Positions 1 to 64,000 of a stretch of 64,000 bases of DNA are shown piece after piece (position 1 is the first letter of the stretch; every line of letters starts with the position of its first letter). The stretch is from positions 1,488,001-1,552,000 of the forward strand of contig CM059432.1 of the NCBI GenBank assembly GCA_030390025.1, read 5' to 3'. Under the pieces are notes generated by a model. The model did no database searches, was not told the DNA's origin, and worked only from the letters and a program-made list of their open reading frames with translations. Origin of the DNA: Squalus acanthias. Lineage: Eukaryota. The position numbers and the translations under genes were made by a program.

Positions 1-1275
1 TCCTCTTCACAATTTACTTTCCTACCTATCTTTGTGTCATCAGCAAATTTAGCAACCATACCTTCGGTCCCTTCATCCAAGTCATTTATATAAATTGTAA
101 AAAGTTGAGGCCCCAGCACTGATCCCTGTGGCACACCACTCGTTATATCTTGCCAATCAGAAAATGAACCATTTATGCCTACTCTGTTTCCGGTTAGCTA
201 GCCAATCTTCTATCCATGCCAATATGTTACCCCCTACACCATGAGCTTTTATTTTCCGCAATAACCTTTGATGTGGCACCTTATCAAATGCCTTCTGGAA
301 ATCTAAGTACAGTGCATCCACCGGTTCCCCTTTATCCACAGCACATGTTACTTCCTCAAAGAACTCCAATAAATTGGTTAAACATGATTTCCCTTGCACA
401 AAACCATGTTGACTCTGCCTGATTACTTTGAACTTTTCTAAATGCCCTGCTATACTGTCTTTAATAATAGCTTCTAACATCTTCCCTAGGACAGATGTTA
501 AGCTAACTGGCCTGTAGTTTCCGGCTTTCTGTCTCCCTCCCTTTTTCAATAAAGGAGTTACATTTGCTATTTTCCAATCTAATGGTACCTTCCCCAAATC
601 TAGGGAATTTTGGAAAATTAAAACCAACGCATCACTAATCCTAGCCACTTCTTTTAAGACCCTAGGATGAAGTCCATCAGGATCCGGGGACTTGTCAGCC
701 CGCAGCTCCAACAATTTGCTCAGTACCACTTCCCTGGTGATTATAATTTTCTTGAGTTCCTCCCTCCCTTCCATTTCCTGATTTACAGCTATTTCTGGGA
801 TGTTACTTGTATCCTCTATAGTGAAGACCGATGCAAAATACCTGTTCAATTCAACTGCCATCTCCTTATTTTCCATTATTAATTCCCCAGACTCACTTTT
901 TATAGGACCAACGCTCACTTTGTTAACTCTTTTCTTTTTTAAATATCTATAGAAACTCTTACTATCTGTTTTTATATTTCTAGCTAACTTTCTCTCGTAC
1001 TCTAATTTTTCTCTCCTTATTAATCTTTTAGTCATTCTTTGCTGTTTTTTTATATTCTGTCCAATCTTCTGACCTGCCACCCATCTTTGCGCAATTATAT
1101 GCTTTTTCTTTAAGTTTAATACTATCTTTAACTTTTTTAGTTAACCACGGATGGTGGCTCCTCCCCTTGGAATTTTTCTTTCTTGTTGGAATGTATATAT
1201 TCTGTGTATTCTGAAATATCCCCTTAAATGTCTGCCACTGCCACTCTATTGACCTATCCCTTAACCTAACTTGGT
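1..1275 (-). mobile_element. CR1 LINE ORF2 fragment (runs off the window edge)
   Basis: ORF 157-1080 contains YRPVSLTS, QHGF, YLDFQKAFDKVPH. Confidence 0.9.
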
Positions 1276-1489
1276 AATTATGGAGTAAGTGATTTATGAC
1301 ATTACTTACACCATGCAATGGTCCCTGTAATTGTTTTTTGCTGCGTGGTCCCTTTAACTGGCTGCGGCCCATTCACATTTTCGCGCATGCGCGCTTTCTT
1401 GCATTGAAAAGCTGGTGAGCGGCCTCCACGGCACCTCCAGACCGCTGCGTGGTTGCGCAGCTTAGCGGGAATTACTCATTCCCATACAA

Positions 1490-3730
1490 TAAAAAAAAAG
1501 GAAGGTTGGGATGGGAATAGGGCCATTAAGGGATGGACAGGACAATACCACAGGTAACAACGATAGGGAGATGGCAGAAATATTAAATCATTATTTTGCT
1601 TCAGTATTTACCAGGGAGATAGAACAGGTGGAGATGACATTGGATGATGAGATGAGTAATGAGATAAGTGCATTTAAAATAAAAAAGGGGATATATTAAA
1701 TAAACTAATCAAACTCAAAGAGGATAAAACCCCTGGTCCGGATGGATTGCATCCACGCATTTTAAAAGAATCTAGGGAAGAGATAGCAGAGGCATTACTA
1801 CACATATTTAATAATTCATTAGAAAAAGGTGTAGTGCCAGAGGACTGGAGGATAGCTAACGTAATACCTATATTTAAAAAGGGGGATAGAACATGTCCAG
1901 GGCATTATAGACCAGTCAGCTTAACATCGGTGGTAGGAAAAATAATGGAATCCCTACTAAAGGAGAAAATAGAAGAACATCTAGAAACCAAAAAGTATAA
2001 TAATGAAGTCAGCATAGTATTCAAAAGGCAAAATCTTGCTTGACCAACCTTATTGAATTTTTTGAAGAGGTAACAGAGAGAGTAGACAATGGTAATGCAG
2101 TGGATGTAACTTATCTAGATTTTCAAAAGGCCTTCGATAAGGGACCCCATAATAGACTAATGAATAAGGTTAGAGAATGCGGAGTCAGGACAAGTAGCAG
2201 AATGGATTGCTAGCTGGCTTCAAGACAGATATCAGAGAGTGGGAGTAAAGGGTAGCTATTCACAGTGGCAGAAGGTGGGTAGTGGTGTTCAACAAGGATC
2301 AGTGCTGGGACCACTGCTGTTCACAATTTACATTAACGATTTAGACTTTGGAATCAAAAACACAATTTCTAAATTTGCAGATGATACCAAATTTTTTGGG
2401 GGGGGGGGGGGGGGGGGCGGCGAAGATAGTCAATACTGAGGAGGACTGCAACAAATTACAGGAAAACATTAATAAACTTCAGAATGGGCAAATAATTGGC
2501 AAATGAAGTTCAACACAGATAAATGTGAGGTATTACATTTTGGTAGGAAGAATAGGAAGAATATCACTTGGAGGGTGCGAGTCTAGGTGGGGTAGAGGCA
2601 CAAAGGGATCTCGGAGTACAAATACACAAATCACTAAAAGTTGCGACACAGGTTAGCAAGGCCATAAAAAAAGCAAACCAAGCACTAGGGTTTATTTCTA
2701 GAGGGTTAGAATTGAAAAGTAGGGAAGTTATGCTAAACCTGTATCGAACCTTGGTTAAACCACACTTAGGAGTACTGCGTGCAGTTCTGGTCACCATATT
2801 ATAAAAAGGAGAGGCGTACTGGAGAGGGTGCAGAGAAGATTTACAAGGATGATACCAGAAATGCAAGGGTATACATATGAAAGGATAACAGGCTGGGTCT
2901 CTTTTCTCTTGAAAAAAGGCTGAGGGGTGACCTAATAGAGGTCATTAAAATTATGAGAGGTTTTGATAAAGTGGATAGCAGAGAGAATGTTTCCACTTGT
3001 GGGGAAGAGCATACTAGAGGCCATCAATATAAGATAGTCACCAAGAAATCCAAAAGGGAATTCAGAAGAAACTTCTTTACCCAGAGAGTGGTGAGAATGT
3101 GGAACTCGCTACCACAGGGAGTGGTTGAAGCGAATAGTACAGATGCATTTAAGGGGAGGCTGGACAAGCAAATGAGGGAGAAGGGAATAGAGGGTTATGC
3201 TGATAGATTTAGATGAGGAAAGATGGGAAGAGGCCTGAGTGGAGCATAAACGCCGGCATGGACTGGTTGGGCCGAATGGCCTGTTTCTGTGCCCTTTACC
3301 TATGGAAGGATATACTTGCCATAGAGGGAGTGCAACGAAGGTTCACCAGACAGTTCCTGGGATGGGGGGGATTGTCCTATGAGGACAGATTGAGTAGACT
3401 AGGCCTATATTCTCTAGAGTTTAGAAGAATGAGAGGTGATCTCATTGAAACATACAAAATTCTTACAAGGCTTGACAGGGTAGATGCAGGGAGGATGTTT
3501 CCCCTGGCTGGGGAGTCTAGAACCAGGGGTCATAGTCTCAGAATAAGGGGTCGGCCAAGACAGAGGTCGATAGATTTTTGGATATTAAGGGATCAAGGGA
3601 TATGGGGATAGTGCAGGAAAGTGGAGATGAGGTAGATGACCAGCCATGATCTTATTGAATGGCGGAGCAGGCTCGAGGGGCCGAATGGCCGACTCCTGCT
3701 CCTATTTCTTATATCCTATGTAATCCTATG
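1490..3730 (+). mobile_element. Two adjoining degenerate CR1 LINE 3' portions
   Basis: Frameshifted RT peptides (HPRILKE, GVQQGSVLGP, FADD, NFFTQRVV); CR1 3' ends near 3290 and 3725. Confidence 0.88.
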
Positions 3731-5242
3731 TTGACGCCATGCTATAGTTTCCTGGGACTTTTGCACTGCTCCACTGTTATCCTCGCCACAAACAGTGAGA
3801 AGTTAATGATCATCACTCAACCACCCCCCCACCCCCAACCACTGGTAAAATCAATCACGATCGCAAATTTCCTGAAGCAATGCTATTTTTGTCATTGTCA
3901 CTTAGATTTAAAGATAATGGCACCGATGGGCGCTTGTTTCAAGTTCGGCTTTCTTTAAACGTATTTCCAATGCCCGAACAAATTATTTACAATCAGATTG
4001 AGCAACAGTACTTGGGCCGGACGCATTACATCTGCAGCTAGAAAACCCTGCTCAGAGGAACAATTAAGAACATTAACGTTTGCTTTACCTAATGTTATGA
4101 GCGAGCGAGACAACAGTTTAATTTACTCTTGACGGTAGCTAGGCGCTGCACATGGGAATATTTGAATATTCGTAGTTAAGATGCCCCCATTGCCACCCAC
4201 ACACACACCTCCAGTCAAAATTTTATCATGCAGACCAACGTATATGGAAAATGGAGAGTTGAAATCAAATTGATTCAAATGAAGAGTCTCACCTGAACAA
4301 TCAGAACTACAGCTTCAACAATCATCGACGGCACAAATAAAAGTATTAGTCATTGCAGCATTAAATTACATCCTGCGATAAAAAGGTCAAGTTAGTCGAC
4401 CTTTGTTGTGCAGTTTTAAGTAAGAAGCATTACTCCGTGTACGAGCCAAATCTACTGACTCGCCTACTCTCGACTTGCTGCAAAAGATCTGCATCTTGCA
4501 AGTGTTACTGGAATGCTTTTCAAAAATAACAAAAGAATTGTTTAATTTGGAAAATTTAAGAGTTTCTCTCAAACAGGCCATTCCAAACTCTACCAAGCAC
4601 ACAAAACAAACATTTTGATCAGATCTGTTAAAACGCAGGATGCAAAGCGCTACTCCCAAAACAAACCCAAATTATCAGTAAACCCACACATGACCCGTCT
4701 ACACTTGCAATAGCCGCAAATACTGCCCATTGGTTGCCCCGGGTTTGATTCTCTGCTATGCTTGCTGTGGCGAATTCAAATGAAAAATCCAGAAACTTTT
4801 GGGGTAAGTTCGCGACAGCAAGATCAGTGTGCAAAATGGCGAAATTTATAGTTTGTGTCGCCAATCTCACCGCTGCTGAAAATTCCAGGACAAATAGTAG
4901 AGCTGGATCTGGGTCTGCACAAGAGGAACTAGCAGAATGTGTCACTGAGCAGTTATTTGATTCTTGACATGAATCTTGTATGAATACTGGGTGGCCTGCT
5001 GGTGGCGCTGTCCAGGGAGAGTATAAATACTCAGGCATGGGCCCAGCTTGCTTAGGACATTCCTCAACAGGAACTAGTGAAGGACACAACTAGATCTCCA
5101 TGTTGAAAAACAGTTGATTAAAGCTTTGTTTAACGCTTAGACCAAGTGCCTAGTAGTTTTCTTACGTCAATTATATTGTACGCAAATGATTTGAAACTGG
5201 CGGCAGAAATAAAGCCAATAGCTCCAAATTTGTTTTTTTTTT

Positions 5243-5955
5243 TATTCTTCGTTCCTGGGATTGTGGGTGTCGCTGGCAAGGCCAGCATTTATTGCCCATC
5301 CCTAATTGCCCTCGAGAAAGTGGTGGTGAGCTGCTGCCTTGAACCACTGCAGTCCATGTGGTGAAGGTACTCCCCAGTGCTGTTAGGGAGGGAGTTCCAG
5401 GATTTTGACCCAGCGATGATGAAGGAACGGCCGATATATTTCCAAGTCAGGATGGTGCGTGACTTGGAGGTGGTGGTGCTCCCATGCGCCTGCTGCCCTT
5501 GTCCTTCTAGGTGGAAGAGGTTGCGGGTTTGGGAGGTGCTGCCGAAGAAGCCTTGGCGAGTTGCTGCAGTGCATCTTGTAGATGGTGCACACTGCAGCCA
5601 CAGTGCACCAGTGGTGGAGGGAGTGAATGTTTATGGTGGTGGATGGGGTGCCAATCAAGCGGGCTGCTTTGTCCTGGATGGTGTCGAGCTTCGAGTGTTA
5701 TTGGAGCTGCACTCATCCAGGCAAGTGGAGAGTATTCCATCACAATCCTGACTTGTGCCTTGCAGATGGTGGAAAGGCTTTGGGGAGTCAGGAGGTGAGA
5801 CACTCACCGCAGAATAACCAGACTCTGACCTGCTCTTGTTGCCACAGTATTTATGTGGCTGATCCAGTTAAGTTTCTGGTCAATGGTGACCCCCCCCCAG
5901 GATGTTGATAGTGGGAGATTCGGCGACGGTAATGCCATTGAATGTCAAGGGGGTG
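5243..5955 (-). mobile_element. 3' fragment of a distinct non-LTR retrotransposon family (CR1/L2-like); other copies at about 53686-54480 (+), 60068-60233 (+), 61037-61268 (-), 9308-9385 (+)
   Basis: Peptide KAQVRIVMEYSPLAW and shared tail GGGCAATTAGGGATGGGCAATAAATGC...CCCA across copies; clade not determined. Confidence 0.75.
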
Positions 5956-6512
5956 GGAGCAGACAACCATTCCAAATAGCTTGGAACAAGTGTGCCAAAT
6001 GGAGGAATCTAGATAGATTGGGATGGCAAGTGGCAGCTGTGAATAAATGCAGTGATGAGACTCAAAGAAGAATAAGCAGTGGGAATGTAAGCTAAAAAGG
6101 TATCAAACTACAGGGGATAATACAGGAGGAGGATCTGCGATACTTGTAGATTGCTTGCTGAAACCGTCAGCACACTGTGTAGGAGCAGTAGTGAAAACAA
6201 ACAGGCTGTTTGGAGGAAATATAACCAGAGAAATACCGAACAAGATCCAGGAAGTGATATGAACTTGGGTCCAGGCCATCCAAAGCAAGATGCATAATTC
6301 CGGTGAACACAATGCAGTGGGACATCCTGGCACTGGGGAGGGTACAGGAAAGGGCATCCTAATTGACATCACAGAATAGCTACCCGAGCCACAAGAAAAA
6401 TCAATGGAAACGAGGGATATCTACACTGGAGAAAAGGTGCTGAGGGAAACCTCACTGAGATATTCAAGAATCTGAGTTATAGATCATCTGAATCTCAGTG
6501 ATGCCTGGTAAT

Positions 6513-6853
6513 CACAACAACAACTTGCATTTACATAGCACCTTTAACGTAGTAAAACGTCCCAAGGCGCTACACAGGTGCGATTATCAAACAAAGTTTT
6601 GACACCGAGCCACACAAGGAGATATTCGGACAGGTGACCAAAAGCCTGGTCAAAGAGGTAGGTTTTAAGAAACGTCTTAAAAGGAAGAGAGAGGTGGAGA
6701 GGTTTAGGGAGGGAATTCCAGAGTTTTGGGCCCAGGCAACTGAAGGCACGGCCACCAATGGTAGAGCGAAGGAAATCGGGGACGCGCAAGAAGCTAGAAT
6801 TGGAGGAGCGCAGAGATCTCGGAGGGTTGTCGGGCTGGAGGAGGTTACAGAGA
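6513..6853 (-). mobile_element. L2-clade LINE 3' end
   Basis: GGRAFSCLGPKLWNSLP...KTYLF peptide and (TTG)n-type tail; many copies in the window. Confidence 0.85.
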
Positions 6854-6981
6854 TGGTTACATGGACTCAAACGCAGAAGAAAACAAAGTTTAGATTTAAT
6901 TACTTGCATCTATACAGTGCCCTTCAATATAAAAAGAAAGACTTGCACATAAATGTTTCAGCACCACACAGGGTAGATAAA

Positions 6982-7185
6982 TGTGAGAAGTCGCACAACA
7001 CCAGGTTATAGTCAACAGCTTTATTTGAAATCACAAGCTTTCGGAGCGGCTGCTCCTTCACTTCACCTGACGAAGGAGCAGCGCTCCGAACGCTTGTGAT
7101 TTCAAATAAAGCTGTTGGACTATAACCTGGTGTTGTGCGACTTCTCACATTTGTCCACCCCAGTCCAACACCGGCATCTCCGCAT
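6982..7185 (+). mobile_element. Penelope-like fold-back insertion with hammerhead-type motif
   Basis: About 80-bp inverted arms plus a 34-nt unpaired tail; TSD CAGGGTAGATAAA at 6969-6981 and 7186-7198. Confidence 0.75.
7063..7099 (+). ncRNA. Minimal type I hammerhead ribozyme motif (Penelope-associated; GAAC variant in this copy)
   Basis: TCAC-CTGACGA-A-GGAGC-AGC-GCTCC-GAA(C)-GC-TT-GTGA: stem I TCAC/GTGA, core CUGANGA, stem II GGAGC/GCTCC, palindromic stem III. The other arms read GAAAGCTT. Confidence 0.6.
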
Positions 7186-9639
7186 CAGGGTAGATAAAGG
7201 CAGACAACATTGCGGAGGTGAAAGTGTGCTCTTTGCTGATGAGATCAAGCGGTTTAAAGCTCAGCTGCAGATTGAATCGGAGTTTCTGGTTCACCAGTGA
7301 CTGGCTTTACACAGAGGGTGGTTAAAATATGAAAGATGGCCTGCGGAGACATGGGGGGTAATTCCAACACCTAAAAAACGGCTGGGTTTGGGTGGAAAGT
7401 AAAAATGTAAAAAAATTTCAAAGTGGAGTTGAGGCCAAGATCAGATCAGCCATGATCTTATTGAATGGCAGAGCAGGCTCGAGGGGCCAAATGGCCGACT
7501 CCTATTTCTTATGTTCTTATGAACCCAAGCCGCCTCGAACCCACCCACTTCCGGTTTTAACGGAAGCGGGACAAGGAGCGGGCAACCAATCCACTCTCAG
7601 GAGACCACGGGAAACCCAGCAGGTAAAAGGAGGCGAGAGGGCTGCATCCATAAGGCTAAGTGCCTTTACATCACTGCTTATGTGCCAAGAGGAGCAGGAG
7701 TGGTTCCTCCAGGCCCAACGAGCTTACCCTGTAAACTCCCCCCCTCCACCCGCGATCTGTCAGCTTCCCCGACCCCTCACCCGCCATCAGCCCTGACCCC
7801 CACAACAACCACGCTCTGCCCACCAACACCCCCCCCACCGACTCCCACTAAACGTAGCTGCTCCTTGGCCACGCCCTTTTTCGGAGCCTTCCCCACCCGA
7901 CAGGCAGCCGAGCCCGTCAATCAGGTTGACTTTCGGGTGAGGTACCTTGGGGGGAAAAAAAATCTCTGCGCCATTTGGGGAAACCCGCACTTACGGGTCT
8001 CCCGGCTTTAACTCCTCTCCCTCTTCCCACACCCACCCCCCTCGCCCCAGGAAATATCAGGGCCATAGCGTCAGCAAATTCCAGAGGGACCATGGTAAAT
8101 GCACTTGACAGAGGCAACTAAGAGGTATGAGAGCCATAGAAATATATGATGTTAATCAAACTTTGGCACCAGCCAAATGAAATTCAATGGTCTCTTCAGA
8201 TTCTATATACATTCCTGTGCTTCTAAAATATTTCAATTCAACACTTCATACAATATAGATGTCAGCTGTTTTTTTAAGTCAAGGCCTTAACTATTCCACA
8301 CTTCACTAATTTCGAATAGGATTATATTGAGCTTATAGATCTTTTACCTTAAAACCCTTTGATGTTAAACTACATTACACAATGCACGTCCAAACAAAAT
8401 TGTGCGCCTTGCCTTTTTTTTTTGCACACAATAGATTCTCTCACCCGTATCGTTGACATCTCAATACTCACGGTCAAGGTTTCATCCATAGGACTTGAAC
8501 GTACAGAATCGCCTGTAAACCTTCACAGGAGGTAGTTTGGTATCCCGGTAAGCGAACCGGTAAAATGAAAACCCGAAGGCTACAGCCAGACATTAGCTGT
8601 AAACGCTGTCTCCGGTACAAGCCAAGCATGTGCGACTGAAGCGCTTCAGAACCTTACTGCAGCTCAATGGAGGAAAAAAAAAGTGTGATGATAAATTCGC
8701 TGCATCTCATTTCGAATCACCAGCATACTGGCATCAAACAATCCGTCTTAGCATATCTTAGTCCCCGAGCCAACTTTTATCCTACCTCTGCCAAGCAAAC
8801 ACCAAACAACGGAGCTTCTGCGATTCTCCAACATTATGCTGTTTATCCCCACATCATGTTTCTACGCAAAATGTGCCCGAGGGCATAACTGGAAAATGCA
8901 AGCAGGTGCAGACAAGAACAGCCCACTTCAATTAGCTACTGGGTTAGAGCACAGAAACGAAACGGTGTGCAATTAGTAATGAAGCACCTTTTATTAAAAA
9001 AAAACACAAACAGCCAAACAGATTTGTCATCATACAAATTATAAAATCAGAAAGCTCCTTTTCGGCCAAGAGGATTTTATTTGAGAATGAGACTGCGGCA
9101 GTTGACCCGTAACCCTTCCACACACACACAACATAAAACTGGCAGCTGACTGGCAGCTGTTGTTGTAAAAAGAATTTAATGTGTCACAACTTTGGTAGCA
9201 TAACACAGCACGCTTAAAAAGGTTTCCTCAAACCCAAACGCATGAAATTACAGCACAGAAATAAGACTTGATCCATTACCTTATTTCGGATCAATTCCGT
9301 GCTAAAATGGTTCTCAAGGGCAACTAGGGATGGGCAATAAATGCCGGCCTTGCCAGCGACGGCCACATCCCATGAATTAATTTTTTAAAAAGCAAAAAAA
9401 AAATCATGTTTTTCTCATCAATTTAAAGGCAATTACAATTATTTTGATTTATAACGGTACAACATTAATAAAAACTCCGAAGATTCAATTTAGTTTGAGG
9501 ATCTTGCAAATTAACTTTTATTCAATATGATAATTTAAAAAAAAAAATTGTTCTCTGACCACATCGGCCAGACCGGGTAAGGGCAGCAGATTTCCTTCCC
9601 TAAAGGACATTAGTGAACCAGATGGGTTTTTACGACATA

Positions 9640-10938
9640 CAATCATAGAAAGTTACAGCACAGAAGGAGGCCATTTCGGCCCATCGTGTCCGCGCCGGCC
9701 GACAAAGAGCTATCCAGCCTAATCCCACTTCCCAGCTCTTGGTCCATAGCCCTGCAGGTTACAGCATCCCAAGTGCACATCCAAGTACTTTTTAAATGTG
9801 GTTAGGGTTTCTGCCTCTACCACCCTTTCAGGCAGTGAGTTCCAGACCCCCACAACCCTCTGGGTGAAGAAATTTCCCCTCAAATCCCCTCTAAACCTTC
9901 CACCAATTACTTTAAATCTGTGCCCCCTGGTTTTTGACCCCTCTGCTAAGGGAAATAGGTCCTTTCTATCCACTTTATCTAGGCCCCTCAATTTTATACA
10001 CCTCAATAAGGTCTCCCCTCAGCCTCCTCTGTTCCAAGGAAAACAAACCCAGCCTATCCAGTCTTTCCTCATAGCTAAGATTCTCTACTCCCGGCAACAT
10101 CCTTGTAAATCTCCTCTGTACCCTCTCTAGTGCAATCACATCTTTCCTGTAATGTGGTGACCAGAACTGCACACAGTACTCTAGCTGAGGCCTAACTAGT
10201 GTTTTATACAGTTGAAGTATAACCCCCCCTGCTCTTGTATTCTATGCCACGGCTAATAAAGGCAAGCATTCCGTATGCCTTCTTAACCACCTTATCTACC
10301 TGGACTGCTACCTTTCAGGGATCTGTGGACATGCACTCCAAGGTCCCTTTGTTCCTCTACACTACTCAGTGTCCTACCATTTAATGTATATTCCCTTTCC
10401 TCATTAGCCCTCCCCAAATGCATTACCTCACACTTCTCCGGATTGAATTCCATTTGCCACTGTTCTGCCCACTTGACCAATTTATTGATATCTTCCTGCA
10501 GTCTACAGCTTCCTTCTTCAGTATCAACCACACAGCCGATTTTAGTATCATCTGCAAACTTCTTAATCATACCCACTATATTCAAGTCTAGATCATTGAT
10601 ATATACCACAAAAAGCAAGGGACCTAGTACTGAGCCCTGCGGAACCCCACTGGAAACAGCCTTCCAGTCACAAAAACACCCATCACCCTCTGCTTCCTGT
10701 CTCCGAGCCAGTTTTGAATCCAACTTGACACTTTGCCCTGGATCCCATGGGCTTTTAACTTCGTGACCAGTCTGCCATGTGGAACCTTATCAAAAGCCTT
10801 GCTAAAGTCCATATCCACTACCCTCATCTACCCTCCTTGTTACCTCCTCAAAAAATTCAATCAAGTTTGTCAGACACGACCTTCCCTTAACAAATCCGTG
10901 CTGACTATCCTTGATTAATCCGTGTCTTTCTAAATGAA
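9640..10938 (-). mobile_element. CR1 LINE 3' fragment inserted into a SINE-like repeat (halves at about 9560-9637 and 10939-11065)
   Basis: RT peptides ([14 protein letters not shown]). The flanks rejoin into a repeat whose other copy lies at about 23710-23908 (+). Confidence 0.85.
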
Positions 10939-11094
10939 GACAATCCAGTAGTTTCATGGTCACCATTACTGATACTAGCTTTTTAATCCAGATTTATTTA
11001 ATTAACTGAATTTAAATTCCACAGTTGCCGTAGTGGGATTTGAATACATGTCTCCAGATCATTAGATCACCTCTCATTCTTCTAAACTCATAGA

Positions 11095-11460
11095 AAGAGG
11101 CCATTTGGCCCGTTGAGCCCGTGCCAGCTCTCAGAGCACTTCAGCTAGTCCCACTCCCCCCGCCCTTTCCCCGTAGCCCTGAAATTTTTTTTCCTTCAGG
11201 TACTTATCCAATTCCCTTTTGAAAGCCACGATTGAGTCTGCCTCCACCACCCTTTCAGGCAGTGCATTCCAGATCCTAACCACTCGCTGAGTAAAAAAGT
11301 TTTTCCTCATATCGCCTTTGGTTCTTTTGCCAATCACCTTAAATCTGTCCCCTCTGGTTCTCGACCCTTCCACCAATGGGAACAGTTTCTCTCGATCTAC
11401 TCTGTCTAGACCCCTCATGATTTTGAACACCTCTATCAAATCTCCTCTCAACCTTCTCCA
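11095..11460 (-). mobile_element. CR1 3' end
   Basis: [14 protein letters not shown]...NFFTQRVVRIWNALP; near-identical to 57600-57950. Confidence 0.85.
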
Positions 11461-11489
11461 GAAAATGAAAAATAAAGGCCATCGCCACG

Positions 11490-12175
11490 TTAACAACAAC
11501 TTGCATTTATATAGCGCCTTTAACGTAGTAAAACGTCCCAAGGCGCTTCACAGGTGGAGTATAAGACAATGTGACACCGAGCCACAAAAGGAGATATTAG
11601 GGCAGGTGAAAGAGGTAGGTTTTAAGGAGCGTCTTAAAGGAGGAAAGAGAGGTAGAGAGGCAGAGTGGTTTAGGCAGGGAATTCCAGAGCTTAGGGCCTA
11701 AGGCAACAGAAGGCACAGGCCAACAATGGTTGAGCGATTATAATCAGGAATGCTCAAGAGGGCAGAATTGGAGGAGCGCAGATATCTTGGGGGGTTGTGG
11801 GACTGGAGGAGATTACAGAGATAGGGAAGGAGGCGAGGCCATGGAGCGATTTGAAAACAAAGATGAGAATTTTGAAATCGAGGCTGCTGCTTAACCAGGA
11901 GCCAATGTAGGTCAGCGAGCACAGGGGCGATGGGTGAACGGGACTTGGTGCGAGTTAGGACACGCGCAGCCGAGTTTTGGATGACCTCAAGTTTACATGG
12001 GGTGGAATGTGGGAAGCCAGCCAGGAGTGTGTTGGAATAGTCAAGTCTAGAGGTAACAAAGGCATGGATGAGGGCTTCAGCAGCGGATGAGCTGAGGCAA
12101 GGGTGGAGACAGGCGATGTTACGGAGGTGGAAGTAGGCGGTCTTTGTTATGCTGCGGATATGTGGTCGGAAGCTC
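11490..12175 (-). mobile_element. L2-clade LINE 3' portion
   Basis: HAFVTSRLDYSN...LEVIQNSAAR...LADLHWL peptide, typical of L2 ORF2 C-terminus. Confidence 0.88.
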
Positions 12176-12664
12176 AACTCAACAGTCATTCTCCTAAATC
12201 CAACCTGCCCCAGTGCACAGACTCACTCTTCCTCCCCCGGACCCAGTTCATAGAGACACTAGTCCCCGTCCAACTCCCCACCCCTACCCTTTCGCAGAGG
12301 TGCTCGCTCCTCCAACCCTTAGATCAAATGGTCACTCCAACCCAATTCAAGCTGGTACTCTTCTTCCACATCCCTTTTTCCCCCAACCCCCATCAAGCAG
12401 GCATTCTCCCCCCAACCCCTATCATTCATGCTGGCACTCCTCTCTCACTCATCTCTGACCTCCTTCCCTCTCCCCCGCCCCCCCCAAAGTTCTTGATATT
12501 CTCCCTCCCAAGTGAATGCTGGTATTCTCCTTAAAACCACATCCTAAAATGCCCCTCCCAAAGGCTGCTTCCAGCTTCTACTCCCTTCCCTCTCTGTTCC
12601 AGGTGCCATTTCCCCCCTCCCTTGCACTTCCCCCTTCATTATCATTCATTGCCCCTTCCCTCTC

Positions 12665-12985
12665 CTCGTCTTTTGGATGAGATATTAAACAGAGGCCCTA
12701 TCTGCTCTCTCAGGTGGATGTAAAAGATCCCACGGCACTATTTCGAAGATGAGCAGGGGAGTTCTCCCCAGTGTCCTGGGCCAATATTTATCCCTCAATC
12801 AACATCGCCAAAAGCAGATTATCTGGTCATTATCACATTGCTGTTTGCTGGAGCTTGCTGTGCACAAATTGGCTGCCACGTTTCTCCACAGTGACTGCAC
12901 TTCAAAAAGTATATCTGGCTGTAAAGTGCATTGGGATGTCCTGAGGCCATGAAAGGCGCTACAGAAACGCGAGATTTTTTTTTAC
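12665..12985 (+). mobile_element. Deu-domain SINE, 5'-truncated (SacSINE1/AmnSINE1-like)
   Basis: Matches the full copy at 21866-22335 (CTCAGGTGGATGTAAAAGATCCC...CAGATTATCTGGTCATTATCACATTGCTG). Confidence 0.8.
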
Positions 12986-13763
12986 CTTCCTCTCTTTTCC
13001 AAACGCTTTTGAGTGCCCCTCCCTAACCTGTTTTCCCTCTTTTTCTCTTCTGCTTAATGTCCGCCTTCTTTTAACGTGTTAAGGTGCTGCTCTGCACCTG
13101 AAGTATAGAAGTTGTTGTCCTTAAGTGTCTCATATATAAAACCCTTTATTCTCCCGGTTTGTGGAATTTTCCACTTTGTAATTCTGCTTTTAAAAGGTCT
13201 GAACATCATTTATTTCTGTTCCGCCCCTTCATGGAGAATTTAATTTTTTGCGCTCTCTCCCCTCCCCACCTCCAAAAAATTGCTATTCATACATCACTGG
13301 TGTACTTTCACCACTTTTTTTGACCACGCCCAATCTACATCCGCCTGCGTCCTTCCTCATACATCGCCTATCTCAATTTGGTATCAGCAAATTTTAATAT
13401 TCCCTTTATAACCACGTTCAAATCAATCTTCATTTTGCTTTCCAAAGAGCAACAGCTTCCTTAACTGCAGCTCAATGGGGAACGAGCTACCAGCAAGTTT
13501 TCTTATTCCTTTGAAAGAGCAAGCACATCCTTTGAAAAGACCAAGCACGAACGCTCTGCCAGGGCGGTCACATTCCACACGTGGTCCAGGCACGTGTGTA
13601 TGTTTCCACCCAGTTGTAACATGACCCCAGTTCCCTGCAGCGCACTGTGATGTAACAGACACAACAAGCTCACTACATGAAAGGTCGTCGGCCTGAAAAG
13701 TTAACTCGGTTTCTCTCCCCACAGATACTGCTGAGCATTTCCAGCATTTTCTGTTTCTATTTA

Positions 13764-14460
13764 AGCTCCTCTTCTTCTTGGGCAGTCCCTCGGAACCAAG
13801 GATGACTTGCTTCCACACTAAAAATGAGTTCTCAGGTGACTGATGAGTCCAATGCGGGACCTACAGTCTCTGTCACAGGTGGGGCAGACGGTGGTTGAAG
13901 GGGCGGGTGTGTGGGGTGCTTGGGTTGACGTGCGCTCCTTCCGCTGTTTGCGCTTGCTCCCGGCGAAGAGACTCAAGGTGTTCGGCGCCTTCCCGGATGC
14001 TTCTCCTCCACTTTGTGCGGTCTTGGGCCAGGGATTCCCAGGTGTCGGTGGGGATGCTGCACTTTTTCCAAGGAGGCTTTGAGGGTGTCCTTGAAGCATT
14101 TCCTCTGCCCACCTGGGGCTCTCTTGCCGTGTCGGAGCTCCGAGTAGAGCGCATGTTTTGGGAGTCTCGTATCGGGCATGCGTATGAAGTGGCCCGTCCA
14201 TCGCAGCTGATCGAGCGTGGTCAAAGCTTCGATGCCAGGGATGTTGGCCTGAGCGAGAACACGGACGTTGGTGCACTTATCCTGCCAATGGATTTGCAGG
14301 ATCTTGCAGAGGCAGCGTTGGTGGTACCTCTCCAGTGCTTTGAGGTGCCTGCTGTACATGGTCCGTGTCTCTGAAGCATACAGCAGGGCGGGTATCACTA
14401 CTGCTCTGTAGACCATGAGCTTGGTGCTGGGTTTGAGGTCCTGGTCTTCCAGGAAACACC
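13764..14460 (-). mobile_element. RTE-clade LINE 3' fragment
   Basis: YRAVVIPALLYASET...HQRCLCKILQIHWQD...QLRW.GH..RMPDTRLPK and terminal C2H2 CPTCDRDCRSRIGLISHLRTH; (GAA)n tail. Confidence 0.88.
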
Positions 14461-14949
14461 ATTTAAGCTCACTGTATCTGATCCCTCGCACACACTAGCA
14501 GCTAATGGGAACAGCTGAACCGAGCGTGCAATATCTTAATACGAAAATACATTTAGAAACCTCAGTACGAATGGAGGTATATTTATATCAAATACATTTG
14601 ATTACTGGGCATTTAAAACACACGTCATCAAGTTAAGAGTAAACAGGCTTTTTACGAGGGGGCGTTGAGGGTTACTGGACCAGGCAACAAAACCAAAAGC
14701 TCCATGGTCAATCCAGAATACAGACAAGTAAACTGAAACAGCAATAGCAGAAATTTGGAACAGAAACTGTGAAAGATACCTGCAGCATACGGATCAAAAA
14801 TGTTCTCAGGTCAAACTGATATTGAAAGAAGTGCCCGTGAAATCTAGTTATTGAAAACTGACACTGTAACTGACACAGATCGTGTTAAGCAGGTGTCCAC
14901 AGGGTTGGTCCAGGCCAAACTTCAGTCACCTTAAAAATATCCATACATA

Positions 14950-15900
14950 TATATAGGACCTGGATATTGGAATACAGAGTAGAATTTCTAAATTTGCCGA
15001 TGACGCCAAACTTGGGGGTGTGGCAAACAGTGAGGATGATACCAATCGACTGCAACAGGACATAGAAAGGCTAGCAGAATGGGCAGACAAGTGGCAGATG
15101 GAATTTAATACAGAGAAGTGTGAGGTGATGCATTTTGGCAGAAGGAACAGGGAGAGGCAATATACACTTTTTATGCACAGTTTTAAAAAGTGTGCAGGGA
15201 CAGAGGGACCTGGGAGTTAATGTGCATAGGTCCCTGAAGGTGGCGGGACATATTGAGAGTGGTTAACAAAGCATATGGGATCTTGGGCTTCATAAATACA
15301 GGTATTGAGTACAAAAGTAGAGAAGCTATGCTGAACCTTTATAAAGCGCTGGTTAGGCCACAACTGGAGTATTGTGTCCAGTTCTGGTCACCACACTTTC
15401 GGAAGGATGTGAAGGCACTTGAGAGGGTGCGGAGGAGATTTACCAGAATGGTTCCAGGGATGGGGGATCTTAGCTACAAGGACAGGTTGGAGAAGCTGGA
15501 TTTGTTTTCATTAGAGCAAAGGAGGTTGAGGGGTGATTTGATAAAGGTGTACAAGATTATGATGGGTTTGGATAGGCTAGACAGGGAAAGGCTGTTCACC
15601 AGTTGATGGTACAAGGACTAGGGGACACAGATTTAAGATTTTGGGCAAGAGATACAGGGGGGATGTGAGGAAAAACTTTTTTTTTTAACACAGCGAGTGG
15701 TGAGGACCTGGAATTCGACGGAAGTGGTTGAAACGGAGACACTCACTGTTTTCAAGGGGAGACTGGATAGGCACTTGAGGGAAATAAACTTGCAGGGCTA
15801 TGGGGATAGAGTGGGGGAATGGGACTGACTGGATTGCTCTAGAGAGCCAGCACAGACTTGATGGGCCAAATGGCCTCCTTCTGTGCCGTTATGACTCTAT
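14950..15900 (+). mobile_element. CR1 LINE 3' fragment
   Basis: FADD region through 3' end; same subfamily as 59094-59524. Confidence 0.88.
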
Positions 15901-16118
15901 GGCTCGATGTATGGGTGTCTTCCTCCATTAAGGAACAACAGTACAAAGATAAACTTCAAAACAAATCTCGGCAACAGAACAGCAATTCTATATGCAGGAC
16001 TTAGTCCCCCCCACACACTAAACTTTGACACCATCAGCCAAGAAAATAAAACACGATTATACTGCACCTACTTGTGTTAAAAATGCCAGCTTTTGAATAG
16101 TAGATTAACATTTTGAAT

Positions 16119-19100
16119 ACATAGAAACATAGAAAATAGGTACAGGAGTAGACCATTCGGTCCTTCGAGCCTGCACCGCCATTCAATGCGTTCATGGCTG
16201 AACATGCTACCTCAGTACCCCATTCCTGCTTTCTCGCCATACCCCTTGATCCCCCTAGTTGTGAGTGTTATATCTAACTCCCTTTTGAATATATTTAGCG
16301 AACTGGCCTCAACAACCTTCTGTGGAAGAGAATTCCATAGATTCACCACTCTCTGGGTGAAGAAGTTCCTCCTCAGCTCAGTCTTAAATGGCTTCCCCTT
16401 AATCCTTAGACTGTGACCCCTGGTTCTAGTTTTCCCTAACATTGGGAACATTCTGCCCGCATCTAATTTGTCTAAACCAGTCAGGATTTTAAATGTCTCT
16501 ATAAGATCCCCCCTCATTCTTCTGAACTCCAGAGGATACAAGTCCAGTTGACCCAATCTTTCTTGATATGTCAGTCCGGCCATCCCAGGAATCAATCTAG
16601 TGAACCTTCGCTGCACTCCCTCAATAGCAAGAATGTCCTTCCTTAAGTTAGGAGACCAAAACTGCGCACAATACTCCAGGTGTGGCCTCACCAAGGCCCT
16701 GTACAACTGTAGCATCACCTCCCTACTCCTGTACTCAAATCCCCTTGCTATGAAGGCCATCATTCCGTTTGCTTTCTTGACTGCCTGCTGCACTTGCATT
16801 CCCACCTTCAGTGACTGATGTACCATGACGCCCAGGTCTCGTTGCACCTCCCCTTTCCCTAATCTGCCACCATTCAGGTAATAGTCCGCCTCTCTATTTT
16901 TACCACCAAAGTGGATAACCTCACATTTATCCACATTGTACTTCATCTGCCATACATTTGCCCATTCACCCAACCTGTCCAAGTCACTCTGTAGCCTCCT
17001 AGCATCCTCCTCATTGTTCACACTGCCTCCCAATTTAGTGTCATCCGCAAATTTGGAGATATTACATTTAATCCCTTCGTCCAAATCATTAATATATAAT
17101 GTAAACAGCTGGGGTCCCAGCACCGAACCCTGCGGTACCCCGCTGGTCACTGCCTGCCATTCTGAAAAGTACCCATTTACTCCTACTCTTTGTTTCCTGT
17201 GTGCCAACCAGTTCTCAATCCACGTCAACACATTACCCCCAATCCCATGTGCTTTAACTTTGCTCACCAATCTCTTGTGTGGGACCTTGTCGAAGGCCTT
17301 CTGAAAGTCCAAATACACCACATCTACTGGTTCCCCCCTGTCCACCCTATTGGAAACATCCTCAAAAAATTCCAGAAGATTTGTCAAGCATGATTTCCCT
17401 TTCACAAATCCATGCTGACTTGGACCTATCATGTCGCCACTTTCCAAATGGTCTGTTATGACATCTTTAATAATTGCTTCCATCATTTTACCCACGACCG
17501 ATGTCAGGCTGACCGGTCTATAATTCCCTGCTTTCTCCCTCCCTCCTTTTTTAAAAAGAGGGGTTACATTGGCCACCCTCCACTCCATCGGAACTGATCC
17601 AGAGTCTAAGGAATGTTGGAAAATGATCGTCAATGCATCCACTATTTCCAAGGCCACCTCCTTAAGTACTCTGGGATGCAGACCATCAGGCCCCGGGGAT
17701 TTTTCAGCCTTCAGTCCCATCAATTTCCCCAATACCTTTTCCCGACTAATAAGGATTTCCCTCAGCTCCTCCCTCTTACCAGATCCTCTGACCCCTTTTA
17801 TTTCCGGCAGGTTGTGTGTGTCCTCCACAGTAAACACCGAACCAAAGTACTTGTTCAATTGATCTGCCATTTCCTTGTTCCCCATTACGACTTCCCCTGT
17901 TTCCGACTGCAGGGGACCTACGTTTGTTTTTACTAACCTCTTTCTTTTTACATATTTATAGAAGCTTTTGCAGTCCATTTTAATGTTCTCTGCAAGCTTC
18001 CTTTCATATTTTATTTTCCCTGCCCTAATCAAACCCTTCGTCCTCCTCTGCTGAGTTTTGAAGTTCTCCCAGTCCCCGGGTTTGCTGCTACTTCTGGCCA
18101 ATTTGTATGCAACTTCCTTGGTTTTAATACTATCCCTGATTTCCCTTGTTAGCCATGGTTGAGCCACCTTCCCTTTTTTATTTTTACGCCAGACCGGGAT
18201 GTACAATTGTTGTAGTTCATCCATGCGATCTCTAAATGTCTGCCATTGCCCTTCCACTGATAGCCCCTTAAATATCGCTTGCCAATTTAACCTCGCCAAT
18301 TCACGCCTCATACCATCAAAGTTGCCCTTATTTAAGTTCTGGACCATGGTCTCTGACTTAACTGTTTCCTTCTCCATCCTAATGTAGAACTCCACCATAC
18401 TATGGTCACTCTTCCCTAGGGGGCCTCGTACCACAAGATTGCTGATTAGTCCTTCCTCATTACACAACACCCAGTCCAGGATGGCCTCCCCTCGAGTTGG
18501 TTCCTCAACATATTGGTTTAGGAAACCATCCCTTAAACACTCCAGGAAATCCTCCTCCACCGTATTGCTTCCAGTTTGAGTAGCCCAATCTATATGCATA
18601 TTAAAGTCACCCATGATAACTGCCGTGCCTTTTTTGCACGCACCTCTGATTTCCTGTTTCATACCCTCCCCCACCTCACCACTGCTGTTTGGAGGTCTGT
18701 ACACAACTCCCACTAACGTTTTCTGCCCTTTGGTGTTCTGCAGCTCAACCCATATTGATTCCACATCCTCCAAGCTGATGTCCTTCCTAGCTATTGCATT
18801 AATCTCCTCTTTAACCAGCAATGCTACCCCACCCCCTTTTCCTTTTATTCTATCCTTTCTGAATGTTGAATACCCCTGGATGTTCAGTTCCCAGCCTTGA
18901 TTGTTCTGGAGCCACGTCTCTGTAATCCCAATCACATCGTATCCGTTAACATCTATTTGCACAGTCAATTCATCCACCTTATTACGGATACTCCTTGCAT
19001 TAAGACACAGAGCCTTTAGGCTTATTTTATTAACATCCTTTGTCCTTTTAGACTTATGATTTAGTATGGCCCTTTGTGTTTCTTGCCTTTGTTTACTCGG

Positions 19101-19585
19101 CCTTCCCCTATTGTTTCTCACCCTTCTAACATTTGTTTCTGACTGCATATTACTTCCCCCTGTTTCGCTACATAGGTTCCCCTTCCCCTGCCATATTAGT
19201 TTAAATCCTCCCGAACTGCTTTAGCAAATATTACCCCGAGGACATCGGTTCCAGTCCTGCCCAAGTGCAGACCGTCCCTTTTGTACAGGTCCCACTTCCC
19301 CCAGAACTGGTTCCAATGCCTCAGGAATTTGAATCCCTCCCTCCTGCACCACTGCTCAAGCCACGTATTCAATCTCACTATCCTGTTCTCTCTATTCTGA
19401 TTAGCTCGTGGCCCTGGTAGCAATCCAGAGATTACTACCTTAGAGGTCCTACTTTTTAATTTAGCTCCTAGCTCCCTAAATTCTGCTTGTAGGACCTCTT
19501 CCCGCTTTTTACCTATATCGTTGGTACCTACATGCACCAAGACAGCTGGTTGTTCACCCTCCCTCTTCAGAATGTTCTGCAGCCC
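16119..19585 (-). mobile_element. Young 5'-truncated CR1 (HER1-like) LINE with intact ORF2 and partial ORF1 esterase domain
   Basis: ORF2 as above; upstream ORF 19196-19540 (VHVGTNDIG...DGLHL) is the SGNH/GDSL esterase part of CR1 ORF1; 3' tail of TTTCTATG-type short repeats at about 16119. Confidence 0.92.
16212..19148 (-). CDS. CR1-clade LINE ORF2 (APE endonuclease + reverse transcriptase), intact
   Basis: 978-aa uninterrupted ORF with APE motifs (LNARSI, ITETWL, GDFN, SDH) and RT motifs ([35 protein letters not shown]). Confidence 0.95.
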   Translation of the reverse strand: MQSETNVRRVRNNRGRPSKQRQETQRAILNHKSKRTKDVNKISLKALCLNARSIRNKVDELTVQIDVNGYDVIGITETWLQNNQGWELNIQGYSTFRKDRIKGKGGGVALLVKEEINAIARKDISLEDVESIWVELQNTKGQKTLVGVVYRPPNSSGEVGEGMKQEIRGACKKGTAVIMGDFNMHIDWATQTGSNTVEEDFLECLRDGFLNQYVEEPTRGEAILDWVLCNEEGLISNLVVRGPLGKSDHSMVEFYIRMEKETVKSETMVQNLNKGNFDGMRRELARLNWQAIFKGLSVEGQWQTFRDRMDELQQLYIPVWRKNKKGKVAQPWLTREIRDSIKTKEVAYKLARSSSKPGDWENFKTQQRRTKGLIRAGKIKYERKLAENIKMDCKSFYKYVKRKRLVKTNVGPLQSETGEVVMGNKEMADQLNKYFGSVFTVEDTHNLPEIKGVRGSGKREELREILISREKVLGKLMGLKAEKSPGPDGLHPRVLKEVALEIVDALTIIFQHSLDSGSVPMEWRVANVTPLFKKGGREKAGNYRPVSLTSVVGKMMEAIIKDVITDHLESGDMIGPSQHGFVKGKSCLTNLLEFFEDVSNRVDRGEPVDVVYLDFQKAFDKVPHKRLVSKVKAHGIGGNVLTWIENWLAHRKQRVGVNGYFSEWQAVTSGVPQGSVLGPQLFTLYINDLDEGIKCNISKFADDTKLGGSVNNEEDARRLQSDLDRLGEWANVWQMKYNVDKCEVIHFGGKNREADYYLNGGRLGKGEVQRDLGVMVHQSLKVGMQVQQAVKKANGMMAFIARGFEYRSREVMLQLYRALVRPHLEYCAQFWSPNLRKDILAIEGVQRRFTRLIPGMAGLTYQERLGQLDLYPLEFRRMRGDLIETFKILTGLDKLDAGRMFPMLGKTRTRGHSLRIKGKPFKTELRRNFFTQRVVNLWNSLPQKVVEASSLNIFKRELDITLTTRGIKGYGEKAGMGY

Positions 19586-20084
19586 TATTTTGCCCTATTG
19601 GAAAGATTGAGATTTGAAGCCAAATCGTGCCCAACACAATGAATTAATAACTCAAAGCCTGAACCACTTTGCTACAGATTATTGCAATTCAGTGGTTGAA
19701 ATAATGCATGTACTTTATTCCCCAGATCAAATTTCAATATTCACAATCATCTCCCTGTAAATACAAGCTACTTTGCTTAACTGCGTACAGCACAACACAT
19801 TAAGGCCTAAAAATTCAACCACGCCCGGAAATGGGGGCGCACAGCACGCGCGCCTGTTAGCGTCGACTCAGGCAGCACGCAATATTCGTGCTACCTGCTG
19901 ATTATAACCTCTCAGGCCTGCTGCCAGCACTACCTGTGCTACTCATTGGCTGCACGCCGCTCAGCCTTGTGGGGGGGGGGGCGGGCTTGTTAACGGTGCG
20001 GTATTGCTCTAAAATAACTTCAGAAGACTGTTTGATAACATACTTAGTGCATAATTTGTCTAGAAATACTATTATTTCAACAGC

Positions 20085-20760
20085 AGCTTTTACGACCTCA
20101 GGACATCCCAAAGCGCTTTACAGCCAATGAAGTACTTTTTGAAGTGTGGTCACTGTTGCAATGTAGGAAACGTGGCAGCCAAATTGGGCACAGCAAGCTC
20201 CCACACACAGCAATGTGATAATGACCAGATAATCTGTTTTTGTGATGTTTATTGAGGGATAAATATTGGCCCCAGGACACCGGTGAGGACTCCCCTGCTC
20301 TTCTTCCAATGGTGCCATGGGATCTTTTACATCCACCTGAGGGGGCAGACAGGGCCTCGGTTTAAAGTCTCTTTCGAAAGACGGCACCGCCGACAGTGTG
20401 GCGCTCCCTCAGTACCGGCCCCCCCGACAGTACTGCCCCTCCAACAGTGCAGCACTCCCTCAGTACTGCCCCTCCTACAGTGCTGCCCTCCCTCAGTACT
20501 GACCCTCCGACAGTGCGGTGCGCCCTCAGTACTGCCCCTCCGACAGTGCAGCTCTCCCTCAGTACTGCCCCTCCGACAGTGCGGCGCTCCCGCAGTACTG
20601 TCCCTCCGACAGTGCGGCGCTCCCGCAGTACTGTCCCTCCGACAGTGCGGTGCTCCCTCAGCGCTGCACTGGAGTGTCAGCCTGGATTTGTGTGTTCAAG
20701 TCTCTGGAGTGGGACTTGAACCCATAACCTTCTGACTCAGAGGTGAGAGTGCTGCCCTCC
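20085..20760 (-). mobile_element. Deu-domain SINE with internal 33-bp tandem array
   Basis: tRNA-like head (GGTTCAAGTCCC B-box on the minus strand), Deu core, about 8 units of a 33-mer at about 20390-20670. Confidence 0.85.
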
Positions 20761-21865
20761 GGGCTGGCATGCGAAGACATAAATCCAACAAAGTGATTGC
20801 AGCTTTCTTTTCAATCCTGCTTAGGTTACTGTGTTTCTTGCTATTGAAATTCTAATGGGTGATATGTAAAATAAATTGATCCTTACAAAAAACTTGTGGC
20901 GCTACAGAGCTGTTTTGTGTCACATCAACATAAGATGAACAGTTAACTACGGCAAAGCCATTTTATGCATGATTTGTATTCTAGGGTCATACAATCATAT
21001 TGTGCTTTAAACTAAGTTTTTAAAATGGTGGGAAAGAGTGAACTCGACAATCATTTTTTGTATTTAAACTTTTGAATTTTCACTGGTTGTGGCAAGTCAA
21101 TGAGGAGAGCTTCAGGCAAGCACTTAGAGATGCAAATGCAGAGCTGCATGTTGTGATCGGAGCACGGAGGAAACGGTCAGTAAAACGGCATTGTTCACCA
21201 AGTGGCATTAGCGCCAAATCAGTACCTGCAACATAATAGCACGATGCAAATCATCGACACCACGGTGGTTCTGTTTAACGATGATTTATTTGATAACATC
21301 TAAAACATGCTGAAATTATTGATTTCAGCAACCAAATGAAAAATCCCAGAAAAAAAGAGAGAAACATAGAAAGAGATCTACACGAGTGCTAAATGCAGAA
21401 TCTGTAACCCAGCAATGGAGCAACAAATTAAATTACATCACATTAAAAACACAACTTCCCAGCTGCAGGAAAAGGCAATCTGAACTATCCCAGAGCCACA
21501 GACATCTGGTCAGTAAGTAAACCCGTCCCCTTTAGAACCAACACTTTGTTCAGCAGCATACTATTTTCTAATACCAATGAATACTAACAGAGCTTTTATT
21601 TATAATAAAATTCCATTAAACTATTTTCAGCCACTTCAGAAGGAAGATTTTTTCACTCAATTTCACACTAGTTCGCTATTAGTAAAGAATCACTTTGACA
21701 GCTGACATTATTAGGAACTACACACGATATTACTTATCTTGACGTATACTACCTGGACTTTCTGTCAGCTCCATTTGGCCATTTCAATGCTAAATAGATC
21801 CTCAATTTTATTCAAACAGAGGTGCAATAGTGGTAGACAACAGTTAACACTTACTATAGATTCAT

Positions 21866-22335
21866 GTCAGCCATGGCTCAGTGGGCAGCACTCTCGCCTC
21901 TGGGTCAGAAGGTTGTGGGTTCGAGTCCCACTCCAGAGACTTGAGCACAAAAATCCAGGCTGACACTCCCAGTGCAGTGCTGAGGGAGTGCTGCACTGTC
22001 GGAGGTGCCGTCTTTCAGAAAAGATGTTAAGCCGAGGCCCCGTCTGCGCTCTCAGGTGGACGTTAAAAATCCCATGGCACTATTTCGAAGAAGAGCAGGG
22101 GAGTTCTCCCAGGTGTCCTGGCCAATATTCATCCCTTAACCAACATCACGAACAGATTATCTGGTAATTATCACATTGCTGTTTGTGGGAGCTTGCTGTG
22201 CACAAATTGGCTGCCGGGTTTCCCACATTACAACAGTGACTACACTTCAAAAAGTACTTCATTGGCTGTAAAGTGCTTTGGGATGTCCTGAGGTCGTGAA
22301 AAGCGCGATAGAAATGCGAGTCTTTCTTTTTTTTT
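21866..22335 (+). mobile_element. Full-length tRNA-derived Deu-domain SINE (SacSINE1-like)
   Basis: A-box-like TGGCTCAGTGG, B-box GGTTCGAGTCCC, single copy of the 33-mer, Deu core, tail ending TCTTTCTTT. Confidence 0.85.
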
Positions 22336-23129
22336 AATAATTTGTATGTCCTGAATCATTGCTGAATAGATATCAGTGTGTTACAAGATCAATGGACTTC
22401 CAAGGAGTGGTCACAGGATGTAAAAGCAGTGAATAAGAAAAAGAAAGGAGGAAAGAAAGAACAATGGAAAGAACAAAATACCAAAACTGCATTTATATAG
22501 TGCTTTTCATAACCTCAAGACATCCCAAAGCGCCTTACTGCCAATGCGATACTTTAAAATGTCGCCACTGTTGTAACGTAGCAATGAGATAATGAGCAGA
22601 TAATCTACTTTTTTTTTTATAAATGGTGTTGGTTGAGGGATAAATATTGGCCAGGACGCCGGGGTAGAACTCGCCATCTCTTCTGCAAAATAGGGCCGCG
22701 GGATCTTTTATGTCCCCCCCTGTTGATGCACTGAGTATTGATTCATTCAAAGACAAGTTAAATCGATTTATTTCTGAAAACTATATTTTGCCACACAGAA
22801 CATGAGTAATTTGAGACATAACATAAAACAAGTGTAGCATGCCTGGGAGCAACAGGTAACTTTGGCCCTATGGTCCTGTAAGTATCCAAACCTCAAGTGA
22901 TTTTTCATCGTTGGAACAATTCCACATTTTTGCATTGAAAGTAATTCCCATTTAATATTTCTGGGTATAATAAAGCTGCAGTAGCTGATTCTAGATAAAC
23001 AAAGCAGGTTGATCTAGTACCTGATTGAGATCATATTGGTTCGAGCTAGAGATGCAACATTAAGTAGATTAACAGTTTAAATTTGATTTGGAATCCAACA
23101 TAAAATTATTTTCAGGACAGATTAACAAA

Positions 23130-23705
23130 GTAGTTAATAAAGCAGACGGGATCCTGGGCTTTATAAAGAGAGGCATCGAGTACAAAAGCCAGGATTGTGC
23201 TAAACCTTTATAAACACTAGTTCGGCCCCAGCTGGAGTCTTGTGTCCAATTCTGGGCACCGCACTTTAGGAAAGACGTGAAGGCTTTGGAGAGGGTGCAG
23301 AGGAGATTTACTAGAATGGTTCCAGGGATGAGGGACTTCAGTTACTTGGATAGACTGGAGAAGCTGGGGTTGTTCTCCTTGGAGCAGAGAAGGCTAAGAG
23401 GAGATTTGATGGAGGTGTTTAAAATCATGAAGGGTTTAGACAGAGTAGATAGAGAGAAACTGTTTCCAATGGCTGGAGGGTCGAGAACCAGAGGGCACAG
23501 ATTTAAGGTGATTGGCAAAAGAACCAGAGGCGACATGAGGGAAAAAAAAACTACGCAACGAGTGGTTAGGATTTGGAATGCGCTGCCTGATAGGGTGGTG
23601 GAGACAGATTCAATCGTAGCCTTCAAAAGGGAATTGGATAAATACTTGGAGAAAATTGCTGGGATATGGGGAAAGAGCGGGGGAGTGGGACTAACGGGAT
23701 TGCTC
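23130..23705 (+). mobile_element. CR1 3' fragment
   Basis: ORF 23277-23744 [15 protein letters not shown]... Confidence 0.85.
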
Positions 23706-24194
23706 TTCCCACCACGGCAGCTGGAGGAATTTAAATTCAGTTAATTGAATATAAATTTGGAATTAAAAAGCTAGTATCAGTAAAATGGTGACGATGAAAC
23801 TACCAGATTGTTGGAAAAACCCAACTGGTTCACTAATGTCCTTCAGAGAAGGAAATCTGCCATCCTTACCCGGTCTCGCCTATATGTGACTCCAGACCCA
23901 CAGCAATGTAAGAACATAAGAAATAGGAGCAGGAGTCGGCCATTCGGCCCCTCGAGCCTGCTCCGCCATTCAATAAGATCATGGCTGATCTTCCACCTCT
24001 ACTCCACTTTCCTGCCCGATCCCCATATCCGTTGATTCCCTTAATATCCAAAAATCTATCGATCTCTGTCTTGAATATACTCAACGATTGAGCCTCCACA
24101 GCCCTCTGGGACAGAGAATTCCAAAGATTCACCACCCTCTGAGTGAAGAAATTTCTCCTCATCTCAGTCCTATATGGCTGACTCCTTATTCTGA

Positions 24195-24360
24195 TGCGGA
24201 GATGCCGGTGTTGGACTGGGGTGGACAAAAGTGAGAAGTCGCACAACACCAGGTTATAGTCTAACAGCTTTATTTGAAATCACAAGCTTTCGGAGCAGCG
24301 CTCCGAAAGCTTGTGATTTCAAATAAAGCTGTTGGACTATAACCTGGTGTTGTGCGACTT
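24195..24360 (-). mobile_element. Penelope-like fold-back insertion (copy 2) nested in CR1
   Basis: TSD CTCCTTATTCTGA at 24182-24194 and 24361-24373; palindrome centred on GGAGCAGCGCTCC. Confidence 0.78.
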
Positions 24361-24645
24361 CTCCTTATTCTGAGACTGTGACCCCTGGTTCTAGACTCTC
24401 CAGCCAGGGAAAATATCCTCCCTGCATCTACCCTGCCAAGCCCTGTAAGAATTTTGTATGTTTCAATGAGATCACCTCTCATTCTTCTCAACGCCAGAGA
24501 ATATAGGCCTAGTCTACTCAATCTCTCCTCATAGGACAATTCCCCCCATCCCAGGAATCAGTCTGGTGAACCTTCGTTGCACTCCCTCTATGGCAAGTAT
24601 ATCCTTCCTTAGGTAAGGAGACCAAAACTGTACACAATACTCCAG

Positions 24646-24878
24646 GTGTGTGGAGTTTGCACATTCTCCCCGTGTCTGCGTGGGTTTCCTCCGGGTGCTC
24701 TGGTTACCTCCCACAGTCCAAAGATGTGCGGGTTAGGTTGATTTGGCTATGATAAATTGACCCTTAGTGTTAGGGGGATTAAATACGTGGGGTTACGGGG
24801 ATAGGGTGGGATATGTGTCGGTGCAGGCTCGATGGGCCGAAATGGCCTCTATCTGCACTGTGGGGATTCTGTGATTCT
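24646..24878 (+). mobile_element. V-domain SINE (HE1-like), 5'-truncated, nested in CR1
   Basis: GTGTGGAGTTTGCACATTCTCCCCGTGTCTGCGTGGGTTTCCTCCGGGTGCTC resembles the V-SINE core; CR1-type 3' tail (GGGCCGAAATGGCCT). Confidence 0.8.
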
Positions 24879-27800
24879 GTGTGGTCTCATCAGGGCCCTA
24901 TACAATTGCAGTAAGACATCTTTACTCTTATACTCAAATCCTCTTGTAATAAAAGCCAACATACCATTTGTTTTCTAATTGCTTGCTGTACCTGCATGTT
25001 AACTTTCAGTGATTCGTGTACAAGGACACCCAGGTCCCTCTGAATACCATTTCCCAATCTCTCACCATTTAAAAAATACTCTGCTTTTCTATTTTTCCTA
25101 CCAAAGTGGATAACTTCACATTTCTCCACATTATATTCCATTTGCCATGTTCTTGCCCACTCACTTAGCCTGTCTATATCCCCTTGAAGCCTCCTCACAA
25201 CTTACATTCCCACTCAGCTTTGTATCAGCAGCAAACTTGGATATATTACATTTTGTTCCCTCACCCAAATCATTGATGTAGATTGTGAGTAACTGAGGCC
25301 CAATCACTGATCCTTGTGGTACCCCACTAGTTACAGCCTGCCAACCCGAAAATGACCCGTTTATTCCTATTCTCTGTTTTCTGTCCGTTAACCAATCCTC
25401 AATCCATGCTAGTATATTACCCCCAATCCCATGAGCCCTAATTTTGCTTAATAACCTCTTGTGTGGCACCTTATCGAATGCCTTCTGAAAATCCAAATAC
25501 ACCACATCCACTGGTTCCCCTTTATCTATTCTGCTAGTTACAACCTCAAAAAACTCTTAATAGATTGGTCAAACACTATTTCCCTTTCATAAATCCACGT
25601 CGACTCTGCTCAATCCTATTATTATTTTTTTAAGTGCCCTGTTACCACGTCCTTTAGATTCTAGCATTTTCCCTAATACTAATGTCAGGCTAACTGGTCT
25701 GTAGTTCCGTTTTCTCTCCCTCCTTTCTTAAATAGTGGGGTTACATTTGCTACCTTCCAATCCGCAGGAACCGTTATAGAATCTATGGAATTTTGGAAAA
25801 TGACAACCAATGCATCCACTATCTCTATAGCCAACTCTTTCAAAACCCTAGGATGTAGGCCATCAGGTTCAGGGGATTTATTGGCTTTCAGTCCCATTAA
25901 TTTCTCCAGTACTATTTTTTTTTTACTAATACTAATTTCTTTCAGATCCTCATTCTCGCTAGACCCTTGGTTCTCCACTATTTCTGGGATGTTTTTTGCG
26001 TCTTCTTCTGTGAAGACAGACACAAAGTATGTGTTTAATTTCTCTGCCATTTCCTTATTCCCCATTATAATTTCTTCTGTCTCAGCCTGTAAGGGACCCA
26101 CATTTACTTTCACTAATCTTTTCCTTTTTACATACCTATAGAAGCTTTTACAGTCTGTTTTTATGTCTCTCGCTAGTTTACTCTCATATTCTATTTTCCC
26201 TTTCTTTATCAATTTCTTGGTCCTCCTTTGCTGAGTCTAAAATCCTCCCAATCCTCAGGCTTACTACTCTTTTTTGGCAACATTACAAGCCTCTTCCTTT
26301 GATCTAATACTATCTTTAACTTCTCGTTAGCCACAGTTGGACCACTTTTCCTGTGGGGGTTTTTGTGCCTTAAAAGGAATGTATATTTGTTGTAAATTAT
26401 GTATTAATTCTTTAAATGCTAGCCATTGCTTGTCTACCGTCATACCTTTGTAGTTTCCGAACCTACCGTAGCCAACTCGCCCCTCATACCTACATAGTTT
26501 GCTTTGTTTAGATTGAAGACCCTAGTTTCGGATTTAACTAAATCACTTTCAAACTGATTATAAAATTCTATCATATTATGGTCACTCTTCCCTAAAGGAC
26601 TCTTTACTACAAGGTTATTAATGAACCCTTTCTCATTGCACAATACTAGGTCTAAAATAGCCTGTTCCCTAATTGGTTCCTCAACATACTGAACTAGAAA
26701 ACTACCTTGTACACATTCCATGACGTCATCCCACTTTGCAACCACGTCTCCGTAATGGCTATTAGATCAAACCTGTTAATTTCTACCTGCGCTATTAATT
26801 CATCTATTTTGTTGCAAATGCTTCGCGCATTCAGATATAGTGCCTTTAGCTTTGAATTTTTTCTATTTTTCCCTGATGTCACCTTAGTCACTGATGCCCT
26901 ATTACCTTTGTTACTCTCTCTGTCCCTTCCTGAACCACTCTGCTTATTTTTACCCAAAACTCTACTCTGCTCTAGAGCCTTGACATTTCTCTTGCTGCTT
27001 TTAAATTTGTTCTTTCCTGAATCCTCCAACCTCCCCCGCTTCATTAGTTTAAAGCTCTGTCTAATGCCCCAGTTATTCGATTCGCTAGGACACTGGTTCC
27101 AGCCCAGTTTAAGTGGAGCCCGTCCCAACGGAACAGCTCCCTCTTTCCCCAGTACTGGTGCCAGTGGCCCACGAAGCAAAACTCCTGCCTCCCACACCAC
27201 TCTGAGTCACTCATTTAACCTTCTAATCGGTTTGTCCCTATGCCAATTGGTGCGTGGCTCAGGTAACAATCCAGAGATTATTACCTTTGAGGTTCTGCTT
27301 TTTAATTTGGACCCAAACTCCCTCAGCAGAACCTCATTCCTAGTTCTACCTATGTCGTTGGTTCCAACGTGAACCACGACAACTGGATCCTCCCCTACCC
27401 ACTCCAAGTTCTTCTCCAGCCGCGAGGAGATGTCTTTAACCCTGGCACCGGGCAGGCAACACAACCTTCGGAACTCCCGGTCGCGGCTGCAGAAAACTGT
27501 ATCTATCCCCCTGACTATACTGTCCCCTATCACAACTACATTCCCTTTCACTCCCCCCCACTTGAATGGCCATCTGCACCATGGTGCCATGGTCAGCTTG
27601 CTCATCCATCCTGCAGGCTTTTCCCTCATCCACACAGGCAGCAAGAACCTCATACCTGTTGGATAAGGGCAAAGGCTGAGGCTCCTCCAGCACTGCACCT
27701 GGGGTCCCCTTACCTGCCCGAGCTGCAGTCACACCCTCCTGTCCCTGACCACTACCTAACCTAAGGGATGTGACTACCTCCTGGATCAAAGTGTCCAGGT

Positions 27801-30302
27801 AACTCTCCCCATCCCTGATGCCCCGCAATGTCTGCCCCTCAGACTCCAGCTCAAAAACTCTGAGCTGAAGTTCCTCAAGATGCAGGCACTTGCTGCAAAC
27901 GTGATTGTCCGGGATCACAATGCTCTCCACAAACTCCCACATGCTGCAGTTGCGGCACACCACCTGCACTGCCATCCCTATATGACCTTGTTTTATTTAA
28001 TTAAATTTGTATTTAAGTAACTTAGTTTACAGTTTTGTTTCTTGACTAATTATTTGATCTAGATTAAATCATGGGTGAATTAAATTAAATATCTCCCTGT
28101 AACACAAAGCACGACAAGTAGTGGGGGCAAAAAGCAGCAACTCCTTCCCCCCTTCTCCGAATTCCCACTCTCCAAATTCACAAATAAAACATTGTTTAAG
28201 TGCACTTTGTTTAATACCACACTGTGCTTCTGCTCTTATACTCTAGGAGCCTCACCCAAGTTACAAGTGATGACTCAGCTCCCCTGCTCCTGGCGATTAG
28301 CGCCCATTCAAGACAAACACTTACAGCTGACTGACAGTTAACTGCCACTGGCAGGCAGCTTCTGTGAATTACAGGTTTTAAAGTTCTGGGTTAAAATCAA
28401 AATGTTAAAACTTTTTACAGCTACTACTCACCCAATACTTACCAGAGACTCCCACTCTCTCCAAATTCCCGAATAAAACACTGTTTAAGTGCACTCCGTT
28501 TAACACCACTCTCTCAATTAAGCACTTCTATTTGAATGGTTCAAAACATGACTTTTAAACTTAACATTTGTTATCTCTTTTTCAATACTTCAGTAACGAT
28601 TTTTTATCTCAATGCACAACTTCTCATATGTTCTAAAGGAACATTGCTGCGAATTATCCAAGATTAGCAAGGACTCTAGGATTACTATAGGCTCATGCCC
28701 CGACAGTTCAAAACTCTCTTTCCTGAAATAATGTTTTGAAAACAAAATCCCAATGCTGATGTTTAGCAAATTCCTGGTGTGGAGGAAATGTAGGCAATGG
28801 CTCAAGGCGGTTTAGCTGCACTAACATTGACTTTATCGTAGGTGAAAAGTTAGTTACAAGTATTACTGAAATCAATATATTCCATTATTTCTGAAGCTAA
28901 AATGTATTATGCAGACTTAATGTTCCGTGTTCACAGGGCAGACAAATTACAAAGTATACACACACAGGCATAATCTTAGAATAAGGGGCTGCCGTTTCAA
29001 AACTGAGATGAGGAGAAACTTCTTCACTCTGAGGGTAGTAAATCTATGGAATTGGCTACCTCAGAGCTGTGGAAGCTGCGACATTAAATAAATTTAAAAC
29101 GGAGATAGACAGTTTCCTAGCTGATAAGGGAATTAAGGGTTATGGGGAGCGGGCAGGGAAGTGGACGTGAGTCTAGGTTCGGATCAGCCATGATCCTATT
29201 GAATGGCGGAGCAGGCCCGAGGGGCCGTATGGCCGACTCCTGCTCCTACTTCTTATGTTCTTATCTTCACACACGGACCGATGCTCTGAGTCAGCAGGAT
29301 TAAAAGTTGTTCCCACCAGAAACAAGCTCCTATTCATCTCCATGGGGGAGGAAAATTTGCATTTAGAGAAATTCCAAATAAAAATCCCTGTGGATTTACA
29401 ATACTTCTATCAGGGATAAGGTTTTAAAGGTTGTTCATTTAAAAGGTTGGCTTCTATTTGCTGCAACTTACCCACAAGTGAATGCAAACAGTCTCCGAAA
29501 GTCCTCAAATTATTATAATTAAATTTCACGGCAGATATTTGGGATTATCAGGCTCAATTTCGGCACAGGTTTGATGAGCCGAATTGCCTCCTTCGTTCTA
29601 AGTTACAGAGAACACACTATACTCAAAATATGTACAACTGAATAAAGTCCTTAACCAAGTCATTGGTCAAGGAAGGGGGGGGGTGGTAGAAGAGAATATT
29701 TCACTTCAGTACCTTTTAAAGTTCACATTGTAGTTCCAACAACTTGCTCCGGTCGATTTCTCTCCCCTTCTGTTCTACAGGTTAGAATGGATAAAGAAAA
29801 TGAACGAGCCTTTAATCCATTTATCCCATTACACTCCATCTGCGTCCTGCTCACTGACACCATTTACACCAGTTCAGACTGGCCGTGGATTTGTAATAAT
29901 TTAATACCAATTAAACGGAACAATTGCGAGCTCGTCAATAAAGCTCCCCCCCCCCGATCGCTGAGCAGGTTAACAGTGAGTGGCTTAACCAGGAAGGTTC
30001 AATATGCGAACCCCAAGGCTGCACTTTGAGGCAGTGTCAATCGAGGCAGTAAGGCTGCAGTCCTATCGGCCTCAGTACCCTGGGTTAGGAAAGGAGCCCC
30101 GTCCCTGATCACTACCCAGCGATCACTGCTGAAAGTTCGCTTATGAGGATGTTGGGCAAGGACAAAGGGCTGGCTCAACTGTGACGCCTCTGTAGTGGGA
30201 CAGCCTGCCAGCACTTCCCCGCAAACGCTCATCCGTGAATAATGTGGCACCAGTGGGCAATCAGCAACCACGGAACTAGACCACAGCAAGATGGCCTTAC
30301 CA

Positions 30303-30511
30303 TCGTGAGAGGAGAGAGGAGGGGAGAGTTAAGGAGCGGAGAGAGAAGGGGAGGGGAGAGTTAGGGAGCAAAGAGAGTAGGGGGGGGTGAAGCGGAGAGA
30401 GGGGAGGGGAGAGAGGAGAGCGGAGAGTTGGGGAGGGGGAGAAGAGAGTTGGGGAGGGGGAGAGAGAAGGGGAGGGGAGAGTTAGGGAGCAAAGAGAGTA
30501 GGGGGGAGGGG
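30303..30511. repeat. Purine-rich (GA/GGA) low-complexity tandem repeat abutting the gap
   Basis: Repeated GAGAGAAGGGGAGGGGAGAGTTAGGGAGCAAAGAGAGTAGGGG units. Confidence 0.85.
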
Positions 30512-30711
30512 NNNNNNNNNNNNNNNNNNNNNNNNNNNNNNNNNNNNNNNNNNNNNNNNNNNNNNNNNNNNNNNNNNNNNNNNNNNNNNNNNNNNNNNNN
30601 NNNNNNNNNNNNNNNNNNNNNNNNNNNNNNNNNNNNNNNNNNNNNNNNNNNNNNNNNNNNNNNNNNNNNNNNNNNNNNNNNNNNNNNNNNNNNNNNNNNN
30701 NNNNNNNNNNN
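30512..30711. other. Assembly gap (200 N)
   Basis: Run of n characters. Confidence 1.
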
Positions 30712-31731
30712 CAAAACTGTACCCAATACTCCAGGTGTGGTCTCACCAGGGCCCTATATAATTGCAGTAAGACGTCTTTACTCTTATACTCAAATCCTCT
30801 TGTAATAAAGGCCAACGTACCATTTGCTTTCCTAATTGCTTGCTGTACCTGCATGTTAACTTTCAGTGACATAACCTTAAAATGAGAGCCAGGCCGTTCA
30901 GGGGTGATGTCAGGAAGCACTTCTTCACACAAAGGGTGGTGGAAATCTGGAACTCTCTCCCACAAAAAGCTGTTGAGGCTGAGGGGTCAATCGAAAATAT
31001 CAAAACTGAGATTGATCGATTTTTGTTGGGTAAGGGTATTAAGGGTTAGGGAACTAAGGCAAGTAAATGGAGTTAAGATACAGATCAGCCATGATCTAAT
31101 TGAATGGTGGAACAGGCTCAAGGGGCCGAATGGCCTCCTCCTGTTCCCTTTCAGTTTTCTCGCGTGGCTCCCTCATTGTCTCTTCTATAAATTTGATAAC
31201 AGCAATGCAATTTCATAAATCAATTACATAGAAGATAGGAGCAGGAGTAGGCCATTCGGCCCCTCGAGCCTGCTCCGCCATTCAATGCGATCATGGCTGA
31301 TCATCCAAATTCAGTACCCTGTCCCTGCTTTCTATATATCTGTATCTACATATATGCATATACACACACACACTGATGTATCCTATCCCACTGACCAACT
31401 GCATGGATGACATGCATATTTATTGTGAAGCACAATAGTACACCTGAGGAAACAGCAAAATAATGTACATCTGCCGCACGAAAAGGTATTTCTAACAAAC
31501 ATCTTGTTTGAAAGGTCCAAGATACTCTTCCTCTGTTCTTGCCCTCATATTGGGACTCTCCCAAATTTTCCTCTCCCATTGCAGACATAATGGTGAAATT
31601 GCCGACTGCAAATCAAGCAAATGTGCACCTCACAGAGAGTCTATGTTCTTCAGTTCTGGTTTGGTGCCGAGTTCTGGAGGCACCTCGGAATTAAATGACC
31701 TGGATATATTAAAGATTAGAACGATCCAAGT

Positions 31732-32300
31732 CTATCTCTGTAACCTCCTCCAACCCAACAACCCCCCGAGATCTCTGCGCTCCTCTAATTCTGGCCTCTT
31801 GAGCATCCCCGATTTCCATCGCTCCACCATTGGCGGCCGTGCCGTCAGCCGTCTAGGTCCTAAGCTCTGGAATTCCCTCCCTAAACCTCTCCGCCTCTCG
31901 CTCCTCCTTTAAGATGCTCCTTAAAGCCTCTCTCTTTGACCCAGCTTTTGGTCACCTGTCCCGATATCTCCTTATGTGACTTGGTGTCAAATTTTGTTTG
32001 ATAATCGCTCCTGTGAAGCGCCTTGGGACGTTTTACTACGTTAAAGGCGCTATATAAATACAAGTTGTTGCTGTTTAATTGTCCTGGCCAATATTTATCC
32101 CTCAATTAACGCAACAAAAACAGATGATCTGGTCATTATCACGTTGCTGTTTGTGGGAGCTTGCTGTGCGAATTGCTGCTTGTTTCCTACATTACAACAG
32201 TGACTCCACTTCAAAAATGTACTTCATTGGCTGTAAAGCGCTTTGCGACTGTCCAGTGGTCATGAAAGGCGCTGTAGAAATGCAAGTCTTTCTTTTTATT
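31732..32300 (+). mobile_element. L2 3' end followed by a Deu-SINE 3' fragment
   Basis: Matches the other L2 tails (to about 32075), then the SINE core and tail. Confidence 0.8.
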
Positions 32301-32576
32301 CTTGCATAGAAAAGGGAAGACTAGATTTAACGAGAAGATCTCAGTTAGACATGGGCCATCTCCAGGAAATGTGCAACCAACCACATCCCTAATGCCCCTG
32401 TATCTCACAGCAACTTCAGCCCACCCTTACCCCTGTGGACTTCCTTGACTTTTACAAACAAACAGTTACTTTAGCCACGTTTGGGGTTAGGAATGCTTCT
32501 TCAAACGGATAGATCACATTTACAACAAAATCTACGAATTGTCACACCTCTGCGAATTCGTGTGAAAAGCAGTTAC

Positions 32577-32621
32577 CTTAAAAAGCGGTCCTTCAAACCG
32601 TTGCACCATTTTATACATTCC
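32577..32621 (-). CDS. OSBPL1A: OSBPL1A coding exon 8 (start of PH domain)
   Basis: 45 nt; GMYKMVQRFEGPLFK, cf. VIYKALKRYEGPLWK; TTTTTAG acceptor, GTAACT donor. Confidence 0.9.
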
Positions 32622-32871
32622 CTAAAAAGAATGATGAACTGTTGTCAGTTGCACTATTTGCCCCGCACGGTCATTTAAAACAAATTACGCCTTTTAAAAC
32701 AATTGCCTAGGATTTATGCTCTTTCGGAAATTCTGCTAGTAATACATAGTTTATAATAACTGGATTTTTAAACAGCTCCGCACAAAATCATTACCCATTC
32801 AGAAATTGTTCTCGTATTGCAGTGTTCTGCCAAAGCACGTTCAAATCTGTCTTTTGAATGAGACCTTAAAC

Positions 32872-33830
32872 TCAGTGCTGCACTGTCGGAGGTGCCGTCT
32901 TTCGGATGAGACATTAAACCGAGGCCCCGTCTGCTCTCTCAGGTGGACGTAAAAGATCCCACGGCACTATTCTGAAGAAGAGCAGGGGGAGTTATCCCCC
33001 GGTGTCCTGGCCAATATTTATCCCTCAACCAACATCATTAAAACAGATTATCTGGTCATTATCACATTGCTGTTTGTGGGAGCTTGTTGTGCGCAAATTG
33101 GCTGCCGCGTTTCCCACATTACAACAGTGACTACACTTCAAAAAGTATAGTGTCAGTTGTGGCTCAGTGGGTCGCACACTCGCCTCGGAGTCAGAAGGTT
33201 GTGGGTTCAAGTCCCACTCCAGGGACTTGAGCACATAAAGTTAGGCTGACAATCCAGTGCAGTACTGAGCCTCCGACAATGCGGCGCTCCCTCAGTACTG
33301 CCCCTCCGACAGTGCAGCGCTCCCTCAGTACTGACCCTCCGACAGTGCGGCGCTCCCTCAGTACTGCCCCTCCGACAGTGCAGCGCTCCCTCAGTACTGC
33401 CCCTCCGACAGTGCGGCGCTCCCTCAGTACTGCCCCTCCGACAGTGCAGCGCTCCCTCAGTACTGCCCCTCCGACAGTGCGGCGCTCCCTCAGTACTGCC
33501 CCTCCGACAGTGCAGCGCTCCCTCAGTACTGCCCCTCTGACAGTGCAGCGCTCCCTCAGTACTGCCCCTCCGACAGTGCAGCGCTCCCTCAGTACTGACC
33601 CTCCGGCAGTGCAACGCTCCCTCAGTACTGCCGCTCCGACAGTGCAGCGCTCCCTCAGTACTGCCCCTCTGACAGTGCAGCACTCCCTCAGTACTGCCCC
33701 TCCGACAGTGCAGGGCTCCCTCAGTACTGCCCCTCCGATAGTGCGGCGCTCCCTCAGTACTGCCCCTCAGACAGTGCACCGTTCCCCGAGTACGGCCCCA
33801 GGAGTGTCAGCCTAGATTATGTGCTCAAGT
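32872..33830. mobile_element. Deu-SINE cluster: + fragment, + head, inverted 33-bp array and inverted partial head
   Basis: About 16 units of CAGTACTGCCCCTCCGACAGTGCRGCGCTCCCT at about 33270-33800. Confidence 0.85.
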
Positions 33831-34194
33831 CAAGAGAGTGAAACAGGCTTTCACACCCTTCTGGACTATCAGACAGAGAGCAAGTTGTTCACTTTACACT
33901 GTATCCAAATTGGCCACCAAGTGATGGAGATTTTGAAGTGACGTCTCCTTTAAAAGGCTTTCCACAAGCAGTAGTGATCTTGGTTTTATTACTGGGATCC
34001 CTCTTGCACATTGCCACAATGTTAGCAGTGGCATTTTTGATACCAAGTTCGTGCCTTTATATGGAATTTCCAAATGAGTTTTCCTGGAATAAAATTGGGT
34101 CATTCACAGCCTCACACGGCCAGTTAGGGAATAGTTCAGGGATTTATAAACAACAAAAATGTTCCAAAAGGATTTGAGGGATAGACAGACAAAC

Positions 34195-34262
34195 CTGGTT
34201 TGATTTTCCACCAAGAATTTGCTTGATTTCTGCGCCACGGGCCAGATCCAATGGCACTTGGT
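34195..34262 (-). CDS. OSBPL1A: OSBPL1A coding exon 7
   Basis: 68 nt; (N)QVPLDLARGAEIKQILGGKSNQ, cf. DQKPLDLAQGAEMKHILVGNK of mammalian ORP1L; TTTTAACAG acceptor, GTTTGT donor. Confidence 0.92.
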
Positions 34263-34369
34263 CTGTTAAAAGAAAATACAGGAAAGATTAGAAGGTTCTG
34301 TAGCTGCGATTACTGGTGCATCACGTTGGAATGACCGTGTGTGGGAGGGAGTCCGAAACTATGGGGCCA

Positions 34370-34920
34370 TAAGAACAAGAACTTATATAGCACCTTTAAC
34401 ATAGTAAAACATCCCAAGGCACTGCACAGGAGCGATTATCAGACAAATTTTGACACCGAGCCACATAAGGAGATATTAGGACAGGTGACCAAAAGCTTGG
34501 TCAAAGAGGTCGGTTTTAAGGAGCATCTTAAAGGAGGAGAGAGAGGCGGAGAGGTTTAGGGAGGGAATTCCAGAGTTTAGGGCCCAGGCAGCTGAAGGCA
34601 CGGCCGCCAATGGTGGAGCGATGGGAATCGGGGATGCTCAAGAGGCCAGAATTGGAGGAGCGCAGAAATCTCGGAGGGTTGGAGGAGGTTACAGAGATCT
34701 CGGGGGGTTGTGGGGCTGGAGGAGGTTACAGAGATCTCGGAGGGTTGTAGGGCTGGAGGAGGTTACAGAGATCTCGGAGGGTTGTAGGGCTGGAGGAGGT
34801 TACAGAGATCTTGGAGGGTTGTAGGGCTGGAGGAGGTTACAGAGATCGGGAGGGTTGTAGGGCTGGAGGAGGTTACAGAGATAGGGAGGTTTGTAGGGCT
34901 GGAGGAGGTTACAGAGATAG
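34370..34920 (-). mobile_element. L2 3' end with internal ~37-bp tandem expansion
   Basis: Unit GAGATCTCGGAGGGTTGTAGGGCTGGAGGAGGTTACA repeated about 7 times at about 34665-34920. Confidence 0.85.
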
Positions 34921-34967
34921 TCACTAACAAATCCAATAGGAAATTCAGAAGAAACTTCTTTACTCAG

Positions 34968-35567
34968 AACATAAGAACTAGGAGCAGGAGTAGACCATAC
35001 GGCCCCTCGAGCCTGCTCCGCCATTCAATAAGATCATGGCTGATCATCCACCTCAACTCTACTTTCCCGCCCGATCTCCATATCCCTCGATTCCCCTAGA
35101 GTCCAAAAATCTATCCATCTCAGCCTTGAATATACTCAAAGACTCAGCATTCACAGCCCTCTGAGGCAGAGAATTCCAAAGATTCACAACCCTCTGAGTG
35201 AAGAAATTCCTACTCATCTCAGTCTTAAATGGCCTATCCCTTATCCGGAGATTATGCCCCCTAGTTCTAGACACTCCAGCCAGGGGAAACAACCTCTCAG
35301 CATCTACCCTGTCAATCCCCTTCAGAATCTTGTATGTTTCAATGAGATGACCTCTCATTCGTCTAAACTCCAGAGAGTATAGGCCCAATCTACACAATCT
35401 CTCATCATAGGACAGCCCTCTCATCCCAGGAATCAATCGATTGCACCGCCTCCAAGGCAAGTATATCCTTCCTTAGATAAGGAGACCAAAACTGTGCACA
35501 GTACTCCAGGTGTGGTCTCACCAAGGCCCTGTACAATTGTAGCAAGACTTCCTTACTCTTATACTCA
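34968..35567 (-). mobile_element. CR1 3' fragment
   Basis: ORF 35059-35460, CR1 C-terminal peptide. Confidence 0.85.
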
Positions 35568-36599
35568 GAGAGTGGTGAGAATGTGGAACTCGCTACCACA
35601 GGGTGTAGTTGAGGCGAATAGCACAGATGCATTTAAGGGGAAGCTAGATAAACACTGAGGGAGAAAGGAATAGAAGGATATGCTGATAGGGTTTAATTGG
35701 AAAAGTTTCTACTTCTTCAGATCGATTCCACCTTTTCCTAGTCTAGATTTCTTTTTTCCCACTCCTGCCTCAGCTCATCTTGCAGCTGAAACCCTCATCC
35801 GTGCCTTTGTTACCTCTAGTCTTGACTATTCCAACGCACTCCTGGCCGGCCTCTCAATTTCTACCCTCTGTAAACTTGGTCATCCAAAACTCGGCTGCCC
35901 GTGTCCTAACTTGCACCAAGTCCCGTTCACCCATCGCCCCCTGTGCTCGCTGACCCACATTGGCTCCCGGTTAAGCAATGCCTCGATTTTAAAATTCTCA
36001 TCCTGGTTTTCAAATTTTAGAACTATCGATTTCTTCAAAGCTTAACTGCCCCCAATTCTTACACATATTTACAGCTCCATGATTTTTTATAGAAATACGC
36101 TCTCCAAAATTTACACACACATTTACCATCCCAATTTTTGTAGAGATTTATTTAGTAGGCTTTAGAAAGATCTACCTTGTACTGTTCCTAATTTTATCCA
36201 GGTTTTACTGTTCCTGATTGCTTTTTCTCCAGCCTTGTTCTGCTTAAAGACAGCAGATGATCAGATATACAGAAAGGCAGTCAGTCAGTCAGTCATGTAA
36301 CGTTAGTTCAAAAGCAGAGCAAGGCGGAATACAAAACAGAAAACTCCCACAGCGCTACCTACAGGAAAAATTGGTATTGCAGGTAAATGTGGACAGTTTT
36401 GCAATTAATTTTCTCAGAGATCAGAGTTTTCAATGCGTTTTAAAATGGAATGAGATGACCTAACAGATTAAACACTGGACCATCACATTTCACATTAAAA
36501 CCCTTTTACTACTAGTTAAACTAACAACCCATGGTCTTGCATCAATCTGTCTTGAGAGCATTCTTTATACTCCAGACAGCAGGTTCCAGGGAATACAGT

Positions 36600-38345
36600 T
36601 AAGCGGATAGACTGGAGAAGCTGAGGTTGTTCTCCTTGGAGCAGAGATGATTGAGGGGAGATTTGATAGAGGTGTTTAAAATCATGAAGGGTTCCGATAG
36701 AGTAAATAAAAAGAGAAACTGTTTCCAATGGCTGAAGGGTCGATAACCAGAGGACACAGATTTAAGGTGATTGGCAAAAGAACCGGAGGCGACAGGAGGG
36801 AAAACTTTTTGACGCAACGAGTGGTTAGGATTTGGAATGCGCTGCCTGATAGGGCGGTGGAGACAGAGTCAATAGTAGCCTTCAAAAGGGAATTGGATAA
36901 ATACCTGAAGGAGAAAAATGTACAGGGTCATGGGGAAAGAGCGGAGGAGCGGGACTAACTGGATTGCTTCTCGAAAGAGCCGGCGCAGACTCGATGGGCC
37001 GAATGGCCTCCTTCTGTGCTGCGCTATTCGATGATTCTATTCTATGATTCAGACAGGACCGGAACGGTGGCCTTAAACAAACTGCTCAGGTCAGCAGCTG
37101 AATATCACAAGCGTACTCCAGATCGCAAACTATAAATCGGTAAAGAACACCACGGGAAATCAAATTCATTGTTCTTTTAACTTTGCAATCACGCGTAGCC
37201 GCGTAAAGATGTAGATTTACAGAAGGTATAATCTTAAGATTTCTAAAGGAAAGTCCTGAAGGTGTAAATGAAGCCAAACTACATGCACTACAAAGCTGCA
37301 AAACACTAGGTTCAGATAGTCAAGTCTTATTTCTAGTACTAAACCATGACCATTTGGATAATAGAATCTACAGCACCAAAAACAGGTCCAACTGGTCCGT
37401 GCCGGTGTTTCTGCTCCACACAAGCCTCCTCCCACCCCTCTTCATCTCACCCCATCAACTTATCCTTCTATTCCTTTCTCTCTCATATGCTTGTCTAGCT
37501 TCCCCATAAATACATCTATACTATTCCCTTCAACCACTCCCTGTGGTAGCGAGTTCCACATTCTCACCACTCTGGGTAAAGAAGTTTCTCCTGAATTCCC
37601 TATTGGATTTATTAGTGACTATCTTATATTGATGGCCCCTGGTTTTGGATTCCCATTTCATAAGTTGTAACAGACATTCTGCGCTTCATCGATCCACATT
37701 TATAAATGACATGATAGGGCAGTTTCACTAAAAGTAGAGAAAAGAGGTCATCACTGCTCCTTGTACCACGCTCGAAGGAGCTGCATAAACACACACGATG
37801 CCTTAACCTACCTGCACATTTTTCAACAGTCAGCAAGAGTTTATAAGAACACTAAGACACGCTGTATGTCAGCAAAGCCACTGACAGCTAAACAGTTTGC
37901 ATAGATTTACACAGTATTTATAGCACAGAAACAGGCCATTCGGCCCAACTGGTCCGTGCCGGTGTTTCTGCTCCACACGAGCCCCCTCCCACCCCTCTTC
38001 ATCTCACCCCATCACCATGTCCTTCTATTCCTCTCTCCCTCATGTGTTTATTTAGCTTCCCCTTAAATCCATCTATACTGTTCGCCTCAACCACTCCCTG
38101 TGGTAGCGAGTTCCACATTCTCACCACTCTCTGGGTAAAGAAGTTTCTCCTGAATTCCCGATTGGATTTATTAGTGATTATCTTATATTGATGGCCCCTA
38201 GTTCTGGCCTGCACCGCAAGTGGAAACATCTTCTCTGCATCTACCCTATCGAACCCCTTCATAATCTTAAAGACCTCTAACAGGTCACCCCTCAGTCTTC
38301 TCTTTTCTAGAGAAAAAAGCCCCAGCCTGTTCAATCTTTCCTGAT
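36600..38345. mobile_element. Cluster of CR1 3' ends (36600-37050 +; 37370-37655 -; 37905-38345 -)
   Basis: NFFTQRVV..WNSLP peptides and GGGCCGAATGGCC tails. Confidence 0.8.
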
Positions 38346-39219
38346 TCGCTTTTAAGATCGCGGTCAAAAAGAAATGTCCCAATTTTCAAGTGTTGGGGTC
38401 AGGAAGCAGCCGCCCAGGCCAGTGCCTTCGAAACGACTTGAATTGGAACACAGAAAAGGGCGCTTGCTTTTACGGCAACTCCTAAATTCACTTTTGCCAC
38501 CACATTTTTACACGGCTGGATCAAGTGTTGGGAAAGGGGTTTCACTTTCAAGTGCCTAATGGGATCTTGCTTCTGGTGGGTTTCCTGAAGCCGCCATTGT
38601 TGAAATCACTCTATTCAACTCAAACTTTGATAATATAAAAAAAAAAGGGGTACAAGTCATCCCCATTTAGGTTAGCCATAGCGGTGAACGGAGTCTTCAG
38701 CTTTCCGATAGACTCGAAACCACAATTTACTCCCCATTTAAAGCTTAAAATTCAAACCGCTATCAAAAAAACAAACAAGTATGTAAACAAGTGGGAAAAT
38801 AAGAACAGGAGGAGGCCATTCAGCCCCTTGGGCCTGTTCCGCCATTCAATGAGATCATGGCTGACCTGTATCTTAACTCCATTTACCGGCCTTGGTTCCA
38901 TAACCCTTAATACCCTTACCCAATTGAAATCTATCAATCTCAGGCAAAGGTCACAAATATGATTCTGAATTTAATTTACTAAAATAACTTATGGTTCATA
39001 TTTTTTCGAACATCTTTCTCATGACAGTTTCCATAAGAGAACTGAGACCTACAAGCTTTACTCTATCACAGAGTTAGTATATTCTAGGTTTAATATGAAC
39101 TCCAATCACAATCATTTTTTTTTATTGGAGACTACATAGGATTCCCAACTATGCCCCCTAGCTATTCTGAAGGCACAGAATATCACAATTCTAGGCCACT
39201 TTATACAGGCTGAACAAGA

Positions 39220-39960
39220 CCTGTTCACCCATCACCCCTGTGCTCGCTGACCTACATTGGCTCCCGGTCAATGCCTCGATTTTAAAATTCTCATCCACGT
39301 GTTCAAGTCCCTCCATGGCCTCGTCCCTCCCTATCTCTGTTACCTCCTCCAGCCCTACAATTTTCTGATCAAGATTTCTACAAAATTCTGAGGGGGATTG
39401 ACAGGGTAGATACTGAGAGGTTGTTTCCCCTGGCTGGAGAGTCTAGAACCAGGGGTCACAGTCTCAGGATAAGGGGTCGGCCATTTAAGACTAAGATGAG
39501 GAGGAATTTCTTCACTCAGAGGGTTGTGAATCTTTGGAATTCTCTACCCCAGAGGGCTGTGGATGCTGAATCGTTGAGTATATTCAAGGCTGAGATCGAT
39601 AGATTTTTGGACTCTAGGGAAATCAAGGGATATGGAGATCGGGCGGGAAAGTGGAGTTGAGGTCAAAGATCAGCCATGATCTTATTGAATGGCGGAGCAG
39701 GCTCGAGGGGCCGTTTGGCCGACTCCTGCTCCTATTTCTTATGGTGTTTCTGCACTAAAATTCCACTTGCACCGAATCATAGAATCTTACAGCGCAGGAG
39801 GCCGCCACTCGGCCCATCGTGCCTGTGCCGGCTCTTTGAAAGAGCTCTCCAATTAGTCCCACTCTCCCCTGCTCTTTCCCCATCGCCCTGCAAATTTTTC
39901 CTTTTCAACTATTTATCAGATTCCTTTTTTGAAAGTTACTATCGAATCTGCTCCCTTTCT
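39220..39960. mobile_element. L2 fragment plus CR1 3' ends
   Basis: Similarity to other copies in the window. Confidence 0.75.
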
Positions 39961-40155
39961 GGCAGCGCGTTCCAGACCAACGGCAAGAATGGAGTTGAAA
40001 AGTAAAATACTTATTATAATTTACGAAGCACTGGTACAATTACGACTAACGTTGGTAAGTAATTTTTACTGTGCATGGCACCGCATTCGCAAACACTTGC
40101 AGGAGTCGTTGTTTTGAAGTTAGTGTTGACCAAGTCAATTTCAGCCACTACTTAC

Positions 40156-40300
40156 TGTTGTTGTTCTTGACACTGGAATCAGCGCCATACTTTAGAAGTT
40201 TTACAGCACCTAGTTTCTGGCCTCGATAAGCTGCACAGTGTAATGGCGTATTTCCCAACTTATCCATGCAGTTCACATTAGGTGGATTCGGCCTGTTCAG
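40156..40300 (-). CDS. OSBPL1A: OSBPL1A coding exon 6 (ankyrin repeat)
   Basis: 145 nt; LNRPNPPNVNCMDKLGNTPLHCAAYRGQKLGAVKLLKYGADSSVKNNN; TTTTCAG acceptor, GTAAGT donor. Confidence 0.95.
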
Positions 40301-40397
40301 CTGAAAATAATTTAAGCTTCAATTAAATTTCGACACCAGTAGTAACAATTAAAACTCTTGGTATGCAGAATATCCACAGCTCGCCCAGTAACTCACC

Positions 40398-40580
40398 AGT
40401 GTCAGCTGTGGCTCAGTGGGCAGTGCACTCTCTCTCTCTCTCGCCTCCGAGTCAGAAGGTTGTGGGTTCAAGTCCCACCCCAGAGACTCGAGCACAAAAA
40501 TCTAGGCTGACGCTCCCAGGGTCAGCACGGAGGGAGCGCTGCACTGTCGGAGGTGCCGTCTTTCGGACAAGACGTTAAAA
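40398..40580 (+). mobile_element. Deu-SINE 5' part (tRNA-like head)
   Basis: TGGCTCAGTGG ... GGTTCAAGTCCC, matches the head at 21866. Confidence 0.75.
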
Positions 40581-40764
40581 ACATTTTAAAATTGTTTATT
40601 AGTTATAAAAAATATTGGAGATGGGGCAAAAAAGGCTGTTTGACTGATAGTGAAGAGTCATCCAATCGAGTAATGAAGAGTCTATTCATGCCGTGGGGGG
40701 GCGAGGGGCGGGCAGGAGGCCATGTGACGAAACCTCCAGGAATATGTCCAAGTAGCATTAAAAT

Positions 40765-42800
40765 GTCATGGACAGGTACATAAAAATAATCAAAAAGGCG
40801 AATGGGATGCTGACCTTTATATCTAGAGGACTAGAATACAAGGGGGTAGAAGTTATGCTGCAGCTGTACAAAGCCCTGGTTAGACCACTCCTGGAGTACT
40901 GTGAGCAGTTCTGGGCACCACACCTTAGGAAGGATATATTGGCCTTGGAGGGAGTGCAGCGCAGGTTTACCAGAATGATACCCGGACTTCAAGGGTTAAG
41001 TTACGAGGAGAGATTACACAAACTAGGGTTGTATTCCCGAGAATTTGGTGATCTGATCGAAGTTTTCAAGATATTAAGGGGAACAGATAGGGTAGATAGA
41101 GAGAAACTATTTCCGCTGGTTGGGGATTCTAGGACTAGGGGGCAGAGTCTAAAAATTAGAGCCAGACCTTTCAGGAGTGAAGTTAGGAAACATTTCTACA
41201 CACAAAGGGTGGCAGAAGTTTGGAACTCTCTTCCGCAAACAGCAATTGATGCTAGATCAATTGTTAATATTAAATCTGAGATTGATAGACTTTTGTTAAC
41301 CAAAGATATTAAGGGATATGGGCCAAAGGTAGGTACATGGAGTTAGGTCGCAGATCAGCCATGATCTCATTGAATGGCGGAACAGGCTCGAGGGGCTGAA
41401 TGGCCTCCTCCTGTTCCTATGGCAACCCCTCCCCACCTTTGAACCGTACTCTAGCCACTGTCTCTGTGGAGGGAAGGCAAGAAAGTCGGGGGGGGGGGGG
41501 GGGGGCGAGCAGTGGCCGGTGACGAACGGAGCAAAGGGGAGAAAGATTCCTGTTGCTGTTAACATTTTTAATTTTCTGCTTCTTCCCCATCACCCCCCAT
41601 CCCTCGCTACAAGACACACTCGTTTCCAACCACATTCACTCACTTTCTGTTGACTTCGTTACGCTATTAAGGGATTTTCAAATGGGTCCTTGGTAGCTTT
41701 TTTTTTTAAATGACATCTTGGAATTTATACTTCCTCCCACTCCATCCTTCAAAAGGAACTGGGGATAGATGGGGAATAATAACATTTAAAGAGCTCCCTC
41801 CAACATTAGATTCAACATGCAAAACACACACATCTTTTCTATCATGCAAAAAAAGCCACACAAATACCTTACTTCGATGCTAAATACTGTATGCTGAGAA
41901 TCAAGGCAATGAATAGAATTTTTCTTGTTTGAAAAATTGGAGAGCCTGGAGAAATTGGGATTGATCTCCTTCAAGCGGAGAAGGTTAAGGGAAGATTTAA
42001 TAGAGGCGTTCAAAATTATGAGGGGTTTTGATGGAGTAAATAAGGAGAAACTGTTTCCAGTGTCAGGAGTATCGGTAACCAGAGGACACAGATTTAAGGT
42101 CATTGGCAAAAGAACCAGAGGGAGATGATGATTTTTTTTTTAAATGCAACGAGTTATGATCTGGAATGCGCTGCCTGAAAGGGTGGTGGAAGAATATTAC
42201 CCAGAATCCAAGGGTTAAATTATGAGGAGAGATTACACAAATTAGAGTTGTATTCCCTGGAATTTAGAAAATTAAGGGGTGATTTGATCTAAGTTTTGAA
42301 GATATTAAGGGGAACAGATAGGGTAGATAGAGAGAAACTATTTCCGCTGGTTGGGAAGTCTAGGACTAGGGAGCATAGTCTAAAAATTAGAGCCAGACCT
42401 TTCAGGAGTGAAATTAGGAAACACTTCTACACACAAAGGGTGGTAGAAGTTTGGAACCCTCTTCCGCAAACAGCAATTGATGCTCGATCAATTATTAATT
42501 TTTAAATTGCAGATGGATAGATTTTTTTGTTAACCAAAGGTATTAAGGGATATGGGCCAAAGGCGGGTATATGGAGTTAGGTCGCAGATCAGCCATGATC
42601 TCATTGAATGGTAGAACAGGCTCGAGGGGCTGAATGGCCTCCTCCTGTTCCTATGTTCCTAAGCAGATTCAATAGTAACTTTCAAAAGGGGATTTGGATA
42701 AATACTTGAAAAGGAAAAAGTGAGGAAAGAGCAGGGGGAGTGAGACGAATTGGAGAGCTCTTTCAAAGAGCCGGCACAGGCACGATGGGCCGAACGGCCT
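40765..42800 (+). mobile_element. Several CR1 3' fragments
   Basis: ORFs 40768-41346, 41925-42128, 42296-42505. Confidence 0.8.
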
Positions 42801-43312
42801 CCTTAGAAACATCGAAAAATAGGAGCAGGAGTCGGCCATTCGGCCCTTCGAGCCTGCTTCGCCTTTCAATATCATGGCTGATCCTCTATCTCAATACCAT
42901 ATTCCCGCTCTCTCCCCATACCCCTTGATGCCTTTTGTGTCTAGAAATCTATCTATCTCCTTCTTAAATATATTCAGTGACTTGGCCTCCACAGCCTTCT
43001 GTGGTAGAGAATTCCACAGGTTCACCACCCTCTGAGTAAAGACATTTCTCCTCATCTCAGTCCTAAATGTCCTACCCCGTATCCTGAGACTGTGACCCCT
43101 CGTTCTGGACCCCCCAGCCAGGGGAAACATCCTCCCTGCATCCAGTCTGTCTAGCTCTGTCAGAATTTTATACGTTTCAATGCGATCCCCTCTCATTCTT
43201 CTAAACTCTAGTGAATACAGGCCTAGTCGACCCAATCTCTCCCCATACGACAGTCCTGCCATCCCAGGAATCAGTCCGGTGAACCTTCGCTGCACTCCCT
43301 CTATGGCAAGTA

Positions 43313-43605
43313 CAGGTTGAGCATCCCGAATCCGGCAGCCTCGGGACCGAGGCCGAGCCGGTTTTCGGGTTTTTCCGGACTTCGGAACGTGTTTCTGATG
43401 TCCGAAGACCAGAAACGCCCGAGCCCAGGTTGCGACATTTCTGGACTTCAGACATCAGAAACACGTGCCGAGTCCGGAAATGCCTGGGCCCAGGTTGCGT
43501 TTTTGGTAAGCCTCCCTCAGGGTGTCCGGATTCTGGAACATTTTACGGATTCCGGACCCCTGCCACCAATCGTCCCGGAGTCCGGATTCTGGAACGCTCA
43601 ACCTG
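43313..43605. mobile_element. Tc1/mariner (Tigger/pogo-like) MITE
   Basis: TA TSD; TIR CAGGTTGAGCATCCCGAATCCGG, other end reverse-complements to CAGGTTGAGCGTTCCAGAATCCGG. Confidence 0.85.
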
Positions 43606-44037
43606 TATATCCTTTCTTAGGTAAGGAGACCAAAACTGCACACAGTACTCCAGGTGTGGTCTCACCAAGGCCCTGTATAACTGTAGTAAGACATCCTTGC
43701 TCCTGTACTCAAATCCTCTTGCAATGAAGGCCAACATACCATTTGCCTTCCTAACTGCTTGCTGCACCTTCATGTTTGCTTTCAGTGACTGGTGTACAAG
43801 GACACCCAGGTCCCTTTGTACATCAACATTTCCCAATCTATCATCATTTAAATAATACTCTGCCTTTCTGCTTTTCCTACCGAAGTGGATAACTTCACAT
43901 TTATCCACGTTATACTGCATCTGCCATGTATTTGCCCACTCACTCAACTTGTCTAAATCGCCTTGAAGCCTCTTTGCATCCTCCTCATAACTCACAATCC
44001 CACCTAGTTTCGTGTCATCAGCAAACTTGGAAATATT

Positions 44038-44805
44038 GGGCCAAAAATTCGGCCCTTCCCGGGTGAGTACACAGTGAGTACTCACCCATAATGCGTCCCG
44101 AAGTGCCGGTTTCCTGCATGCACTGCGCATGCGCGGGAAACCGGAACTTCCGGTCTGGTGAAGGGGGCGGTTCCTAGGTGAACCACGTGCGCGGTAGAGG
44201 CTGCGCGCACACAGCGAACTTAGATTTTTTTTCAGGTTTCTACGCGAGGGTAAGTAGTGAAGAACCTACGCTTATAAAAAGGAGGCGTAGGAGCCGTTTT
44301 CAACAAGGTAAGTGGCTAATTAAGTATAATTAAAAAAAATTTCAACAGGTTTATCTTTTTTAGATACTTTAAAGAAAGGTAAGTTTATTTTTATCACTTT
44401 AAAAAATTATTTTAATTTTTTCAAAAATTTTAATTTTTGTTTAAAGTGGTTAATTTATTTAACTATAGTTATTTTATAAATGTGATGGGTTTTTTAAAAT
44501 TTTATTTTAAGTTTAGCTGTTCTTTTGGGGCCGATTTCAATTCACAGATTTGACAGGTCTTCCTGTCAAATCTATGAATGAATGAAAGATGGTCTGCTGC
44601 CATTGGCTCTCCATGGCCCACGTGATCCCAGGGGACGCATTGCACTAACTGCGCCCCTGGGACACGCAAGCACTGCGCGCCGGCTCTTGGAGCAGGACCA
44701 GGAGCTGAAGTTCCTGTGGGCCCAAAACACAACGGCAGGCGCGGTAGGTAAGTGCGCGCGCGATCCTTACCCCCGCGGCAAGCCGGAGGCGCGAATTTCT
44801 GGGCC
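44038..44805. mobile_element. PIF/Harbinger-like non-autonomous DNA transposon
   Basis: ATT TSD (44035-44037, 44806-44808); imperfect TIR GGGCCAAAAATTCG / GGCCCAGAAATTCG; interrupts CR1 RT coding sequence. Confidence 0.78.
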
Positions 44806-46057
44806 ATTACATTTGGTTCCCTCGTCCAAATCATTGATATATATTGTGAATAGCTGGGGCCCAAGCACTGATCCCTGCGGTAGCCCACTAGTCACCGCCT
44901 GCCACCCCGAAAAAAAACCATTTATTCCTACTCTGTTTCCTGTCCGTTAACCAATTTTCAATCCATGCCAGTATATTACCCCCAATCCCATGTGCTTTAA
45001 TTTTGCACACTAACCTCTTATGTGGGACTTTATCAAAGGCCTTTTGAAATTCCAAATCCACATCTACTGGTTCTCCCTTATCTATTCTACCAGTTACATC
45101 CTCAAAAAACTCCAGTAGGTTTGTCAAACACGATTTCCCTTTCATAAATCCATGTTGACTTTGTCTAATCCCGTTGATAGTTTCTAAGTGTCCTGTTATC
45201 ACATCCTTTATAATAGACTCTAGCATTTTCCCTACTACTGATGTCTGTAGTTCCCTGTTTTCTCTCTCCCTCCTTTTTTAAATAGTGGGGTTACATTTGC
45301 CAACCTCCAATCTGCAGGAACTGTTCCATAATCTATAGAATTTTGGAAGATGACAACCAATGCATCCACTATTTCCATTGCTGCCTCTTTAGTACTCTGG
45401 GATGCAGATCATCAGGCCCTGGGGATTTATCGGCTTTCAGTCCCATTAATTTCTCCAGCACTATTTTTTTTTACCAATACTAATTTCCTTTAATTCCTCC
45501 TTCTCACTAGACCCTTGGTTCCTTAGCATTTCTGGGAAGTTATTTGTGTCCTCTACCGTGAAGACAGAACCAAAGTATTTGTTTAATTGCTCTGACATTT
45601 CCTTGTTCCCCATTATAAATTCTCCCGTTTCTGACTGTAAGGGACCTACATTTGTCTTCACTAATCTTTTTCTTTTTACATACTTGTAGAAGCTTTTACA
45701 GTCCGCTTTTATGTTCCCTGCAAGTTTACTCTCATACTCTATTTTTCCTCTTTTAATCAATCTCTTGGTCCTTTTTTGCTGAATTCTAAACTGCTCCCAA
45801 TCCTCAGGCTTGCTACTTTTTCTGGCAAGTTTATCTGACTCCTCTTTGGATCTAATACTATCCTTAATTTCTTTTGTTAGCCATGGTTGGGCCGCTTTTC
45901 CTTTTGTGTTTTTGCACCAGAAAGGAATGTATAACTGTTGCAATTCATGCATTCGTTCCTTAAATGTTAGCACTCCTTCTGTGCTGTATGATTCTAATTT
46001 TTAAAAAAACTCGGGATTTGCGAACAAAAGGAAATATACCAATCTACTAAAAAGTCA

Positions 46058-46213
46058 TGATGCGGAGATGCCGGTGTTGGACTGGGGTGGACAAAAATGA
46101 GAAGTCGCACAACACCAGGTTATAGTCCAACAGTTTTATTTGAAATCACGAAAGCTTGGTGATTTCAAATAAAACTGTTGGACTATAACCTGGTGTTGTG
46201 CGACTTCTCATTT
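46058..46213 (-). mobile_element. Penelope-like fold-back insertion (copy 3)
   Basis: TSD TACTAAAAAGTCA at 46045-46057 and 46214-46226; about 55-bp inverted arms centred on GAAAGCTT. Confidence 0.78.
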
Positions 46214-46274
46214 TACTAAAAAGTCAAGTCAACCTCGTCGTCGTTTATGATAAAGTTAATCAGATGGTGCTCAC

Positions 46275-46360
46275 CAAAGCAGTTATTCCTGCCGCATCGC
46301 CTTCCCGGGCAGCGGTCAGCAGCAGCTCTTCCAACTTCCTCTGTTGTGTCATTTCAGCAG
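46275..46360 (-). CDS. OSBPL1A: OSBPL1A coding exon 5
   Basis: 86 nt; (A)AEMTQQRKLEELLLTAAREGDAAGITAL; ATAG acceptor, GTGAGC donor. Confidence 0.94.
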
Positions 46361-46556
46361 CTATTTTTACAAGAGAAAGACACAGAATTTACAGCACAGG
46401 AAACAGGCCAAATAGTTCTCCAAACAAAGTCAACAGTGCCTGGGACCTCTCCTGATAACCTTCAATCCTTCCATAACCAAGCATTCACGCAGTTGCTTTT
46501 CAAGAGGAATTAAGGGCAGCATAGCAGTAAACAACTTGGGCAGAAATATCTTCCAT

Positions 46557-47935
46557 GTGTCAGCCGTGGCTCAGTGGGCAGCACCCTCGCCTCCGACTCA
46601 GAAGGTCGTGGGTTCAAACCCCGCTCCAGAGACTTCAGCACAAAAATATAGGCTGACACTCCAGTGCAGTACTGAGGGAGCGCCACACTGTCAGAGGGGC
46701 AGCACTGAGGAAGAGCCGCACTGTCGGAGGGGCAGTACTGAGGAAGAGCCGCACTGTCGGAGGGGCAGTACTGAGGGAGCGCCGCACTGTCAGAGGGGCA
46801 GCACTGAGGAAGAGCCGCACTGTCGGAGGGGCAGTACTGAGGAAGAGCCGCACTGTCGGAGGGGCAGTACTGAGGGAGCGCCGCACTGTCGGAGGGGCAG
46901 TACTGAGGGAGCGCCGCACTGTCGGAGGGGCAGCACTGAGGGGGCGCCGCACTGTCGGAGGGGCAGCACTGAGGGAGCGCTGCACTGTCGGAGGGGCGGT
47001 ACTGAGGGGGCGCCGCACTGTCGGAGAGGCAGTACTGAGGGAGCGCCGCACTGTCGGAGGGGCAGTACTGAGGGAGCGCTGCACTGTCGGAGGGGGCAGT
47101 ACTGAGGGAGCATTGCACTGTCGGAGAGGCAGTACTGAGGGAGCGCTGCACTGTCGGAGGGGCGGTACTGAGGGAGCGCCGCACTGTCGGAGGGGCAGAA
47201 CTGAGGGAGCGCCGCACTGTCGGAGGGGCAGAACTGAGGGAGCGCCGCACTGTCGGAGGGGCAGTACTGAGGGAGGGCCGCACTGTCGGAGGGACAGTAC
47301 TGAGGGAGCATTGCACTGTCGGAGAGGCAGTACTGAGGGAGCGCTGCACTGTCGGAGGGGCGGTACTGAGGGAGCGCCGCACTGTCGGAGGGGCAGAACT
47401 GAGGGAGCGCCGCACTGTCGGAGGGGCAGAACTGAGGGAGCGCCGCACTGTCGGAGGGGCAGTACTGAGGGAGCGTTGCACTGTCGGAGTGGAGGGAGCG
47501 TTGCACTGTCGGAGGGGAAGTACTGAGGGAGCGCCGCACTATCGGAGGGGCGGTACTGAGGGAGCGCCGCACTGTCGGAGGGGAAGTACTGAGGGAGCGC
47601 CGCACTGTCGGAGGGGCGTCTTTCGGATGGGACGTTAAACCAAGGCCCCGTCTGCCCTCTCAGGTGGACATAAAGGATCCCATGGCCAGTATTTTGAAGA
47701 GCAGGGGAGTTCTCCACAGTGTCCTGGCCAATATTTATTCCTCAACCAAGTTCACTAAAATACAGATGATCTGGTCATTATCATGTTGCTGTTGGTGGGA
47801 GCTTGCTGTGCGCAAATTGGCCACTGCATTTCCCACATTACAACAGTTCAAAAAGTACTTCACTGACTACAAAACGCTTTGGGACGTCCCGAGGTGGTGA
47901 AAGGCGCTGGAGAAATGCAAGTTCTTTCTTTCTGC
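46557..47935 (+). mobile_element. Deu-domain SINE with a ~950-bp internal 33-bp tandem array
   Basis: tRNA-like head from 46557, about 29 units GCACTGTCGGAGGGGCAGTACTGAGGGAGCGCC at about 46665-47615, then Deu core and tail. Confidence 0.88.
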
Positions 47936-47945
47936 TTCTTCCTAC

Positions 47946-48057
47946 CTTCAAGCATGCATCGGATTTCTTTATCTTGGGTGACCGCTCTTGGTGTTTGTCC
48001 ATCTCCATTGATAATGGCAGCATCAGCATCATACTGCAGCAGCAGCAGAACTAGTTC
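47946..48057 (-). CDS. OSBPL1A: OSBPL1A coding exon 4
   Basis: 112 nt; ELVLLLLQYDADAAIINGDGQTPRAVTQDKEIRCMLE(A); TTTTGCAG acceptor, GTAGG donor. Confidence 0.94.
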
Positions 48058-48204
48058 CTGCAAAACAGAACAAGTCCTCAGAGCAAATACAGCACGGGCC
48101 CAAGATCGTTGTGGTATGTAGCTCAGGTAATCATAGAATGACACAGCACAGAAGGAGGCCATTCGGTCCATCGTGCCTGTGCCGGTTCTTTGAAACAGCT
48201 ATCA

Positions 48205-48665
48205 ACGACAGCTTGTATTTATACAGCGCTTTAACGTAGTAAAACATCCCGAGGCGCTTCACAGGAGCGATTATCAAACAAAATTTGACACCGAGCCACA
48301 TAAGGAGATATTAGGGCAGGTGACCAGAAGCTTGGTCAAAGAGGGAGGTTTTAAGGAGCGTCTTAAAGGAGGAGAGAGAGGCGGAGAGGTTTAGGGAGGG
48401 AATTCCAGAGCTTAGGGCCCAGGCAGCTGAAGGCACGGCCACCAATGGTGGAGCGATTATAATCAGGGGATGCTCAAGAGACCAGAATTGGAGGAGTGCA
48501 GAGATCTGAGTGTTGTAAGGCTGGAGGAGATTACAGAGATAGGGAGGGGGGGGGCGGGGGAGAGCCCATGGAGGGATTTGGAAACAAGAATGAGAATTTT
48601 AAAAATGAGGTGTTGCCGGACCGGGAGCCAAAGTAGGTCAGTGAGCACAGAGGGTGACGGGTGAC
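48205..48665 (-). mobile_element. L2 3' fragment
   Basis: Matches the other L2 copies. Confidence 0.82.
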
Positions 48666-48784
48666 TGCAAATAACAAATCCAAATATAGCTCATAGAAAC
48701 TGGCAGCTATTGAACAAAATTATTGATACTTTGAGCCGCTTTAAAAGGTTCCACATTCACGACTTCAAAAACCATTTTCCTCAC

Positions 48785-48859
48785 CTTTCTCCCTGTGAAG
48801 GCTGCACGATGGAGTGGAGTATCTCCAACGTCATTGACCACATTCACATCTGCGTCAGC
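48785..48859 (-). CDS. OSBPL1A: OSBPL1A coding exon 3 (ankyrin repeat)
   Basis: 75 nt; ADADVNVVNDVGDTPLHRAAFTGRK; ATAG acceptor, GTGAGG donor. Confidence 0.95.
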
Positions 48860-49929
48860 CTATCAGTAACAAAATGACCATTAAATAATCCGTGGAGTCG
48901 CTACAAGATTCATGATCATGATTACAAATACCGAGTTGCGATGCTGTTTTTTGGTCACTGTAGTCGTCATTGACACAATCGATGTATAGTTACACAGAAT
49001 ATACAGCACAGAAACTGCTCCGTGCCGGTGTTTATGCTCCACACGAGCCTCCTCCCACCCCTCTTCATCTCAGCCTATCGACATATCCTTCTATTCCTTT
49101 CTCCCTCATGTGTTTATCTGGCTTCCCCTTAAATGTATCTATACTATTCGCCTCAACCACTCCCTGTGGGAGCGAGTTCCACATTCTCACCACTCTCTGG
49201 GTAAAGAGTTACAAGTGTACAGAACATTGCAAGCACTGGTACTAAAAATCTGTATTGTGGGCGAGCGTCTCCTCATCTAGATTTTTAAAGAAACAAAATG
49301 ATAAAGAAAAAAGGTATTTTAATTCTTTCAACAACTGCACCACGCTTTTTTAATCCAGTTCTTAATTTTTTTAAAAGCGATTTTCCCCACTTAGAGCCTC
49401 CTACCATTGAATTCAGAAATGTCTGTAACTAAAAGTTTACGACTCTCCGGGCCGATTCCCAACTTTCACTCTCTGTAAACTTCCTGCTGAATTCCCTATT
49501 GGATTCCTTGGCGACTATTTTATGTTTTGCTATTTAATGCGGTAACTGTATCAATTTTGAGAATTTTTTTAATACTTTATCAGACCTAAACAACGTCGGT
49601 GTTTTTGGCGTTGGCTTTATCGGCGCAATTTGCCTGAAATCAGCCAAGCCAGCTCAAAAGATCGAGGAGTTTTAAACGCAAGTGTGATGTCGAGCGCAAA
49701 TCGAGATTCCGCCATCTTTAACGCTGGTTTAAATAAAACCATCGCGCATGGAAGCAGGCCCCGCCCACAAAACTGGCCACGCCCTCCCGGATCGAATTAA
49801 CGGGCGCAGCGCGTTTCCGCGAACTGCAGCCGTTCGAGGAGGCTCTTCAAATTAAGCTTTTTTTTTCTTTTAAGCACGCAGACACTAGTCGGCGGGTTTC
49901 AAAGATTCGAAATATTAAAAAGATATTAT

Positions 49930-50587
49930 GGCCCTGAATTTAAAAAAATTCTACGAACCTACCTGCTGGTTCCGTAGGTCCCGAGGCTTGCGATCCTGGG
50001 CCTCTCCTCTCGGAAATGCGCAGAGGACCCAGGCGGTTCGCAGGCGCCCCTGGGATCACGTGGGCCAGCTCAACCAATGGAAGAAGGGAATCCCCCTTCA
50101 CACTTCGGACAGTTCCGTACGCTCAGAACTGTCAAAAGTATGAATGGGGATGACTGGAAAAATGCACCAACACACTGAAATAAATTAAAACCATTACATA
50201 TATAAAATTAATTAAATTGGCATTTAATTAAATGTGTTAAAACAAAAATTTAATTTTTTTTTAATATATGTTTTAATGGGGCTTAATATAACCTTATTGG
50301 ACAGGGTTTTTAATTTATAAGTGAGTGATAAAATCTTATTTTTCCTTTTTTTTAAAAACTCAAACTGGTAAAATCAAGCCTTACTCCTGCTTTTACCAGG
50401 CGTAAGAATTCCACAGCCTTTCAGCAGAGGCCCTTCTCCTACGGAGAATCTGACAAGAGGTTTTTGACAGATCGCAAGTTCCGGGTTTCAGCGCATGCGC
50501 TGCGCACGCCTAAACCCGGCACTAGCGCGGTCCCTACGGGCGCGTACACACCTCATACGCACCCGTGGGGGTCGGAAATTCAGGACC
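49930..50587. mobile_element. Harbinger-like MITE related to 44038-44805 (opposite orientation), apparently nested in another CpG-rich element (about 49550-51150)
   Basis: TIR GGCCCTGAATTT / GGTCCTGAATTTC; shares CCCTGGGATCACGTGGGCCA..CCAATGG and GCGCATGCGC blocks with the other copy. Confidence 0.7.
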
Positions 50588-52376
50588 ATTTAATTTACTA
50601 AGAAACTGACTAATGTACGCCAATGAAACTATTCAATGGTTCACAGTATAGTTTTTTTTTTTAAGTCATTTTCAGTGGTTTTAAAAATCGGGTTACTCAC
50701 AGGTGGTGGACTCGACGCTGATTAAAAATGTTTATTTTTGATGATGAACCCATTTTCAGCTCTTAAAATAAAATCAAGCAATACCGAGATGGGCAGATGT
50801 TTGAGCTACAGGGGAGTCGAGGGTTATGGGGAGCGGGCAGGAAAGTGGAGTTGAGGCCAAAATCGGATCAGCCATGATCTCATTAAATGGCGGAGCAGAC
50901 TCGAGGGGCCGAATGGCCTGCTCCTATTTATGTTCTTATGTTTTCAATGCAAAATAATGAAAAAGAAACGATTACGTTGCGTTACGCTGCCCGACTGCGC
51001 TGGTTCATGGAAGATTTTACGTTTGCGATTATGCAAATGAGTTTGAGCAGAAACTTCGATCGTAACTTCACTTCGGGAAACCAGCGCGATTTCAAGCGCA
51101 ACTTGCGCCCGGATTGCCAATCGCGCCCGAAGCAGAAACTCCACCCCATAAATGTTTCGTAAGTGACAAACAAGTGAAATGTTTTGACACTTTGTAAGAA
51201 GTTTTCTAATTCTAAGGATTTACATTGCACGAGGTCAGATCCAGGTTAAATGTCAGGAGGTGGGTCTTTTCCCAGAGAATATTGGACCTCTGGAACAGGC
51301 TGCCGTCTCGTGCGGTGGATGCTGATTCGCTGAATTTCTTCAAGCGAGAGCTAGCCCTGTTTCTGGTTGGGGCGGAGATCACCTCTTACAGAAGGTAGGT
51401 ACTGCAGGGAATTCAGGGCCAGAGTGATCTCCTGGACTAGTTTCGCTCGCCGAGGAGGGTCGGCGAAGGAATTTCCCAGATTGGTACTTCAGTGTGCCAG
51501 TGTCTCTCATATTACACGATAGGGTAGATAGAGAAAAACTATTCCCACTGGTAGGGGGTAGAGTCCAGAACAAGGGGGTGTGACTTTAAAATTAGAGCCA
51601 GGCCGTTCAGGGGTGATGTCAGGAAGCACTTCTTCACACAAAGGGTAGTGGAAATCTGGAACACTCCCCCCCAAAAAGCTGTTGAGGCTGGGGGTCAATT
51701 GAAAATTTCAAAACTGTGATTGATAGATTTTTGCTAAGCAAGGCTATTAAGGGTTACGGAACCAAGGCAGGTAGATGGAGTTAAGATACAGATCAGTCAT
51801 GATCTAAGAACATAAGAATTAGGAGCAGGAGTCGGCCATACGGCCCCTCGAGCCCGCTCCGCCATTCAATAAGATCATGGCTGATCTTCAATCTCAACTC
51901 CACTTTCGACAACAACTTGTATTTGTATAGCGCCTTTAACGTAGTAAAACATCCCAAGGCGCTTCACAGGAGTATTTTAAGACAAAAAATTTGACACCAA
52001 GCCACATAAGGAGAAATTAGGGCAGGTGACCAAAAGCTTGGTCAAAGAGGTCGGTTTTAAGGAGCATCTTAAAGGAGGAAAGCGAGGTAGCGAGGCGGAG
52101 AGGTTTAGGCAGGGAATTCCAGAGCTTAGGGCCCAGGCAGCTGAAGGCACGGCCGCCAATGGTGGAGCGATTATAATCAGGGATGCCTAATCTAATAGAC
52201 TGGTGAAACAGGCTGGAGAGGCTGAATGGCCTCCTCCTGTTCCTATGATTGAAGTTCACTTGTAAACATTCATTTTCGCTGTGTCAATTACTATTACCCA
52301 GATTATTGTATTTAGTTTACATAACAAGCATCTCAAAATGCTTCACGATACTTAAGCCACAGTTTTAGTGCAACGT

Positions 52377-53680
52377 TTGCCGCAGTACCGATACGGCTCT
52401 CAAAGTCACAAATGACATCCTTTGTGACTGTGACAAAGGTAAACTATCCATCCTCGTCCTTCTTGACTTGTCTGCAGCCACGGTTGACCACTCCATCCTT
52501 CTCCAACGTCTCTCCACCGTCGTCCAGCTGGGTGGGACTGCACTCGCCTGGTGCCATTCTTATCTATCTAATCGTAGCCAGAGAATCACCGGAACGGCTT
52601 CTCTTCCCGCTCCCGCATCGTTACCTCTGGTGTCCCACAAGGATCTATCCTTGGCCCCCTCCTATTTCTCATCCACATCATCTGAAAACACAGCGGCAGT
52701 TTCCACATGTACGCTGACGACACCCAGCTCTACCTCACTACCTCTTCTCTCGACCCCTCCACGGTCTCTAAATTGTCAGACTGCTTGTCCGATAACCAGT
52801 TCTGGATGAGCAAAAATTTTCTCCAATTAAATATTGGGAAGACCGAAGCCATTGTTTTCGGTCCCGGCCACAAACTCCGTTCCCTAGCCACTGACTCATC
52901 CCTCTCCCTAACATCTGTCTGAGGCTGAACCACACTGTTTGCAACCTTGGGGTCATATTTGACCCTGAAATGAGCTTCCAACCACATATCCGCAGCATAA
53001 CAAAGACCGCCTACTTCCACCCCCGTAACATCGCCCGTCTCCGCCCCTGCCTCAGCTCATCCGCTGCTGAAACCCTCATCCATGCCTTTGTTACCTCTAG
53101 ATTTGACTATGCCAACGCACTCCTGGCCGGCCTCCCACATTCCACCCTACGTAAACTTGAGGTCATCCAAAACTCGGCTGTCCGGTGTCCTAACTCGCAC
53201 CAAGTCCCGTTCACCCATCACCCCCTGTGCTCGCTGACCTACATTGGCTCCCGGTTAAGCAGCGCCTTGATTTCAAAATTCTCATCCTTGTTTTCAAATC
53301 CCTCCATGGCCTCGCCCCTTCCTATCTCTGTAATCTCCTTCAGCCCCACAACCCCCCCCCGAGATATCTGCACTCCTCTAATTCTGCCCTCTTGAGCATC
53401 CCTGATTATAATCGTTCAACCTTTGGTGGCCGTGCCTTCTGTTGCCTGGGCCCTAAGCTCTGGAATTCCCTGTCCTAAACCTCTCCGCCTCGCTACCTCT
53501 CTTTCCTCTTTTAAGACGCTCCTTAGAATGTACCTCTTTGACCAATCCTTTGGTCACCTGCCCTAATTTATCCTTATATGGCTCAGTGTCAAATTTTTTG
53601 TCTTACAATACTCCTGTGCAGCACCTTGGGACATTTTACTACGTTAAAGGCGCTATATAAATACAAGTTGTTGTTGTTGT
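52377..53680 (+). mobile_element. L2-clade LINE ORF2 3' portion (RT YADD motif)
   Basis: MYADDTQLY, LQLNIGKTE, HAFVTSRFDYAN, LADLHWLPV; (TTG)n tail. Confidence 0.9.
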
Positions 53681-54699
53681 TATTACTTGTAACATTCGTG
53701 CCACACAATTGCCAGGCAATGGCTATCTCCAACAAGCGAGAGTCTAACCACCGCCCCTTGACATTCAACGGCATTACCATCGCTGAATCCCCCACCATCA
53801 ACATCCTGGGGGTCACCATTGACCAGAAACTTAACTGGACCAGCCACATAAATACTGTGGCAACAAGAGCAGGTCAGAGGCTGGGTATTCTGCGGCGAGT
53901 CTCACCTCCTGACTCCCCAAAGCCTTTCCACCATTTGCAAGGCACAAGTCAGGATGGAAATACAAGTGATGGAATACTCTCCACTTGCCTGGATGAGTGC
54001 AGCTCCAACAACACTCTAGAAGCTTGACACTATTCAGGACAAAGCAGCCCACTTGATTGGCACCCCATCCACCACCTTAAACATTCACTCCCTCCACCAC
54101 CGGCGTACCGTGGCTGCAGTGTGTACCATCTACAAGATGCACTGCAGCAACTCGCCAAGGCTTCTTCAGCAGCACCTCCCAAACCTGTGACCTCTTCCAC
54201 CTAGAAGGACAAGGGCAGCAGGCAGCATGGGAACACCATCACCTGCAAATTCCCTCCGAGTCACACAGCATCCTGACTTGGAAGTATATCGGCCGTTCCT
54301 TCATCATCGCTGGGTCAAAATCCTGGAACTCCCTCCCTAACAGCACTGTGGGAGCACCTTCACCACACGGACTGCAGCGGTTCAAGAAGGCGGCTCACCA
54401 CCACCTTCTCAAGGGCAGTTAGGGATGGGCAATAAATGCCGGCCTTGCCAGCGATGCCCAGATCCCATGAACGAATAAAAAGCAATATAGGTAGTAAGTG
54501 ATCAAGAAGCAGATACAAAGAAACAGTTCAGTGTGTAGAGACACACACACCTCAACAACTCTTGCACATTTCAGTCACAAAAGATTAACACCACCCTCAT
54601 CTGGAATAAGACTACATTTGTTGCCATCTATGGCACTTCTTGATATGGAATTTCCAAATTAATCACACACTGCACAACATCTAAAAAATCAAAACTTAC

Positions 54700-54785
54700 C
54701 GTTAATAATTCCTCCACTACATCTTTATGTCCAAAGTAACAGGCTAGATGTAGAGGGGCCCAACCAAAGTTAGACTTGCTCCGAC
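54700..54785 (-). CDS. OSBPL1A: OSBPL1A coding exon 2 (ankyrin repeat)
   Basis: 86 nt; (G)RSKSNFGWAPLHLACYFGHKDVVEELLT; TTTTAG acceptor, GTAAGT donor; in frame with the previous exon. Confidence 0.95.
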
Positions 54786-54869
54786 CTAAAACAGAACAAA
54801 TTGGAAATAATCATTCACTCCGAAGACACCTCCTAGCTAGAAGTGATTTAAAGGAAATTAGAAGGGCGT

Positions 54870-57800
54870 GAAGTTAGCCACTTTGGTAGGAAAAACAAAA
54901 AAAGCAGAGTAATTTTAAATGGTGAGAGATTGGGAAATGTTGGTGTTCAGAGGGACCTGGGTGTCCTTGTACACGAATCACTGAAAGTTAACATGCAGGT
55001 ACAGCAAGCAATTAGGAAAGCAAATGGTATGTTGGCCTTTATTACAAGAGGATTTGAGTATAAGAGTAAAGACGTCTTACTGCAATTATATAGGGCCCTG
55101 GTGAGACCACACCTGGAGTATTGTGTCCAGTTTTGGTCTCCTTACCGAAGGAAGGATATACTTGCCATAGAGGGAGTGCAACGAAGGTTCACCAGACTGG
55201 TTCCTGGGATGGGGGGACTGTCCTATGAGGAGAGATTGAGTAGACTAGGCCTATATTCTCTAGAGTTTAGAAGAATGAAAGGTGATCTCACTGAAACATA
55301 CAATATTATTACGGGGTAGATGCAGGCGGGGAGGATGTTTCCCCTGGCTGGAGTGTCTAGAACTAGGGGACATAGTCTCAGGATAAGGGGTCGGCCATTT
55401 AGGACTGAGATGAGGAGAAATTTCTTCACTCAGAGGGTGGTGAATCTTTGGAATTCTTTACCCCAGAGGGTTGTGGAGGCTCAGTCATTGAGTATATTCA
55501 AGACAGAGATCGATAGATTTTTGGGAATTAAGGGATATGGGGATAGTGCAGGAAGGTGGAGTTGAGGTAGAAGATCAGCCATGATCTTGATGAATGGTGG
55601 AACAGGCTCGAAGGGCCAAATGGCTGACTCCAGCTCCTATTTCTTATGTCCTTATGACTCAATATTTTTCTCCCAGTCAGTCTTCCCAGATCATTACATT
55701 GACTTTACAGCACAGAAACAGGCCATTCGGCCCAACTCGTCCATACCAGCGTTTATGCTCCACACGAGCCTCCTCCCACCCTTCTTCATCTCACACCATC
55801 AACATATCCTTCTATTCCTCTCTCCCTCATGTGTTTATCCAGCTGCCCCTTAAATACATCTGTGTTATTCGCCTCAACCACTCCCTGTGGGAGCGAGTTC
55901 CACATTCTCACCACTCTCTGGGTAAAGAAGTTTCTCCTGAATTCTCTATTGGATTTATTAGTGACTGTCTTATATTGATGGCTCCTAGTTCTGGTCTCGC
56001 CCACAAGTGGAATCATCTTCTCTACGTCTACCCTAGCAAACCCTTTCATAATCTTGAAGACCTCGATAAGGTCACCCCACAATCATACATCAACTGTGAA
56101 GAAAACTACCAAGTGGCTTTCTCCCAGACCACTTCCCGGTACCCTGGTTAGATCCCATTTAGAGTGCTGCGTTCAGTTCTGGGCATCGCACCTCAGGAAG
56201 GATATATTGGCCTTGGAGGGGGAGCAGCGCTGATTCACCAGAATGATACCCGGGGCTAAAAGGGTTAAATTATGAGAGCAGGTTGCATAGACTAGGCTTG
56301 TATTCCCCCAAGTGTAGAAGATTAAGGGGCAATCTAATTGAGATGTTTAAGATGATTAAAGGATTTGATAGGGTGGATAGAGAGAAACTATTTCCTCTGG
56401 TGAGGGAGTCCAGAACAAGGGGGCAGAACCTTAAAATTAGAGCCAGGCCGTTCAGGGGTGATGTCGGACAAAGGGCGGTGGAAATCTGGAACACTCTCCC
56501 CCAAACAGCTGTTGAGGCTGGGGGGGCGGGGGGTCAATTGAAAATTTCAAACCCGAGATTGATCGATTTTTGTTGGGTAAGGGTATTAAGGGTTACGGAA
56601 CCAGGGCGAGTGAATGGAGTTAAGATACAGATCAGACATGATCTCATTCAATGGCGGAACAGGCTCGAGGGGCTGAATGGCCTCCTCCTGCTCCTATATT
56701 CCTTCACTGACCCAACTACCAGAGTGGTGAGAAAGTGTAGACCATGGTGACCACCCCTCCACCCACGTCATCTAAAAGTTCCCCACATCAATGCACATTT
56801 CAATGTGTGTGTCTCTGCATACTGATTTTTTTCTTGAGGGACTCCAGTTATGTGTGCAAAGTTGAAGCCCATGGAATAAAAGGGACAGTGGCAGCATGGA
56901 TACAGAATTGGCTAAGTGACAGGAAACAGAGAGTAGTGGTGAACGGTTGTTTTTCAGACTGGAGGAAGGTATACAGTGGTGTTCCCCAGGGGTCGGTGCT
57001 AGGAGCACTGCTTTTCTTGATATATATTAATGACTTGGACTTGGTTGTACAGGGCACAATTTCAAAATTTGCAGATGAAACAAAACTTGGAAGTATAGTG
57101 AACAGTGCGGAGGATAGTGATAGACTTCAAAAGGATATAAACAGGCTGGTGGAATGGACGGACACGTGGCAGATGAAATTTAACTCAGAAAAGTGTGAAG
57201 TGATACATTTTGGTAGGAAGAACGAGGAGAGGCAATATAAACTAAAGGGTACAATCCTAAAGGGGGTGCATGAACAGAGAGACCTGGGGTATATGTGCAC
57301 AAAACGTTGAAGGTGGCAGGGCAGGTTGAGAAAGCAGTTAAAAAAGCTTACGGGCTCCTGGGCTTCATGAATAGAGGTATAGAGTACAAAAGCAAGGAAG
57401 TTATGATGAGCCTTTATAAAACACTGGTTCGGCCTCAGCTGGAGTATTGTGTCCAATTCTGGGCACCACACTTTAGGAAGGATGTGAAGGCCTTAGAGAG
57501 GGTGCAGAAAAGATTTACGAGAATGGTTCCAGGGATGAGGGACTTCAGTTACGTGGATAGACTGGAGAAGCTGGGGTTGTTCTCCTTAGAGCAGAGAAGA
57601 TTGAGAGGAGATTTGATAGAGGTGTTCAAAATCATGAGGGGTCTGGACAGAGTAGATAGAGAGAAACTGTTCCCATTGGCGGAAGGGTCGAGAACCAGAG
57701 GACACAGATTTAAGGTGATTCGTAAAAGAACCAAAGGCGACATGAGGAAAAACTTTTTTACTCAGCGAGTGGTTAGGATCTGGAATGTACTGCCTGAAAG

Positions 57801-58420
57801 GGTGGTGGAGGCAGACTCAATCGTGGATTTCAAAAGGGAGTTGGATAAGTACCTGAAGGAAAAAAATTTGCAGGGCTACGGGGAAAGGGCGGGGGGAGTG
57901 GGACTAGCTGAAGTGCTCTTGCAGAGAGCTGGCACGGGCTCGACGGGCCGAATGGCCTCCTTCTGAGCTGTAACCATTCTATGTGGAGAGACTGGAGAAG
58001 CTGGGGTTGTTCTCCTTAGAGCAGAGAAGGTTAAGGGGAGATTTGATAGGGGTGTTCAGAATTATGTAGGGTTTTGATAAGAGTAGATAAGGAGAAACTG
58101 TTTCCAGTGGCAGGAGGGTCGGTAACCAGAGGACACAGATTTAAGATAATTGGCAAAAGAACCAGAGGGGGAGATGAGGAGAATTGTTTTTACGCAGCGA
58201 GTTGTTGTGATCTGGAACGCGCTGCCTGAACGGGCGGTGGAAGCAGATTCAATAGTAACTTTCAAAAGGGATTTGGATAAATACTTGAAAAGGAATCATT
58301 CACAGGGCTGTGGGGAAAGAGCAGGGGGGGAGTGGGACTAATTGGAGAGCTCGTTCAAAGAGCCGGCACAGGCACGATGGGCCGAATGGCCTCCTTCTGT
58401 GCTGTATGATTCCATGATTT
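54870..58420. mobile_element. Stack of CR1 3' fragments (54870-55655 +, 55705-56078 -, 56165-56700 +, 56850-57985 +, 57985-58420 +)
   Basis: Multiple RT and C-terminal CR1 peptides in the ORF track. Confidence 0.85.
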
Positions 58421-58515
58421 CCACAGTTCAGTGGTGGCGATTTGAAATTTTAATAAAAGCTGGTACACGAATGGCAAAAAAGTTAGAAATAAGGTTGCAG
58501 TTAAAGAGAAAGTAC

Positions 58516-58660
58516 CTTTACAGTTAATATTGAAAGCCATTTTTCCAGCTTTCCTACGCTCCAGCAGTAGTTTGACTTCATCCAAGGCACCATTGCGAGC
58601 CTGGTGAAGCAACTGATCCTCAGCCTCACGCAGCACTCGGTCCTCAACTTCACAACTCAT
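58516..58660 (-). CDS. OSBPL1A: OSBPL1A/ORP1L first coding exon (ATG; exon begins at 58662)
   Basis: Translates MSCEVEDRVLREAEDQLLHQARNGALDEVKLLLERRKAGKMAFNINCK(G), resembling the vertebrate ORP1L N-terminus (EAEQQLLHHARNG...INCKG). Acceptor TTTTTTAG|GA-ATG, donor AAG|GTACT, phase 1. Confidence 0.93.
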
Positions 58661-58747
58661 TCCTAAAAAAAGGGAGAAAAGTTTTCAAAGCAAAATGAAT
58701 CGTGTTTGCAACCCAGAAACCCACAGGGCAGTGATTCACAGAACCTT

Positions 58748-59879
58748 GGCTCAGATCTTGCTGGAGTGGGGCCTTCCCCGTGAGTTAAGACTTGTTCCTG
58801 CACCCGACAGGTCAAAATACTTTAGCACCCGTAACTTGCTGAAAGTGCGAGCTGATGATGGAGCAGCGAGGGCAACGGGGCATCTGGGACCTTGGTGAAC
58901 GGAGAGACCAACAGTCTATCTCCTTAACCGGTGAGATTTAAGGATTGAGAAAGAAACAGAGGAACGACGGAGCAGGAAATCGAGTGAATTAGAGTCAAAT
59001 CAGGCACAGAAAGAGAAATAAAGAGAAGGGAAGAAAGATTGGATTAAGAGAAAGAGAAAAAGAGACAGAAAGGAAATAAGGTATATATAAAATGACCTGG
59101 ATATTGGAATACAGAGTAGAAGTTCTAAATTTGCCAATGACACCAAACTTGGGGGGGTGGCAAACAGTGAGGATGATACCAATCGACTGCAACAGGACAC
59201 AGAAAGGCTAGCAGAATGGGCAGACAAGTGGCAGATGGAATTTAATACGGAGAAGTGTGAGGTGATGCATTTTGGCAGAAGGAACAGGGAAAGGCAATAT
59301 ACACTTAATGGCACAGTTTTAAAGAGTGTGCAGAGAGAGGGGGACCTGGGAGTTAATGTGCATAGGTCCCTGAAGGTGGCAGGACCTATTGAGAGAGTGG
59401 TTAGCAAAGCAAATGGGATCTTGGGCTTCATAAATAGAGGTATTGAGTACAAAAGTAGAGAAGTTATGCTGAACCTTTATAAAGCGCTGGTTAGGCCACA
59501 ACTGGAGTATTGCGCCCAGTTCTGAGACTGAACAGTTTCAATGGTTCCCCTTCTGGGCCGAGGGGTCGATTGGCATTGCATTAACAATTATCATGTTGTT
59601 AAAAGGGTACTTACGCTATTAGTCACCGGCCCTAACTTTCTGCGGCGAGTTTGACGGACAATTAACGCGCAAATCCAACGTGTTCTTAAAAATAACGGGG
59701 AGACTTAGGGCAAGATGCCATCTGTGCGAAGCAAAGAGCGGAACGGCGTAAATCGACCAGCAAGTTCTGGAGATTCACAACTCACGCGCATCGCTTAATC
59801 CCCTGAACTTGCTGGACGATTTGTGCATTAACAGCGTGCGCCGTTAACACACCGTTAATTTCCCAGCAAGATCTGGCCC
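58748..59879. mobile_element. Harbinger-like TIR element containing a nested CR1 fragment (59094-59524)
   Basis: Left end GGCTCAGATCTTGCTGG; right end reverse-complements to GGGCCAGATCTTGCTGG; flanks CTT/ATT. Confidence 0.62.
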
Positions 59880-60579
59880 ATTGAGTCTCTCTGGTATCCA
59901 GCGTACGGATAAGACCCACAGACAAGAATGTTGTGATCCAAACTCCTGCACCAACTTTTTCACTCTGCTATTAACAAAGCTCTTCCGATGAAGCCTCGGG
60001 GGTCAATAACTAACCTATTAATGGAGATATTCCCATCAATATTGCTCACTGCAGCCGTTAAAGGACCTTCTCCAACAAGCAAGAGTCCAACCACCGCCCC
60101 TCGACATTCAACGGCATTACCATCGCCGAATCCCCCACCATTAACATCCTGGGGGTCACCATTGACCAGAAACTTAACTGGACCAGCCACATAAATACTG
60201 TGGCAACAAGAGCAGGTCAGAGGCTGGGTATTCTAAACCCCTTAAGAACTCGAAATAATGCATATATCTATTAATCCTCATCCATAAGCCACTGCTTCCT
60301 TCACACTGTCCTGTAAATACTGAAACGAAATATTCATTAAGCAACTGCTGTTTCCTTATGTACCCTAATAATTTCACCATATGTTAGAGTGGCCACACCT
60401 CCTGAATGATCCTAAAGCACTTATAAAAACCTTTGCTAGTTCCCTTTACATTGGTTGCAGGCTTTATTTTAGTCATCCCTTTTGGCTCTCTTAACTTTGT
60501 TTCTAATTGTAAATTATCCAATTTCTTGTTACTTTTTTTTCACCTCACTAATCTTTCAGCCTAATTTGTTCATCCATGG

Positions 60580-60945
60580 AACGACAATTTGTATTTATAC
60601 AGCGCCTTTAACGTAGTAAAACGTCCCAGGGCGCTTCACAGGAGCGATTATCAAACAAAATTTGACACCAAGCCACATGAGGAGATATTAGGGACAGGTG
60701 ACCAAAAGCCTGGCCAAAGAGGTCGGTTTTGAGGAGGGTCTTAAAGGAGGAGAGAGGCGGAGAGGTTTAGGGAGGGAATTCCAGAGCTTAGGGCCCAGGC
60801 AGCTGAAGGCACGGCCGCCAATGGTGGAGCGATGAAAATCAGGGATGTTAAAGGAGGTGTCTCCGCCTCTCCTCCTTTAAAGACGCTCCTTAAAACCTAC
60901 CTCTTTGACCAAGCTTTTGGTCACCTGTCCTAATATCTCCTTATG
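60580..60945. mobile_element. L2 3' end plus an inverted partial copy
   Basis: 60860-60945 is the reverse complement of about 60675-60765. Confidence 0.75.
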
Positions 60946-61289
60946 CACCACAGTATAGTTGTTAAATTGAATTAAGATTTACTATCTACGCTAATACTTC
61001 AATTTTAAAATGATTTAAAAATGCTTTTTAAAATTTTTTTATTCATTCCTCGGATGTGGCCGTCGCTGGCAAGGCCAGCATTTATTGCCCATCCCTAATC
61101 GCCCTCGAGAAGGTGGTGGTGAGCCGCCTTCTTGAACCGCTGCAGTCCGTGTGGTGAAGGTGCTCCCACAGTGCGGTCAGGGAGGGAGTTCCAGGATTTT
61201 GACCCAGCGACGATGAAGGAACGGCCGATATATTTCCAAGTCAGGACGGTGTGTGACTTGGAGGGGAATAATAGCTTATTTATGCAATT

Positions 61290-61945
61290 CTTCTCATATA
61301 ATCTAGCCCTTGGGAGGCCTGGTAACATTCTGGTGAATCTGCGCTGTGCTCCTTCCACGGCCAAAATTCTAACGGTGCGGTGCCCAGATCTGGACACAGT
61401 ACTCCATGTGCGGTCTAACCGGGGCTTTGTGTAGCTGTCGCAAAACTTCCTGCCTTTGTAGTCTCGCCCTCCAGATAGAAAGGCTAACATTCCATTAGCC
61501 TTTTCGATTATTTTTTGTACCTGACCACTACGTTTTAGTGATCTGTGTAGGCGGACTCCTAAATCTCTTTGGACCGCCACTGTTCCTAGCTTTTCACCAT
61601 TTAAAAAAAATGCTCGGATCGATCCCTTTTTTTTTTAAGCCCAAAATGGATGACCTCACACTTACCGGTGTTAAAATCCATCCGCCACATGTTTTGCTCA
61701 CTCGCTTAACCGATCAATGTCTCTTTGTTATTTTATGTTCCCATCTACACTACTTACTATGCCACCGATCTTTGTGTCATCGACAAACTCGGATATATGG
61801 CTCTCTATTGTGTTATCCAAGTCATTAATAAAATAGAGTAAATAGTTGAGGCCCCAGCACAGATCCTTGTGTGACAGCACCGGTCACTTCCTTCCAATTC
61901 GATTACATACCCATTATCCCTACTCTGTCTTCTACCGCCTAACCA
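61290..61945 (-). mobile_element. Older, diverged CR1 fragment
   Basis: QRDLGV...KANGML peptide in ORF 61095-61580. Confidence 0.7.
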
Positions 61946-62164
61946 GGTCAATAATTTTCATTCAATTAAACTATCCAGTGGCTCACGTTAGCCCGCCCAC
62001 CTTGATTTCCCAATTAACAGCCTCGCAGAGAAATCTCTCAGCAAACCACAAACGTTGTACTTCCGAAAAGATAAAGTAACCTGAAATGATACACAATTTC
62101 ACAACAAATTGCGCCATTTCAGTACTTCATGATACTAGTGCCCTCTTATCCGCCCATCTTCCAC

Positions 62165-63100
62165 CCTCTGTAAACTTCAGCTCATCCCAAACTCCCGCAT
62201 CCCCGTGTCCTAACTCGCACCAAGTCCCATTGTTCACCCATCACCCCCTGTGCTCGCTGACCTACATTGGCTCCCGGTCCGGCAACGCCTCGATTTCAAA
62301 ATTCTCATCCTTGTTTTCAAATCCTTCCATAGCCTCGCCCCTCCCTATCTCTGTAACCTCCTCCAGCCCCACAACACCCAGAGATATCTTCGCTCTTCCA
62401 ATTCTGGCCTTTTGCGCATCCCCGATTTTAATCGCTCCACCATTGGCGGCCGTGCCTTCAGCTGCCTGGGCCCCAAGCTCTGGAATTCCCTCCCTAAACC
62501 TCTCCGCCTCTCTCCTCCTTTAAGACAGTCCTTAAAATTTAGCTCTGAGGACACATTGGATAGGCTGGGGTTGTTTTCTTTGTAACAGAGGAGGCTGAGG
62601 GGAGACTTAATTGAGGTGTATAAAATTATGAGGGGCCTAGATAGAGTGGATATGAAGGACCTATTTCCCTTAGCAGAGAGGTCAATAACCAGGGGGCATA
62701 GATTTAAAGTAATTGGTAGAAGGATTAGAGGAGAGTCGAAGAGAACTTTTTTCACCCAGAGGGTGGTGGGGGTCTGGAACTCACTGCCTGAAAGGGTGGT
62801 AGAGGCAGAAACCCTCATCACATTTAAAAAGTACTTGGATATGCACTTGAAGTGCCGTAACCGACAGGGCCACGGACCAAGAGCTGGAAAGTGGGATAAG
62901 GCTGGAGAGCTCTTGTCGGCCGGCACGGACACGATGGGCCGAATGGCCTCCTTCTGTGCCATAAACTTCTATGATTCTTAAAACCTACCTCCCAATATCT
63001 CATGTGGCTCGGTGTCAAATTTTGTCTGATAATCGCTCCTGTGAAGCGCCTTGGGACGTTTTACTACGTTAAAGGCGCTGTATAAATACACGTTGTTTAG
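62165..63100 (+). mobile_element. L2 3' end split by a CR1 3' fragment (about 62540-62978)
   Basis: L2 sequence stops at CCTTAAAA (about 62537) and resumes at CTTAAAACCTACCTC (about 62977). Confidence 0.8.
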
Positions 63101-63357
63101 CCGCAAAACAAAAAAATACAAAAAAACAACACTGTTGATTCAAACTTTTTCCCGCTCTATATCTCTCCGTAGATACAACCAGGAAACTCCTTCCAATCCC
63201 GGGTTCGCCTGGGTATTGTTCACAGCAGCTAAGAATTCGGACAAAGTAAAACGCTGCTACAGAAAATGTTCTAGGATCGAACCTATTCAAAGCACTCATC
63301 ACCCACAAACAAAATACTGCAAATAGAAAACAGCTCATTCAACACCTGTAAAGGACA

Positions 63358-63780
63358 GAGAACAACTTGCATTTATACAGCGCCTTTAACGTAGTAAAAC
63401 GTCCCAAGACACTTCACAGGAGCGATTATCAAACACAATTTGACACCGAGCCACATAAGGAGATATTAGGGCAGGTGACCAAAAGCTTGGTCAAAGAGGT
63501 CGGTTTTAAGGAGCGTCTTAAAAGGAAGAGAGAGAGGCGGAGAGGTTTAGGGAGGGAATTCCAGAGCTTAGGGCCCAGGCAGCTGAAGGCACGGCCACCA
63601 ATGGTGGAGCAATTAAAATCGAGGGATGCGCAAGAGGCTGGAATTGGAGGAGCGCAGAGATCTCGGAGGGTTGTAGGGCTGGAGGAGGTTACAGAGATAG
63701 GGAGGGTTGTAGGGCTGGAGGAGGTTACAGAGATCTCGGAGGGTTGTAGGGCTGGAGGAGGTTACAGAGATAGGGAGGGG
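63358..63780 (-). mobile_element. L2 3' end with ~37-bp unit repeated about 3 times
   Basis: Same tandem unit as 34665-34920. Confidence 0.82.
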
Positions 63781-64000
63781 GCAACATTTCAGGTGGATAC
63801 CCGTCATCAGCACTGGCGAATCAGAGTCCATCCAAAACACTTTGTCTTTTCTCTTCAGAGGCCTGTTGGGCAGGTCCAACATTTTACCGTTTTTATTTCA
63901 AATGCCGAGTCTCTCGGCGAGGTGCCGGTGCAGCGAAGCTTGTGGAGGAGCAGGGTAACTCGGACAGCAACTTCCGGACTTCCGCCTTTAACCGCGCATG

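Follow-up and report, generated by a model that had tools for sequence, protein, structure and literature searches.

An insert with inverted arms and a minimal hammerhead motif in Squalus acanthias, very probably a truncated end piece of a Penelope-like element

The window, the whole stretch of 64,000 nucleotides that was analysed, contains at 6969–7198 an insert with two inverted arms, the right one of which includes the parts of a small hammerhead ribozyme. The question raised by this locus is what kind of element left the insert and whether the ribozyme took part in shaping it. Judged from its anatomy and its relatives, the insert is very probably a dead-on-arrival, 5′-truncated pLTR insertion of an endonuclease-bearing Penelope-like element (PLE); with less confidence, it would be twin-primed, with the ribozyme as a passenger. 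The surrounding DNA is repeat-rich and of vertebrate type, with LINE fragments dominant. A near-complete LINE (16212–19594, minus strand), which we take to be CR1-like, has an uninterrupted 1002-residue APE-endonuclease/RT frame (RVT_1, Exo_endo_phos) with a GDSL-esterase-type frame before it. A 33-bp GC-rich minisatellite forms three dispersed arrays (20428–20661, 33260–33799, and 46666–47617; 7, 16, and 29 units), the flanks of which are related repeats. Tandem expansions of 36/37 bp lie at 34675–34918 and 63655–63779 inside an abundant LINE-derived repeat, with a single unit near 6815–6855, and an assembly gap of 200 N (about 30553–30752) adjoins a purine-rich low-complexity tract.

The earlier note had described an insert of about 205 bp between 13-bp direct repeats, with inverted arms of about 80 bp and AATAAA in each arm, and this description was borne out. 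The insert was composed of 204 bp enclosed by exact 13-bp direct repeats, and its features were as follows:

6969–6981, no strand: left 13-bp target-site duplication (TSD)
6982–7059, minus strand: inverted tail-less arm, an antisense copy of 7072–7149 with helix II and GAAA and lacking the CUGA core
7058–7187, plus strand: sense tail-bearing arm, the 3′ part of the presumed pLTR; contig loose ends lie before 7058 and behind 7187
7063–7099, plus strand: minimal type I hammerhead motif, with predicted cleavage between 7095 and 7096 and C at 7091
7105–7110, plus strand: AATAAA within an AU-rich stretch 3′ of helix I, with its mirror image at 7020–7025 (minus strand)
7152–7187, plus strand: unpaired tail, found on just one of the arms; the family has a fixed 3′ end here, at 7187
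7186–7198, no strand: right 13-bp duplication, its first 2 nt common to the element end

The inverted arm (78 nt) and the sense arm (130 nt) paired over 6982–7059 and 7072–7149/7152, leaving an unpaired centre of 12 nt (7060–7071), and at the centre junction 2 nt belonged to both arms. The arms differed at three positions: the left arm had one deletion and one insertion, each of 1 nt, and the right arm had the C at 7091. An unpaired tail was present as claimed, but its length was 35–38 nt, set by the assignment of the microhomology, and not the 34 nt (7152–7185) given before.

Two further copies were found in the window by BLAST, both with the same tail end and exact 13-bp duplications:

24182–24373, minus strand: copy 2, with duplications at 24182–24194 and 24361–24373 and arms that meet in helix II
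46045–46226, minus strand: copy 3, with duplications at 46045–46057 and 46214–46226

The TSD was therefore exactly 13 bp in all three copies, whereas a 13-bp repeat at both ends occurred in 158 of 20,000 random stretches. The host of copy 2 was a LINE 3′ fragment, and four empty paralogues in the window held the target once; thus, the duplication of copy 2 is a true TSD. Empty paralogues of the sites of copies 1 and 3 were not found in the window. All three copies were shorter than 250 bp, lacked an ORF, and carried a tail of 35–44 nt at one end only. They had one 3′ end but three different inner ends, so that the 5′ truncation is variable and the 3′ end is fixed. The turn point was located just upstream of the core in copy 1, in helix II in copy 2, and around the predicted cleavage site in copy 3, where the tail-bearing arm began at that site and the inverted arm reached about 9 nt deeper into the ribozyme. 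CUGANGA was kept in copy 1 only, and two of the three copies lacked the core.

In the motif at 7063–7099, the elements of a minimal type I hammerhead were all present and in the right order, as had been claimed for the right arm, with C at position 15.1. Helix I (7063–7066/7096–7099) consisted of 4 bp, within the 3–5 bp of PLE motifs, and closed both ends. The core CUGACGA (7067–7073) was followed by an extra A (7074), and helix II (7075–7079/7083–7087) consisted of 5 bp with a 3-nt loop. The CUGANGA core, the extra nucleotide after A9, and the closing pair G10.1–C11.1 were thus all located within 7067–7087. Residues GAA (7088–7090), C7091 at position 15.1, G-C-U (7092–7094), and U17 (7095) completed the motif. 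The combination of GAAA, palindromic 15.2/16.2, and UH was found in the family majority but not in the sense arm of copy 1, owing to C7091. The earlier statement that both other copies read GAAA was correct, but CUGANGA and the 5′ strand of helix I were absent from both.

The hammerhead searches proposed earlier gave a divided result. Over the whole 64 kb, a minimal-hammerhead descriptor relaxed at 15.1 matched one site, 7067, and any match was obtained in 2 of 100 dinucleotide shuffles, whereas the strict descriptor, which requires A15.1, matched no site in the window because position 7091 is C. Rfam gave no match, hammerhead included, at the gathering score over the whole 64-kb window, and no hammerhead match at E ≤ 10 over 6900–7300. 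The four Rfam matches at E ≤ 10 (three miRNA-hairpin models and one sRNA) were below gathering and were rejected as generic hairpin matches. Helices I and II were present in the predicted lowest-energy fold, and 6 of 200 shuffles folded equally well.

The minimal hammerhead of exactly this layout was defined in PLE pLTRs (PMC4209133; Cervera and De la Pena 2014), where single copies numbering thousands in a genome were described, as were opposite-strand pairs, and where monomers showed no cleavage and dimers weak cleavage. The present motif shared with the metazoan PLE motifs the 4-bp helix I, CUGANGA with the extra nucleotide, G10.1–C11.1, GAAA, the palindromic 15.2/16.2, the absence of loop 3, UH, and the AU-rich 3′ flank. 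In Fig. S3 of that paper, the Petromyzon (lamprey) Poseidon hammerhead shares helix I with the present motif, the Chrysemys (turtle) motif shares the GAAA-GCUU run with it, and cartilaginous fish are absent from the 56 motifs. The 5-bp helix II with a 3-nt loop and, in copy 1, the C at 15.1 were the differences. This part-by-part match to the published consensus, together with GAAA in the family majority, supports the claim of a Penelope-type minimal hammerhead.

The family was followed in contigs of four public sequencing runs (three organisms; four of the 21 runs listed), which were placed on 7056–7200. The numbers of contigs placed were 12,872, 10,177, 2,029, and 22,939, so that the repeat family of the insert is very abundant and present in high copy number. 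A family consensus without GAAA had been named as grounds against the hammerhead, and the opposite was observed: A at 7091 accounted for 99.1–99.9% of depth in all four runs. Therefore, copy 1 is a mutant, and its hammerhead is probably inactive owing to the C at 15.1. The commonest variant inside the motif was U17C, an allowed letter (16%, 28%, 2%, and 0.2% across the four runs). The other motif variants of at least 3% were G7098A, which reached 5%, and CpG-type changes at positions 7087 and 7088, which reached 12%. No variant among those listed fell in 7063–7086, which is weak evidence because variant contigs are clipped there (loose ends before 7083). The stems hardly varied and no compensatory changes were found among the listed variants, some variants being hidden by clipped alignments. 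The majority differences between organisms, none in the ribozyme and 3–4 in the downstream arm, were too weak to count as a sign that the ribozyme is the better conserved part.

Among the 24 loose-end rows listed, of 449 in all, a sharp cluster of loose ends was located behind 7187 (177, 149, 23, and 328 contigs), and a broad one behind 7144–7157. In the same 24 rows, three of the runs had contigs, 16, 11, and 3 in number, that ran on past 7058 on the upstream side with a shared sequence; therefore, the parent RNA is longer than the insert. The depth had no step at 7096, and no pile-up of 5′ ends was seen there among these rows, a finding without weight for or against cleavage, as contigs cannot show RNA ends. 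The majority letters after 7187 began with TG in all four runs, with an overall agreement of only 0.36–0.41. TG at this position would give an ATG at 7187–7189, in frame with a stop-free stretch that runs through the sense arm from 7100, and this ATG may be the start codon of the parent or may reflect a target preference.

The three copies appear to be independent truncations of a longer RNA and not repeats of one fixed fold-back unit, because they have three turn points, two of the three lack the core, and contigs continue upstream of 7058. The earlier view of a non-coding mobile family thus has less support than the hammerhead itself. The claimed insertion style, with inverted pLTR pieces, matched the layout of published PLE insertions, that is, a truncated pLTR, an inverted pLTR, a tail, and a duplication. 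Craig et al. (10.1101/2021.04.23.441226) described the PLE insertion unit as an inverted 5′-truncated pLTR with a one-sided 30–40-bp tail and a short TSD. The inverted 5′-truncated pLTR with a one-sided tail of 30–40 bp likewise appears in Arkhipova et al. (PMC3846280), in Goubert et al. (PMC8969392), and in Schostak et al. (PMC2377424). The head-to-head pLTRs, the tail at one end, and the short TSD are those of canonical EN+ PLEs (Penelope/Poseidon, Neptune, Nematis; Adineta Pen2a_Av). Unlike in these elements, there was no ORF between the repeats, and the TSD was 13 bp (3/3) as opposed to 8–10 bp in the Adineta examples.

The assignment to PLEs draws on these non-coding hallmarks. A scan with RT and GIY-YIG motif patterns gave no match in the 570 window peptides of at least 50 residues; 14 of the 570 matched a non-specific FL..C pattern only. 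Protein searches with the arm frame from 7100 returned two candidates, none at E ≤ 1, and a second search returned no matches. Among 10 chosen window ORFs, the only Pfam matches were a LINE protein of the APE-RT type and an ORF of the GDSL type. An ORF that encodes both a telomerase-like RT and a GIY-YIG endonuclease and adjoins the pLTR was found neither in the window nor by the peptide and DNA searches. When collections of metagenome, prokaryote, and viral sequence were scanned with patterns, 4, 4, 25, 0, and 21 loci were returned, and all 54 were treated as chance because the longest alignment to the arm was only 38 nt. No publication on this particular repeat family was found by the literature searches; Repbase and Dfam, outside their scope, may hold it. 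The insert is most likely an ordinary truncated PLE end piece and not a new self-propagating element.

A biochemical counterpart is PAc, the Poseidon PLE of Anolis carolinensis, whose protein nicks both strands, extends them, and begins reverse transcription at two sites bracketing the tail (Frangieh et al. 2024, PMC11167929). Its hammerhead needs protein and is dispensable for insertion in vitro, according to the same paper. The present family resembled PAc in having the hammerhead in the pLTR and two 3′-end clusters bracketing the tail. The two loose-end clusters fit the two start sites of the anole PLE in vitro, and both-strand extension would explain the two arms. PAc was primed without target homology in vitro, whereas microhomology was present at most junctions here, and the ORF of PAc starts inside the hammerhead, whereas no ORF was seen here.

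The insert may have been assembled in the following way. The RT/GIY-YIG protein would nick both target strands 13 nt apart. One target 3′ end would prime reverse transcription at the tail end (7187), and the other would prime 35–44 nt further in (7143–7152), on sense RNA from the same source. Both cDNAs would stop after 65–130 nt, in or beside the ribozyme, and would then be joined head-to-head through 1–5 nt of microhomology, giving two inverted arms with the tail on one of them. The ribozyme would be a passenger from the parent pLTR, in which its cleavage would require a dimer or the help of a protein; that of copy 1 is probably dead and has no tandem partner. Twin priming is known from L1, and the head-to-head joining proposed here resembles it, with the difference that both arms copy the same segment. 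Therefore, two RNA copies or a tandem pLTR would be needed.

The outer junctions bear on the priming step. Microhomology was present at five of the six outer junctions, with 12 nt over the six (P about 1e-4 to 7e-4), and the outer ends of the inverted arms clustered 35–44 nt from the tail end. The 3′ end of the left duplication of copy 1 can pair with the sense RNA at 7150–7160 in 10 of 11 positions, with one T·G wobble; the actual priming register of copy 3 was not the best-pairing one. The 3′-end clusters, the microhomology, and the pairing of copy 1 suggest that both target ends were primed on sense RNA.

The inner junctions bear on how the arms were joined. It is possible, though unlikely, that the PLE origin is the same and the palindrome arose by self-priming, either of the first cDNA, which would fold back on reaching the ribozyme and copy itself, or of an antisense RNA. 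Copy 1 fits this directly, since its centre belongs to the tail-bearing arm with 2 nt of microhomology. Copy 2 turns within the helix II hairpin, subfamily variants are common to both arms within a copy, and head-to-head junctions of Adineta Penelopes have been explained by self-priming on antisense RNA (Arkhipova et al., PMC3846280). In copies 2 and 3, however, the tail-less arm reaches deeper into the ribozyme than the tail-bearing arm and the centre belongs to the tail-less arm, which argues against fold-back because a tail-primed fold-back cannot directly give a deeper tail-less arm. The centre could have been flipped by recombination between the arms or by an assembly error at the palindrome. 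Furthermore, the target microhomology and the clustering at the outer ends of the inverted arms are as for priming sites. Within the PLE reading, two separately primed cDNAs joined head-to-head fit the junctions better than one folding cDNA, a preference of modest strength drawn from three copies only. The fold-back shape claimed earlier is thus confirmed, but the fold-back mechanism is probably incorrect.

In addition, the arms of the three copies have six inner ends, and every one of these was located at 7058–7096, in or beside the hammerhead. It is a tentative suggestion that the ribozyme sets the stop of reverse transcription: a dimeric PLE enzyme would use its two start sites to prime on each target strand, and both cDNAs would stall either at the folded ribozyme or at a 5′ end left by cleavage. 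One of the six arm ends was located at the predicted cleavage site, which is within chance by a rough estimate (about 0.3).

A second alternative, akin to the earlier note's non-coding family and in our view improbable, is that a PLE enzyme copied in trans a short master RNA without coding function, either a retrozyme derived from a pLTR or a SINE-like unit, possibly as a tandem. Li et al. (bioRxiv 10.64898/2026.07.22.740005) trace tandem retrozymes to pLTRs and report such non-autonomous retrozymes in vertebrates including one cartilaginous fish, and their tables may list the present family. The small size and lack of an ORF in all three window copies would agree with such a template. Single contigs in two runs also join the tail end back to about 7060–7062, and these joints are possibly short head-to-tail pLTR tandems able to form a dimeric ribozyme. 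The present family is like the animal non-LTR retrozymes in being non-coding and pLTR-related and in having a type I hammerhead. Non-LTR retrozymes are head-to-tail tandems with a hammerhead in each unit, whereas the present copies are single head-to-head inserts, two of three without the core. No tandem of the unit was found in the window, which speaks against an assignment of these copies to non-LTR retrozymes. The variable unit and the shared sequence upstream of 7058 also argue against a short master RNA. A MITE-like DNA transposon with TIRs or a miRNA-like hairpin with an incidental hammerhead match is very improbable: the long inverted arms and the TSD would suit the former and the miRNA models do score on the hairpin, though far below gathering scores, but the arms are not terminal (one-sided tail), their lengths and ends vary between copies, which largely refutes fixed-end terminal inverted repeats, and the full hammerhead topology appeared in only 2 of 100 shuffles.

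With the truncated, twin-primed PLE end piece as the preferred reading, the single locus is an ordinary one, as animal genomes are known to contain end fragments of PLEs with minimal hammerheads by the thousand. It is of value as one sample of an abundant family with near-identical copies and uniform 13-bp duplications. In the literature searched, neither an in vivo hammerhead record at junctions nor twin priming was found described for PLEs. Because the family is abundant, near-identical, and uniform in its duplications, a genome-wide tally of junctions could decide between twin priming and self-priming and could show whether the hammerhead cleaves in vivo. If the ribozyme does set the stop of reverse transcription under twin priming, the many junctions in this genome would record, in vivo, both the action of PLE hammerheads and twin priming.
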